This document shows, one piece after another, positions 1-64,000 of a DNA stretch of 64,000 nt. The notes under the pieces were generated by a model. The model was not told the DNA's origin, did no database searches, and saw nothing but the letters and a program-made list of their open reading frames with translations. A program made the position numbers and the translations under genes. The stretch's first letter is position 1. Each line of letters opens with the position of its first letter. The DNA comes from Laetmonice hystrix (taxonomy: Eukaryota), in NCBI GenBank assembly GCA_965235115.1, contig OZ249437.1, positions 31,310,001 through 31,374,000 of the forward strand. The letters run 5' to 3'.

Positions 1-324
1 AGGAATGTCAACAAGCTGGGGTAAAATGCGATTGTATTTTTCAACGTCCAAGCAAGAATGACACGTTCGTTCGTGAATACCACGTTTCGCTATTGTTGGT
101 ACATCGACATATAATGAGACAGATCGTTGTAATATATATTTCTGTTCATACAGGACAGCGTATCTCTAAAAAATGCTTTAAAGACCATTATTGGCTATTA
201 TAGGCCTACTGCTGCCGACAGCCTTTTTCTAGTTTCAAAGTATGATTGCAAAAATGGAAATCTCGATAGGAAACACCAATTTCTCCCACACATCCTAGCG
301 CATATTACGGGATATCTTTAAAAG

Positions 325-570
325 TTGATTTGTAAAAATTTCGTCGTCATCATGGATCATAGGAAGGACGTCAATGAAAAGCAGCGGAGGCTTGGAGTTT
401 CGACCCGCACCATCTCCCGGGTTTGGCAACGGTTTCAGGAGACTGGTGACGCCTCGAGAAAGTCTCGGTCTGGAAGACCTCGGAAATCCACACGTCGAGA
501 AGAATTGACCGTTCTGAACTTTCAAATTCGGACAAAGTTGTATTGCTTTGCTATTTTGAAAAGACCTTGA
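325..570 (+). pseudogene. Tc1/mariner transposase remnant (N-terminal paired-like HTH only)
   Basis: The ORF contains LGVSTRTISRVWQRFQETGDASRKSRSGRPRKST, the typical Tc1-family HTH plus GRPRK motif. It then degenerates. I found no DDE core or terminal inverted repeats. Confidence 0.7.
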
Positions 571-1986
571 GGCAAGCCTTATAAAATAGGTTAAAATGCC
601 TGGGAATTAGAAAACCATCGCTGAGCATCTTATCTCCTACCCACACTGTGAAACGGGATCATACACCCCACATCAACAAGAACAATGCAATCGTAGACGA
701 CGTTATCATCCACAAACTAATTCAAAAGGACTGCTGGCTGGCAAACACTTTGAATGGTGACATCGAAAGTTCAAAGTCAAGCCCAGTACATTTCAATATG
801 ACCTCAGGGCGCCAATGCTGAGAGACGGATAGCAAATATGTTTGAAAACCTATTTTCAAGATGGGTGCGTTTGGTCCATCCAAAATGATAAATAATACAT
901 GTATGTGGAATGAGGTGCTTACGAAATTTCACTAACAATCCTTTAAAATACCAGACCAGTTAGGACGGACCTTCAATGTCTGGTCAAGCAGAAAATGGTC
1001 CTCTGAGCAGCCATATTTCGTTCATATTCAATACGGAATCATCAATCCACCCACATCCCACGCGCTCACAAAAGGCGAACAAGCCATGGAGTTATCTTAC
1101 ACCCATTCTGTTCGTTTCGGTTAACTTTTTTTGGCACATTTTGCGTCATTCCTTTTGACAGCAAGGCGCAGACGTAAACTCTGTCCATCTTTACGACACT
1201 AAGCTGCATGTCGGTGTGCCATCCATCACAGGTCCTATGTCGGGGCCACCCATTTGGCCGGAGCCATCAGGGCAAATCTCTTAACCCATTCACTGCCAGC
1301 CAGCAACAGTAATCCGTCATGAATACATGACAAAATGTACACTAACTGTAACAATATTAATGAAATTTCGGTACGGTGTAGGGACAATACGTGTATGTTT
1401 AAGGTGTTCCATGGATTTAGGCCTGCCATAGATGTTATTATATAGCCTAGGTAATCAGTTATATTTTACGTTAAAGGCCAGGATCTTCGCCATGCATACT
1501 GGACAGTACGGTAGGTCATCTCCATGTTTAAGACATTTTAATTCGAATTTGTCTTTATTCATGTCATTCCATGACAAATGCCTGATTGTCATTATCCATA
1601 CGGTATATCGGTACCTGATCAAAGCCACTCATAAAGATATTTAACACAGATTAACAACTCTGATTAACTTCATACTTGATTACATCTGTATCTGTAATTC
1701 GTCGTATTTGAATTGTATTTTGTCCTTTCTCCGTTATTATTGCAAATCTATCGAATTCTCAAATTTAAAAGTTAATCCTAAATGTTTTTGACTCACAGTA
1801 CACAGTTTTTGTACTCAACTGATTTTCGTTCTTTATAAAACAAATTCTACCTAAAATGCAAGAGATTATCTCAGCAAAAGAGTTATTTGTCATCCCTTAT
1901 CCAGGGAATTATTGCCAAAGCTTTCCCTAGGCGGATCGATCGTACATCTTTATGTGGACCAGCATGATCCAGTCAAGCACATTCCG

Positions 1987-3109
1987 TTTGATTTAACACA
2001 GGACTGAAGAACAGAACACAACCTCAGACACTGAATCTGAGCCATATCAGACCCCCTTTGATTTAACACAGGCCTGGACTGAAGAACAGAACACAACCTC
2101 AGACACTGCATCTTAGCCATATCAGACTCCCTTTGATTTAACACCGGCCTGGACTGAAGAACAGAACACAACCTCAGACACTGAATCTGAGCCATATCAG
2201 ACCCCCTTTGATTTAACACAGGCCTGGACTAAAGAACAGAACACAAGCTCAGACACTGAATCTGAGCCATATCAGACCCCCTTTGATTTAACACAGGCCT
2301 GGACTGAAGAACAGAACACAACCTCAGACACTGCATCCCAGCCATATCAGACTCCCTTTGATTTAACACCGGCCTGGACTGAAGAACAGAACACAACCTC
2401 AGACACTGAATCTGAGCCATACCAGACCACCTTTGATTTAACACAGGCCTGGACTGAAGAACAGAAAACAACCTCAGACACTGAATCTGAGCCATATCAG
2501 ACCCCCTTTGATTTAACACAGGGCCTGGACTGAAGAACAGAACACAACCTCAGACACTGAATCTGAGCCATATCAGACCCCCTTTGATTTAACACAGGCC
2601 TGGACTGAAGAACAGAACACAACCTCAGACACTGAATCTGAGCCATACCAGACCACCTTTGATTTAACACAGGCCTGGACTGAAGAACAGAACACAACCT
2701 CAGACACTGAATCTGAGCCATATCAGACCCCCTTTGATTTAACACAGGCCTGGACTGAAGAACAGAACACAACCTCAGACACTGCATCCGAGCCATATCA
2801 GACCCCCTTTGATTTAACACAGGCCTGGACTGAAGAACAGAACACAACCTCAGACACTGCATCCGAGCCATATCAGACCCCCTTTGATTTAACACAGGCC
2901 TGGACTGAAGAACAGAACACAACCTCAGACACTGAATCTGAGCCATATCAGACCACCTTTGATTTAACACAGGCCTGGACTGAAGAACAGAACACAACCT
3001 TAGACATTGCATCCGAGCCATATCAGACTCCCTTTGATTTAACACCGGCCTGGACTGAAGAACAGAACACAACCTCAGACACTGCATTCCAGCCATATCA
3101 GACTCCCTT
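1987..3109. repeat. 75-bp minisatellite, about 15 copies
   Basis: Unit is CTTTGATTTAACACAGGCCTGGACTGAAGAACAGAACACAACCTCAGACACTGAATCTGAGCCATATCAGACCCC, with recurring variant positions. It explains the 25-aa periodic ORFs at 1950-3096. Confidence 0.97.
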
Positions 3110-6100
3110 GCATAGAGAATTACTGAGTAGTTTTACCTGTTTCTAACTGTTCTATAGATAATATATTATTTAAGGTTAAATCTGCAATACATTCTATCTA
3201 TTCTGATTTGATGAATGCCGCAGATTTCAGAATACTGAACTCATAGCATGAAAAAGACACGCCTATAACTGCTCAGTGCACAATGTCAATCACTACAACT
3301 CTCTCCATTTAAATAATTTCTGATTTGTCTAATCAGCCCAACAATTCTAGATACTTTGGCGCGGTTCTATGAATCAGAAAGATAAATAAGGAGGGTTTTT
3401 AATTGTATTCTCCAAATAAACAGCATATATAATAAGTAAAACCGTTATAGATGCGGGAACACATTGTTTCTACCAATTACATACACAACACAGGGTGAGT
3501 GAAACTGTAGAGACGCCTGAAACAGTTGACCTGAAAAACACTGGAGGTCCTTGAGGACCACGCGTTAGAATCTAGTTCTCCGTGCATAACTCCCAGGTGG
3601 CAACAAGCGCCTTATCCTAGCGACGCAAACAACATGCTGCGTAAAGATTTCATACAAATCCTTCCAACGAACAAATTTTAGTTTCCAATTAATCAAATCA
3701 CATAATGAACACACACAAATTAAAAAAAAAGAAGATTTGGCCTTAAATTTCTGCAAGAATATGAATCAGGTAGCCGGCATTGCGTATACCTCAATTATCA
3801 TATCTGGGTTAAAGGCTCCTCTGGGACTGGTTGAAAGGGCTCCAAGTCATATCAGGTCCCACCAACACACAGCCTATAGTATAGCGTGTTCAACCATCCC
3901 AGATAGCCTCACAGCGGGAATACTGATGTGCTTTAAACATGAATACCGACATAGACAAAGTTTGACACCAACTGCAGCAGCCGAGCTCCTGCAGTCCTGG
4001 CCATTTAGTCAATGGTAAAAAATTCACTGGCATTAATATACCATTGCCGACAGTCTTGTGTTACATATTTTATGAAGAAATATATCATAGTATAGATGCA
4101 ATATATTACTACTTCGGATCAGGTGAAGTCGGAGGGGGCATTCCGGGATAGTTAGGATTCACTCATGTTCCCGCCTACAGCACATATTTCCGATGGGGAA
4201 CTGCCACTGATATATTTATATTGATAAGACTACGAGTCACACTGGACCTCAACCAACACCCAGTACATGATAAATATTATGTATACTATAGCGTCAACTC
4301 ATTTAATATAGTGATTTGACATATACATATGATGTATCTGTGTACTGGTAAAAGGCCCTCGCCCTATCTGCCATGCTCATGTAGTATATCAAGTTATCTT
4401 CTCTGTAAAATGCTCAGGGGTTCCTCGGACGACATCTGTACATCTGGCAGCCCACGACTGTCCATGATTCTGAGTGTGGACGGCCCAGTGGTTCTGCATC
4501 CATCCGTGTCTATTATATCAGGATTGTGAAGAGTGAAACTGGTGGCTTAAACAAACTATTACTACGTGCAATCACCAGAGGGGATATCAATGCCTTAGTA
4601 GTTTGCAGTTACAGTTCAACTTGTATACATAAAGAGAGATCTAAAATTTCTGACAATACAATAAAATGGCAGATTGTGCAAGATAATAGAAAATCAGTTC
4701 ATTGCTTAACTATTATGATCAAAAACAACAAAAAGATATTTCCCTTCGTTCTATACCTCGTCTTCCATTGGTTTAAGGAAGCATGCATGAGACTGCATGG
4801 GGAACCGTACACTGCTAGAATTTGTCCTTCGTGACCTCAATTTTTCAATCTGTCTGCAGTCTATCACTACGGTAAAGTACAGCTGTTCTGGAAGCTGCTC
4901 TTAAATTACTTGTTTGCAGACGGTACTTGGCGTATTTCGGCGGAGTGTATAGGCAATCCCCTGTATAACAATCCTGAATGAGCTTCCCCTTCCATGCACC
5001 ATGGCTAGGAATGACGAAGTCCTCACCGGCATGGCAGTTATCTTGATACAGGATGGAGATTACCAGATTCCAATGATCTGTTCTCCATCAAACCAAGTCC
5101 GCACACCCACACCCACGCAAGGACCCCTTTGTTGTACACACAATCCACTGCATATGTCGTATGGTAACAGAACAGTCCTGAACGTATATGTTGCTCCAAA
5201 CGCAAGGTGCAGGGCCGCAGTAATCAAGTTTACTCTATATACAGCAGACAACTCCATCTGTGTGATTTACGACCAGATGGTGTTTGGTTGAAGCAACGAG
5301 ACGTTGGTTGAAGGAGTCCAGCGTTACGGGTCAAAGTATAGTCAAGAGGTTGCTGTAACCCATATCTCCCATAAAACACGGGAAAAGTTTATAGATCTAT
5401 GTCTACATGGCCTATCATGTCAAACCCGATAGTTGATATATAGTAGCTGTCAAAGTGACCTTCTTTTGCTGCTCTCTATATCCTTTACACCGACAAACCA
5501 GGAAACCGGCATACTAAATGACTGAAACAAACTATTTTGGAGTATTTGACAATCTATATTACGGATCTCTTATCAAGGCTTCAGGGATAAATCTAGGACA
5601 TATCAAATAGGTATAGGCTACCCTACTTTTGATCAATCTTGACAAATGCATCAGGCGGCCACTTCTACTGTCTTTATTATTCAACCGGCTGTTCCCTCAT
5701 CTCCCGACTCAAGAAGTGATTAAGGCAGATACGGTGGCGGCGGAGGCATCCCCCAATAAAAAAAGGGGGTTATTGACTGATCTGGCCCCGACTGGCGATA
5801 GCTTCCTATACGCATCTGCTTTCTGCAACAAAGTGCACGGTTGCAAACATCTGTCGGCCTGGATATAGCGGCTTTTGAAGCCTTTATCATCATATAGTGT
5901 GACGGACCGTCTACAAAGTTTTAACATTCCCAAAGGCTATACTTTCCCAAATTATGAAGCGCCATGTATTGTGATAAGTTCCACTCTCCCCCGGTGCGCC
6001 TGGGGTCCTAACTGATAGCAATACGGTGTAGGATACACAGTCCTGACTAGTCTTGTCGGTAGTAATAAATCAACCCACTGCGAAACACTCTGCATCGAAC

Positions 6101-7196
6101 TGGAAACACCACAGTCATTGTTGGAAGATCCGCATCTCAGGTCTCCGGCACACTATATGATAATAAAGGCGTCACTAAGTGGACCGCCGTGAAAACCCTC
6201 TCCCAACTCCCCGTCCCCAGCCCTCCGCCAACAGACAGCTGTGGCCTCAGGCGTCCGATGCGATGAACCAAATGTTTTTGGACGACTGTCAGTGTGAGCA
6301 AGACTTGTTGCTCTCGCCAACTAATCGACCTTCTTCCTTTACGGCCAATATTGGCCATCATAGTAATCGCACGACCGCGCCGGCCAACTTTACGGACATG
6401 ATACGAATGTTTACAGTCGGCCTATAGGTCAACCACCTATGACAAAGACGTTTCGGTCACTCTGTGTCTGTGGAAGTTTGAACCGCTTTACTCAAATTAT
6501 GACTCGCTACTCCGACCAAACGGGCGGCTAGTCGTGGCATGGAGGCAAGCATCACTTGTGATGACGCGGCTGACCGGCCTGGCAGGCCGGTCCCCGGACG
6601 TCGTCAGACTGTACACCACCAAGTGGGTCTGTCGACGGCTGCGGAGGAAACTCCAGTTTGACCGAGAGCGAGCCCGCCCCAAGCCATCTCACAAACTGAT
6701 TCACATAGTGGTCAAAACAAAAACAAGTTTACCTGGTGTAAAATGTGTGGCTTCTGGACAGTGTGACAGTGATGTGGGCCGGGGAGAGTTGGTAATCCAG
6801 CGGATGATATGTCTGCCTGCTGCACACGATGATTCAGAGCCTGTTCGTTGTGCAGATGTTAGCGGCGGGCACATGGACTGGTTGGCGCACTCACCACACG
6901 TGGCACTCTACACTCGGCCTCCCGAGGCAGTCACACAGAAACTCTCGGGGCCGGGGCCGGGGCTGGAGAAGGGCGCCTTGCCGCCTTCAGCCCAGCCGTG
7001 ACGGGGTGGCTGCGCGGGTGCTGGGGGTTATGGGGGGTTATGGTGGGAAAGTGGGGACGGGGTGGTGTTGGTTACCGATAGCGTGTATATCACACAGGTC
7101 TTCATTCTACCTTCATTCTACCATCTCAAGAGGCTAACTCGATCCATGGGCATTATATTACTATTACCGGTAGGGCCTAACATGTGTATAATAGGC

Positions 7197-8290
7197 CAGT
7201 AGCGGCCGCACAGAAGGTGCTGATAGTGGAGGCTTTGATAGTCCTATCAAGACCCTATCAAAATAGGCACTATCAACACCTAAGAAATGAGCGCACAGAA
7301 CAGGCTCTATCATGGTGATAGGGCTAACTGTTGATAGGCTTATTTGCATATTATAAAGATGCGTCTGTCTATTTATAGTGAGGGAATTCCCTCTACAGAC
7401 TGTAAACAAGTGCACGTGAAGCACACACACCAGCACCACCCCACTGCTCCGGTGCATGCTAGATTACAAATTACAGTACTATCTTTGTTTTAATTGAAAG
7501 TGTCAGGTACACCAAACACCATTCGCTCAATTCTTTCATCTGTGATACCATAAAACAGTAAGGAAGTATAAACAGGGGAGATACATGGTCAGTCCTTTGA
7601 TAATTTGCATCCACAACGTACTCTTTCATGAAAACAACCGTACAGTGTTTACTTTATTTGGGGTAAGACAGAACTTTTTGAAATTAGGTGCCATTCACCA
7701 GTCCGCACTTGCAGTGAACGTAGACCTAGGCTACTAGATTTGTAATAGAAAAGTCAACGAAACCTTGTGTTCTAGATTATTCTGAAGCAGAAATTTCGGT
7801 GATAAGAAGCAATTTCTCGGAGCATCCCAAGGTCTTGTGGGCCACACACAACAATGAGACAACGCAGACGGCTAAAGACAAAATATATGATTCTGGAAAT
7901 AGCAGCTGAAGTGAATGCCATAGGAGTTGCTGATATGGCTTTGCCTCTTCATATATATGGCCATCACCCATAAACAGACATCGGCTTCAGCATGCCACAT
8001 GTTAAGGGTACAAACACTACTTTAAGACTGACTCACGTCGAGATTCACTCCCGATTCAGTGCTATCAAGACACTAAAGGTGCCCCCGGGCACCTATAGTG
8101 AGTTGATAAACCAGCGCTGATAGTGGATGCTTTTGATAGTCTATCAACGCTTCTGTGCGGTCTTTAACTGTTAGTCTATCACCACTGATTGGGGTTCGAC
8201 TATCAACAGGATTCTGTGCGCCCAAAATTTTCTACCAGCGGTGTTAGTGGTATTGATAGGACTACCAACGCTTCTGTGCGGCCGCTACTG
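7197..8290. mobile_element. Non-autonomous TIR element, probably derived from PIF/Harbinger
   Basis: Perfect 20-bp terminal inverted repeat CAGTAGCGGCCGCACAGAAG (7197) / CTTCTGTGCGGCCGCTACTG (ends 8290). Subterminal GATAG/CTATC motifs are reiterated and there is an internal Myb/SANT-like fragment. No exact direct TSD was seen. Confidence 0.65.
7775..7934 (+). pseudogene. Frameshifted Myb/SANT-like DNA-binding fragment (Harbinger/NAIF1 type)
   Basis: Reads DYSEAEISVIRSNFSEHPKVLWATHNNETTQTAKDKI, then after a frameshift ILEIAAEVNAIGVAD. This resembles the FSxxE...K...W.EIA..VNA.GV pattern of Myb_DNA-bind_5. Confidence 0.55.
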
Positions 8291-8944
8291 CACTGTCACT
8301 GGCATAGCCTACCGGGTAAATTAAACTCGAGCAATATAGGGGATCAATAGGCATAGGGTCTAATTAAATCTAACAATGCAAATTTAGGTCCACTGGTCAA
8401 TCTGACTTACTTCTCAAGTCTGAAATGTTTAGCCGGCTTTTATATATAGGCTACTTCAGAAACATTGAAGGGGATCTTTCTGTCCACACTTGGCGGTTCC
8501 CAACATCACATATTAGGGCTAATGCTGGCAACAGCTATAGGGTTGGCTGGGCCGGAGAGGGCTGCCCAAACACTATTTCAGAAGGAGTTAGGAAATAACA
8601 GATAAATAGGCTACTGAGAGGGAGGAGACTATATGTTACAGTGTTAGCGGTTACAGTGTATTTTTAAAATCCTAGATATACGCCCACTTACTCAGGCAAT
8701 TGAATTATCGCCGTATGCTTTCATTACAAGTCAAATCCTGATTTCAAACAGCAAAGACGCCAGACTTGTTTTAGCTTATTATACACATTCATACAAATTT
8801 GCTATTCACTAGTCACTTGTGCTGTTCCTGAAGAAAATCATGAATGCACAAATTACGGAAATTTCATGTGCATAACTTAACCAAGTAATGAATCATTTAC
8901 TGCCAATTTGTAGACACTGTGTGAACTGTTCACAAATCACTTAA

Positions 8945-9442
8945 AGGAAATATGTCACGGGGGTATCGACCGAAATCTTCAGTTTTCTGCTTGTTTCTTC
9001 ATATTGATTCTGTTAACACATACGATCGAGTAGACCCTGTGAAATGCTCCCTAATGTAGAAAAATGAATAAAACTAGCTGCAGTGTCCGCAAAGTACGAT
9101 GAATCTGCCATTTGGGCCCCCTTTGGCTGCCGCGAATAGTTTGAACGGGTCCCATGATCACGTGACTCTCGCTGTGATTACTCGAGATGTGAACACGGGA
9201 CTATAATGGCCCATCCGCCGATCGTGTGAAAAGGGTGCAAAACACAGCCGGCTGCAAATCCCGGGGTCTCGGAATCTAAGTGTGTCATTTTCAGTGACGG
9301 CATTAAGAATTGGCGATTTCTTTTACAAAATACCGGCCAAAGCTACACATAAACAGGTAGGGGATCTTTGGGGCATATCGGAGAACCGCAATGCAGACAT
9401 ATTTTTTCTGAAACATGACGTATTATTTGTGACATATTACCT
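8945..9442. mobile_element. Kolobok-like non-autonomous DNA transposon (498 bp)
   Basis: TTAA at 8941-8944 and 9443-9446 flanks a 14-bp TIR, AGGAAATATGTCAC / GTGACATATTACCT (1 mismatch). A TIR starting with purine-purine plus a TTAA TSD is characteristic of Kolobok. Confidence 0.7.
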
Positions 9443-9908
9443 TTAAGCTGGATCTCTGACGAACACGGTAATTGAGGAAGGACTGGATACTATCTAACAT
9501 TCAGTTTATTCATAAAGATTGTAGAATTAATAAATATTAGAAAATATACATGTATATCAAATAAATATTCATCTATTACTATGCACATCACAGAAAGTAT
9601 TCATCACATAATGTAGCTACAGGTAAAAACACTGAGGGGCACCTTTTATAAGTACCGTCAAATGGAGTGTTTGGCTTATTGATTCTTAACCACTTTTATA
9701 CCTACACTATAATAGATATATCTCTTGGAACAGTTATAGCACTTTCATAGTTGGCTTGTTTCCTTAGCCAACTGAATTTAATTCACCTACTGGTTTAACG
9801 TTAATTAGGTAATTAAGGCATTTGCAATATGTGCAACTAGACTGCTAGAGGCTGGATTTTAATGATGACACTAAATTAGCCCGTCAAGTAACAGTCCCTT
9901 GAGATTGG

Positions 9909-12900
9909 TTACACACTGAGCATTGTGTGATCACGGAGGTCTGATCTGTCAACTGAAGGCTGCCCGTCTGTGTTCGCACTCAAACCCCTCAGTCCGAGCA
10001 GCCATTTGGTGAGAAAGCCAAGGCTTGCGTTTTCTTGAAGTCTCACGGTTCTGGTGGCCAAGTCCATCTTCAGTGTCTGAAGTTTGTCCTTGGCCAGTGC
10101 ATAGAGGCGCTCCCGATCAAGGTCTCCCTATCGAAGATAAACAGTATTATGAAAATGGTACCACAGCAAATTATGGAATAGTGAACTCTCTGCCAATGAG
10201 TCCCTCCAAAAGATCCTACCGTTAAAAATACATGTGACCTTAACTGAACTTTCAAGGTCACTCGAAGTCATGGAAAATGGTGCCAAATCAAAGTTCAGAC
10301 CTACAGACAGAAGTTGGGTTGGGGGCTAAAAAACAGCAAAACGTCAATAATTTATTTACAACATATTACCTCCAGAGGTCCCCGTCTTATACGCATGATG
10401 AATTCCTTCACCTCTCCTGTACAGCGAACAGGTGGACATCTGCCGTGCAACAGGGCGTCAAGATTCCAAAGTTTATGGAAAATCTAAAACAAGCAGACGA
10501 AAAGAACAATTCAAGAACTCGGCTTTGTTTTATTTCTATGTTTTATAGGTTTCACATGCTTCTCGATAAAACTCTCACACTTCTTACCTGATAGAAAAGT
10601 TTTTTCTCTCGCGGAGAATCCATGTGTTTCCTACTCTCTATGGTACGCATGTTGTTCCTAATGAGACCTCTGTACTGCAGCATGAGGTGTTCACTCATAA
10701 ACAGGTGTCGCTGCGAACACAGCACCTGGTGGATAAATTAGGAACTAAATAACCTTCCCTGACCAAAGGTGGCTCTTTTTGACAGCTGGACCGGATATCT
10801 AAGTACGTGCTGCCACCTAGCGTTACAGGGGTAACATACGAATATTAGAGTCTGTCATGCGCTCCCACCGGCAGATACGTTTGTAGAACATTAAGAATTT
10901 TTTAATCGCTAACCCATCATTCACAGAGGATACCTCATGATTATAACGGCTAGACCGATCCCTTGTATATTCTAAAACACAGGTGGGTTTGTTAGCATTG
11001 TCCACATGTGCTCCCATGAAGGACATGCATATATCCCAAAGTAATAATTTGGAAACAATACATATTGACTAATTTTGTGATATACATGTGTACCTGGCAT
11101 GGTAACCTTTTAATTCTCCAGGTACGTTCTTTGATTAATCTTTTAAAAATAGATGAATGCCATCAAACGATTCAACCCGGGCAATCTAAAAGTACACGTA
11201 CTTCATAAACTAAGATGTATCGGTAGGGTAAGGCTTTGACTTTTCATTCCCTCCACCAAGAGCGTCACACAGGCTGGGGATACGGCTAATGGTGGGTTAG
11301 GAACCAAGGTGTCCACAATATGAAGAGCATAGTACCCCTTCCACATCAGAATTCAATGGAGCTTTTTTCACAGAGCTCATTGCTATACATTTTCAGAAGA
11401 AGACAGGATTTGATCTTACCTTCCATGCCTCACTGGCGTAGTCGACACCTTCCACAAATACAAGCTGAAACGGGGAAGTGACTAGTGAATTCTTTAAATG
11501 TATCCAGCGGCCGCTCAGCCCATTGGCGGATTTCAAATACTGACAAGAAAATTATTCAATACACAAGAACGTCTATAAAAACTGATGTCTCCTACTTCAG
11601 AAATCACAACGCTTCCTTTCAGAAGCATTTCTGCAAAAATTCGAGCCTCGTATGCGCCGTATTCAACAGTCAACTTTGGTCCCCTGTTCTCGATACATTC
11701 ACACTGTGGGCGTACACTGGATACGAGCTTCTACAGGAGAAAAATCATGAACAGAAAATACACAATGTCTGAATATATTCTTAACTTTTCATTGAAATCT
11801 GTAAACGTTCATACGTGGGTCTATACCTAGCGACCTTTGTATTAACCTGGGTTTCCAAGCCCGTTCTGTCTACCTTTGTATAAGCATTCAACAACCCCTC
11901 TACCCAAGGTTTCCGCGAATTCATAATACTGGAACCATACATGAGATACTTAACGATAACACGGATAGGACGTTTTTTGGGGAAAGTTTTAGATATGTCT
12001 GCGACATCCTACTTAGATCTTCATCAGTTTCCAATAGCTATTGGTTACCTCGGTCGGTTCGGTGTACACCACTACATAGTCCACGTCACTCTCTGGAGTG
12101 GACAGTCCGTACAGATAGCTTCCAGCACGTGCTATCATGACCACATTCTCTGGAGACATCCTAGCCACTGGTCCCCCAACCTTCTGGAGTAGGTCGACCA
12201 CATTGTCACACTCACCATCTGGAATACCTGCGGCAGATTCAATTCGAAATTAATAAAAAGGAAATCATGGATTTAATTCAAATTTTAGTAGAGATCTGAC
12301 TGAATTTCACTTTCATAGTTACTCGACTAGAGAAATCTGACCGGGACAAGCAAGCAGCTGCTGGCCATCTGTACGCAGTGACATCAGCCATCGGCCAAGC
12401 AGGTCATCTACCTCCTTCTGAGGCGTGAACTCTGACCCTTTCATCACGTCATCCACATCCTGCTTCCAGCTCATTAATATACTGAAGAGATCTGCCGTGG
12501 TGCTGGAGACTGATTCGTACTGTGGAGAACAAAGTCAAAGACACAAGTTATGCAAGTATATGATTATCGTTCACATTTACGTTCAGGCAAGCAGAAAAAT
12601 AAAGTTCCAACTCTTTCTACTACCATGCTTTGATCGTGTCGTGTCTAACTTGCTTCCCTGGTACATTTGGCTTACAATCAATGTCCCATCCGAGTTACAT
12701 AAATATTCCCAGCACATAAAAGCGGTGTTTCTCGCCTGATAAAACTGTGTCAACATCTCCTGTGCCTCTCGTGCTTTCCCAGACAATCTTTCTGTACTCA
12801 GAGTATCAACAGATAGTTGGCCCTTGGTTAACGCATCTTCAGCATTTTGTAGCAACCTAAACAAAAACACGATCACAACTGTACTCAGCCATCGCTACTT

Positions 12901-15047
12901 CAACTGACAGTAAAATTGTCATCTCGAAACCTTACTCTCTGTCAGACTTGTCAGGATAGTTTACCTTTACATATTTAGCCTCTTCCTTTATTATTATACA
13001 GTTTGTTTCTTAAAATTCAACAGGTAACCTACAGGTCAAATCACGTTATTTTCTTAACTGCACAGAAACAACGTATGGTGTGTGAGTTATAGTGCTAAGT
13101 GCATTCTGTCATGTCAGCCATTATACATAACAATAACATTTTTATGTTATATCAAGTTATATCACCTGAAAGATTCACAGAACTCAAAAAGAGTAGCACC
13201 ATTCCTCATCTTCATCAACCCAGACTTTCTGCTCTTTTTACCGACGCCTCCGATAGCCTGCCCTCGGCACTGCTCTAGAAAACCTCTCAAGCCTGGAGCC
13301 AAGAAGATAAACTTCATAGTGCTCACCGTACCAGTATCATAGAATACAAACAATTTTTATTCTACGCCAGTACAATGAAATGTATACATTGATATATCAA
13401 AGGATCAGTGTGTGCATCCAGGAGTACATCCAGAGGGGTGTGAGAATCAGGAGCAGAACTTTGGCAGCGAGAAATCAATTTGCTTTTCAAGTTGAAGTAA
13501 TAAACGTTTAATTTATCCATGCCGTGCTCTTCTAGTTCTTCATGAAGATGGGCTGTCTGTGCCTTACATTATTATAATCACCGAGCCTAAACTCTTAGCA
13601 TACATACCCTAATACGCATACACACTCCTGTATTTGGAATCTATGTTTTGTGGTGTATAGTATAAGTGAAACATATCCTGTAACAAACATGTTCAGCGCC
13701 ACCTGGCAGGGCTCAATGGAACTTGGGCAAACATTATACATGTAGGCCTACTCAACACGTAATTGTGTTATCAAAATCTCACTCAGTCGTTTCATAGATT
13801 ACAGCTCCTTCCAGGGGAAACAATGCTTCAACAAATCGTGACTTTCCCTTGGCAACATATTGTGCAAAATGGCCAGCCTCTGCTGCATAAAACCATCCCT
13901 GCAAAATAACAAGTCGTATATCTTTCTCAGCAATAGTGGATGGGTTCGCAATGGGCTTGTAAACAGACATACTGCAGTACTACTATAATGCCATCTCACA
14001 GTATGAGTTTCACATTAAATAAAGATAAAGACAAATCACCTGGTCATATACTTCCCTCTGCTGTTTAGATTTGGCATTAGCAGGTGTAAAGTTGATGTAG
14101 TCTGGGTTGGTGAAGACAACCAGTAGAGAGTTATGTTTGGCCTGCTGGCCTCGTTCCAGCTGTGTGGACATATACCAGGGACACGTCACAAGTTCAATGT
14201 AGATCACCCTTCCATCAACACCTGCAAATTTAATACAGTCCACAAAAATGTTATTTCATTGATATTATGAGTGTCAATTTAATTTATTTCCTTTGATGCA
14301 ATTAAGTACATTGTAATCAAGGAAAGAACATTGATATAGTAGGCTAAAGCTCATATTGAAATTAATGCAGTGACTCTTATTCACAGTTGGCTAAATTAAA
14401 AGTGTTTTGAATCTTTTCCCCCCAGAAACCCTTGGCTTTCACTATGTTGTCTTCTGAATAGTAAATAAAGAGATATTATTTATCTTTTTTAATATATAAT
14501 ACACTGACCTTTGATTACCTGGGTGACAAGTTCACAGATTTTAGTTTTAATCTCCGGTGTCAGAGACACTGGGACATGCATAAGAATCAATGCGCGAAGC
14601 TGTTGTAAAGTCAACTGGTCAAGTTCTGCACATTCCAGCTCAACTTCACTGTGCTCTATCTTAGACTTCACTGACTTCAAACTCTGCAAGATCTCTATGG
14701 CCTGCTCTGTCACTAAAAATGATAAAAACATTGTGAAATATCTTTTACAGCTCGGAATATACCATAACCCTTACACAAATTATGGTGAATAGGCCTACTG
14801 CCCTTTGTTCACAAGCAATTGCAAACTGCACATCTCATGATCCCATGGAAGTTAACAAAACAAGAAATTGTTCTGACTACATAGAGAGAGAGAGAGAGCT
14901 GAATTAAGTCACATTTTTCTCCTCTCAGACTTACATTTTGGACATGGTTTCTGTCTTTGTTCGACCTCTAAAGTAAATCGTTCCTGAGCTTGGAGGGCCA
15001 AGGTCACAGACTCTAGCAGTGCAATGTCCACCTCTGGAGGATGGCAA
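9909..15047 (-). CDS. Multi-exon gene encoding tandem Pol-beta-superfamily nucleotidyltransferase domains (RlaP/PF10127-like); domain 1 degenerate, domain 2 intact
   Basis: Exons 5'->3': 14935-15047, 14509-14712, 14040-14221, 13783-13898, 13166-13292, 12736 (or 12676)-12856, 12342-12519, 12049-12227, 11596-11730, 11420-11464, 10588-10725, 10370-10483, 9909-10127 (TAA). All joins are phase-consistent except 13783->13292. Domain 2 reads ARAGSYLYGLSTPESDVDYVVVY...VEYGAYEARIFAEMLLKG...LQYRG...KKLFYQIFHKL...FIMRIRRG...FLTKWLLGLR. About 620 aa reconstructed; start codon not located. Confidence 0.88.
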
Positions 15048-15234
15048 CTGGATAAAATACAAAACAAGACTGATTTTCATTTATGAGGCAATTGTTCCAT
15101 ATAATAGATCTATATGTTCCATATTATCCATATATATATCAAAAATCGTATTCACATACCGTACTCATATAATTACAGTTGCTTTGTAACATTCTTAAGA
15201 TTTTAAGATAATTTCTATCACCAATGGAATGAAG

Positions 15235-15387
15235 GGGTCACCCTTAATACCGATGACCCAAATGACCAGAGATGACCTGCGAAAAATATCACAGAGGGTT
15301 TATTAGTGCTTCCAGCTGATATTTTTAGCGGGTCATCTCTAGTCATCTCGGGTCCTCCCGGGTCATCGGTATTAACAAGGGTGATCC
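15235..15387. repeat. Fold-back (MITE-like) palindrome of about 150 bp
   Basis: The left arm GGTCACCCTTAATACCGATGACCC...GAGATGACCTGCGAAAAATATCA pairs imperfectly with the right arm TGATATTTTTAGCGGGTCATCTC...GGGTCATCGGTATTAACAAGGGTGATCC. Confidence 0.65.
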
Positions 15388-15899
15388 GAATGAGCTATAG
15401 TACAAGCAGTATACACGTAGGTAGTACAAATGTATATCATGTATCACATCACACAGATTCTGAGATTGTATATATGGTGCCTACCTTTTCATTGTAAAAC
15501 CTGACATCATGTCACATAACATCCAGCCTCTCCAAGCACTGGACTCTGAGTGAAGTTACTTGAAGTTGTACACTACGTAGAGCTTGATATAGTTCCAGGC
15601 TATATAGAGAACGTGAAGGTTTCGTCTACAAACTGTAATCAAAGAGAAACGCCAAAAGGGGGATGCAAGTGAGGTCAAGTCATCATAACCATACATGATA
15701 CAGTCAGATCAGGAAGCTGCGCCCAAACCGTAGATCCGCCCCACTTCATAAGACATATGACCAATAAAAGAAGCATACCATGGTACGGTTGACATTACAG
15801 TGTATACGACTTCAGTCTCGTTGAGTACACAGACCGTTAGGATCTCACCTGTACGCTTCATCACCTATTCATCAGTCCTATCAGTATCACGATTCACAG

Positions 15900-16030
15900 T
15901 CACCGACTTCTAAGGCTTGTGGTGTTGTGAGTTGTGACATTTCCCGGAAGGTGTCGCAACACGAGGTCAATGTTTGTTATGGAACTCTCCTGTTAGAGGC
16001 AAGGAAGAGTAACTCGCCGGAAGTGAGTGT
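15900..16030. promoter_or_regulatory. Putative housekeeping, possibly bidirectional, promoter
   Basis: Two ETS-like CCGGAAG motifs (about 15944 and 16017). There is a minus-strand donor (AG|GTGAGA, 15847-48) on one side and a plus-strand GTGAGT just after 16022 on the other. This is inference only. Confidence 0.35.
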
Positions 16031-16261
16031 AATGCTCGTCGATGTGAGCTTCACATTTGCATCAGGATAGTGGTCCTCACGAATAAAGGACAAGGTATGA
16101 GCCAAAATTACAATCAAGATATAAAATTGTACTCCAAACAGGTCTCGGCATCATGTTAACCCACCCGAAAACGTGAGATTAGCAGATCGAGGGAGGAGGC
16201 AGCCTGCGTCAGTGAAAGACTGACTGAGTGAGAGAAGAAGAAGGTGATTGTGGACCATTGT

Positions 16262-16789
16262 TGTAGCGGCATGGGGGAAGAAGTAGCACTGGGTCGGATG
16301 AGTTTCGACTGGAACTTTATTCGTCTGGTTACAACTTGTTCCTCTGGTTTCCTCGCTCGTTCCGTGAAAACTAAATAACAGCGAAATAACAGCGACCAGA
16401 AAAAATGACCAGAACATATTTAAACTTCAACTTAAATTTACAAAACGCGTAATCGCGCAAAAATACCACGTAGGGCTTACAGAACTGCTTACCTCTATCC
16501 ACCTTCTACAATACGCATATTCGCAGTTTTCGCAAATTCCCTCTTGCCGCTTTAAGCCAGTATTCACCTCTCATGGTGTCGCAAATGTGAAATGACCGGA
16601 CCGATGGTAACTCAAAAATGTGACCGGTCAAATGGTCAGACTGGTCACATGGTCTGCTGACCAGTATATAAATAAATTAACTTGTTCAGGGCCACAGGTG
16701 GCGACACCTGCTAATTTAGTGACCTCTATTGGAGGGTTTGGGAACTGCTGGTTCCCGCGCATTTATAAATGAAACCATCTTTCATTACA
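16262..16789 (-). repeat. 3' LTR of BEL element
   Basis: Identical to 23692-24219 except one base (T at 16272 vs G at 23702). Contains minus-strand AATAAA (about 16316), a donor GAG|GTAAGC (about 16490) and a TATA-like TTTATATA (about 16668). Confidence 0.98.
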
Positions 16790-16930
16790 TGGCTCCCCAA
16801 ATTTACTCGTAAATTTTCCTATCAGCATTACATAATACTTATTACATGATGTCACTACATCATAATCACATCACAAGTCATCTCTCATTTCTCAGAACTC
16901 GTATCACATGTCAAAATTATAATACATTCT

Positions 16931-17085
16931 CACAAATCATCTCATGTTTCACAAATCATATCTCATGTTTCACAAATCATATCTCATGTTTCACAAATCA
17001 TATCTCATGTTTCACAAATCATATCTCATGTTTCACAAATCATATCTCATGTTTCACAAATCATATCTCATGTTTCACAAATCAT
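16931..17085. repeat. 21-bp tandem repeat (about 7 copies) in the 3' UTR of the BEL element
   Basis: Unit ATCTCATGTTTCACAAATCAT, near-perfect copies. Confidence 0.95.
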
Positions 17086-17226
17086 CTTCAACTACATTTG
17101 TAATTCTTTATCAACTACGAATTTTTAAACATATATATTACTACACTGTTACTACAATCTATTTACACTCATGGCTCCCCGTTGGGGATTACCCCAAATT
17201 TACTTAGAAGAAAATGATCACGACAT

Positions 17227-20200
17227 TTAGTCAGAACCTTCTAAAAGCAACACCAGTTTGTGAATAGGACGTTTTAGGAACGTCGTTGGGCGCAGTGGTT
17301 TTCCTTTCTTATCCAATGTTGAATTGGCCATTGCTAGCTTAACAGTGCGAACTAAACCATCCTTGCTGAAGTAAGTCTCTACGACTCGACCCAATGGCCA
17401 CTGGCAACGATGCAAATCTTCATCTTTGACAAATACTATGTCGTCTACCTTTAAGTTTCGTTTAGGATGTACCCATTTATGTCTAGACTGTAAGTTTTGG
17501 AGATATTCCTTGCGCCAACGGTACCAAAATTCATTTACCAAGTGTTGAACCCTTCTCCATCTTTTCCTCGCATACAAATCAGACCTGTCAAAATCGTTTT
17601 TAGGAGGAAGGAGATTACCGGTTTTCATTGTCAAGAGATGATTAGGTGTGATGGGTGACAAAGACAAAGGGTCGTTCACATTGTCAACAGTAAGGGGCCT
17701 GCTGTTTACTATACAAGTGACTTCATACATTACAGTGCGTAAGGAATCATCATTTAGTTGACCACTACCTTGGTCCATGAGAGCATTAAGGACGTTTCTC
17801 ACTGTTCTTATCTGACGTTCCCAGGAACCGCCCATGTGACTTGCAGAAGGGACATTAAATTTGAATTCAATGTAATCGCATCCTTTAGACAAAAGGAATG
17901 TTCTGATGTGAGTTTGGTCTGTGTGAGACAGGGCTTTGTACAGTTCAGAATGAGCGCCAACAAAATTGGTGCCACGGTCACATCGTAACAAACGGATTGG
18001 GCCACGAATGGCGAGAAACCTTCTCAGTGCATTCATAAATGCGTCAGTACTCAAATCAATGGACACTTCTACATGAATTGCCCTGGAGACTAAGCATGTA
18101 AAAAGACACCCATATCTCTTTACTTCCTTCCGACCCATCTTGACCAACCATGGCCCAAAAAAATCCACTCCAACATATGTAAAAGGAGGGGAAGGGTTTA
18201 TCCTGTCATACGGCAAATCTGACATTTTTTGTTCTTGTAATCGACCACGGTACTTCCTACATTTCACGCACTGTCGTATGTGATTAGCAACAGCTGCACT
18301 ACATCCAACCACCCAGAACCCATTACTTCTAATTTCGTTGACAGTCGTGGTTCTACCTTGATGTCCACTTTTCTCATGATGAAAGTAGGAAACAATGAGT
18401 TCAGAAATGTGGCTCTTTCTGGGTAGGATAACAGGATGTTTTACATGATCTGATAGGGTCGCCCTTCCTAAACGACCTCCTACACGCAAGATTCCTTTAT
18501 CATCGATAAAAGGGTCAAGCTGGGACAAGGAACTAGTTCGCCTCAACATTCCTTTGGTTTCTTTAACGTTCTCATGATTTGTATGTTTGATGTTTTTAAG
18601 AATAGTTAGTTCTTCTTTCAAACTGTTTGCTTGCACTATTCTGATGATTTCAGATTCCGCTTGCTCTAGCTCCTCTACTGTGATCGGGTCGATTTGTTCA
18701 TAGTTTACAGACGATTGAACAGGAGACCTTTTTACCCGTTTTTGCATTAGGAGAGCTTTGAACTTAAGACATCTGGCTATCGCTCGTTTAGCTCTAAACC
18801 AATCAGAGAAGTAGTCTAACCTACTTAGTTCAAACCCTGCAGAAGCCGTTTGAGTGCTTAACACTTGTATCTTTTTGAGCTCAGGGTCATGTGGCTGTAA
18901 ATCTGGGATAGTCTGCTCTTTGTAGGAAGAAATGTCCCTTTCCCATAAAAAATCAGGACCGGTTATCCACTTTGGGTTACTCACAAACTCCTCAGCTGAC
19001 ATACCTCTAGAAACTTTGTCAGCTGGGTTTTCAGTGGATTTGACAAAATTCCATTGAGAAGAGCATGTATGGTTTCGAATTTGTTGAACACGATTGGCTA
19101 CAAACACGTGAAAGCGGCGTGACTCGTTAGCTATGTAGCCTAATACTACTTTGGAATCGGTCCAGTAGGTCTCAGTAATATTCTCGTACTCTAGTTCCTC
19201 TTGGAAGAACGTGCTCATGCGAACTGACACGAGAGCTGCGGAAAGCTCTAATCGCGGGATTGTGACTGTTTTCAAGGGGGCTACTCTTGATTTGCTCATG
19301 ACTAGTGAACAATGCACTCTTTGTTTCTCGTTAATCAATCGCAGATATGAGCATTGCCCATATCCCACACTGCTAGCGTCAGAAAAGTGATGTAATTCTG
19401 CGGTTTCAATTTGGCCAAAATTGGCGGGATGGTAGCATCTTGGAATGCGTACGGACTCCAGTTGCACCAGGCCGTTTCGCCATTGTTCCCATTCCGATCG
19501 AAGAGGATCAGGGAGACTACTGTCCCAATCCAGATTATCTCGACAGAGTTCCTGTAAGATCAGTTTTCCTTTAAGAATAACCGGTGCTAGGAAACCTAGA
19601 GGGTCATATACTGAGTTTACTGTCGACAAAATACCCCGTCTAGTCAAAGGTTTGTCTTTGAGAGTTATGCGGAAACAAAACTCGTCTACTTCTATGCACC
19701 AATAGACCCCTAAGGCTCGTTCTACTGGAACAGTGGTTTTGAGAAAGTTGAGATTTTGCATTCCACTCGAGAGTTCTTCTGTAGGTAAGGATTGCATAAC
19801 TTCCTCTGAATTCGATACGAATTTGTGCAAATGGACTCCACCTTCGTAACAGATTTTCTGTGACCTTTTGATCAAGTCAATGGCTTCAACGGGGCTGGAC
19901 ACCGACTTAAGGCCGTCATCAACGTAAAAGTTGCGATGAATGAACTGAGCTGCGTCCGAGCCATATTTGTTTTCATTATCAGAGGCGATACGCTTCAGAC
20001 CGAAATTAGCGCACCCTGGTGAGGACGCCGCTCCGAAGAGGTGAACGTTCATTCGGTACTCAACAGGTTTCGATTCACAATCTCCGTTTTTCCACCAAAG
20101 GAACCTCAAGAAGTTGCGATGGTTCTTATCTACCTTAAATTGATAGAACATTTGTTCAATATCACATACGAATGCGGTTTGTTCTTGTCGAAATCGGCAT

Positions 20201-23200
20201 AAAACTCCTAATAAGGTATTTGTGAGAGGGGGACCTGGTAGGAGGTGGTCATTCAAGGACTCGCCTTGAAATCGGGCACTACAGTCGAAGACGACTCTTA
20301 ATTTGTTCTTCTTTTGATGGTAAATACCATGATGGGGAATGTAATAAACTTGCCCATCATCTTGATCAAGCTCAGAATTCGGAACCCGTTCCGCATAACC
20401 TTTAGCGATTACGTTTTCCATGAACTCAACATAATCTCGGCGGTATTTTGGGTCATTTTGCAAGCGCTTCTGAAGCGGTTTCAATCGACTAAGGGCCAAC
20501 GATTTGTTGTTTGGTAATTTCGGTTGATCCTGTCGGAAAGGGAGAGGCATCTCATAATGCTTGTCAGACCGTTGATGTACACCTTCCTCGAGAATTGCCA
20601 TGAACCTTCGGTCTTCATGAGAGTGAGGCTCAAGTGTTTTACGGTCACTGAAGTCGATCTCCATCATATCTAGAATGTTTCTTGGCCCGATGACCTCTTT
20701 GATGGTTACCTTGGATGAGAAGTGGGCTACAGTTTTAGTTCCAATACCTTCTATACCCTCATGCGATCTAGCAATCGAAGGGAAGACCTCATATGTGAGT
20801 ATCCTATGACTCACGCCAATAGGATCACAGTTTAGTTGAGACTTATCAAACTTATCTTCACCTACTACACCAACGACACTCCATCCTAGCACTGTTTTTT
20901 GTGCGAAGGGTCCATCAGATATAGGCAAGATTATATCATTGGGAGCAAGAGCCTTTGAACAGTTATACCCAATTAATAGTCCTACCTTACAGTCATTTAA
21001 GGGCATAAGTTTGTGAGCAATAGGTTCCAAGTGGGGCCACCTATTGGCAGTTTCAGTCGTAGGTATATGAGCACGATTGGCGGGAATCATGCCGCGTGAA
21101 AACACGGGGGGCAAAGCAATAGTTTCAGTGCTATCATGCCCTCGCACCCTTAGGCCAGTAACACGGGTACTGTCGATCAGCTGATCCTTTACTGACATTG
21201 TTGACAGTAACAATTGGGTTGGAACACCTGTAATGTCTAATTCATCTCGAGTACTATCGAGGACAAACGACGTGTCGGACTGGGTGTCCAGTAAGGCGTA
21301 TACTAGGATCTCTCTATCTGGACGGTCCATGTGCGAAACCCAAACGGGTACGATCGTAGAGCATTTAACTGGACAGTCTGACTCAGTGAAATTACTCACT
21401 CTTGCTTTAGTTGAGGTAGACTGTACCTCCCTAATAGGGGGAACCTTATTTCCTACGTTGTCAGGCTTCGGTGTATTCTTTGTCTCGATATTAGGCTGCG
21501 TGCCTACCCTATTCCCTAATTCGTAGATATCACCATGTAGGGATGTTGCATGTTGTTTGGAACAAATCTTACAAGTAAGTCTATTCCTACACAGCTTCGA
21601 TCTGTGTCCAGGTTTAAGACAACCAAAGCAAAGATTGTTTTGTCGAATGTGTGCTTTCCTGTCAGCTAGAGATTTCGAAAAGAAATGGTGACAGGTATCT
21701 AGGTTATGTGACCCCTTACATAGAGTGCAGGACCCTGGATTAACCTGCTTACTTTGTCTCTCGTATCTGACATCAGCACCCGCAACAAAGGAACTAAAAC
21801 CTGAAGTTTGTTTAGGCTTAGTTATCTTAGTATTTCTTTGAATGTCTGAGAACTGATTCTGCTTGACCGCTTGAAATGACGTTATTGGGTGACAAGCTAT
21901 GTCAGCTTCCCTAATCACAAATCTCTGAAACTCACTGAAGGGCGGAAAGGTACCCGAACGGGTCTTTGTGTCGGATACTATCCTTCCCCACCGTGGAATC
22001 ATCCAATCTGGTAGTTTAGACAATAATTTCCGATTTTCGTGATCGTCATCTAGTATCTTCAAACTTGGAATAGTCTCTCTAGCAATGTTACATTGTCTTA
22101 GGAAATCGGCAAATTTACGCAAAGCTATGCCGTCACGAGCTGGTATCCTAGGCCAAGAATCTAGGCGTTCGCGAAACGCGTTGGCAATGACGAATGGGTT
22201 GCCGTATCGTTCTTCAAGTAGGGTTTTAGCTTCCTCATATGCGCTAGAAGAACTTATCAAAAAGTAACCTTCTATTGCTTCCTTCGCAACACCACCAATG
22301 TACCTTTTCAGGTAATGTATCCTCTCATTTGCGGGTATCCCCTTCTGGTCAATGAGTATTTCAAAGGTCACTTTCCAATCCGGGTACTTTAGCGGATCCC
22401 CGGTGAATACGACTGGCTCTGGTACAGGGATACGACTCAAATTAATATGTTCGGAAAGTAGCTTAGTTAACTCAAACACTTGTTGAGAAGGATCATTTCT
22501 TACTTCATTTACAAGGGGCGGTAATGAAACCGGAGTCGAAGACGTTTGACCCAGCTCAGGTGGATGTTGGGTTGTACCATTAGGACCACTAGGAGCATTT
22601 GTATAGGTCCCTGTATCCTTCGTGTGAGACCCAGAGAAAGTACTAGTGGGGAGATTCTTAGGAGTGAAATCAGTAGCACTAGGGTTCAAAGCACTTGTCA
22701 CGACAATGGGTGACGTGACTGGTTTAACAAGCGCGTCAGTAGTATTTGTGTTGGTGGCATGTGTTACAAGATAGTTTTCTACATATTCATGTGTACCATC
22801 AGGTGCAATTTCTTCAGTTACGAGAGTATCTTGGGCTTCATGTTCAAACCTTGAAATTGCCTCAAATTTTGCTTCTGCAACATGTAACGCTTTCTCAGTT
22901 TGGATTTTCTCTAACTCAGTCTTCTTAACATTTTCAATTTCCACATATGCAAGTTTGGTTCTTAAGGCTGCGGCCTCAGCGGCTATTTCTGCCCGTTTAG
23001 AAGTGCCAGAACTATTTGAACGGCGAGACCTCTGAGATTTACTACTACGTGAGGAACCAGACCTTCCAGAACCACGCTCAGATCTAACCGACTCAATCTC
23101 CCTAATGACCTCGGTTATACGCTTTGTGAGAGAGTAATGGTTATTTTCAACACGCTCGAACTTCGTACAATCTTCACTATCAATATCTACAGGTAATAAT

Positions 23201-23553
23201 CTATTTAGTTGTTCATACGCAGTTAAGACATGTTTCATTTCCGTTTCTAACTCAATACGCTCCCTTTGAAGCAAAGTGGAATCGTTGCTATCGGTAATTA
23301 AGGTCTCCAGTTTGCTGGCACGCCGGCACCATTTGCTAATACTATGTCTGAAAGCTTTGCGTTTTTCGTTAATTTGCCATTCGAGTCCTTTTTCTGTAAA
23401 TATTCGTGTACGCTCACTCGTTCTACGACTCTCATGCATATCTTTATCGATAGGCGCGCCGTCTATGGCTGTAGCGGGTATAATACCTCCTTCTGCAGCG
23501 GGTATAATACCTCCTTCTGCCATTATTAGCCTACTATTGAAAGGTCTTGCCAC
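17227..23553 (-). CDS. BEL/Pao gag-pol polyprotein, 2108 aa
   Basis: Uninterrupted ORF with a DUF1759-like gag (FTGDPLKYPDWKVTFE), Cys/His knuckles (CFGCLKPGHRSKLC, CKICSKQHATSLH), protease (ALLDTQSDTSF), RT (FYVDDGL), RNase H/peptidase A17 region (HHFSDASSVGYG), integrase (HEKSGHQG...CVKC; VDFFGP; CDRGTNF; GSWERQI) and a DUF5641-like tail (WRRVQHLVNEFWYRWRKEYL). Confidence 0.98.
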   Translation of the reverse strand: MARPFNSRLIMAEGGIIPAAEGGIIPATAIDGAPIDKDMHESRRTSERTRIFTEKGLEWQINEKRKAFRHSISKWCRRASKLETLITDSNDSTLLQRERIELETEMKHVLTAYEQLNRLLPVDIDSEDCTKFERVENNHYSLTKRITEVIREIESVRSERGSGRSGSSRSSKSQRSRRSNSSGTSKRAEIAAEAAALRTKLAYVEIENVKKTELEKIQTEKALHVAEAKFEAISRFEHEAQDTLVTEEIAPDGTHEYVENYLVTHATNTNTTDALVKPVTSPIVVTSALNPSATDFTPKNLPTSTFSGSHTKDTGTYTNAPSGPNGTTQHPPELGQTSSTPVSLPPLVNEVRNDPSQQVFELTKLLSEHINLSRIPVPEPVVFTGDPLKYPDWKVTFEILIDQKGIPANERIHYLKRYIGGVAKEAIEGYFLISSSSAYEEAKTLLEERYGNPFVIANAFRERLDSWPRIPARDGIALRKFADFLRQCNIARETIPSLKILDDDHENRKLLSKLPDWMIPRWGRIVSDTKTRSGTFPPFSEFQRFVIREADIACHPITSFQAVKQNQFSDIQRNTKITKPKQTSGFSSFVAGADVRYERQSKQVNPGSCTLCKGSHNLDTCHHFFSKSLADRKAHIRQNNLCFGCLKPGHRSKLCRNRLTCKICSKQHATSLHGDIYELGNRVGTQPNIETKNTPKPDNVGNKVPPIREVQSTSTKARVSNFTESDCPVKCSTIVPVWVSHMDRPDREILVYALLDTQSDTSFVLDSTRDELDITGVPTQLLLSTMSVKDQLIDSTRVTGLRVRGHDSTETIALPPVFSRGMIPANRAHIPTTETANRWPHLEPIAHKLMPLNDCKVGLLIGYNCSKALAPNDIILPISDGPFAQKTVLGWSVVGVVGEDKFDKSQLNCDPIGVSHRILTYEVFPSIARSHEGIEGIGTKTVAHFSSKVTIKEVIGPRNILDMMEIDFSDRKTLEPHSHEDRRFMAILEEGVHQRSDKHYEMPLPFRQDQPKLPNNKSLALSRLKPLQKRLQNDPKYRRDYVEFMENVIAKGYAERVPNSELDQDDGQVYYIPHHGIYHQKKNKLRVVFDCSARFQGESLNDHLLPGPPLTNTLLGVLCRFRQEQTAFVCDIEQMFYQFKVDKNHRNFLRFLWWKNGDCESKPVEYRMNVHLFGAASSPGCANFGLKRIASDNENKYGSDAAQFIHRNFYVDDGLKSVSSPVEAIDLIKRSQKICYEGGVHLHKFVSNSEEVMQSLPTEELSSGMQNLNFLKTTVPVERALGVYWCIEVDEFCFRITLKDKPLTRRGILSTVNSVYDPLGFLAPVILKGKLILQELCRDNLDWDSSLPDPLRSEWEQWRNGLVQLESVRIPRCYHPANFGQIETAELHHFSDASSVGYGQCSYLRLINEKQRVHCSLVMSKSRVAPLKTVTIPRLELSAALVSVRMSTFFQEELEYENITETYWTDSKVVLGYIANESRRFHVFVANRVQQIRNHTCSSQWNFVKSTENPADKVSRGMSAEEFVSNPKWITGPDFLWERDISSYKEQTIPDLQPHDPELKKIQVLSTQTASAGFELSRLDYFSDWFRAKRAIARCLKFKALLMQKRVKRSPVQSSVNYEQIDPITVEELEQAESEIIRIVQANSLKEELTILKNIKHTNHENVKETKGMLRRTSSLSQLDPFIDDKGILRVGGRLGRATLSDHVKHPVILPRKSHISELIVSYFHHEKSGHQGRTTTVNEIRSNGFWVVGCSAAVANHIRQCVKCRKYRGRLQEQKMSDLPYDRINPSPPFTYVGVDFFGPWLVKMGRKEVKRYGCLFTCLVSRAIHVEVSIDLSTDAFMNALRRFLAIRGPIRLLRCDRGTNFVGAHSELYKALSHTDQTHIRTFLLSKGCDYIEFKFNVPSASHMGGSWERQIRTVRNVLNALMDQGSGQLNDDSLRTVMYEVTCIVNSRPLTVDNVNDPLSLSPITPNHLLTMKTGNLLPPKNDFDRSDLYARKRWRRVQHLVNEFWYRWRKEYLQNLQSRHKWVHPKRNLKVDDIVFVKDEDLHRCQWPLGRVVETYFSKDGLVRTVKLAMANSTLDKKGKPLRPTTFLKRPIHKLVLLLEGSD

Positions 23554-23691
23554 GCAAAATCGAAAGTTCTCACACTGGCGTCACTTGAAGCAAGCTTGAA
23601 CTCGTTGAAGAGTGGTTGAGTGGTTGGTCACTTGCCGCATGTCGCCGCACCAGGCTCGCACCAGTAGACGCACACTGTGTAGAGTTTTCAC

Positions 23692-24219
23692 TGTAGCGGC
23701 AGGGGGGAAGAAGTAGCACTGGGTCGGATGAGTTTCGACTGGAACTTTATTCGTCTGGTTACAACTTGTTCCTCTGGTTTCCTCGCTCGTTCCGTGAAAA
23801 CTAAATAACAGCGAAATAACAGCGACCAGAAAAAATGACCAGAACATATTTAAACTTCAACTTAAATTTACAAAACGCGTAATCGCGCAAAAATACCACG
23901 TAGGGCTTACAGAACTGCTTACCTCTATCCACCTTCTACAATACGCATATTCGCAGTTTTCGCAAATTCCCTCTTGCCGCTTTAAGCCAGTATTCACCTC
24001 TCATGGTGTCGCAAATGTGAAATGACCGGACCGATGGTAACTCAAAAATGTGACCGGTCAAATGGTCAGACTGGTCACATGGTCTGCTGACCAGTATATA
24101 AATAAATTAACTTGTTCAGGGCCACAGGTGGCGACACCTGCTAATTTAGTGACCTCTATTGGAGGGTTTGGGAACTGCTGGTTCCCGCGCATTTATAAAT
24201 GAAACCATCTTTCATTACA
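23692..24219 (-). repeat. 5' LTR of BEL element
   Basis: 528 bp, TG...CA. On the minus strand it is followed by GTGAAAACTCTAC rather than a TGG-type PBS. Confidence 0.98.
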
Positions 24220-24660
24220 ATTGTGGATGGTGGATTGTGATTGTGGGTGTGTGGGTGTAAGAGTTTCCACACTTTCAGTTTGACCATGGTTTGACTGAGT
24301 GCATCAGACTCGAACACAGGTTCAGATCCTCCTGACTAAATGACCTTCTAGGCCTACCTAGGGCTAGGCTATAGACAGGCACAGGTTTTACCTCTCCAAT
24401 TTAAAGGGGCCCCATCAATTAATTAAAAGCCACAAAATCGGCCCCCTCTCATAATAAACAACCTAGATCTAGATTTACCTGCAACCTCGTAATAAATTGG
24501 AAGCAAAACAACTGCACATGTAGTTGTAATAGTAATACGGAGCAGCGTGTGCCATCAGTAATCGCTTCCTTCGCTCCATGTAGCCACGCTGGTTTGCCAT
24601 GGGTAGATCTACAGGTATTCTATTCTATTTTATTGTAATTTTTTCTGGCAAGGTGCCACA

Positions 24661-27600
24661 ATGGATCCAACTCTGCTGAAGGAACGTGAAGCTTTCAAAA
24701 AGAGAGCACTTGCCCAGCCTACAGTTGAAAAACGAAAGAATCGAGATGAGGGTTCACATTCAGCTAAGAGGCCAAGACCATCACACCGGCCAAAACCTTG
24801 TGAGTATTATTCAATTCAGTTGTTTATTTTGAATGCTTAACTTTAGTATTACTACCATGACCTTATTTCATGAAGATGCAAGTCAATAATCCTGTTCAGT
24901 TTTTACAGGGACATTTACAGAATCTTTTCATTGTTTGGAGTATTGGAAAGTGCTAAGCAATCCCTTTGCACTTTGTTGGATTTCTTTGATGTCATCTCAC
25001 AGATATAATTTTTCATTGTAGCTTCGTCTTCACTTGACTACAAGTCTCTTGCTGGTAGTTCACAGTACAAGTTCAGTGTGTTAGCAAAGATTGTCAAGTA
25101 TATGAAGGTATGAATTTTAGTGAAGTGTTTAAAAGTGTTTGGTGCATAAAGCTCTGAAATAGATTTTGAGTAAGGAAATTAACCACATTTTTCTTTAAAG
25201 TGCACTAGTGTTGAACAATGTAAAATTATGGACATCCTGAAAAGGCATACAAAATGACAGTTTGATAAACAGTCAGATAAAGGTTTGTATGTAACCTTCC
25301 CGCTGTGATCTTTGGGCCGCGGTCGGATCTGAGGTGAATCTGTTCTATTGTCAGGCGAAGCATCAGGAAGGGGACACCTATGAGCTAACCATTGAAGAGA
25401 TCCTTGATGAAACAAATCAGCTTGATGTCGGCTCCAGTCTCAAACATTGGCTCTGTACCGAGGTACAAACTTGAAACTACTTTTAGTAATAGAAGTCTTT
25501 ATGATTGAAGCATTCTCTAGTATAATGGGTGCTGTATCATATTATCTGTGACTCTTTCCTGGACAGTCCATTTGGTAATAATAATTGCCATCTTCTCAGG
25601 TGTTACAATGAGATTGCTCCAACCATCACTAGTTTGAAATTATTTTTGAATACCATGATGGATTAATTAGCTAGACGTAATTCATAACTTTTGCAACTTG
25701 TTACGAATTTTCTATCTTCTTGTGCATGAAGGCCTTGGTGAACAACCCCAAGATAGAAGTTGTTGATGGATACAAGTACCGGTTCAAACCAAACTACACG
25801 ATCAGAGACAAGAAAGCATTGCTGCGGTTACTAGACAAACAAGATCAACGAGGACTTGGCGGAATATACTTGGATGATGTTGAAGAAGCTTTGCCCCGTT
25901 GTGATAAAGCTTTAAAGGTGAATATATTGTTTTTTCTGGCCTATTCCTGTACGTAGAGCTGAATACTTATCAATTTTAGATTAACATGCTGTGGTTCCAT
26001 TTTGTCACATTAAAAGCTTCAATAAGATGATTTATACTAGAATTTAGATTTCAGTCAACCTGGGCCCGGTAGTTCGAAAATTCTCAAGCTGTACTTAAGT
26101 CAACTTTCTCAACAAATTACTCAAGTTGAGTAAACACCGTAGTTCGAAACTTTGTGGTTTACTTAAGTACATACTTAAGTAACGGAATTTGAGTAATCCC
26201 GAGGGGCTTGCTCAACTGTTTACTCAACTTGAGTAAGTTATAGTTCCAAGCAATGCACAGGATAAAACAAGAAACAAAAAGACTTCATTAATATTTTGAT
26301 TACCTACGTATTTTTATGTCCATCTTACGTGTTGGAACAATCTCTAGGCCTACATTTTGGCCTAATGCATGACCCGGGCAGCACAACAGTGCAGATGCCA
26401 TCAAAACTGGCAGTGTAAACAAAAACGTCACGTCACTTGAGGGTCACAATAGGGAACCCCAGTAACTCACGCCAAAGTGCGTGAAAACGCGTGAAAACGG
26501 CGCAGTGGTGTCACCCTATTATCGCTTAACATAGGCGCAGATAGGACGTCTGTATTCAACCCATGACTACACTTGCTGGGGTGACTATTTTGATCAGAAA
26601 GGAGGGTTAGACTGTGAAACAGAATGTAGGAAAGGCTTAGAAAAATGTTCGGTGCCCTAGCAAACTCTTAGATATTTTAAAATCAATTAATTAGAATTAA
26701 AATCGAGAGACCCAATTAGCGACGTCAGGAACAATGCACAATAGCGCTACGTCACAATGGTCATTTGGAATGTGATCATAACGGGCCTAAATATTAATGG
26801 CGGACGGTGCTTCGCTTCGCCAGTTCAAACGTCTCTAACTGCTAAAATACACAAGGAAGAACGTTGAAACGTGACATAAGGGGATAAAATATTGAACCAA
26901 ACAATGTCACTGACTTAGAATTGTTTAGCAAGGTCCCCCCTTTCTTAATTCAAGCGCTGTCATCGCCGGAGATCGGTGAAGTTTGTGACGTTACAATTTC
27001 GTACCCTCGTAATCTGACAGTTTTTCCGTAAATCTTGAAAAGATTAAGTAACAGATGTGAATGCCATATACTTTTATAGATCGAGGATTACTGTAAAATT
27101 CGGTCTGGATAGATTCTAAAATTAAGAGTTGTGGTTTAGTATTTCTAATGGGCCGTTTTTATTGGGGCCTGGCTTGACCCAAGCCAAAGTCAATGAGTGG
27201 GCGATAATGGACTGACACCATGCGACTGCGCATGTCCGAGACTTTGGTTCCCTATAGATCTATGCGCGAAGCAACGAACGTCATCATCGTTTGTCAGCAC
27301 CGTTTGTTAATTGTGACGTCGCCGTTTGTTATCGGTGACGTAACTTAAACCTGTGTTCTCAGGATGTAAGAAAGTTTGCTCAGCTTGAGAATTTTCGAAC
27401 TACCGCTGAGAATACGTGACAGTGAGTTGAGTAATTATTCTCAGGACAGTTGAGTAAGTTTACTTAAGTACAGCTTGAGAATTTTCGAACTACCGGGCCC
27501 TGGTCCTCTGATGTTTTAGATGAATGTATTTTTTAGGTCTTGGGTGATGCCATCATTCAAGTGACTCGACCGCAGGACAAAAAGAAAGTATTATACTACA

Positions 27601-30600
27601 ATGACAAAAGTTACCAGTTCGCAGTCGATGAAGGTATGTTATTCATAACAAGAATAAGAATAATAGAAATTATAAACTTAATTGAACTGATCTATTCAGG
27701 CAGGCTGGACTTGTAAATACAATGAACAATGTATTATGCATGTCAACCCCCACCAGATGTCACTGTTGTAGTTTTGTGGATGTGGTGTTAACCACCAGGT
27801 GGCAGCACTGTTTCCACACTTCTATAAGACAATCGTAACCAGCATGACTCTTCAAGTAATCGGTTTATATATGGAAAGCAGTCAATTATGCATTAGTCTT
27901 ATACATTTTTTTGTTTGAACATTTATTAGAATTAGCCAAGTTATGGCGGAGTGTAGCAGTTGAAGGCGTGGATGAAAACAAGATTGAGGAACATCTGGAG
28001 AAACAAGGTATCTCCTCCATGCAGGATGTAGGCCCGAGAAAAGTGGTAAGAAATCAAACTTCTTTATCAAACTCCAAACCTTAGTGCTACCTTCCATCTT
28101 CCTACACTACATAATACCCAATTCACAAGTTTCTTACCTGTCTAAGTTGTCAAACACAAGCCTGCAAGTTAAACTTTTAATCTGAAATTCAGAACGTTTC
28201 AATTCAATATGAGAGACTGTCAATTACATTTTCAATTTTTTTAATGAGGAATCCAGAAGACCACAGAAAACTTCACAAACACCACCTCGTCTTTGTTACG
28301 TTAATTTACTGGTAACAGAATTGCTGTACCAATATAAAGGGTCAATAGTGGAACTTTTTAGGTCTGCCTTGTTACTAGTGATGGCTCTAGTTTTTGCCTA
28401 TGTTTGTGCCTTGTATTTTGCTGTTGTGTATTCTTAGGGCCCTGTATACGTTCTGTTCATGTGGGTGTGGGGGGATATGATTTGGAGTGGGTGTGTGCCA
28501 GGAGGTATTCCTTATTAGTAATTAGCTTGCCATTAAGTTAATGCAGCGGTGGTCGAGGCAAACATGTAGAAGGCTTGGGGTGTAAAGTAGCGATATAATC
28601 CAGGGGGCACTGGGCACCAAACAGTACTGGATTAGCAAGTTAATCTCAAGATAATCTGCTCAAGGAGGGAGCATGTCGTGGCTGGCGGTACAAGGTAGGA
28701 TTTAATGGCGCCCCAACACACAAGAATGGAATTAAGGACGGGGTTGGCATGGCTGATGTTATGAGGTAAGCGTCGACATGCGATCCCCCTGTGTCGCACT
28801 GATTAAGTAGATGATGTGGGTCAGCCAGTGGCGCCACCACGTGAGAGAAAACCGGCTCCCCCACGGCCGTGCCGTGCTCGAGTACTGCCACTGAGATATG
28901 ACGTCACCAAGGGATGGGTGGGGTCGGAAACCTGCCGTCACACCCGACACGGTCATAGTACAATATAGAACCTACCGTCACACCCGACACGGTCATAGTA
29001 CAATATAGAACCTACCGTCACGGTCATAGTACAATATAGAACCTACCGTCACACCCGGCACGGTCATAGTACAATAAAATTATAGAACCAACCGTCACAC
29101 CCGACACGGTCATAGTACAATAAATAACTTACCGTCACACCCGACACGGTCATAGTACAATATAGAACCTACCGTCACACCCGACACGGTCATAGTACAA
29201 TATAGAACCTACCGTCACACCCGACACGGTCATAGTACAATATAGAACCTACCGTCACACCCGACATGGTCATAGTACAATATAGAACCTACCGTGACAC
29301 CCGACACGGTCATAGTACAATATAGAACCTACCGTCACACCCGACACGGTCACAGTACAATATAGAAGCTACCGTCACACCCGACATGATCATACACGTA
29401 GTGCAATATAGAACCTACCGTCACACCCGACACGGTCACAGTACAATATAGAAGCTACCATCACACCCGACACGGTCATAGTACAATATAGAACCTACCG
29501 TCACACCCGACACGTTCATAGTACGATATAGAACCTACCGTCACACCCGACACGTTCATAGTACAATATAAAACCTACGGTCACAGCCGACACGTTCATA
29601 GTACAATATAGAACCTGCCGTCACACCCGACATGATCATAGTACAATATAGAACCTACCGTCACACCCGGCACGTTCATAGTACAATATACATGTAGAAC
29701 CTACCGTCACACCTGACACGTTCATAGTACAATATAAAACCTACGGTCACAGCCGACACGTTCATAGTACAATATAGAACCTACCGTCACACCCGACATG
29801 ATCATAGTACAATATAGAACCTCCCGTCACAGCCGACACGTTCATAGTACAATATAGAACCTACCGTCACACCCGACACGGTCATAGTACAATATAGAAC
29901 CTACCGTCACACCCGACACGGTCATAGTACAATATAGAACCTACCGTCACACCCGACACGGTCATAGTACAATATAGAACCTACCGTCACACCCGACACG
30001 GTCATAGTACAATATAGAACCTACCGTCACACCCGACACGTTCATAGTACAATATAAAACCTACGGTCACACCCGACACGGTCATAGTACAATATAGAAC
30101 CTACCGTCACAACCGACACGGTCATAGTACAATATAGAACCTACCGTCACACCCGACATGATCATAGTACAATATAGAACCTCCCGTCACAGCCGACACG
30201 TTCATAGTACAATATAGAACCCACCGTCACACCCGACATGATCATACACGTAGTACAATATAGAACCTGAATATATGCGCTGAGGGTTTTACACTTCTTC
30301 TATACAAAATATGTATGCCAGGAGTTGCCAGGAGGAAGTTGAAATATGGTGGCAAGGATAGCCCTCTCAGACACATATCTTTTTTCGCTCCGTCTGTATG
30401 AATTCAGTTATCAAGTCACGCTTGGTTTTAACATCTTGTGTTTTAGAAAGCAAACCGTATTTAGATGGAATGCTACAAATAACGGGATGACTCGATCAGA
30501 AATTAAGTTGGGTCCTATAATTAGCTCGTCCGTGATAGTTGAAAGAAATAACTGTGTAAGAAGGTTTGCTAATTAGTGAGGTTACTACGTATTACCGTGT

Positions 30601-31424
30601 CGGGAATAACATGGGTGGTCGGTTTTAGGACCACGGTTTACCATGATGAGAGGGTCTTTTACAGATCTGACGGCGTTACCCGCCGTCCTTCTCAACCGTC
30701 CCGAATTCAAGCTCACGGCGGCCGCTCCTTTGGGCCAGATTTCAATCTGTTCGCACCGGGGCAAATCTCCGGCAAGTTCATCCTGTCTCTCAGCTGCAAA
30801 AACCCGATAAGCCCACATCAAAGGGGAGGGCCTGTCGGAATGGTGCAGTCACGTCGTAGGCTGATTGCTGGCACAAGGCCATCTTAGCCAACGACAATGT
30901 AATTTACCACAGTTCAATTAGCAACTCATTAGGCCAACATTTGATCTGCAGCTATTTTCACCACTGACTTGATTCCCAGTGGATTTCAGCTGGAGAATGG
31001 AATCGGAGTGAAGCTCATCTCATGGGCTAAAAAAACGCGGCGAATTTGACCTAGATGATATCGGTTGATTGATTGGGTCACCCTCGAAGTGACAAGTGTT
31101 TCTATTGGCTGAAATGGCAGGAGATTCTCATGTTTCCGTCCGACGTCGGCATTACGTGCTGGTGTCACGGCACTGCCAACGTTTGGCGTGTTGTTTTTAG
31201 AAATCGTGTGTGTTTTACCTGTCCTCATCAGATTCACGGATTGATCACACCTCGCATGGAAGGACCAACAGGAAATTTATCGTATAATTGTTTTCTCTAT
31301 CTCTTTGCTTCAGGTACCTGTACAAAAGAGAAAGAAAGGTGCCAACAGAAAGAAACGTCCAACAAAGACACACAACGAGCATATGGGCGACATTCTGCAG
31401 GATTACTCGGACCTGCAGAAGTGA
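24661..31424 (+). CDS. GTF2E2: General transcription factor IIE subunit 2 (TFIIE beta)
   Basis: Exons 24661-24799, 25022-25107, 25355-25462, 25732-25917, 27537-27633, 27930-28045, 31314-31424, all GT-AG and phase-consistent. Protein reads [26 protein letters not shown]...[14 protein letters not shown]...[14 protein letters not shown]...[13 protein letters not shown]...[16 protein letters not shown]...LWRSV...[19 protein letters not shown]. Confidence 0.96.
26063..27499. mobile_element. PIF/Harbinger-type non-autonomous element (1437 bp) in GTF2E2 intron 4
   Basis: 38-bp perfect TIR GGCCCGGTAGTTCGAAAATTCTCAAGCTGTACTTAAGT, extending further with mismatches. 3-bp TSD CTG at 26060-62 and 27500-02. 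Subterminal copies of CGTAGTTCGAAA. No transposase ORF. Confidence 0.85.
27792..27807 (+). promoter_or_regulatory. CTCF-like core motif
   Basis: CCACCAGGTGGCAGCA matches the CCASYAGRKGGCRS consensus. Motif match only. Confidence 0.4.
28929..30268. repeat. 40-bp minisatellite, about 33 copies, in GTF2E2 intron 6
   Basis: Unit CTACCGTCACACCCGACACGGTCATAGTACAATATAGAAC with recurring variants. Confidence 0.97.
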
Positions 31425-31791
31425 CCTGCAGCTTCTGGTTGTGGTCCACGACCTGCACGATTGAACAGAAGATGTCGACTCGCTGGGCCTGCCGGTTTGG
31501 TGATAGGGCGGAGTGACACGGGTTCCCGATGATATGGCACACGGAGTTACCTGAGTTACCATGACAACATGATGTCGTCTAGCCATCATCTAACTTGGAC
31601 ATTACCAGCGATTTGTATTTAATGCTACCATTATTATTGTAAGTTTTGTACAGGAAAAAGAATGTTTTGAAGACATTTCTTCAGAGATGATGAATGTGGA
31701 TGTATTCATTGGTTCGCACACTGTATCTGCGATGAATGGGAGAAATATAATACAAACCTCTGATTTCTTATTCTGATTTATTTGTCTATAT

Positions 31792-31925
31792 TTATCCCCA
31801 ACCCGAAGGGGCCGGGGCTTCTAATTTGTCCGACGTACGTCCGGGCGGACGTACGTCTGGGCGGACGTAGGCCTACGTATGTAGCCTACGTCTGTGGACA
31901 GCGATTTCTTGGAGCTGTATGGATC
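31792..31925 (+). mobile_element. Possible Helitron/Helentron-associated INE-like (HINE/DINE-1-like) 5' fragment
   Basis: TTATCCCC plus a GC-rich short hairpin (ACCCGAAGGGGCCGGGG), followed by a GTCC/GGAC/CGTA-type microsatellite-like core. This layout is typical of such elements; boundaries are uncertain. Confidence 0.4.
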
Positions 31926-32143
31926 AAATTGTTTATTCTGAAACTGTAGTTCATATTACATTATCGCACACTTTATTGGAAGTAAGGCCGACAGACACAC
32001 AATATATGCGATCCGTTTAACGATAATTTAATAGATACGCATCAATTTGAGATAATATGGTTTTTAAAAACAAAGATTTGCTAGTTTGACGTTCTATCTC
32101 CCGGAGCGATTGACCTTGAGATCATCGGTAGTTGCCAGGGGTG

Positions 32144-32159
32144 CTGCTAGGGGGCAGCA
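32144..32159 (+). promoter_or_regulatory. CTCF-like core motif just downstream of GTF2E2
   Basis: CTGCTAGGGGGCAGCA. Motif match only. Confidence 0.35.
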
Positions 32160-33118
32160 GTTTAGACGCCCTCCTGACAGTGAACACAGTCGGTTGTTGA
32201 AATGGACGATCACCCCCATGGACGCGCAGGGTAGGCCCCTATATACCAGACCGACGTCCGTTCTGAACCACTCACTCTAACAGTACATCTGAGAATTTTG
32301 TATGGTGCCGAAAAGGTTAGTCAACCTGACAAAATCCACGTTTCTTTTCGCCAATATCCCCTTGAAAAGATTTCTAAACAACGTTCGACTATGGCCTGAT
32401 TTGGTGAACGTGTATCGCGCGACCACTGTTCTTCAACAGATCTTCATGGCAATGATAAATACAATGTAGCGTGGTAACTCGTGGCCTCCCACCCCGCTCG
32501 TGGTGGCTTGTAGTAGTATATGGAGATGGGAGTCTAGGTTCGGCGGAAAGTAGGCCTAATAGTGCGAGGGAAGGGCGGGGACGCTCTTTGAACTACAGAG
32601 AGTCGGTCTCAGCACTGGTTTACGACAGGATTCACACATCATTTATATCTCTCGACCTTTTTCACATTTTCCATTCACGTGCCTGCTTTTCTCATGATTT
32701 TAAACGGGGCAAAGCTTACTTTATATAGTGAATGACTGGCCAGCCGAGGCAAAGAACAGACAGTTGTTTCATAATGAAGTATTCTTGTACCCTGTGGAGG
32801 CCCTGTTTTATAGTTCAGCTGTTTCAAATCTATAGTTCTATGGTTTCAGTAGTCATATTACGTAGGCCCCCCTATGTATAAACCTAACAATGATCAACCA
32901 TGAGAACTCTCTACACCTGCAACATTAAATGCCGACGTGCAACACAAATAGGAGCTACAGTAGGTCCCCTATCTTCATGATGTTGGTTGTTTGGTCTTGC
33001 ACAAATTATCCGTCTAAATAACAAGTAGGCCCCTATCCCCCCCCCCCGCCCCCCTTAGCCAACACTACTACCACCAAACTAAGTAGGCATATAGGCACCA
33101 AACGAGCGGAGATACACA

Positions 33119-33243
33119 CTGGGGCCAGTTGCATGACTGTCCGTTCGTTAATTTCCCCATGTATTTTCAATGAGAATTTTAACGAACGGACAGTCATGCA
33201 ACTGGCCCCAGGGGCCACTTGCATGACTGTCCGTTCGTTAAAA
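33119..33243. mobile_element. Minimal Harbinger-like MITE hairpin plus a third terminal copy
   Basis: 33-bp perfect inverted arms CTGGGGCCAGTTGCATGACTGTCCGTTCGTTAA (33119-33151) and its complement (33179-33211) with a 27-nt spacer. Another left end, GGGCCACTTGCATGACTGTCCGTTCGTTAA, follows immediately. Confidence 0.7.
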
Positions 33244-34343
33244 TTATCATTGACCTGGTGAAATCAATGTAAACAAGGACACGGGGCCCTTCCGATTTTG
33301 ACTGATATGCCCTGAAACTTTGGCATGGGACCGCTGAATTTCCCAGCCTCCGTGAACCCCAAGCAGGCAGAGGGTCGAACAGGGCAAGAATGATTACTGC
33401 CGCGACTTGTTTGCCAGCTGTGCTCCACTTTGTTGTCACGAGGAAAGATCCCATTGATCAGACTGGAGGAAGCCAACCAACCGACCCGTTTCAGACGGCC
33501 GCCAGCCGCGCCCGCCAACAACAGTGACTTTCGTTCTGATTATTCCCGACTCACCGACGATTAATGGTGGTCGGAACGCTGAAGTTAATCACGTGACTTG
33601 GCTACAAACACTGACCCCTCAGTCTAAAGGAGGCAGGGGCCACGACATCTGGGACTTTTTCCTTTGTGTGTAAGAGGTTTTTTTTCTGCCCGGCCCTTCG
33701 AGCGGCGGATGATGAATGAAAACGAGGCAGCGGTTCCATGCGTAGATTGCTGTGATCAGTAAAATACGCCGTTGTTTCTCATGTCGACGCACGTCTTGAG
33801 GCCTTGTACTACATCTACCACCTACCGAGACTGACGTAACACGTACCGACCGACAAACGGAAAATGGAGTCCCAGGTATGCGAAACGGAGCTTTCCGGAG
33901 GGCGTTCAATCTATCACGTAGACATTGGCCCTCTGCGTTGCCTAGCTATTCTATGTCGTGTAGCGTAGGACTGGAAATGCGGATTTAACTTTTAAAAAAG
34001 AACATACACAGGGATTAGGGGAGGGGAAATTACAGGTTGTGGATCTGAATTTTTACACAGGTTCTAGGCCCATGCATAGGCTACAGTGCTGCCACTCTGG
34101 AGTTGACCAAAAAAGTAGGCATCTTGGCTAAAATCTTTTTTTGACAGAACTATGCCTATCCAAATGTGAAAACGTATTAAAAAATGCATTAGGCCTAATT
34201 TGCGCCAATTTAGGGGGCCTACCCTGATTTGTAAGGATTTGTTGCCATGTTTAGCTTTAAGAGGCTTGGTTACCCAGTCGGGTCATCGGATTTTACCTTG
34301 GCACCCCCTGATTGTGAGTATATTCCGGCCTCGCCCCCAAACA

Positions 34344-34945
34344 GGGATATAGGAGTGACAACATCTGTCTTAGCCTCAACCCGTTAAATTTGATCATAAG
34401 TAGTATATGGAAATGCGTGTAAGGGTCAGGCTAGATTGAACTAATAGTTTTTGTAAATCGGATATATAAGGGTAGTACTGGAGGTAATTCACAGTATAGT
34501 ACTGGAGGTGATTACTGGAGGTGATTCATTCAGCATGCCAATACGAATAGTACCGAAGTGTAAAAAAAACCGGGGATATCGGAGTTACAACATCTGCCTT
34601 AGCCCTAACCCGTTAAATTTGATCATAAGTAGTATATGGAAATGCGTGTAAGGGTCAGGCTAGATTGAAGTAATAGAGTTTTTGTACATATTTGTGATAT
34701 ATAGTACTGGAGGAGGTCATTCATTCAGCATGCAAGAACATAATGTAGGGACTTATCTCTTCATTTTTCTTCTGTCTCTGTTATTTTTGGATGGCTCCTA
34801 GCCCCCTCCCTCGAAATAACGGACTTTTAATCACTCCAAAAGTTGGCCGTAAGTAGTATGTGAAAATGGCTATAAAGATCAGGTATCATTATTCAGAAAT
34901 ATAATTGCCATCATTGACAATACGAATAGCACTGAAGTGTCAAAA
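34344..34945. repeat. Degenerate tandem duplication/triplication, period about 230 bp
   Basis: GGGATAT..ACAACATCTG..CCCGTTAAATTTGATCATAAGTAGTATATGGAAATGCGTGTAAGGGTCAGGCTAGATTGAA occurs at 34344 and 34573. A weaker third copy lies near 34840-34945. Confidence 0.75.
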
Positions 34946-37900
34946 CATTATCGGTCGGAATTAGGTTGGCTGGTGTGGCAACTACACCATCTCCGCCCGT
35001 TCTCCGGATAGATAGGAACTATAGATTATCGGCGTGACTTAACTCTGAGAGACAACAGACAATTCATAATAAAGACCAGGGGTTGGCATAATAACAACAA
35101 TGAGTCGGTGTCACTTTTTACACTTTTATTAAAGTATAAAGAACAATAAATTCCAGATAAAAATAATTGCTATTTGTCTAGCTATTTCCTTTAAAATCCA
35201 GTGTTCACCCTTGGGATACAGTGACTAATGTATAGGTGTTCCTGACCATGTCACGGGCAGCGGCCACAGTCTGTGGGGTATATACAGTGTCCAATTGTAT
35301 GCCTTTCTCGTTCTTGCATCTGTTTTTTTAAATATTTACACTGCATATCATAGTGCAAAGACAGTGAAAAATTCCTATGTTCATGCTCCACCCAATGGGT
35401 GGTTCCTGGGTTATTCCCGTAGCATTGCCAACAATGGTGCACTGGCTTATGTACAGTCATATACATATGCAAATTAGCCCGTGACATTATCGAGGAATCG
35501 ACCTATGAGCAAATACCATCTTTTTGAGCAAAAATTTGGATTGCACAAACATCCTTGTGGCAAGAAATAAGTTCTTGAAATAAGATTTTTGGTTTACACT
35601 TATCTATCATTCTTTTTGTAATTTTTAACTTTTTTGTTACATTTTTCCATATTTCGCTTAAGATTATTTATCCCTTCCCCCTCTCTGCCATGCATCCTGA
35701 GCTGTGAGCCAAAGGCCACTTGCGTACATGAAAAATCCATTGGTTGCTATGACTACCAGTCCAGTACGACACCATTTCATTGCTCAATTTAAGGCCCTTT
35801 GTTTTTACACTGATATTTGGATTTCACATTCGCTGCACCGCTTCGAGACAGTAAACCATGAACTAGATGTATTCACTAAGTGTAGCTAGGTAAGGAAATG
35901 ATATGTCTTATACAGGTATAGTTATCTTTAACTGCAACCGTTTGATTATTGTACCTCAATAGACAACACTAAGACATCTATCTGAGAATATCAGTTGTAA
36001 TATTTAGGTTTCGTAGTAGGATTATTACTAGTAATAGTTGTAGTAGTAGAAGTAGTTGGGGACCATGATCATACAAAACACGGCTATCACAAATAGTCGT
36101 CATCAATGTCATAAGTTTGTAACGTCACAACCACAGCACCACACGAAACTGGTCCTATCACGGGATATCAAGACGTATCGTTGCAATCCGGATAAATAAC
36201 GTCTCTGTGACTGCATCTTTTGATATGCATATCTCGACTGCAGAGTGAGAAGGCTTCTCACTGAGATATACACAATGGTTGTATATGTCATCATGTGAGC
36301 ACATCTCCAGAGAAGAGAGAGTGTGTAAGGCCACCTAAGCACACAGAAAACCTGCTATCTGTTGAACATGTACGCAGGGGGCCCTTGCACTTCTGTTCCA
36401 CTGTTAACATGGCAGATGGGTCAGTAGGAGTCGCCTGTAGGCCCTTCCCGCCCCCCTCGTCGCTCTGCCCTCCAGTAAACATACCCAGCTGGTAAAATTC
36501 AATACAAAGTTGACTGACAGTCTGTCTAACTGACCAAAGGCACCACCTGTCTCGGTTTGTGCGACATAAAAGTTAACCTTTCTACATCTTTACATTCTAC
36601 GTGCGTTTCCTTTGGTCCTGACCATTTTGTACTTTGGTTTTATTGCAATAAATAACCGCTAGGTGGCTTTCATCAGCTGAGCAGTGCCAGCCCCCGCACG
36701 GGGAGCGTAACAGAGTGGCGAATCTGGGGCGGGGACCTATCACGTAACCCCTTATCACATTGGGTGCTTGCAATTTGCATACCATATTTGTGGCATAAAC
36801 TGAAAAACGGCTCATCTGGTGATATATTATCCACACATAATTATGTGCACTTTTAAAAAAAAAAAAAAAAAATAGTGGTGGGGTGATTGACTTTTTACAA
36901 TTACTTGCCCGAACCAATAGAATCCTACCTACTGCACTAAAGTACAGTAATAGTCTTTTGTGTGTGTGTTTACAATGAATATTCGTTTTTGTCCTCACTG
37001 CGTTCGTTACCCATTGAAATCCAAACTGACTTGGAATGCAATGACTTGATCGTCGGATACTTCCTGATGACTGGATGCATCTTGAGATCAAAGGGTGACA
37101 GTTGTATCACATGAGCTTTGTTCTGGAAAACCGTTGGGAAAAGAGGAGGCCTCAACATACAGGATCTTTGTAGGCAAATATGGCATGCACCAAAACACCC
37201 CTGGTTCTTAGCGACTAACAACTACCGATTATTTACACAAAGCCAAACAGTTGGAGGTATGAGCATTTTAACAAAAGTCTGGACAAGGTAGAATCTCCTC
37301 ACCTCCCCTTTTGCTTTGTAATATTTTTTTCTCCCTTATAAGTACCACTTTCTTATAATTATTACTATTATTTATCATTATTTATCATAATAAACACATC
37401 TGTCACCGACAACAAAAATAGGATCATGGCTAACATGGATTGTCCTCGTAAGTTATGTCCCTGTACTTACCTACTTATTAGGCAAGTCATGTACAACAAT
37501 TAATCTCAACATAGTCATATAAAATTCTGGCCATCACATTGAGTCATCAAAACGACTTTGACCATAACGAGTCTATACTAAAGCTTGTATGTTCTGACAA
37601 CTCGGCTTATCTAGGGCAAGCTGCATAGTCAAAGCCAGAGAGGGCCACCCTCAAAGGGGGCTATGGGAGGGGGCAATTACCCCTTACTGAATATTCGCTC
37701 GTTTACCAGAAAAAAGCGGCCACCTTATGACGAGGTGTGGTACTAAGAGGGACTATACCCTGTCAATTCACAAATTCGATATAGACTGGATCAATAGGAA
37801 AAAACCAAAAGATACTTTTTTCGATTTTCTGTCTTGCATATGAATGCCAAAAAATGGGACTACACACCAACAACGAAAAAACTTGCTACTAATACACACA

Positions 37901-40239
37901 TTTACAAATAGTAATAGTAGTATCAATATTACCTAAAGTTGTACAACTGGAATGTTCCAAGCACTCCCAGGGAGTTTCTACGATTGTTATATATAACAAC
38001 ATGGCGAAAACTGAACTTAAAACAGGTTTGCTCCTTGTTTTATTTTTTTTTCTCTTTTTTTTCTTTTTTTTCGATGGGGGTCCAACAAAAAAACTGCCCA
38101 AGCTTTGGCTGGGAACTCCCTGGTACAAAAATCTTGCCTTTGCTGCCAGTGTCATTCTCATTGCTACAAACCCTGCATTTGGTAGAGAACTGAGGCATGC
38201 AGAGCACGCTTAGTTGTTTTATTACTCTTACCTGGTACAAAATGAATGGGGAAAAAAACTCAATCGACCGCTTTGTCATACCTGCCTTAGCGATAATGAC
38301 TTCATAACAAATCCGTATGTCACAGACATGTAACAGATATGCAATAGATTACAATGTTATCAACACATGAAATATCTCCCGTGATATTATTGTTTACTCT
38401 TCTGTATCTTCAATTCAAACACCTAAGGAATCGATAATCATTACATCGGCTCGATATGCTACATACAGCCCAGGCGTATGTCAATACATATGCTAGCGCC
38501 CCCAAGCAACATTTACTGTACAAAAAGTCATACGCCCAGTGAAAAAGAGATATGTGGTGGTGTTGGACGGACGGAGGTTTCTTTTCTGTCCAGAGAGTTT
38601 CTGTTTTTGCACACAAATCACAAAATATTCACCCTAGTATCTAGCAGACATCGAGACGCGCCACAGTACAACAAAGAAGAACTACATGACTTTGCATTTT
38701 CTTTTTCAACTTATATAATTGTCTGTTGTCCAAGGTCAACAGAATGAGGCCATAACTTAACCTTTTCTGAAAATCCCCTCCATAATATACTATATCAACA
38801 TAACCATACCAACGACGCTCAAGTCTCAATAACCAAATAATTTACATAATAATAATAGTAGTAATAATAATTTAAACCGTCGACTTTGCTGTCACAAATA
38901 ACAAATCAGGATTCTTTAATTTTCTTTTGGTTAACTCAAGTCCATGAAATACGCTTATTGCTGAGTGTTCCTGGCTGTCAATTGCCAGCCAGGTTTGTCA
39001 CGGTCACGCCGTCAGCCATGGTAACGGTGATTGCGCGGACGGCACGTCGTCTGTCCTACCCTACAAACACACAGCAACATACACAGGCCATCAGCATACA
39101 CACCAACAACCACACAGCCTGGCCACTGCCGCCATGTTTACACGCCTCCTCCTCAATAATAACTCTCCTTCCACTGACTTCAACACTGACTGAACCATTG
39201 AGCAGTGGCAAGTATTACATGAAACCATGGACCTGATCATAAACGTGGCAAACATGCACAAGTTCGTAGGAGAAAAAGATGGCACTTCGCTGGCCATTAT
39301 AGATATATATGTAATCATAATCATTATCAAAATCATCACCATTGCCATTGTCTTCCATGACATCCGGCCTCGTTCTGAGACAGAGCTTCTCATTGGTCAA
39401 TCTCTACGTATTTCAATAATTTATGAATATCATATAACACAGTTTCAGTGTTAATGTTTGCATGTCGAGCTGCTCCTTCAGAAATTAAACCTTTACTACC
39501 AACATACGAGTCATAATATATACACATTGTCTACAATCATCAGATTATATCATTATGGCGCAGCTCAAACGTCAAACTGAACATGAATTAGTACAACATC
39601 CTAGGCATAAACTACATGAATGAATATACACATTTCTTCTCTCTCTCTCTCTTCTGTAGGTTTGATGAGACACAATTCCAGCCTATCACTGCATGAATTG
39701 TTCTGCTACAATGTATTCCTCAATCTTGGTGACCAGACGTCACGTTCAACGATGCCCCGGGCCGGAACAACAGTCTTGTGGATTCTTCTCTGAATTATCA
39801 GCCCCCTCCCACACCGAGCATCGCTGCCATGGCTTTCATTGAAATGTTTAACATGCTAAGAAGGAAAAAGAAAAGTTTCAGATGAAATGCATGACACGAG
39901 CTTCTGGGATGAACAAATATCCCCATTCAGATCAAGTTTTTTTTTTTCGTTTTTTTTTGGTAACTCATGTTTCCACCTCCCTGCTTTCACGTAACATGTC
40001 TTGACTTAGAGGCGTGTTTTTCTTGTCGCTGGGCGCGGTCGGCGAGAAACACAAGCGAACACCAGAACGAATCCACAAGTTTGCTGTGGGCGAAGTAGCG
40101 GCAGCGGCGAGCGAGGTCAAAGGTCATAGGTCAAGGTTCAAGGGCTGATAGTGGGTCGTCCGGCTACGATGGTTGGGGACGTGCAGGAGAGTGGCAGAGC
40201 AGGCATTGCCATGGTGACACAGCGAGGGTTGGCACTCAC

Positions 40240-43200
40240 CTCCCCCATTTTATTTTTTGCATACTCTATACGGATGCCACCCCTTTCTGAGGAGAGTAGG
40301 ACAAACCCTTGCAGCCGATTCATGGCCTCACTGGCAAAACGAAGATCCTGTGGAGGCAAGCGAGAAAAACATACAACTTTTATAATCGCGAAGGGAGAAA
40401 ATACATTTTTATTTTAAAACTCTCCTTTCAGTCAGGGAGAACAAACGATAAATTGAGAACGGATGCAAAGAAATATCTACTCTGTTCAAAACAAAAGGTA
40501 GCCTATATACGAAAAAACGCCGCCGGGGACCTTCGGGTGATGAGGATGAACATGAACTCTAATAAAGGGGTCTACAAACGACAGGGTCAGATAAACTACC
40601 CCCTTCACCACCATGGGTAATGTATAGCATGGACACTAAAGACGACCTCATTCTTATCTACAATGGGTCCATTCACTACCATGGGTCGGGAAATTTATGG
40701 TTTCTCGTCTAAACTCTAGTCTACTTCATAAACACGTCCCTTTATATCAACCACTGTAAGAGAACCGAGTAGAGTGTATTACTAATTCCCAGTTTTCTAC
40801 TTATCCCGTCTGAAAGCACTGATCCCTATGAATGGTACCAGACACCAGTGTCTATAAGCATCCATGTACAAAGCTATCATTACCCGACGTGTATCCTACC
40901 CGCTCAATTTTCGCTTGTTTCCAGTATAGCCAGTAGGTACCTGCGTGCCGTACCCTACTTTGGGACGGTCTAGGAAATGAATGAGGGCTGACAAAAGAAG
41001 TGGAGCTATGTACCACACGGTCTTAATGTGAGACAGCCGTTTCTAATCCACGCCCGCGATCTCGGGGGTGATTGGCCTGACGATGAAGTGGTCGCTTGGG
41101 GGCGCTATTAGTCTAATCAAATCACAGCGTTAACGGAAAGAGATTGTGTTCTTCTGAACAAATGCAATAAATAACGTCCACACCGCACTGATTTAATGAC
41201 CCGCAGCCTGGGGCGCCCTCTATGGTTGGTTAGAACTTACCTGGTATTCGACGAAGGCGACCGGTGATCCACCCTTGTTGTGCATTCGAAGTCTGCTAAA
41301 GCCAGGGAAACTGTAACAGCGAGTTATCAGGACCGTCAGCACTAGGGGAGAATGACGCAGCCTACACAGGTTGGTTGATACGACTCACTAACCTAAACTT
41401 TAAATGGTTCGTGGAATATAGAATAACGTCGTAACGTCTTGGACGGAAATACTTGAGCCAAGACGTTGTACTTGTCCAGCAAATCAATGCCACAACTTTT
41501 TGTGAACTTTTCTTTGTTTGAATGAGAATTCTTGTGCAAAGCTTTCAAAGTTACGAAACTGTTGTTAAAACTGGTACCAGTTAGGACGTATAAGAATAAT
41601 ATAGCTATCAAGTTCGAACTTAAGATTGAGACAGGCCCATATCGTGTGTGTTTAATATGACCACGTTTGTTAAGCATCTTATATTATTTTAGTGGTAGGT
41701 AACTATAAATGATGACTCTATAATGAGGAATGTTAGTAAGAGACATAAAGAACAGCCACATCATCTGGACACCACCGCCACCACCGTCACAACCACCACC
41801 ACCACCAGCCGCACCACCAAAGGCCACCGTTACCAACAAAATCATACTGCATCAATACACCAGGCCACAAACAGCTGGTCATGCCCTGGGGTACCTCAAC
41901 ACCAATCAATTTCATACAATAAATCAAAATGTCATCCAAAAATGTGTTTGGGTGAAGAGGTCTGAAAGCATATACATATATATAGCATGTTGAGTGCGGC
42001 CAGGGCATGGCAAGGAGTAGTCTCGGTTCAGGAGCGACAACTCGGGGTCTAGACGCTGAACGGAGCGCGGGCAGCAGGCGTGACGTGTTCGTGCAGTGCA
42101 CTACCGGTGGGATCTAGTGGACTACACAACATCTACCTGCTCTACGGTATTAACTAGTCTGTCCACAACTTCTCAGACCATGCCACGCGCCGTGGCTGGC
42201 TGGCTGGTTGGCCGGCGAAGCTCAAAGCCACCGATTCGCGTCCCGTGGTTGGGAAGGAAGAGGAAGAAGAAGAAGCCCCTATACCAACAGTGTCATTCAC
42301 CCACAAGAGCGATGCTGCTCGTGCCGTTAGCAAGGCCAAGTTCTGAGAGACTGTGGACAGCGTGAAACTTCGGCCACCGCAGGAGACAAGGGGACCTCGC
42401 ATTGGTCACAATCTTTTGAAATCGTCACTTTCACGAACATCAGTTCCACACGATTGGACACGGTTTCTGGTTTCGGCAGAATTAAACCAGTGGTAGAAAG
42501 TAGACCCGACTATTTGCTTCGTGCATTTTTCTTTTGAGAAACGAGTTGGTTAATTTTGGGAGTAGTTTGGAGTTGTACATTGTGGTTGGAACCGTCTCTG
42601 TAATAACGTTGGCCGATCGTCGGGTTTGGTCGGGCCAGGTCCGCGGGGCCGACAGGTGTGGGGGTGGTTGGCGGGTGGGTGTGGTCTCCTGCGCCAGGCG
42701 GGTGGTGAGAGAAGTGCGGCATGTAGTACCTGCAGAAGAGATCCTTCAGCTCTTGCTCGGAGCAGAACGGGCCGAGGTTGGCCACAAACAGAGTAGAGCA
42801 AGGTGCATTCGACGTGATGGTGGACATGCTGTTGCCGACAGGACTGCCGAGCATGGGGCTGGCAGCCGACAGCTGGGGGTGGGGCACCACGGTGGGGGCC
42901 ACCGCCGCGGGGTGGGCCATGTTCACGGGAGGGTGTACCTGTGAAAACAGCCACGCCCGGCGCTCAGTTCAACGTGCAGCGGCGGCCGACTTGGACAACA
43001 CGCCAAGGACTCAGGTCGTGTCCACCAGGGGGCGTCCTTATCGACAAGCTCTGCCAGTGGTGGGCCCATCCTACTGGTTCGATTTCACACAACATTCCAC
43101 ACCCAATTTCTTTTCTTTCATACCTAACCACAAATTTCTCTTGCAAACTAACATAAAATGCCCTAAAGCCCCGGAACTTCTTTTTTTTTTAATTTGGCAC

Positions 43201-46200
43201 ATTTATTTCCTCCTTTTTCTGCCTGCTGTTCCAGAATTTGGCAGCCCTCCACCCACAGTGCGCATCTGTTTGCGACCTTGTTGCAATGCCTGGTTGCCTG
43301 CTGCTTGGTACTAATGCCCTTTCTCATTGTGGCGAGTAGCGTGAGTGGAAGGACACAACAGTGGCGGCAAGGACGTCATTAATGTCATCGTCATCTCACA
43401 TTCAACAGCTTCAGTCCCACCGATTCACTCTTATTTAATCTAGCTCGGTTAGTAGCAGTAGTAGTTCTAGTAGTAGGGCAAGACAAGAAATAATCAACTG
43501 CATTCAAGAAAACAAGTAATATTTTTAGACGCTATTACTACTTAACATTAACAGACATCGATTTGGGTTGGGGGATTCTCTCTGGTTTGGTTTGCTGGTT
43601 TTCCTTAAAGTCTACACTCGGCTGTTGCTCTGTTCATGCAAGGGGTGCAGATTTGGTGATTCAAAATACGTACAAAAACGAAAAGAGGAGACATGGTGGA
43701 AAGGGGAAAGATTTCCGAGCTGTTTGCTAGAATATAGATGCTTCGGAATGCAACTTGTGCAGAGGCAACTTCCACCACTGAGGTCAAAGGTCATGTATGG
43801 TTACAGCTCGGACAGTCGTGGTGACACTTGGAGCCAGCCAACAGCAGAATGACGACAATATAAACTTAGGTTACACTTACTCCTGGCTGGTTCCCCAACA
43901 TCGCCTGCTGAGGAAAAGAAAAACAAACACAAGCTCAGTAACAAGGCTTCATCAAACAGTACATCTCAAACTTAACGTCTAACTGGCTTACCACCAACAA
44001 TTCTACCGCTTACTAACAAACAGTACATCTCAAACTTAACGTCTAACTGGCTTACCACCAACAATTCTACCGCTTATTAATAAACAGTACATCTCAAACT
44101 TAACGTCTAACTGGCTTACCACCAACAATTCTACCGCTTATTAACAAACAGTACATCTCAAACTTAACGTCTAACTGGCTTACCACCAACAATTCTACCG
44201 CTTACTAACAAACGGTACATCTCAAACTTAACGTCTAACTGGCTTGCCACCAACAATTCTACCGCTTGCTAACAAACAGTACATCTCAAACTTAACGTCT
44301 AACTGGCTTACCACCAACAATTCTACCGCTTACTAACAAACAGTACATCTCAACCTTAACGTCTAACTGGCTTACCACCAACAATTCTACCGCTTACTAA
44401 CAAACAGTACATCTCAACCTTAACGTCTAACTGGCTTACCACCAACAATTCTACCGCTTACTAACAAACAGTACATCTCAAACTTAACGTTTGAGATGTC
44501 GCTTACTAACTAACAGTACATCTCAAACTTAACGTCTAACTGGCTTACCACCAACAATTCTACCGCTTACTAACAAACAGTACATCTCAAACTTAACGTC
44601 TAACTGGCTTACCACCACCAATTCTACCGCTTGCTTTAACAAATATTCTGGTAAAATACGCTTCGGGATTCTTAATGTCTAAAATTCGGCCGCTCAGCCA
44701 ATCATCAGACAAGACAAATAGGGCCGGATAACCAATCATCAGACAAGACAAATAGGGCAGCATAACCAATCATCAGACAGGATAAACGGGGCTGATTTCT
44801 TTGTAAGAGTCAGACAGATTTCAGGTTTCATCCATGCACTGTCACTCGTGGGTGCGCGTCTAAAACAGTGTATCATAACTATATTATTCATAACGGTGCT
44901 CATTCAGACGAATAATATACCATCTTCTATCAACGAGTCTCGGACCTTCGACTCGGGAGAACAAATTCCAGCAATATGATAAAAACCTTGGTCAACTCAA
45001 CTTTTCGCGATGACAACATGGGTAGCAATTTTGACATCTTCTCTTGTTTCCACCCTAATTGTTATTTTCATAGTCATTTGTTTTGTTTGGCAGAACGAAT
45101 TGCGTGTCACACAGGCAAGTTTCGATTCGAGCAAGAGCAATTAAAGTTATTGACAGGAAACGGTTGTGTAATTTAATCACTGAATACATGAAATGTATAT
45201 TTAATTTTCCCTTAACGTTCTTCGAACCATAAGAAACAATAAAAAAACCGTTATAGCCAAAATATAAGTTCGAATAGAACAAGTGACCGAAGAAATAATA
45301 CTACAGGTGTCATGAACTTCAGTCTTCATTGCCGGAGGTATGGGAGGGATCACTTTTAACTTGGTACTGATCTTGCCATAATAGTCTAATTTAAACTTGT
45401 GAAAGTTATTACACTTCAATTTGGTGTTGATGACATTGTCGGGAGAATCGATTAAAACTAAATCGCTTCCTGTCTGACATCAACACACCGACTCGAGATA
45501 CGTGACGTGTCAAAGTCTACGCGAGCTGCCAAACGGTTGTCATGGCAACAGCCTCCGTCTCTTCCTATCTACTCTTGAACCATAGGAAGTCTATAACTAT
45601 AAAGGCGTCTTCAGTACTAATTCATACCAATGTCACCCCTACCTGTGTGTTGCTAGTGGTCACCGCCAGCAGACGTTAAAAACAACACTGTGATATTTCA
45701 CTCTGCTTTTCACAAACATTTCTCCCTCTTAGAATAAATAATATGCGACAACCGTTCTTCGTTCACACCGTTCACAACAGGCAATATCCTCACAGCTGAC
45801 AAATTAATGAGTTTTATATCATCAATTTGTAGCCATTCTGTCTAGTAAGTGTCCGACCATAATGGTAAACTTTTCATTGTGACAATGAAAGCTTTTATTG
45901 CACAGGTTTCGGGCAGTGGTTCCTGACATTCAATTCTACTCTCCCCTCGCAAAATATAATATTGACTCGACAATTTGTACTAAGTTATGAATTATGATCA
46001 AAAAGGTACATGGCAATTACCCAGAAAAGAATATCAAGCGCAACAGATTTTTGCTTCTTAAAAATAACTTGTGGTGAATCGAATTTAAGGGGTCTTTTTC
46101 TCTTAAAGAGTAGGTTTAGCTCTTAAAGCTAATGTGTTGGTGAATTACAAGCACCAGTTTCGTCAAATCTGATTTTCAAACGTTCTGTAAGTTGAATTTT

Positions 46201-49200
46201 TTTTTTACCGATAATGGTTGTTTCATACTTTTGACTCTAATGAGACTGCAGGCTCCATCTGGTGGCGTTCAGCAGAATTACGTGAATTAATATACTGAAC
46301 CGAAACCGTGGTTATGAAACCATAACGTCCATCAACTTGGCCGGAGTAGACTCTAGCCAAGGGTCAGGTGCGCAGTGCCGTGTACTTGTGCAATAATGGG
46401 CAAATGATCAAACTAACCCGTACCGGTACTTGGGCTAAAGCTGGGTGCTGTATCAGCGTCGGGTGGTGGTGATGCATCTGAGGGTTGAGTTCGGTGTAGG
46501 CCGCCGCCAACGGATGCGCCGCCCACGACTCCGCCATACCTGGGAAAAAGGCAGCACCTAACTCTTCTGCAATCAGGAGAAGGGGCAAAAAACACACCCA
46601 GTCAACACACTAGTAGGGTGAGCACACACTCAAGGCGGAAAGTGAGTCATTAAAACCGTGGTAGCCTAACTCTGTAGTATAGGTAAGCTCAACAGGTCAA
46701 GGTTGTAGATTAATGTCCACAGATAAATCCAAAATTATTTCCTCAACCTGACATCACAAACTGGGAGTACGTCATGGTCGCCATTGATATTGGTACCATT
46801 CACTTTCATTGCTCCAGTTTCTGAACGCCAATATCTGTAGACGAACATCTGAAGCCTACAGCACCACGGCCTAGTCCCACCATGTGATGTCACAAAGTAA
46901 GGCTATATAAACCTGGCTGGTCAAATCACGCGTGAACATTAGCCCACAAGTCAAGGGGCAGGCAAAAATAATTGATAATCCAGGTTTTAATCCAATGTTT
47001 AATTAGTTTAATGAGAACTACGGTTGGTTTGGGTTGGGAAGGGCATGTCAGCACTAATTTGCTACCTGAACTATGTATATGAAACCTTCGATTAAAAGCG
47101 AAATCAAGCTTTTCAAGTCAGTGCACACGGTATGCATAAATTATTAGGCGGCTTACGGAAGATGTCAAAATGCACTAGGATAGTGACACAAACGAGTAGG
47201 GCCTACTATTAATTCCCAGCTAATCAAGAACAAGATTATTTCACAAGGTTGTGCCATACACTGGTACACTATACTGCCACGACTACTAGTAGTTTTCTCT
47301 GTCTATTATATCTACGTGTTTGTATGTAATGTACGTGCATATATATTTATGTACCGACAGACAACTAATTCCACCACCAGTGGATTAGTGTCAATCCATT
47401 TCACAACCACAATATACAACTTAACAATTCACATCTTTGAACATTGTTTTCATGCATATATCGAACTATTAAACCGCAACTTTACTAAACAATGTATTAC
47501 CAACATATACTGGACAACATCTGAGACTCTTTCGAACAAACAGTTTTTCGTTTTGAAAAGACATACAAAAAACACTGGCAGAGGGGGAGGATGGATGACG
47601 GAGAGCGGAGAAGACCGTCTTGGCAGACGACAATGTTACCGACTTTGTGAAACGCCTGTCATTATACCCCGCTAAACGTGGCCATCGGGGAAGGTCAGGT
47701 GGGTCAAGTAAAAGGTTAGGACTCCCACCAGGATGCAAACTGCCCGCTAAATTACTGGCCTGACCTTTCTGGTGACTGGGCACCGGCCGTGCACCAACTG
47801 GACACCGGTTGTATGAGCCCGGTACTGACCATGGTCAACATCTATACCAGCCGGCCAGGCTGGGCGCTCACCCGATGGCATGAAACGTTCATAATGCCAG
47901 CCCCCATAGGACCCCCCCCCCCTTTCCTCCTCCTCAAAGAGCTGAAGTGTTGTACAAAGCAGGCCTCCTTAAACTCGAGATATTTCTGACATCACTCCCT
48001 ACATATCGTCAAACGTAGCACAGGAAACTGTTATCGTATTGAGCAAGAATCAGTCTTTAGCCGAAGACAAAGGTCAAAATCTTCATGTTCTTTTTATGAT
48101 TTCAAAGATACAGATATATGTTCTTATTTTCCAGGAATGTTCAAAATAGAGCTGAACCCGAAAATGCATGATGAATTAAAATACTCCCCCTCCCGTTGTT
48201 ACAGATAATACCTGATGTATGATCTTATTACTAAAACAACATTGTCAAAAACCTTATACATGTATAACAAATTCATAGTGTCATCAATGAAAACTTTTTT
48301 GATCATTCTGTGCCAAAAAAGTTCTATATGCCTAGACGTTCCTTGTGTTGCGTGTTGTGTGTTGTGTAGACCTGTGTGTGTTGGTGAATGGATACCATGG
48401 TGTTCCAAGGGTCTCGCCTACGGACCAGTGGGCTATATACAACTCCGTTCCTAGATCACATCCTGAAAACTGCCATTTTCTATGATGTAAGACGATCCTC
48501 TAATCAACTGGAAAACATTAATTTTGTCCACATTACACATCAACTAGACTCTATATCTTTTGTTTAGCAGTATTAGCTGTGGATTTGTTTTGCTCAAGTA
48601 TGAAATATTTAATGGTTAACGGAAGGTTACTATTTTTAATCATGCTTTAACGGAAGAAAGCCGTTAATTTGTTATTGGAAGTAATTGTTTATCAGGTTTC
48701 TGCAGGACTGGTGTCGGTTCATGCTCAGTAATTTGAACAGCAAGTAGCGCTGCTGCTACCGTTGCCGCCAGGGGGCGTTATCAACAGTGTCCTGTGCGCG
48801 TGGCGTCACGTGTTTGTCAGCATACAAGCTGTGTACCCGTGGCTCCCCCTATCTGTGGAGGGGCAGGCCGGGGCAGTGGGTGGGCGTGGCCATTCGAGTA
48901 GGCGTGGCTGGCGTTGTGTGTATGGGGTGGGGCCTATGGTTATTTGGGTCAGGGGGCGGGGCGAGCCGGGAGGGGGGCGGGGCCGGCTGGAGGTGTGCAG
49001 GGTGTACTTACGTCCAGTGATGGGGTGTACAAGTGTCGGGTGTGTGGCTGCAGGCTGGGGGGACTGTTGTTTCGGCTTCGTCACTTTTGTGTTGCTCTTA
49101 GCAAACTCTAGCCGTAGAGTCTGTGGCAGATCCGGGTCAAATCGCACGCCCTGCCGGGGGAAACCACTGGTCAGACAAGGTCGACGTGGTGACACGTGCA

Positions 49201-52200
49201 GGTGCCCACATTGATCAAACAAAGGCAGCTCGGTCTCCTTATAAGGCACCAAGCAGCAGGGCCAGGCAAAATTTGATTATTTCTTCAGATATTAAAAAAA
49301 ATGTGTTAAACTGCAGCCATTCTTGGTTCCATTCTACGGCCATTCAAGTGTTATTATGTTTCATTGATAGGTCATCAACCAACAAAGTAAATCAAGTATC
49401 ATTACTGAAGAAGGATTGCATCGTGTTCAATTTGATTTCATCTATTATCACCAGGTGTGACTAGTTGCAGCTTGAGCCAAGTGAAGAGCTACATAACTAG
49501 AAGTATTGATGGCAACCGTTGACCTCGTAAAAATCATGTGACTACAGTTGAACTGGCTTGATCTGGTTAGTGTGCTTCATTGTGTCTAGAAGGCGCTGGT
49601 GACAGCACGGCTGAAATGTGCATATATGACATACCTGTAGGTCCTGCTTTGCTGCTTCTGCAGCACATCTTGAATTGAATGTTACGAACCCGACAGGCTG
49701 AAACAGGCACACACACACGAGATACAGATTATGTGATTTCTATACGTCTACGGACGGCCATTCCAAACCTAGCTACCTCGCCCTCGACGGATCTATATTT
49801 TGTTTGACCAATTCAACACCCACAGATGCCAAATACCGATTCGTCATCAAAGTTCAGAGTCCGCCTAAACAAGATCGCGTGAGGAACTAGAGTTTGGTAT
49901 GGCCGGTCGCGGCAGCAGCAGCTGGGGGGGAAAGAACAGAGGTGATTAATTAACAAGTGGTCCAGGAAAACCTTGACACCTTGGTCATCCTAACTCACCG
50001 GTCCCAGGAATACTGTCCGTCCTACTGGTGTGGGGTCTCACCAAGGTCAAACACTGAACGCTTAATGATCATGATCTCACAAACAAATGATGGCGTGATA
50101 TGGCTTCTTGACAATAGCAAACCAATACAAAGGGAACAGAAACAGGAAGAGACAAGAGCGGGAAGTCATAGTAACGAAAACTATACTCTTTATAACGGAA
50201 ACCAATGAAACATAATTATCAAGCTCTTTTCTATAGTAAACACGTAAGATTAATCAAAGAACAGAATATCAAGGGGAAAGTTTGATATAAATAATCTTTG
50301 CCAAAATCAAAACGCTACAGACTGTACAAGTGTGTTTCACCAAGAAGTCAAGCAACTCTAGGTCTAAATCGAATTCAAAGTGAAATAATGCTTCGTTAAA
50401 TTTGGTGTAATTGACTCCGTTTTCTGTCTTGACTCTCTTTTTCTTGACTTTCTTTGTGAAACTAGTAGAAACTACAGTGACTGAATCAGCTACAAAAATC
50501 TACAAAACCTATCGGGCTATTTATCCCTTGACAGTATACCGTAGCTACAAGAGTTCTGGTAGAGAACAAATTCCAGGACGTCTACACCATTATCTGTTAC
50601 GGGTAGAAGTCCTAAAGTCTCTCCCTGCCAAGGGATGAACAGCTACACCAATACCACCTCCACCCTGAAGCGGGACTTTTTAACGTTAAAGCCATAGTGA
50701 CACAATGATGATGATGATGATGATGATGATACAGAGTTCAATGGTACCCGTTAGTAATGTATTAGTGTGGTATTTTCCCTAGTTAGTTGGTCACCACCAA
50801 CCAGTACACAGACAAATACGGTACACAAATAGCGGCAATACTGACTAAAGGAGGTAAAACCACCATTAGGTGATTCACAGACAGGTAGTCACAAGACATG
50901 TATAAGACGCACATTACCCAGTTGTTATTAGAGAAACTGTTGAGTGGAGATATTATTTCGGATTGGGATCGTACAGTCTAGATCTCAAGCAGCAGCCAAC
51001 AGGTTGGAAAGAAGCCGCTAGCTTTGATTACGGTAGGAAAGTAGGACGGAGGAGGAGGATGGAAGTGTAGGATTAGATGTAGGAGGATAGGTAGACAGGG
51101 GTGAAGTTGTCAGGCATTTTGTGATGTTGTCAGGCATTATGTGATGTTGTCATGCATGAGTGTCTGTGTACATGTAAAGGGAGACACTCGTTATCATGCT
51201 AGTTCTGTCCACAGTCCACTCTCTGTCTCCGTGATGACGATTATCACGAACCGTCTTTCTCTTACCCTTCCTCATAATCCACTAATTAGATCCTCTCGTG
51301 CTACCTTTCCATAACTCCATTTCTAACTAAACAAATACATCAGGAGAAGTTATTTACTATAGAGATGGGCGGCCCACTTTCCACGATTCCAATTTGAAAC
51401 GGATTATGGCAATTAGTGTTTTAATAATCATGTAATTTCGAGAAGTAGATTGCTTCAATGATGTCCCATGACAATTCACAATACCTCAATTCCGCCGAAG
51501 ATGACCGTCGTTTTCCTGTACTAAACCGTTACCCCCCATATTCCTACCAAGGTCAACTGCCTTTTTATAATGCATTCAGCTAAACGTCGTCGAGATTGCT
51601 TTATTGCTTTTCCCTCTAAACAATCTAATGGCTTGAAGACATCAAGGACCTTCGTGCTGTCACGGTAACGTCAGGTCTGCAGTCGGGATTTGGAGATTGA
51701 AAGAAAGGAAATATACTGGGGAAGAAGTCAGCATGCCAAGGTGAGCTGGGAGAGACAGCACAGCCCAAGGACAGTTCAAGGTCAGAGAGACAAGGCGTTC
51801 CGAGTATTCTGTTACTATAGAAACTACATGATACTGGTGGTGGTGGTTATGTTGTAGTGACTGCTGCCAATGGCTCTGGCTGCACGTGTATTTTAGTTCT
51901 CCGTATGAACCCTAGATGGCGCAGTGACTGGGGGAGGGATATCCTCTCCCTGACGCCCAGGGGACCCACGGGTCAGCCGAGATACCAAGATGCTGTCTAG
52001 CTTTGTGTGTTTGTGATGCCATTGTCAGCTGTGTTGCTTTTAATATCTCATGGTCGTGTCAAGGTCACCTAAGTTGACCTTATAACCTCCGTGCATGTTC
52101 TCATCTGTGTGTTCTTTCGCATAGCCTGTGTTCAGGGAACTGTGCGAGTTCCCTTTGACCAAAGACACCAAAAAAAGTGAACTTCAACTAAAAATGTTTC

Positions 52201-55200
52201 TTTGATGTGACAGTTTTCTCTTTTTTTTTCATTCCGTTTGAGGGGCATTAATATGAATTGAAACAATACGTACATTTCTGATTTTTGGGGGCATTTCCTG
52301 AAAACAACATCCAGTGTCATTATTATTCAATGACTGGTACCTGGGTCGGACTAGCGGTCGAGGAACCGGTCGAAGTCAGCCCGGACAAACCGTCGCCATC
52401 TTCTCACCAAAGAAAACTCACCAGACCAGCTGCGTACGCCGGTCCAAAACTAAAGCAAGCATCAATTTCATAACAGATTCATTTTCAAAATGTGAAGCTT
52501 TCAGAATAATTCTATGTTTTTCTTTCTACAACGTGAAATCTAGATATAAAATACAAGCAGATCCCCATTTTATTTTAAGTAGTCAGGGAAAAATAAAAGC
52601 AGCAGTGTTAAGGATTTGCTACGTGCAATTTGCAACAAGTATGAATATCTTAAAGAATTGACTACTGAATGAAGACTTTCAATATGAGGAAACTTTTTGT
52701 TTATGCAGACGGTATGAATACATTGATTAGAAATCACTTTCGATTGGAGTCGAACTTCTACATTCTTTTTCAGAAGAGAAGGAAACATTAACGACTTTAA
52801 CACTGTAAGGGTTATATTACAGTCAAAGTAAGTCACAAAGTTAGGTTTCATTTAGAGCGTGAAAATCATGTCGTGTTATGAATACAATACTGGATACAAA
52901 TATTATGTATTTAGAGGAACCATGTCAGCTGAAATATACATAATATCTCTAGTGGCCGCCAGTCTGTAAGCGTCAATGTGTGGGTGAGATTTTGATGCCA
53001 TTTTGTGGGACGTGGTGGTAGAAGCACAACGCCACCTGGTGGGGGTAGATGGAACCTTAATCTTTGTGCCCGGTGTATTCACTGTGTATGCGCGGCCTAC
53101 ATTATGTGTCGAGGACCATGGACACACTCCTGGGTGTGTGGGTCCAGTGTAGGTGGGTGTGACTGTGAGGCTACCAGGTACCGGCAACAATAACACATGG
53201 CAGTATGCTGAAGGTGAGTGACCGAGTCAGGGTGCCCGAGTGGAGGAACTCGACCCGGGCGGCCAGGCAGGCACACGGGGTCGGAGGCCTGTTAGTGGAC
53301 GGTAGCAATCTACCAGACAACAACATTACCAGTCAAGTCGTTATTCATCATTCACTGGCCCCTGATGGGAGCGCAATCCTATTGTTAACTCAAATTTAAC
53401 TAATATAACATATCTGTGATTAAAGCCAATCCTTTGACGCCCAACATGTTCATATGAGGGGGTAAAAAAAATAAGGTCACAGGAAATTTCTGCAAAATGA
53501 AAGGTTCCAAAAGGTAAAATTTTTTTTTTTTTTTGGCGCAATATAGTGTAAATTTGGAACAAGTGACAATGCCGCTGTTTATGTGTCACCGACATAAGCT
53601 TCGCCTGTGACTCACTCTCGTAATTTGGTTGCGATTAGAATCTGTTCGATAACTCAGCTACTGGATTTGAATCTTTAATGTTAATTAATTCATAATGAGA
53701 GCAATAAGTGATGCTTGAAAGGAATTTGGTACATCAAAATGGGGAAATTGCAGTTTTTTAAAATTGATTTTTCTTCCTTAAAAGTTAAAAATTCATTACA
53801 TATTGTATGTAACACCAAACCATGCCAAGATACAAACAAATTTCAATACTTCAAAAAGAGTAATTATTATCAGAAATTATTACTGACCCAGAATGAATTT
53901 TTTTCTTGTGGGAGGAAAAAATAATGCACATGTTGGTCACCAGAGGGCAGGACTGTGAACCATGCAGGTGATGGGATACTTACTGAGGTGCTTTTGCCAT
54001 TTTTGCCAGTGACTTTCAAGAGTGATCCTTCATAGCCCTGCAAATAGTGAGCAGAGAGCGGCAATAGTGCAGTGCACTCTCAATTTTTCCACTCTACTTA
54101 CATTGGTATTTTTCCCCTGCTTTCCCATGACTTTTAACAAGGAATTTTCATACCCCTAAAAAGACGGAAGCAGAACAATTTTTAGACAAACGAGGAGTAT
54201 GAACAAGACACTGGTTAGAGCACAGCATTGAAAGTTGTGAAACATGCAGCAGTGACACAGAACACTGTTGTATAGAGCGGGGTGGCCAGCCATTACATAA
54301 ATAAACCAGTAAACGTGAAACGGCAGCGGAAAATTTTAAAAAGAAGAAAAAAAAGATTAAATTCTAAAATACAGGACAAGTGGGAGCTTTCTTTGGCCAA
54401 CCTCTGGGATGGAGATATTTAATAATAGTTCATCTACAATTTTTTCTTCTGCAATATGAAAACAATGAGGCAAAATTGTTCCCAACTACTGCAACAGTCT
54501 TCTCAGTGCTTTTACAAATTAGCTTAACTGCCCTTTTCAACTAATGACATTACCAAAAGTGGACTGGCTACGAAGGAACTGCACTTTCACTGAAGATTTC
54601 GAAGAAGGATATTTAAAGGTCACAGGAGCACTTAACGATTTAAGAGGTTTCAAAGGAATATAACACATGGAAGAGGGGTCTAAATCACTATAGGATTTCC
54701 CCGTTAAAACCTGAATGATACAGAAACAATCTTACATGCTCACACGCACACCCGACACACTACACACATATATACTGACGGCAAGATCCCCCGACATACC
54801 CACACCCACACCCACTACGCAGCCACACATTAACCACACCCACCCACCCCATGACACATGTTTGGAGTTCTGACGTCGACAACAGCATCCGGTGACCAGC
54901 CACGGTCCATTCATTAGCCGGCCGCCATGTTGGCCAGGCGACCGCCATCCTGACATCATTATATCATTATTAGCCTTGTAATCTCGCTCAAAACCTGATT
55001 TATCACGGACACCAAGAGTTATGGCTGGCCCGAGATGGGAGCTGCTGACAAATCGGCTTAGCTTGGGGCAGGCGGGCTAATGCTTGGCCTGCCTGTGGTA
55101 GTACAACTTGATCGAGGCCCCATCCACTGTCTCAGCTCCAGCCCCACGAGGCATTGCTGATATAGTAGCGCCTTTCCTTATTGACACGTTCACATGTGTC

Positions 55201-58200
55201 AGAAAATCTTTATTTTCGGCGCAGTTCGGACAGCAATGGATAGGTCAGGGGAAGGATAACAGCATCAAGAAGTGCCCCCTCCTGCCGGTCTGAGACCCCT
55301 CCCACCACCGGTCCAGGTCCTGCCTGCCTAGGGCTGTCATGGATCAGGCTTACCGCGACAATCAGGAGAGCGACCACTGTCGGCCACCTGGCGGCAGTCA
55401 TGGGAGGCAATCTGACTGGAACCTGGGAGTGGCGAGGGTGTGTCGACTGAAACCCTGGATCCATCAGGGGAGAGGCCCCCTATCGCCTGAGATAAGGGGA
55501 TGGGGGGTTCAATGATAATGCTGGAATGATCTACACCTGTTTGGTATTGGAAACATCAGCAAAGAACTAATAAAAAAACGAACACCTGCACATGATCAGG
55601 AATCCATGTAGGCATATAGCCTTTGTCATCCGACTTCTGCAACTTTCTTGTATGACCCACTTGTCCCCAGCAGGGGGTGCCCTTGTCGACCCCCCCCCCC
55701 GATCCCATGTCATACCTGCACACTGAAGCGGCTATAGGTACAAGGTCTCGATCAATTTACCGTCATTCTGTGACATATACTACCTGCCCGTTTCTACCTG
55801 TCCCACCCAGAGGTTTTAACAGGTAAGTCTTTGCGCGGTGAAACTCCTATGCTCTTTTGTAGTTTTGACATCTGCGGCAAGGCCATTTGGATGGGGCGAG
55901 GGTATGCAAGGTGATTACATCACAAAGGCTGCTCGGGCCTTATGTCCCTCAATCTTAGGAAATGATTGCTTGGCATTATTGAATTTTTCGCCCTTTGAAC
56001 TGAGACCCGCCCTCAAGTTTGACGGCATAAAGAGGGAGGGACAAGAGGTTTTTCGTTTCTCTCCTTTGATCATGGGCCCTGAAGGCGGTCGGAAGCTATT
56101 AGCGTGTGTAAAACAGCCGGTGTCTACTCCATGCCTAATCCGTAAACTTGTAAGGTCAGGTTATGTTTACCAAACATCTCTCTGTCAAACTCCGACACCA
56201 CCGAACGTGACACGCCAACAGCAATCTACAGCTTTAATTCTTGGATCGTGTGGCCATGAGGCGGTTGGTATATTCCATTTATCAAAACTACCTGCTTCAA
56301 CTCTGCAAGTTGGAGTTCAGCAGTTAGAGCTGTCATACCATGACATAGGTTTTATTTTTCAAGATGCCATACTGTGCCATGTAATTCAGGTGGTTTATGT
56401 TCTGCACCTTAATTGGATTTGTCTTCAGCTGCACAGGTCTGAGTACAACGTGCAGCATGCTTCTAAAGAACAGGGGAATTTTAGTGTCGCTACCAAAATA
56501 GCCATAGCCGCCACAATAATTTTGAATTAACTAATTAACCACATCAGACAAACCAGAAACGACTAATCAACTGACTGTACGGGGCTGGTCCTTCTGTCGA
56601 CTGACACTTGGCTCTGAGAGATGTCAACTGTGAACCAAGGCCGGGATAGTTCACGACCAGTAGCGCCATCTGTCAATTACTGACTGAACTAAACGCCCCT
56701 CAGCCATCAGGTGAGCTATTGCCGTACTCAAAGACAACAGATAAACCTGTATCTTTGACCAGCCACTCCAGCTACCAGTCAGAGATTTTCAAACGCACAT
56801 ATTGACCTTGCAGAGGTCTGACAACTTGCTTTAACTGATCTTCTGGTCGACCTTGTCCCGAACAAACACATACTATAGTGTCTATTACAAGGCAGAAACA
56901 TATCGCAAATCTACCTCCCTGTATAACTTCGAACTAATTCTTCTTTACCCGCGCACAATTCCCTGTATTGTAAATGGGGAAAATGGGGCGAGGATTTGCG
57001 TCTGAGCTCTCCCCACCGCCGTGTGCAATCCAAGGTGTCTGAGATGCCTCCCCCCCCCCCACACACACACACATAATAATGGCTGCGAGCCATTCTCTGA
57101 CAACGCGACATTACGGTCCACCACTGCCATGTCAGCCGGGCCCCTGGGCCAGGAGAGGGCCCAGCCATCGACAGTTGACGACACTACCATTGTCTCAGTC
57201 TCAGCGAAATGTTCCATAAAAACCTGTTGGTCGGGCCTGTAATAGTAGAATGCTATTGGTGACTGTCTACATTTGGCAGGAGGCATGGTACAATCGTCAA
57301 TGGCTTATGGACTATAGTTGTGTGGGCAGCCCTACAATTTGTGACCTTGTGGCACATAAGTAAAATAGATCTATCATGGCTCTTCAACTGGTTAAAATAA
57401 AGCTGGTATAGCAACAGGTAAAACTGCCGATTGCAGCTTGACATTTTCGGCATCACCCAGCAATACAAATGATAGTTACCTCCTCAATCATGCAGTAACA
57501 CGTCGCATGTCAAGTGTCACCTTTCCGAGAGCCGCTTCCTGCCTCGACCCAGAGTTTGACTGTAGGTGACGTGACGTGTCACTGACAGGTAACCTGTCAC
57601 ACTGCGGCCCGTGCTGTGACAACAGGTGTGCCGTTCGACGACCTGACATTGTCTTTGGAAAGACGCCAGAACTAACACCTATTTGCCTACAGGATACAAT
57701 TAGCTGCAAATCATTTACGTCTAATTGAGGTGTATCTGTCGCCTTTCGGGCTCCCTCCCCCACTTTCCGGACTGTCGTACATACTGATTATTGGTTTAGA
57801 GCCCCCTTGATCAATGTTCAAAGGACGAACTAACTGAAATGTACAGATGCGATGCAGAAAGTGCATTCATATTTTTTCTATCGGTCGGGATGACCTACCG
57901 GTCCATTGATAGACAGCAAGGTGACCCAAGTAAATCTCCAACAATCACTTCCGTTCTCAGGCCCGCCATAACTTCTACCTGGCGACCGGCGCTGATTCAT
58001 GACAGCGATCAATCTGTCTGGAAGCTCTCCTAATAACAGCAATTTATTCCCGCAACTTCTTCTGCTTTCAGCGCGCGTAACTCATCTCAGACCCGGGCTA
58101 GATTGTCTCTGAAGTTGGCTTTATTCATGTTCTTATTTCCCGTCAACTGATGGAAGTAAATCAAGGAGAATTATGACGTCATCAACGTACATTCATCATG

Positions 58201-59169
58201 GAGGGGACCGAGGGCAGGAAGGAGGCCGTGGGTGATCAGCCCGGTGTCTTCCAACCTCACACAGACCTCCATCAGAGGTGGGAATCAGTCAACAAACAAA
58301 GGTAAAGGACTCGTTCCTTCATCTCAGACGGCCGTTTCATCCTGGCATCATCTAAGGGTATCCGTCTTAGGCCACCACATTTATAAATCAGACAACGGAC
58401 CACATGAGTTTCCATAACCACTCATAATTATGTCCTTCTGGGAGACTTCTACCTTGAAATGGGACCTTCATGGGCGAATGCTGCACCAGATTTCTCATCA
58501 TTGAATTGGAATATTTGTTCTACAAGGTTACCAAATTTCTATCGAGGGAAGCTTCGAAACAAATACGTTCAGATTGGAAGAAGAATAGAGGTCAAATTGT
58601 TGCCCGCGGAAAAGAGAGTAGTGTATAGTCAGATATGGACTTAGTGGCTGGTCTCGCGAAATGCTCACAACTTACACAATAAGGCAACCAGAAAATACGA
58701 GTTGTTTTGTTCATTTTGGGCCTTAAATGTTTCCCATAAAATACTCTGCCGATATTCAAGTGAATGAACCTTTCGTCATCTAGTTGTACAGTGCTCAGTG
58801 GCTGCAAGGTTAGCTGTTAACAATTTGAACATCATGCATTATACAATAAAGACAATATACCATCCTGTGTGGTTGTCGTTTGGGTTTTAAGTTTCAGTGT
58901 CGTGCCTTTCCTTGCCAGGTTTACTCGTGACTAGGAAGCATGATCCAAACTTTTTTAAAGTTTAGTCTGTGACTCGCACTAGGCTAGCTCTTATTGGTGA
59001 AACTGACTCAACTGCTACGCGTGCCTGTTACTCAACTGTGGCTGTGTTTCCCGGTAAGGTGGGTGTGGCCATTATGTTAATGAGGACTTACCTTGTAGGC
59101 ACGGAAGAGGAGGTACAGCTCCCTCGGCTTCGCATCCATGGGCAGGCCACTGACAAATAACGTTCGAAC
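40240..59169 (-). CDS. cpo: Couch potato / RBPMS-family RNA-binding protein with two RRMs (5' end and last exon unresolved)
   Basis: Exons 59092-59169 ([26 protein letters not shown]), 53984-54037 ([18 protein letters not shown]), 49635-49697 ([21 protein letters not shown]), 49012-49150 ([27 protein letters not shown]...), 46424-46566, 42730-42938 (...[24 protein letters not shown]), 41241-41310 ([23 protein letters not shown]), 40240-40347 ([36 protein letters not shown]). All joins are GT-AG and in phase. Confidence 0.95.
43954..44632. repeat. 64-bp minisatellite, about 10.5 copies, in a cpo intron
   Basis: Unit AACAAACAGTACATCTCAAACTTAACGTCTAACTGGCTTACCACCAACAATTCTACCGCTTACT. Confidence 0.96.
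44698..44792. repeat. 34-bp tandem repeat, about 3 copies
   Basis: CCAATCATCAGACAAGACAAATAGGG.. starts at 44698, 44732 and 44766. Confidence 0.85.
48765..48779 (+). promoter_or_regulatory. CTCF-like core motif in a cpo intron
   Basis: CCGCCAGGGGGCGTT. Motif match only. Confidence 0.35.
51106..51157. repeat. 20-bp tandem repeat, about 2.6 copies
   Basis: Unit GTTGTCAGGCATT(T/A)TGTGAT. Confidence 0.8.
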
Positions 59170-61533
59170 CTGCAATAAACAAATCAGAAAGCCCAAATCA
59201 GCAACAATCGCCACCATAACATTAACAACAATACATGCAGATGATTACAACTTTTATAATGAACGTCAAAATTAAAGTCCGCTTGGCAAACATTTACAGC
59301 ACATTGACAAGCGGTGGTGAGGACTATTTTTACCGTTCATGACCAATAATTACGCTGAGTGATACATAAAACATCAATCGGAAGCAATTACATGTGTGTG
59401 CCGGCACTGTTCCCAAGAAGATTTCGTCGATATGTTTTCTCCTCCATTGTAACATTCATTAAACTGCCTGACAGTTATGAGTCGATGAGCCAGCAATGGG
59501 GTCCACTGGCCCGCTTCTGGCCCGCCATTATCATTTATCTTGGCTGAACAGGCAACAAGCCCACTGGGCCAAACTGGGTACCTGTCCATTGGGGTGATCA
59601 AGGCGGGGGGCCTTCCCAAGCGCCGAGCCTGCCGAGGTCCGGTGGCCCGCTACTTCAGACCAGACCCTTGCCTCATAAGGATGCTAATAGCCTTTACGTT
59701 CACTTTACTGCTTGCTTCTTCCCATCTCAGGGACAAATAATGATGAGGCGTCATACATCTTCATGACAGGCAGGCAGCGGGACCCAGTCAAGTCATTCCC
59801 TTTAGCCCCTGCACTTGATGCCAGGCTAATTTATGTCAGTGGTCGACGCAAAACAAATTTAAGGGGCCAGCTTCTATCCAGGAATTCATTGGCGCCGTAA
59901 ATAAGGGTTACAAGGTGATCCTCGCCAAAACTTTCAATGACATCGGATCAGAAATCTTAATATGTCTTTTCAGACACATCGCTATCTTTTTTAGTTTTAT
60001 CACCAGAAATACTCCTAAAACCTGCCCAATCTTTTTCTGGTTTTAAACATTTCTCGTAAAGATTTCGACTTAATCGGCGTGTAATCCTTATTCCGGTAAA
60101 ATTGGGGCTTTTACTTTAGATTCATGTAAAATTCTCAATGGTGGAAGTGTCTCGAATAAAGGTTTATCACGTCTTTCACTACCTACAGTCACATCACTAA
60201 AGTACCATTAGTATGACCCTAACCAGCACACGTCATCAAGCCAACCCGGTACTGAGACATAGTAATAACCTTCACAGGTGTCTCGAGATTGTAAAACTTT
60301 ATCCTTAGGCACCATGAGTGTTAATCAATCTCCTCCACTCATTCCTTTGGGACACAAACTAATAAAAGGCACTTTTAGATTCACTTATGTCACACATGAA
60401 ATTCATTTCCAGAAATTCAGGTCAGTCGTATGCGATGACAAATAATTCCATCGTGACGGCAATTAAGTCTTGACAATTGGACAGTTTCTTTTCTCGGAAT
60501 CACGACTTATAAAAGTCGTGAAATGCACGTGATCGGGTGCCGTTCTGTTGGAGTTTTAAGACCGGAAACGGAGCAAACGGGCAGGACGCATTTCTTGGGT
60601 GGTGGCCACCCGCACGACCGAGAGGTTTGGGGGCTTCCACCCCCCCCCCCCCCCCCTCCGGGGCCACCTGCCCCCTTGTAATACGACGACCAGCCATGGC
60701 ACCGACCATTTGCCTTTTATCCGTGTTCGATGGCTGGATGGTGTGCTTGGCCAGCAGCTGGTGGCCTCCGCCAACATTAAAACGAACATGATTGTACATT
60801 TAGTGAGGCCTTACAGGACATTCTCCCTGGGCACTTCTCATCGGCGAGCACCTGCCTTCGTCTACTCGGTGACCATCAAACCTGCAGCAAGTCAAACATC
60901 CATAACCACTGGCCCCCACTCCTCAAGGTTGGCGCCCTTCTTACTTTAATACGTGATATACCGCCTCACGCCATGCCAACTCCTGGGGCTCACACCTTTA
61001 CTTTCTCCACTCTGTCTCCGTCCAACTTCCACTGTTACGATATTCTACGGACTGACAGAATTCCCAAAAGCTTTTTACATAAACCACACGGACCTTTTTG
61101 GGTGACTCGAATGTATGGCTGCCGTTGGGGCCCTGTGGCGGTTGTTGTGGAGGGGAAGGAGAGGGATAAATAGAGAAAGGTCATACGGATACATGCATAT
61201 CCTATCCTTGGATCAACTGGAGGTGAGGCGCCAAGCAGGTGGAGTGGAAGGAAGTAACGGACATCCTGTTTGCCATGTTTCACTGGTCACCACAGGAGTC
61301 AGGGCCCTCCCAGGGCTGGCCAGTCCGAGCCCTGCCAACCCATCGGGCGATGCACTCACTATCACAACTCGAGTTTTCAGGTTTTTAATTAGTTATTACT
61401 TCGATATGACATACCTTCAGACATCTCTCCTCGAGATGGGATCCCATACACTTTGTTCACATTCGAGCCTCATGGAGCGGACTCCAGGAACCATTATTCC
61501 TTTCATACAATTGGGATCTTGCCCGTGCGTCTC

Positions 61534-61609
61534 CTCAAACGTTGCGTCTTACCGCAAACGTTGCGTCTCATCTCAAACGTTGCGTCTTAACTCAAACATT
61601 GCGTCTTAA
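61534..61609. repeat. 19-bp tandem repeat, 4 copies
   Basis: Unit CTCAAACGTTGCGTCTTAA with minor variants. Confidence 0.85.
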
Positions 61610-62752
61610 CCTCACACGTCTGAACTAGAGGAGCTATAGAACTACTCGTAGGTGCCCTCTGGGGACGTCTATGATCTGAATTGCAATACTCAAAACGACA
61701 AGTGGTTGCCAGGAGTGAGTCAGCCAGTCAGCCCGTAGTGTCGCCGTGGCCTGCAGGAGAACGGTTTGGAAGGACGAGGAGGAACACAGATCGAGTACAC
61801 GACCTGCACTGGTTGACATCACCCGATCTGTCCCCCACCGCCAGGCCTAACCGTCCCCTCCAACCATCCCGTGTTCATATCAAAGCCTACCTCTCCGCTT
61901 CTCCAAACAAACACATTTCATACATCACTTCCATGTCAGTTTGCTTTACATTGTCCTATGTCTGTGTGATTTCAGAACATCGTAGGTTCTGCCCGTCTGA
62001 CTCACCGGAGCGGGGATCGATGCACTAAACGATCGAGTTCATCTGGCACACCCTGGCGCCCCTTTCTCCTCCTGGCACACAGAGGGCTCTGCTACAAATG
62101 CGCACAGTCGGCTACTGTCAACTGTCATATATGCTACATGAAACAAGCCTTGACCATGCCGCTGGGTGGGGCAGTCAGTCTGTTTATAGTTGGTTAGTTA
62201 CTCAGGTGAGCGGGCCTGTCATTTGTTCTGCTGTCAGAGAGCTCAGATCACCCCGATCGAACCAACCTGTTCACGCCTTATCTCAGTGGTGGCAGACGAC
62301 AGCCAGCAAATACTCAGAATTCTGCTCATTTGGTTCCATCAAGGTCGATAATTCTCCGTGCATCCTGTAACGTTGAACTCTACATCCCAACGTCACTGCG
62401 AAGCGTTTTAGCTTTCAGCGATTTCTTTTTTTTTTTGGAGGAGGAGGGGGGGGTAGAGAACTTGTGGAGAGTTTAATACCTTTTGATCTTCGATCTCACA
62501 TCATCCTCATCCATTGACATCATTTCTCGCCCGTTGGGCTAGAAGTTGTTAACGGGGGAGGTCACCAACGTTAGACCTGTTCCTTAGCGACACACCCTCC
62601 TTCCACTCCCCCTAGCTAGAAGGGCGTGGCATCATTTTGAGTCTGCCCCAGTGCACCTGCCCTCACTAGTCTTTGAAAACGACATCCCTTTCCAGAATCG
62701 ACACACCTGTGTGACTGCATACCTTCAATGGTATCATGGCTCGCCTCTCTAC

Positions 62753-62806
62753 GAGGGCTGCAGTCTTAGAGAGGGCTGCAGTCTTAGAGAGGGCTGCAGT
62801 CTTAGA
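62753..62806. repeat. 18-bp tandem repeat, 3 copies
   Basis: Unit GAGGGCTGCAGTCTTAGA, perfect copies. Confidence 0.9.
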
Positions 62807-64000
62807 GGCTTTCTAGCCTGACTTACAGATCTATCATTTTAGCCACAGCACCTTCTGATTGTAGAAGTGAGGCACTCACTTCTATGATATCCATTTATTT
62901 TCACTCTACCGTCTTTCTGCTGCAAACTTCTCACCATACTTCAAATATTCTTTCATTCTCTTGGAACTTAATAATGACCACTTAGTGACAGCTAGTAGCA
63001 ATTTCCAGCCATTCCATTTCTATTATTTTATCCCTGAGGTGTTACTCGCTGGCGAATGTGCCCTGTTCTAAATGAGACATTATCTGAAGTAGCACCTTCA
63101 GTCAAACAGGTGCTTGCACAAGGTGTCGGGTCGTTGGACGGCCGGTTGTTTCCTGTGCCGGAATGTCTTTAAGGAAGGGAGCATTGAGGTGTAGATGAGG
63201 TATAAAAGTCTGGCGCTGGCAGGCCGAGGCAGGTGACAACGCGCGGATTACAGAATGACAAATGGTAATGGAGTTCCATTGCAGGCTACGGCGACCGAAT
63301 TACCAGCTCTTGCTTATCAAATTGGTTGGAAATCTCCAGCAAATTTTCGTTTATTTCATCATTTTTCAGTTCACCTTCAAAGCCCGATGGCGTCATCTCA
63401 CCAGTGGGTTACCAGAGCCTTGATCGCCCTGAGGTGAAAACCTTGGAATAAAGTCGGCTCATGGAAGATTGTGGTCCATTGCAGAAGTTTGCCAACATGT
63501 TCGCTAATTGGACGATGTAACCCAGAGACCTCGGGGGTGGGGGCCTGGGGCAGTATTGGCTGGGACCACCCCAGGCTGGTCATTGCCCGCGGCGGTTCCA
63601 TGGTTCCGCGTCCTCCAGCTGCTGTTGTATGCTGTGGCTGCATAGCCAGAGAGCCATCAATATGTCAGGTTAGGCCGGCTGGTCGGCAGGGCCAGGCATA
63701 ATTACACATGTAATGGTAGCCCCCAGGCTCCACAGGAACCTACCCCCTGGGTGTCCACGTCCATGGGAGCCGAGTGGGAGGTCAGGCGGGGTGTCCTGTA
63801 CGGCAAGGGTGACAACAGACAATCCTCCCCTCTCCAATTAGCACCTGATGAAAGGTCAACGGTGCCTGCCCAATGTCCGGCGGAGGCCAAAGGGAGCGCA
63901 GGGGGCAGGGCTACCTTGGGGGAGGGGTGCTGTCAGAGCCCTGATACTGGCAGGGTCCTCCCATTCATCATCTCAGGCCCTAGCCCAAGCAAGCCAAACC

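What the first reader, a model, noticed from the sequence alone, without database searches (positions are those of the whole stretch)
9909..12227. Intron-containing RlaP-like (Pol-beta superfamily) nucleotidyltransferase gene in an animal
Seen: seven short phase-consistent exons splice to ENVVMIARAGSYLYGLSTPESDVDYVVVYTEPTEKLVSSVRPQCECIENRGPKLTVEYGAYEARIFAEMLLKGSVVISELVFVEGVDYASEAWKVLCSQRHLFMSEHLMLQYRGLIRNNMRTIESRKHMDSPREKKLFYQIFHKLWNLDALLHGRCPPVRCTGEVKEFIMRIRRGPLEGDLDRERLYALAKDKLQTLKMDLATRTVRLQENASLGFLTKWLLGLRG. Known: GS-x-x-YG-x4-SD-x-D followed by YE..F...L.KG and a helical tail ending in WL..LR is the pattern of the RlaP/PF10127-type nucleotidyltransferases. These are known mainly from bacteria and phages and have been linked by genome context to RNA ligase/RNA repair and conflict systems. 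I do not recognise it as a standard vertebrate or insect gene. Inference: this is a domesticated, possibly horizontally acquired or patchily retained, nucleotidyltransferase that could act in RNA end repair or tagging, or in protein NMPylation or antiviral defence, in an invertebrate.
Basis: partly seen in the sequence, partly recalled or inferred. Interest (0 to 1): 0.88.

Follow-up and report, generated by a model that had tools for sequence, protein, structure and literature searches.

The report
Animal RlaP-type RNA nucleotidyltransferase gene
A real, spliced and transcribed invertebrate gene encodes an enzyme of the RlaP family, known from bacteria and phages as an adder of nucleotides to damaged RNA ends. 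It is an old animal gene kept in sponges and spiralians, not a recent bacterial import.

Summary
On the minus strand, six (not seven) exons between 12227 and 9909 have canonical splice sites.

They are exons 9-14 of a 14-exon, single-copy gene (15522-9909, about 645 aa). Full-length orthologues occur in molluscs, a brachiopod, annelids, a nemertean and sponges, and two-domain relatives in protists.

The C-terminal half is an RlaP (PF10127) nucleotidyltransferase:
- Orthologues pass Pfam's cut-off.
- The window's own spliced domain scores 75 bits against a profile built only from prokaryotic and phage RlaPs.
- The orthologue's model matches YcgL and MJ0002 (TM 0.7), not TENT, cGAS or OAS.
- G-S, D-x-D and a third carboxylate are intact.

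The N-terminal half is a degenerate duplicate of the same fold.

Intron positions and phases are shared from sponge to spiralians, and the eukaryotic sequences form one clade. This means ancient vertical descent with many losses, not recent transfer.

The function (adding nucleotides to RNA 3' ends, as shown for Pseudomonas RlaP) is inferred.

Caveat: upstream of the finding, exon 5 is frame-broken in the assembled haplotype. Another haplotype has 44 more bases there.

The scan's only other note on this gene (s1-324841) lies on this same window.

The parts
12049..12227 (-). Exon 9. Linker helix and start of the active NTase domain, carrying G405-S406 (12123-12118), D417 (12087-12085) and D419 (12081-12079).
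   Evidence: AG/GT sites. X4 joints 12227/12342 and 11730/12049. Pfam on this exon alone: NTP_transf_2 25.6 bits (cut-off 21) and RlaP 19.9 bits (cut-off 23). Residue mapping.
11596..11730 (-). Exon 10. Strand carrying the likely third carboxylate E452 (11664-11662), then E457, then the 'YEAR.F..LLKG' helix with K467.
   Evidence: The alignment with bacterial members places E452 opposite their Asp. The columns are invariant.
11420..11464 (-). Exon 11 (15 codons; Y483, W488).
   Evidence: The intron on each side is shared in position and phase with Owenia, Mytilus and Ephydatia.
10588..10725 (-). Exon 12. First helices of the helical lobe (E501, Q506, G509, K531, Y534).
10370..10483 (-). Exon 13. 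Helical lobe (H538-K539, P552, R568).
9909..10127 (-). Exon 14 coding part. Last helices including R599, R602, E605 and the terminal W615-L-L-x-L-R620-G helix, a 24-residue unconserved tail, and the stop TAA at 9911-9909.
   Evidence: Bacterial members end in the same '..D.LL.hR' helix.
9584..9908 (-). 3' UTR, at least this far.
   Evidence: The X4 contig (record 24) runs unbroken from 10126 down to 9584.
12342..12519 (-). Exon 8. End of the N-terminal degenerate copy and the linker.
   Evidence: X4 joints 12227/12342 and 12519/12736. The intron 12735-12520 has a GC donor.
12736..12856 (-). Exon 7.
   Evidence: X4 joints. Homology.
13166..13292 (-). Exon 6, starting in phase 1 ('x|GC TTG AGA' = x-L-R-G-F).
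   Evidence: Acceptor 13292 is seen in X4. Owenia and Mytilus have an intron of the same position and phase.
13759..13898 (-). Exon 5 of the degenerate copy, as inherited (phase 0 in, phase 1 out). In the window it is 140 nt, out of frame, with TGA at 13781-13779.
   Evidence: Homology on both sides of the break ('..AVIYETT' and 'ILITQL'). The X3 contig holds 41 unaligned letters plus a 3-nt overlap at 13780-13782 (table 8). 140+44 gives the required phase. The near-invariant Trp is missing here.
14040..14221 (-). Exon 4. Core of the degenerate copy: 'TCPWY' stands where G-S would be, and 'KHN' where D-x-D would be.
   Evidence: X4 joint 14221/14509. Alignments A1/A6. hhalign of the N half against the C half: 93.6%, E 2e-7.
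14509..14712 (-). Exon 3 (N-terminal helices).
   Evidence: X4 record 26. Homology.
14935..15047 (-). Exon 2, holding the conserved 'A.Q.QER' motif.
   Evidence: X4 loose end at 15049. tblastn.
15485..15522 (-). Exon 1 coding part. First in-frame ATG after an upstream stop; which ATG is used is not known.
   Evidence: The 30-letter loose end of the X4 contig is found only at 15487-15516.

Best explanation
The stretch is the 3' half (exons 9-14) of a single-copy, 14-exon, transcribed animal gene.

The product has about 645 residues:
- an N-terminal helical segment;
- a catalytically dead copy of the RlaP fold;
- a C-terminal RlaP-family (PF10127) Pol-beta-type nucleotidyltransferase with an intact active site (G405-S406, D417, D419, E452), a helical lobe rich in invariant Arg/Lys, and the family's terminal helix.

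Shown:
- gene structure and transcription;
- family membership by profile and by fold;
- the internal duplication;
- purifying selection;
- inheritance from before the sponge-bilaterian split, with retention in sponges and spiralians.

Inferred: like the Pseudomonas RlaP enzymes, the only members studied biochemically, the live domain binds an NTP and two metal ions. It adds one or a few nucleotides, without a template, to the 3'-OH of damaged or trimmed RNA such as tRNA. The end then becomes usable again, possibly upstream or downstream of the RtcB ligase that the genome also encodes.

Also inferred: the dead copy packs against the live one as a built-in partner, a pseudo-dimer that shapes the substrate cleft or regulates it.

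In the assembled haplotype, exon 5 (in the dead copy) appears to carry a 44-bp frame-breaking deletion. This particular allele may therefore not make the full protein. The species' other haplotype probably does.

The confidence given is for the whole statement. By tier: real RlaP-family animal gene about 0.95; catalytically competent about 0.8; RNA 3'-end nucleotide addition about 0.5.
For: Gene structure and expression
- Exons and splice sites.
- cDNA-like contig with exact joints.
- End-to-end alignment of the 645-aa model: 46% identity to Lingula and Owenia, 36-43% to molluscs, 33% to Ephydatia.
- Single locus in the 627-Mb genome.

Family membership
- Pfam RlaP scores of 43-52 bits in orthologues, against a cut-off of 23.
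- The window's own spliced C-domain scores 75 bits against an HMM built only from 33 prokaryotic and phage members. 200 shuffles score 0.2 bits or less.
- AF2 model of the Lingula C-domain: pLDDT 93.
- Its best AFDB-Swiss-Prot matches are YcgL (TM 0.69) and MJ0002 (0.66-0.70), from the two control genomes that ring for PF10127.
- Phage NTases match at TM 0.6-0.79.
- 76 of the 100 nearest ESM-Atlas clusters carry RlaP.
- All 33 invariant columns are kept.

Duplication
- hhalign: 93.6%, E 2e-7, 195 collinear columns.
- Full-length AF2 model: pLDDT 91.5, pTM 0.88.

Constraint
- Between haplotypes, 13 synonymous against 7 non-synonymous changes.
- Every listed indel is non-coding.

Age
- Intron positions and phases are shared with an annelid, a mollusc and a sponge.
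- The eukaryote clade has 100/100 support and the spiralian clade 96/98.

Activity of the family
- bioRxiv 10.64898/2025.12.29.696909.
- RtcB is present on contig 13.
Against: - No biochemical datum exists for any eukaryotic member.
- The only characterised RlaPs share about 25-30% identity with this domain. They are stand-alone enzymes encoded in RNA-ligase operons, a context that does not exist here.
- The third catalytic residue is Glu, whereas the preprint describes three strictly conserved Asp.
- Pfam and AF2 were run on orthologues, because a spliced protein cannot be handed to those tools by reference.
- Transcript support is one contig from one sample. Its 5' end joins exon 4 directly to exon 6, which shifts the frame.
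- The absence from other animal phyla rests on capped protein searches, not on genome searches.
- The domain-packing idea rests on pTM alone. I could not inspect coordinates.
Confidence: 0.6

Rival explanations
1. The enzyme fold is RlaP-like, but the substrate is not an RNA end. The protein would instead adenylylate a small molecule (as ANT(4')/LinB do), NMPylate a protein, or make an oligonucleotide signal (as Hailong HalB or CD-NTases do) in immunity.
For: The best solved-structure matches are ANT(4'), LinB and HalB, because no RlaP structure is in the PDB copy. NTase families change substrate readily (general knowledge). Fusion to a dead copy resembles the regulatory or sensor arrangements of immune NTases (inference).
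Against: Those matches are weak (TM 0.30-0.51, 11-14% identity). Against RlaP-family models the TM is 0.66-0.79. Profile searches pick RlaP first. The many invariant Arg/Lys in the helical lobe suit a nucleic-acid substrate (inference).
Confidence: 0.22
2. The copy in this window is a broken allele. Exon 5 carries a 44-bp deletion that shifts the frame, so the intact-looking C-terminal domain is not translated from this haplotype. The gene may be on its way to loss in this lineage. This reading concerns the allele only and is compatible with the main explanation for the gene.
For: Exon 5, bounded as in Owenia and Mytilus (phase 0 to phase 1), is 140 nt here, with TGA at 13781-13779. The X3 contig has 44 extra bases exactly there, and 184 nt restores the phase. 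The near-invariant Trp of this segment is missing. The X4 contig skips exon 5 and runs straight into a stop. The family has been lost in many animal lineages.
Against: The inserted letters were not seen. An in-frame GT-AG alternative (13783 to 13321) exists. The coding SNP pattern shows constraint, including 3 synonymous to 1 non-synonymous in exon 5 itself. All catalytic and invariant residues are intact.
Confidence: 0.6
3. The gene was recently acquired by horizontal transfer from a bacterium or phage into this invertebrate lineage, or the stretch is a contaminant.
For: The family is overwhelmingly bacterial and viral. Many animal groups lack it.
Against: The gene has 13 introns. Nine have the same position and phase in at least two of annelid, mollusc and sponge, and a tenth lies two columns from a phase-0 intron in all three. 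It lies in a chromosome-scale contig next to an animal-type Pao LTR element. The eukaryote clade has 100/100 support with a topology like the species tree. The best prokaryotic or phage identity is 21-33%. Two-domain relatives occur in protists.
Confidence: 0.03
4. It is a divergent member of a pan-metazoan NTase family (TENT/TUTase, cGAS/Mab21, OAS).
For: Weak sub-threshold Pfam hits to MTPAP-like_central (13-14 bits against a cut-off of 27).
Against: No such family passes threshold. Fold matches to TUTase, Trf4/TENT4, CD-NTase and NF90 have TM 0.18-0.26.
Confidence: 0.01

Closest known systems
Bacterial RlaP (PF10127), e.g. Pseudomonas fluorescens / P. aeruginosa RlaP (bioRxiv 10.64898/2025.12.29.696909)
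   Same: Same Pfam family. Same layout: an NTase lobe, a helical lobe and a terminal helix that returns to the NTase lobe. Same G-S, D-x-D and 'YE..F..L.KG...LE.L' motifs, and the same C-terminal '..LL.hR' helix.
   Different: This one is eukaryotic and has introns. It is fused behind a dead copy of itself and an N-terminal helical segment. Its third carboxylate is Glu, not Asp. It has no RNA-ligase operon. Identity is about 25-30%. Its activity is untested.
Phage RlaP-type nucleotidyltransferases (T4 NrdC.11 group; Streptomyces, Gordonia, Mycobacterium and Bacillus phages)
   Same: tblastn covers 83-87% of the domain at 21-28% identity, E down to 2e-16. Predicted folds match at TM 0.6-0.79. 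In Gordonia phage Bantam the gene lies two genes from an RNA ligase.
   Different: These are single-domain proteins of 226-341 aa in the fetched examples. They fall on the other side of the 100/100 branch from all eukaryotic members.
B. subtilis YcgL and M. jannaschii MJ0002 (uncharacterised)
   Same: Best whole-domain structural matches (TM 0.66-0.70, 252-264 aligned columns). They come from the two control genomes that ring for PF10127.
   Different: 15% identity, single-domain, function unknown.
ANT(4') kanamycin nucleotidyltransferase / LinB / Hailong HalB
   Same: A Pol-beta NTase lobe followed by a helical lobe. These are the best hits among solved structures.
   Different: TM is only 0.30-0.51 and identity 11-14%. 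No profile match. Their substrates are antibiotics or dATP (oligo-dA signal).
Orthologous 'uncharacterized protein' / 'Polymerase nucleotidyl transferase domain-containing protein' entries of molluscs, Lingula, Owenia, Lineus and sponges
   Same: Same three-part architecture (helical N-terminus, dead copy, live RlaP) and about the same length. 33-46% identity end to end, with shared introns.
   Different: None in kind; they are orthologues. None has been studied. The window's allele differs by the exon-5 break.

Membership tests
RlaP (Pfam PF10127) | Match to the family profile above the curated cut-off (23 bits) | tested here: met
   Orthologues score 42.9-52.5 bits. The window's exon 9 alone scores 19.9 bits, below the cut-off, as expected for 37 of 249 positions. 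The window's spliced C-domain scores 75 bits against an HMM of 33 prokaryotic and phage members, while shuffles score 0.2 or less. The spliced protein itself could not be given to the Pfam tool.
RlaP (Pfam PF10127) | Pol-beta NTase catalytic set: G-S loop, D-x-D strand, third carboxylate | tested here: met
   G405-S406, D417, D419 and E452 are invariant in 31 orthologues. E452 aligns with the Asp of bacterial members. It is Glu, not the 'strictly conserved' Asp of the preprint.
RlaP (Pfam PF10127) | C-terminal helical lobe plus a last helix that packs back on the NTase lobe | tested here: met
   The AF2 model of the Lingula orthologue (pLDDT 93) has the same order of elements. TM is 0.69 to YcgL and 0.66-0.70 to MJ0002 over the whole domain. 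The terminal 'WLL.VRG' aligns with bacterial '.LLL.IR'. This was tested on an orthologue that is 46% identical overall.
RlaP (Pfam PF10127) | Gene neighbourhood with an RNA ligase (the origin of the name) | tested here: not met
   This is a eukaryotic gene without an operon. The genome's only RtcB match is on another contig, and no ORF of 150 aa or more other than the Pao element lies near the gene. This is a contextual feature, not a criterion of the Pfam family.
RlaP (Pfam PF10127) | Adds one or two NMP to the 3'-OH of (damaged) RNA | not testable with these tools
   Known only for two Pseudomonas enzymes.
NTP_transf_2 (PF01909; generic Pol-beta NTase superfamily) | Profile match above the cut-off (21 bits) | tested here: met
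   Exon 9 scores 25.6 bits. This is a superfamily-level statement only.
Metazoan TENT/TUTase, cGAS/Mab21, OAS | Best profile or fold match is to one of these families | tested here: not met
   No Pfam hit above threshold; MTPAP-like_central scores 13-14 bits against a cut-off of 27. TM is 0.18-0.26 to TUTase, Trf4/TENT4, CD-NTase and NF90.
ANT(4')/LinB aminoglycoside-lincosamide NTases; Hailong HalB | Whole-domain fold match with sequence-profile support | tested here: inconclusive
   Foldseek E 1.8e-5 to 1e-3, but TM 0.30-0.51 and rmsd 8-15 A. No sequence match in the PDB. Related architecture; membership not shown.

The most novel reading that the evidence does not exclude
The fused dead-plus-live RlaP protein is an ancestral animal RNA-surveillance or immune factor. 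On this reading the dead copy senses a damaged or foreign RNA end. The live copy then tags it, or makes a short oligonucleotide signal. That would make it a sponge-to-spiralian counterpart of prokaryotic NTase defence systems, lost in vertebrates and ecdysozoans.
Probability: 0.1. Interest if true: 0.8.

Novelty: new variant of a known kind. Interest (0 to 1): 0.5.

Why it matters
RlaP enzymes have only just been characterised, and only in bacteria. There they restore RNA ends that are too damaged for ligation alone.

This gene shows that the same enzyme family was present in the first animals. It already carried most of today's introns and was already fused to an inactive copy of itself. It is still conserved under selection in sponges, molluscs, brachiopods, annelids and nemerteans, while the usual model animals seem to lack it.

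That gives RNA-repair biology a testable animal case. It is also a clean example of a pseudoenzyme-enzyme tandem, and a marker of differential gene loss.

It is not evidence of bacterial-to-animal gene transfer.

Tried and rejected
Searches that gave little or nothing
- Pfam on single exons: only exon 9 gave hits; exons 10, 12, 13 and 14 gave none.
With P0148 alone it found no relative. The two-sequence bacterial alignment A3 worked.
- Sequence searches of the PDB, with a single protein and with a 33-sequence profile, found no RlaP structure.
- The search for homologous proteins with the domain-only fragment P0030 gave only six hits, because of the word filter.
- The look-up of encoding contigs had no record for the Lingula protein.

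Models I dropped
- My first model of the exon 5/6 junction (13783 to 13321) is in frame and gave the 645-aa protein used for the comparisons. I now rate it below the inherited structure (donor 13759, acceptor 13292). The reasons: Owenia and Mytilus have a phase-1 intron there, and the transcript uses 13292.
- Other in-frame mini-exons listed have no support.
- The residue numbers and coordinates printed are wrong, because an alignment option dropped residues. One search replaces them.

Readings I rejected
- Recent horizontal transfer, contamination, and membership of TENT, cGAS or OAS (see rivals).

Limits
- The window's spliced protein could not be handed to Pfam, AlphaFold or the large searches by reference. 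Orthologues stood in for it there, and the window's own protein was tested in scripts.
Full report
**What is in the sequence**

The gene lies on the minus strand. Each is preceded by AG and followed by GT, and all junctions are in phase 0.
- The first exon really starts at 12227.
- The last one runs on for 24 more codons to TAA at 9911-9909.
- That makes six exons, not seven.

**Transcript support**

No run is labelled RNA. One of the four runs that hold the stretch (X4) holds only about a third of its words, and its contigs skip introns.

A 1611-nt contig joins 10127/10370, 10483/10588, 10725/11420, 11464/11596, 11730/12049 and 12227/12342. These are exactly the predicted sites. It continues upstream through 12519/12736 (a GC-AG intron) and 12856/13166. 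Downstream it runs to 9584. Its 5' end is described under the exon-5 caveat below.

This is one contig from one sample of one study. It shows that the spliced form exists. It does not show how much of it is made.

**The whole gene**

A loose end of an X4 contig at 15049 matches only 15487-15516. This gives a first coding exon at 15522-15485.

An exhaustive HMMER search with exon 9 found 79 proteins. Among them were full-length proteins of about 617 aa. Aligning these to the window defined 14 exons.

The 645-aa model aligns end to end:
- Lingula: 46%
- Owenia: 46%
- Chiton, gastropods and bivalves: 36-43%
- The sponge Ephydatia: 33%

Two-domain relatives at 28-32% come from an unnamed eukaryote with a compact genome (intronless gene; neighbours include MatE and protein kinases), from Amorphochlora, and from other metagenomic protists.

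The genome has a single locus.

**Family**

- Orthologues hit Pfam RlaP (PF10127) at 43-52 bits against a cut-off of 23. Nothing else passes threshold except the generic NTP_transf_2.
- The window's exon 9 alone gives NTP_transf_2 25.6 bits and RlaP 19.9 bits.
- Spliced sequences cannot be passed to that tool.
- Against that HMM the window's C-domain scores 75 bits, 200 shuffles score 0.2 or less, and the N half scores 7 bits.
- An AlphaFold model of the Lingula C-domain (pLDDT 93) matches B. subtilis YcgL and M. jannaschii MJ0002 best, at TM 0.66-0.70 over the whole domain.
- It also matches many phage nucleotidyltransferases at TM 0.6-0.79.
- ANT(4'), LinB and HalB reach only 0.30-0.51. TUTase, Trf4/TENT4, CD-NTases and NF90 reach 0.18-0.26.
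- The ESM Atlas neighbours are RlaP clusters.
- The alignment with bacterial members is collinear from the G-S loop to the last helix.
- In the window's protein, G405-S406, D417, D419, E452 (opposite the bacterial third Asp), E457, K467 and all other invariant columns are intact.

**The N-terminal half**

The scan's other note on this window (s1-324841) proposed a degenerate second copy. Profile-profile comparison of the N halves with the C halves of the orthologues gives 93.6% probability, E 2e-7, over 195 collinear columns.
- 'TCPWY' stands where G-S would be.
- 'KHN' stands where D-x-D would be.
- The full-length model is confident as a whole (pLDDT 91.5, pTM 0.88). This suggests that the two copies pack together, but I could not inspect the interface.

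**Origin**

A maximum-likelihood tree of 54 domains puts all 23 eukaryotic sequences on one side of a 100/100 branch.
- Sponges fall outside a 96/98 spiralian clade.
- Molluscs are together (98/96).
- The window's protein is next to nemertean, brachiopod and annelid sequences.

I mapped the introns of the Owenia, Mytilus and Ephydatia genes.
- All five introns inside the finding, and the one at its 5' edge, have the same alignment column and phase in all three species.
- So do three or four of the upstream introns.
- The closest prokaryotic or phage proteins are 21-33% identical.

This excludes a recent transfer into an invertebrate. It points to a gene of the first animals, probably older, that many lineages lost.

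The prokaryotic sample is small and was chosen by motif. The deep origin of the eukaryotic clade is therefore open. A 610-aa tandem form exists in an Akkermansiaceae genome.

**Constraint**

The DNA contigs differ from the window at 20 coding sites: 13 synonymous and 7 non-synonymous. Every listed indel is non-coding.

**A caveat outside the finding's span: exon 5**

In Owenia and Mytilus the exon equivalent to 13898-13759 enters in phase 0 and leaves in phase 1. The window has the matching donor (13759, after 'ILITQL') and the acceptor 13292 that the transcript uses.

The evidence that this exon is broken in the window:
- The exon is 140 nt, out of frame, and has TGA at 13781-13779.
- The family's near-invariant Trp is missing.
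- The X3 contig carries 41 unaligned letters plus a 3-nt overlap at exactly 13780-13782.
- 140+44 nt restores the phase (table 8).
- The 5' end of the X4 contig (30 letters) joins 13292 to 14040. This skips exon 5 and runs into a stop.
- Another X4 contig is unspliced across it.

I read this as a heterozygous 44-bp deletion in the assembled haplotype, with odds of about 0.6. I did not see the inserted letters.

**Function**

The only experimental work I found is a 2025 preprint. It reports that:
- Pseudomonas RlaPs add one or two NMP to RNA 3'-OH and prefer damaged RNAs;
- they are needed to restore aminoacylation of heavily damaged tRNA;
- the crystal structure has the two-lobe-plus-terminal-helix build;
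- 'a small number' of family members are eukaryotic.

By membership, an intact active site and a basic helical lobe, I take the same chemistry as the most likely activity here (about 0.5). A different substrate or a signalling role is the main rival. RtcB is present in the genome, so a repair pathway is feasible. Nothing links the two genes.

**Verdict**

The finding is real and well read, and its family assignment is right. It is a previously unstudied animal branch of a known enzyme family with a new pseudoenzyme-enzyme architecture. It was inherited vertically rather than acquired.

Noticed in passing
window 16262-23991 (minus strand): A full-length BEL/Pao LTR retrotransposon. Its two 300-nt LTRs (16262-16561 and 23692-23991) are 100% identical. 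One open 2108-aa frame (17227-23553) carries Peptidase_A17, Integrase_H2C2, DUF1759 and DUF5641. It ends about 740 bp upstream of the gene's first coding exon, so it may sit in or near the promoter. Observed only.
   Followed up: partly
window 13780-13782 (exon 5 of the same gene): The contig of run X3 has about 44 extra bases here relative to the window and to runs X1, X2 and X4. The window reads TGA at 13781-13779. This is probably a heterozygous frame-breaking deletion in the assembled haplotype.
   Followed up: partly
window 11641: The cDNA-like run X4 reads C where the window and all three DNA runs read T. That is A to G in mRNA sense and synonymous (CGA to CGG, R459). It could be an allele of another individual or an editing site. 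It rests on one contig only.
   Followed up: no
window 12520-12735: A GC-AG intron (donor GC at 12735-12734), used in the transcript contig.
   Followed up: yes
window 2001-3109: A tandem array of 14.8 copies of a 75-nt unit (95% matches). It produces long spurious repetitive ORFs on the minus strand.
   Followed up: partly
L015:2182-4014 (Akkermansiaceae MAG); AFDB cluster A0A858RIP9: A 610-aa bacterial open frame holds two RlaP-like domains in tandem, and the first also has G-S and D-x-D. A 622-aa AFDB entry aligns over both halves of the animal protein. Tandem RlaP fusions therefore exist outside eukaryotes. Their relation to the animal architecture is untested.
   Followed up: no
BFVD hits: The RlaP-like fold also turns up in giant-virus proteins (Klosneuvirus, Yasminevirus, Terrestrivirus) and in baculovirus HE65 / ORF132 proteins (TM 0.5-0.66). 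These are possible links between eukaryote-infecting viruses and the eukaryotic branch.
   Followed up: no
L030:792-1945 (Gordonia phage Bantam): The phage's RlaP-type nucleotidyltransferase lies two genes upstream of an annotated RNA ligase. This is the linkage that gave the family its name.
   Followed up: no
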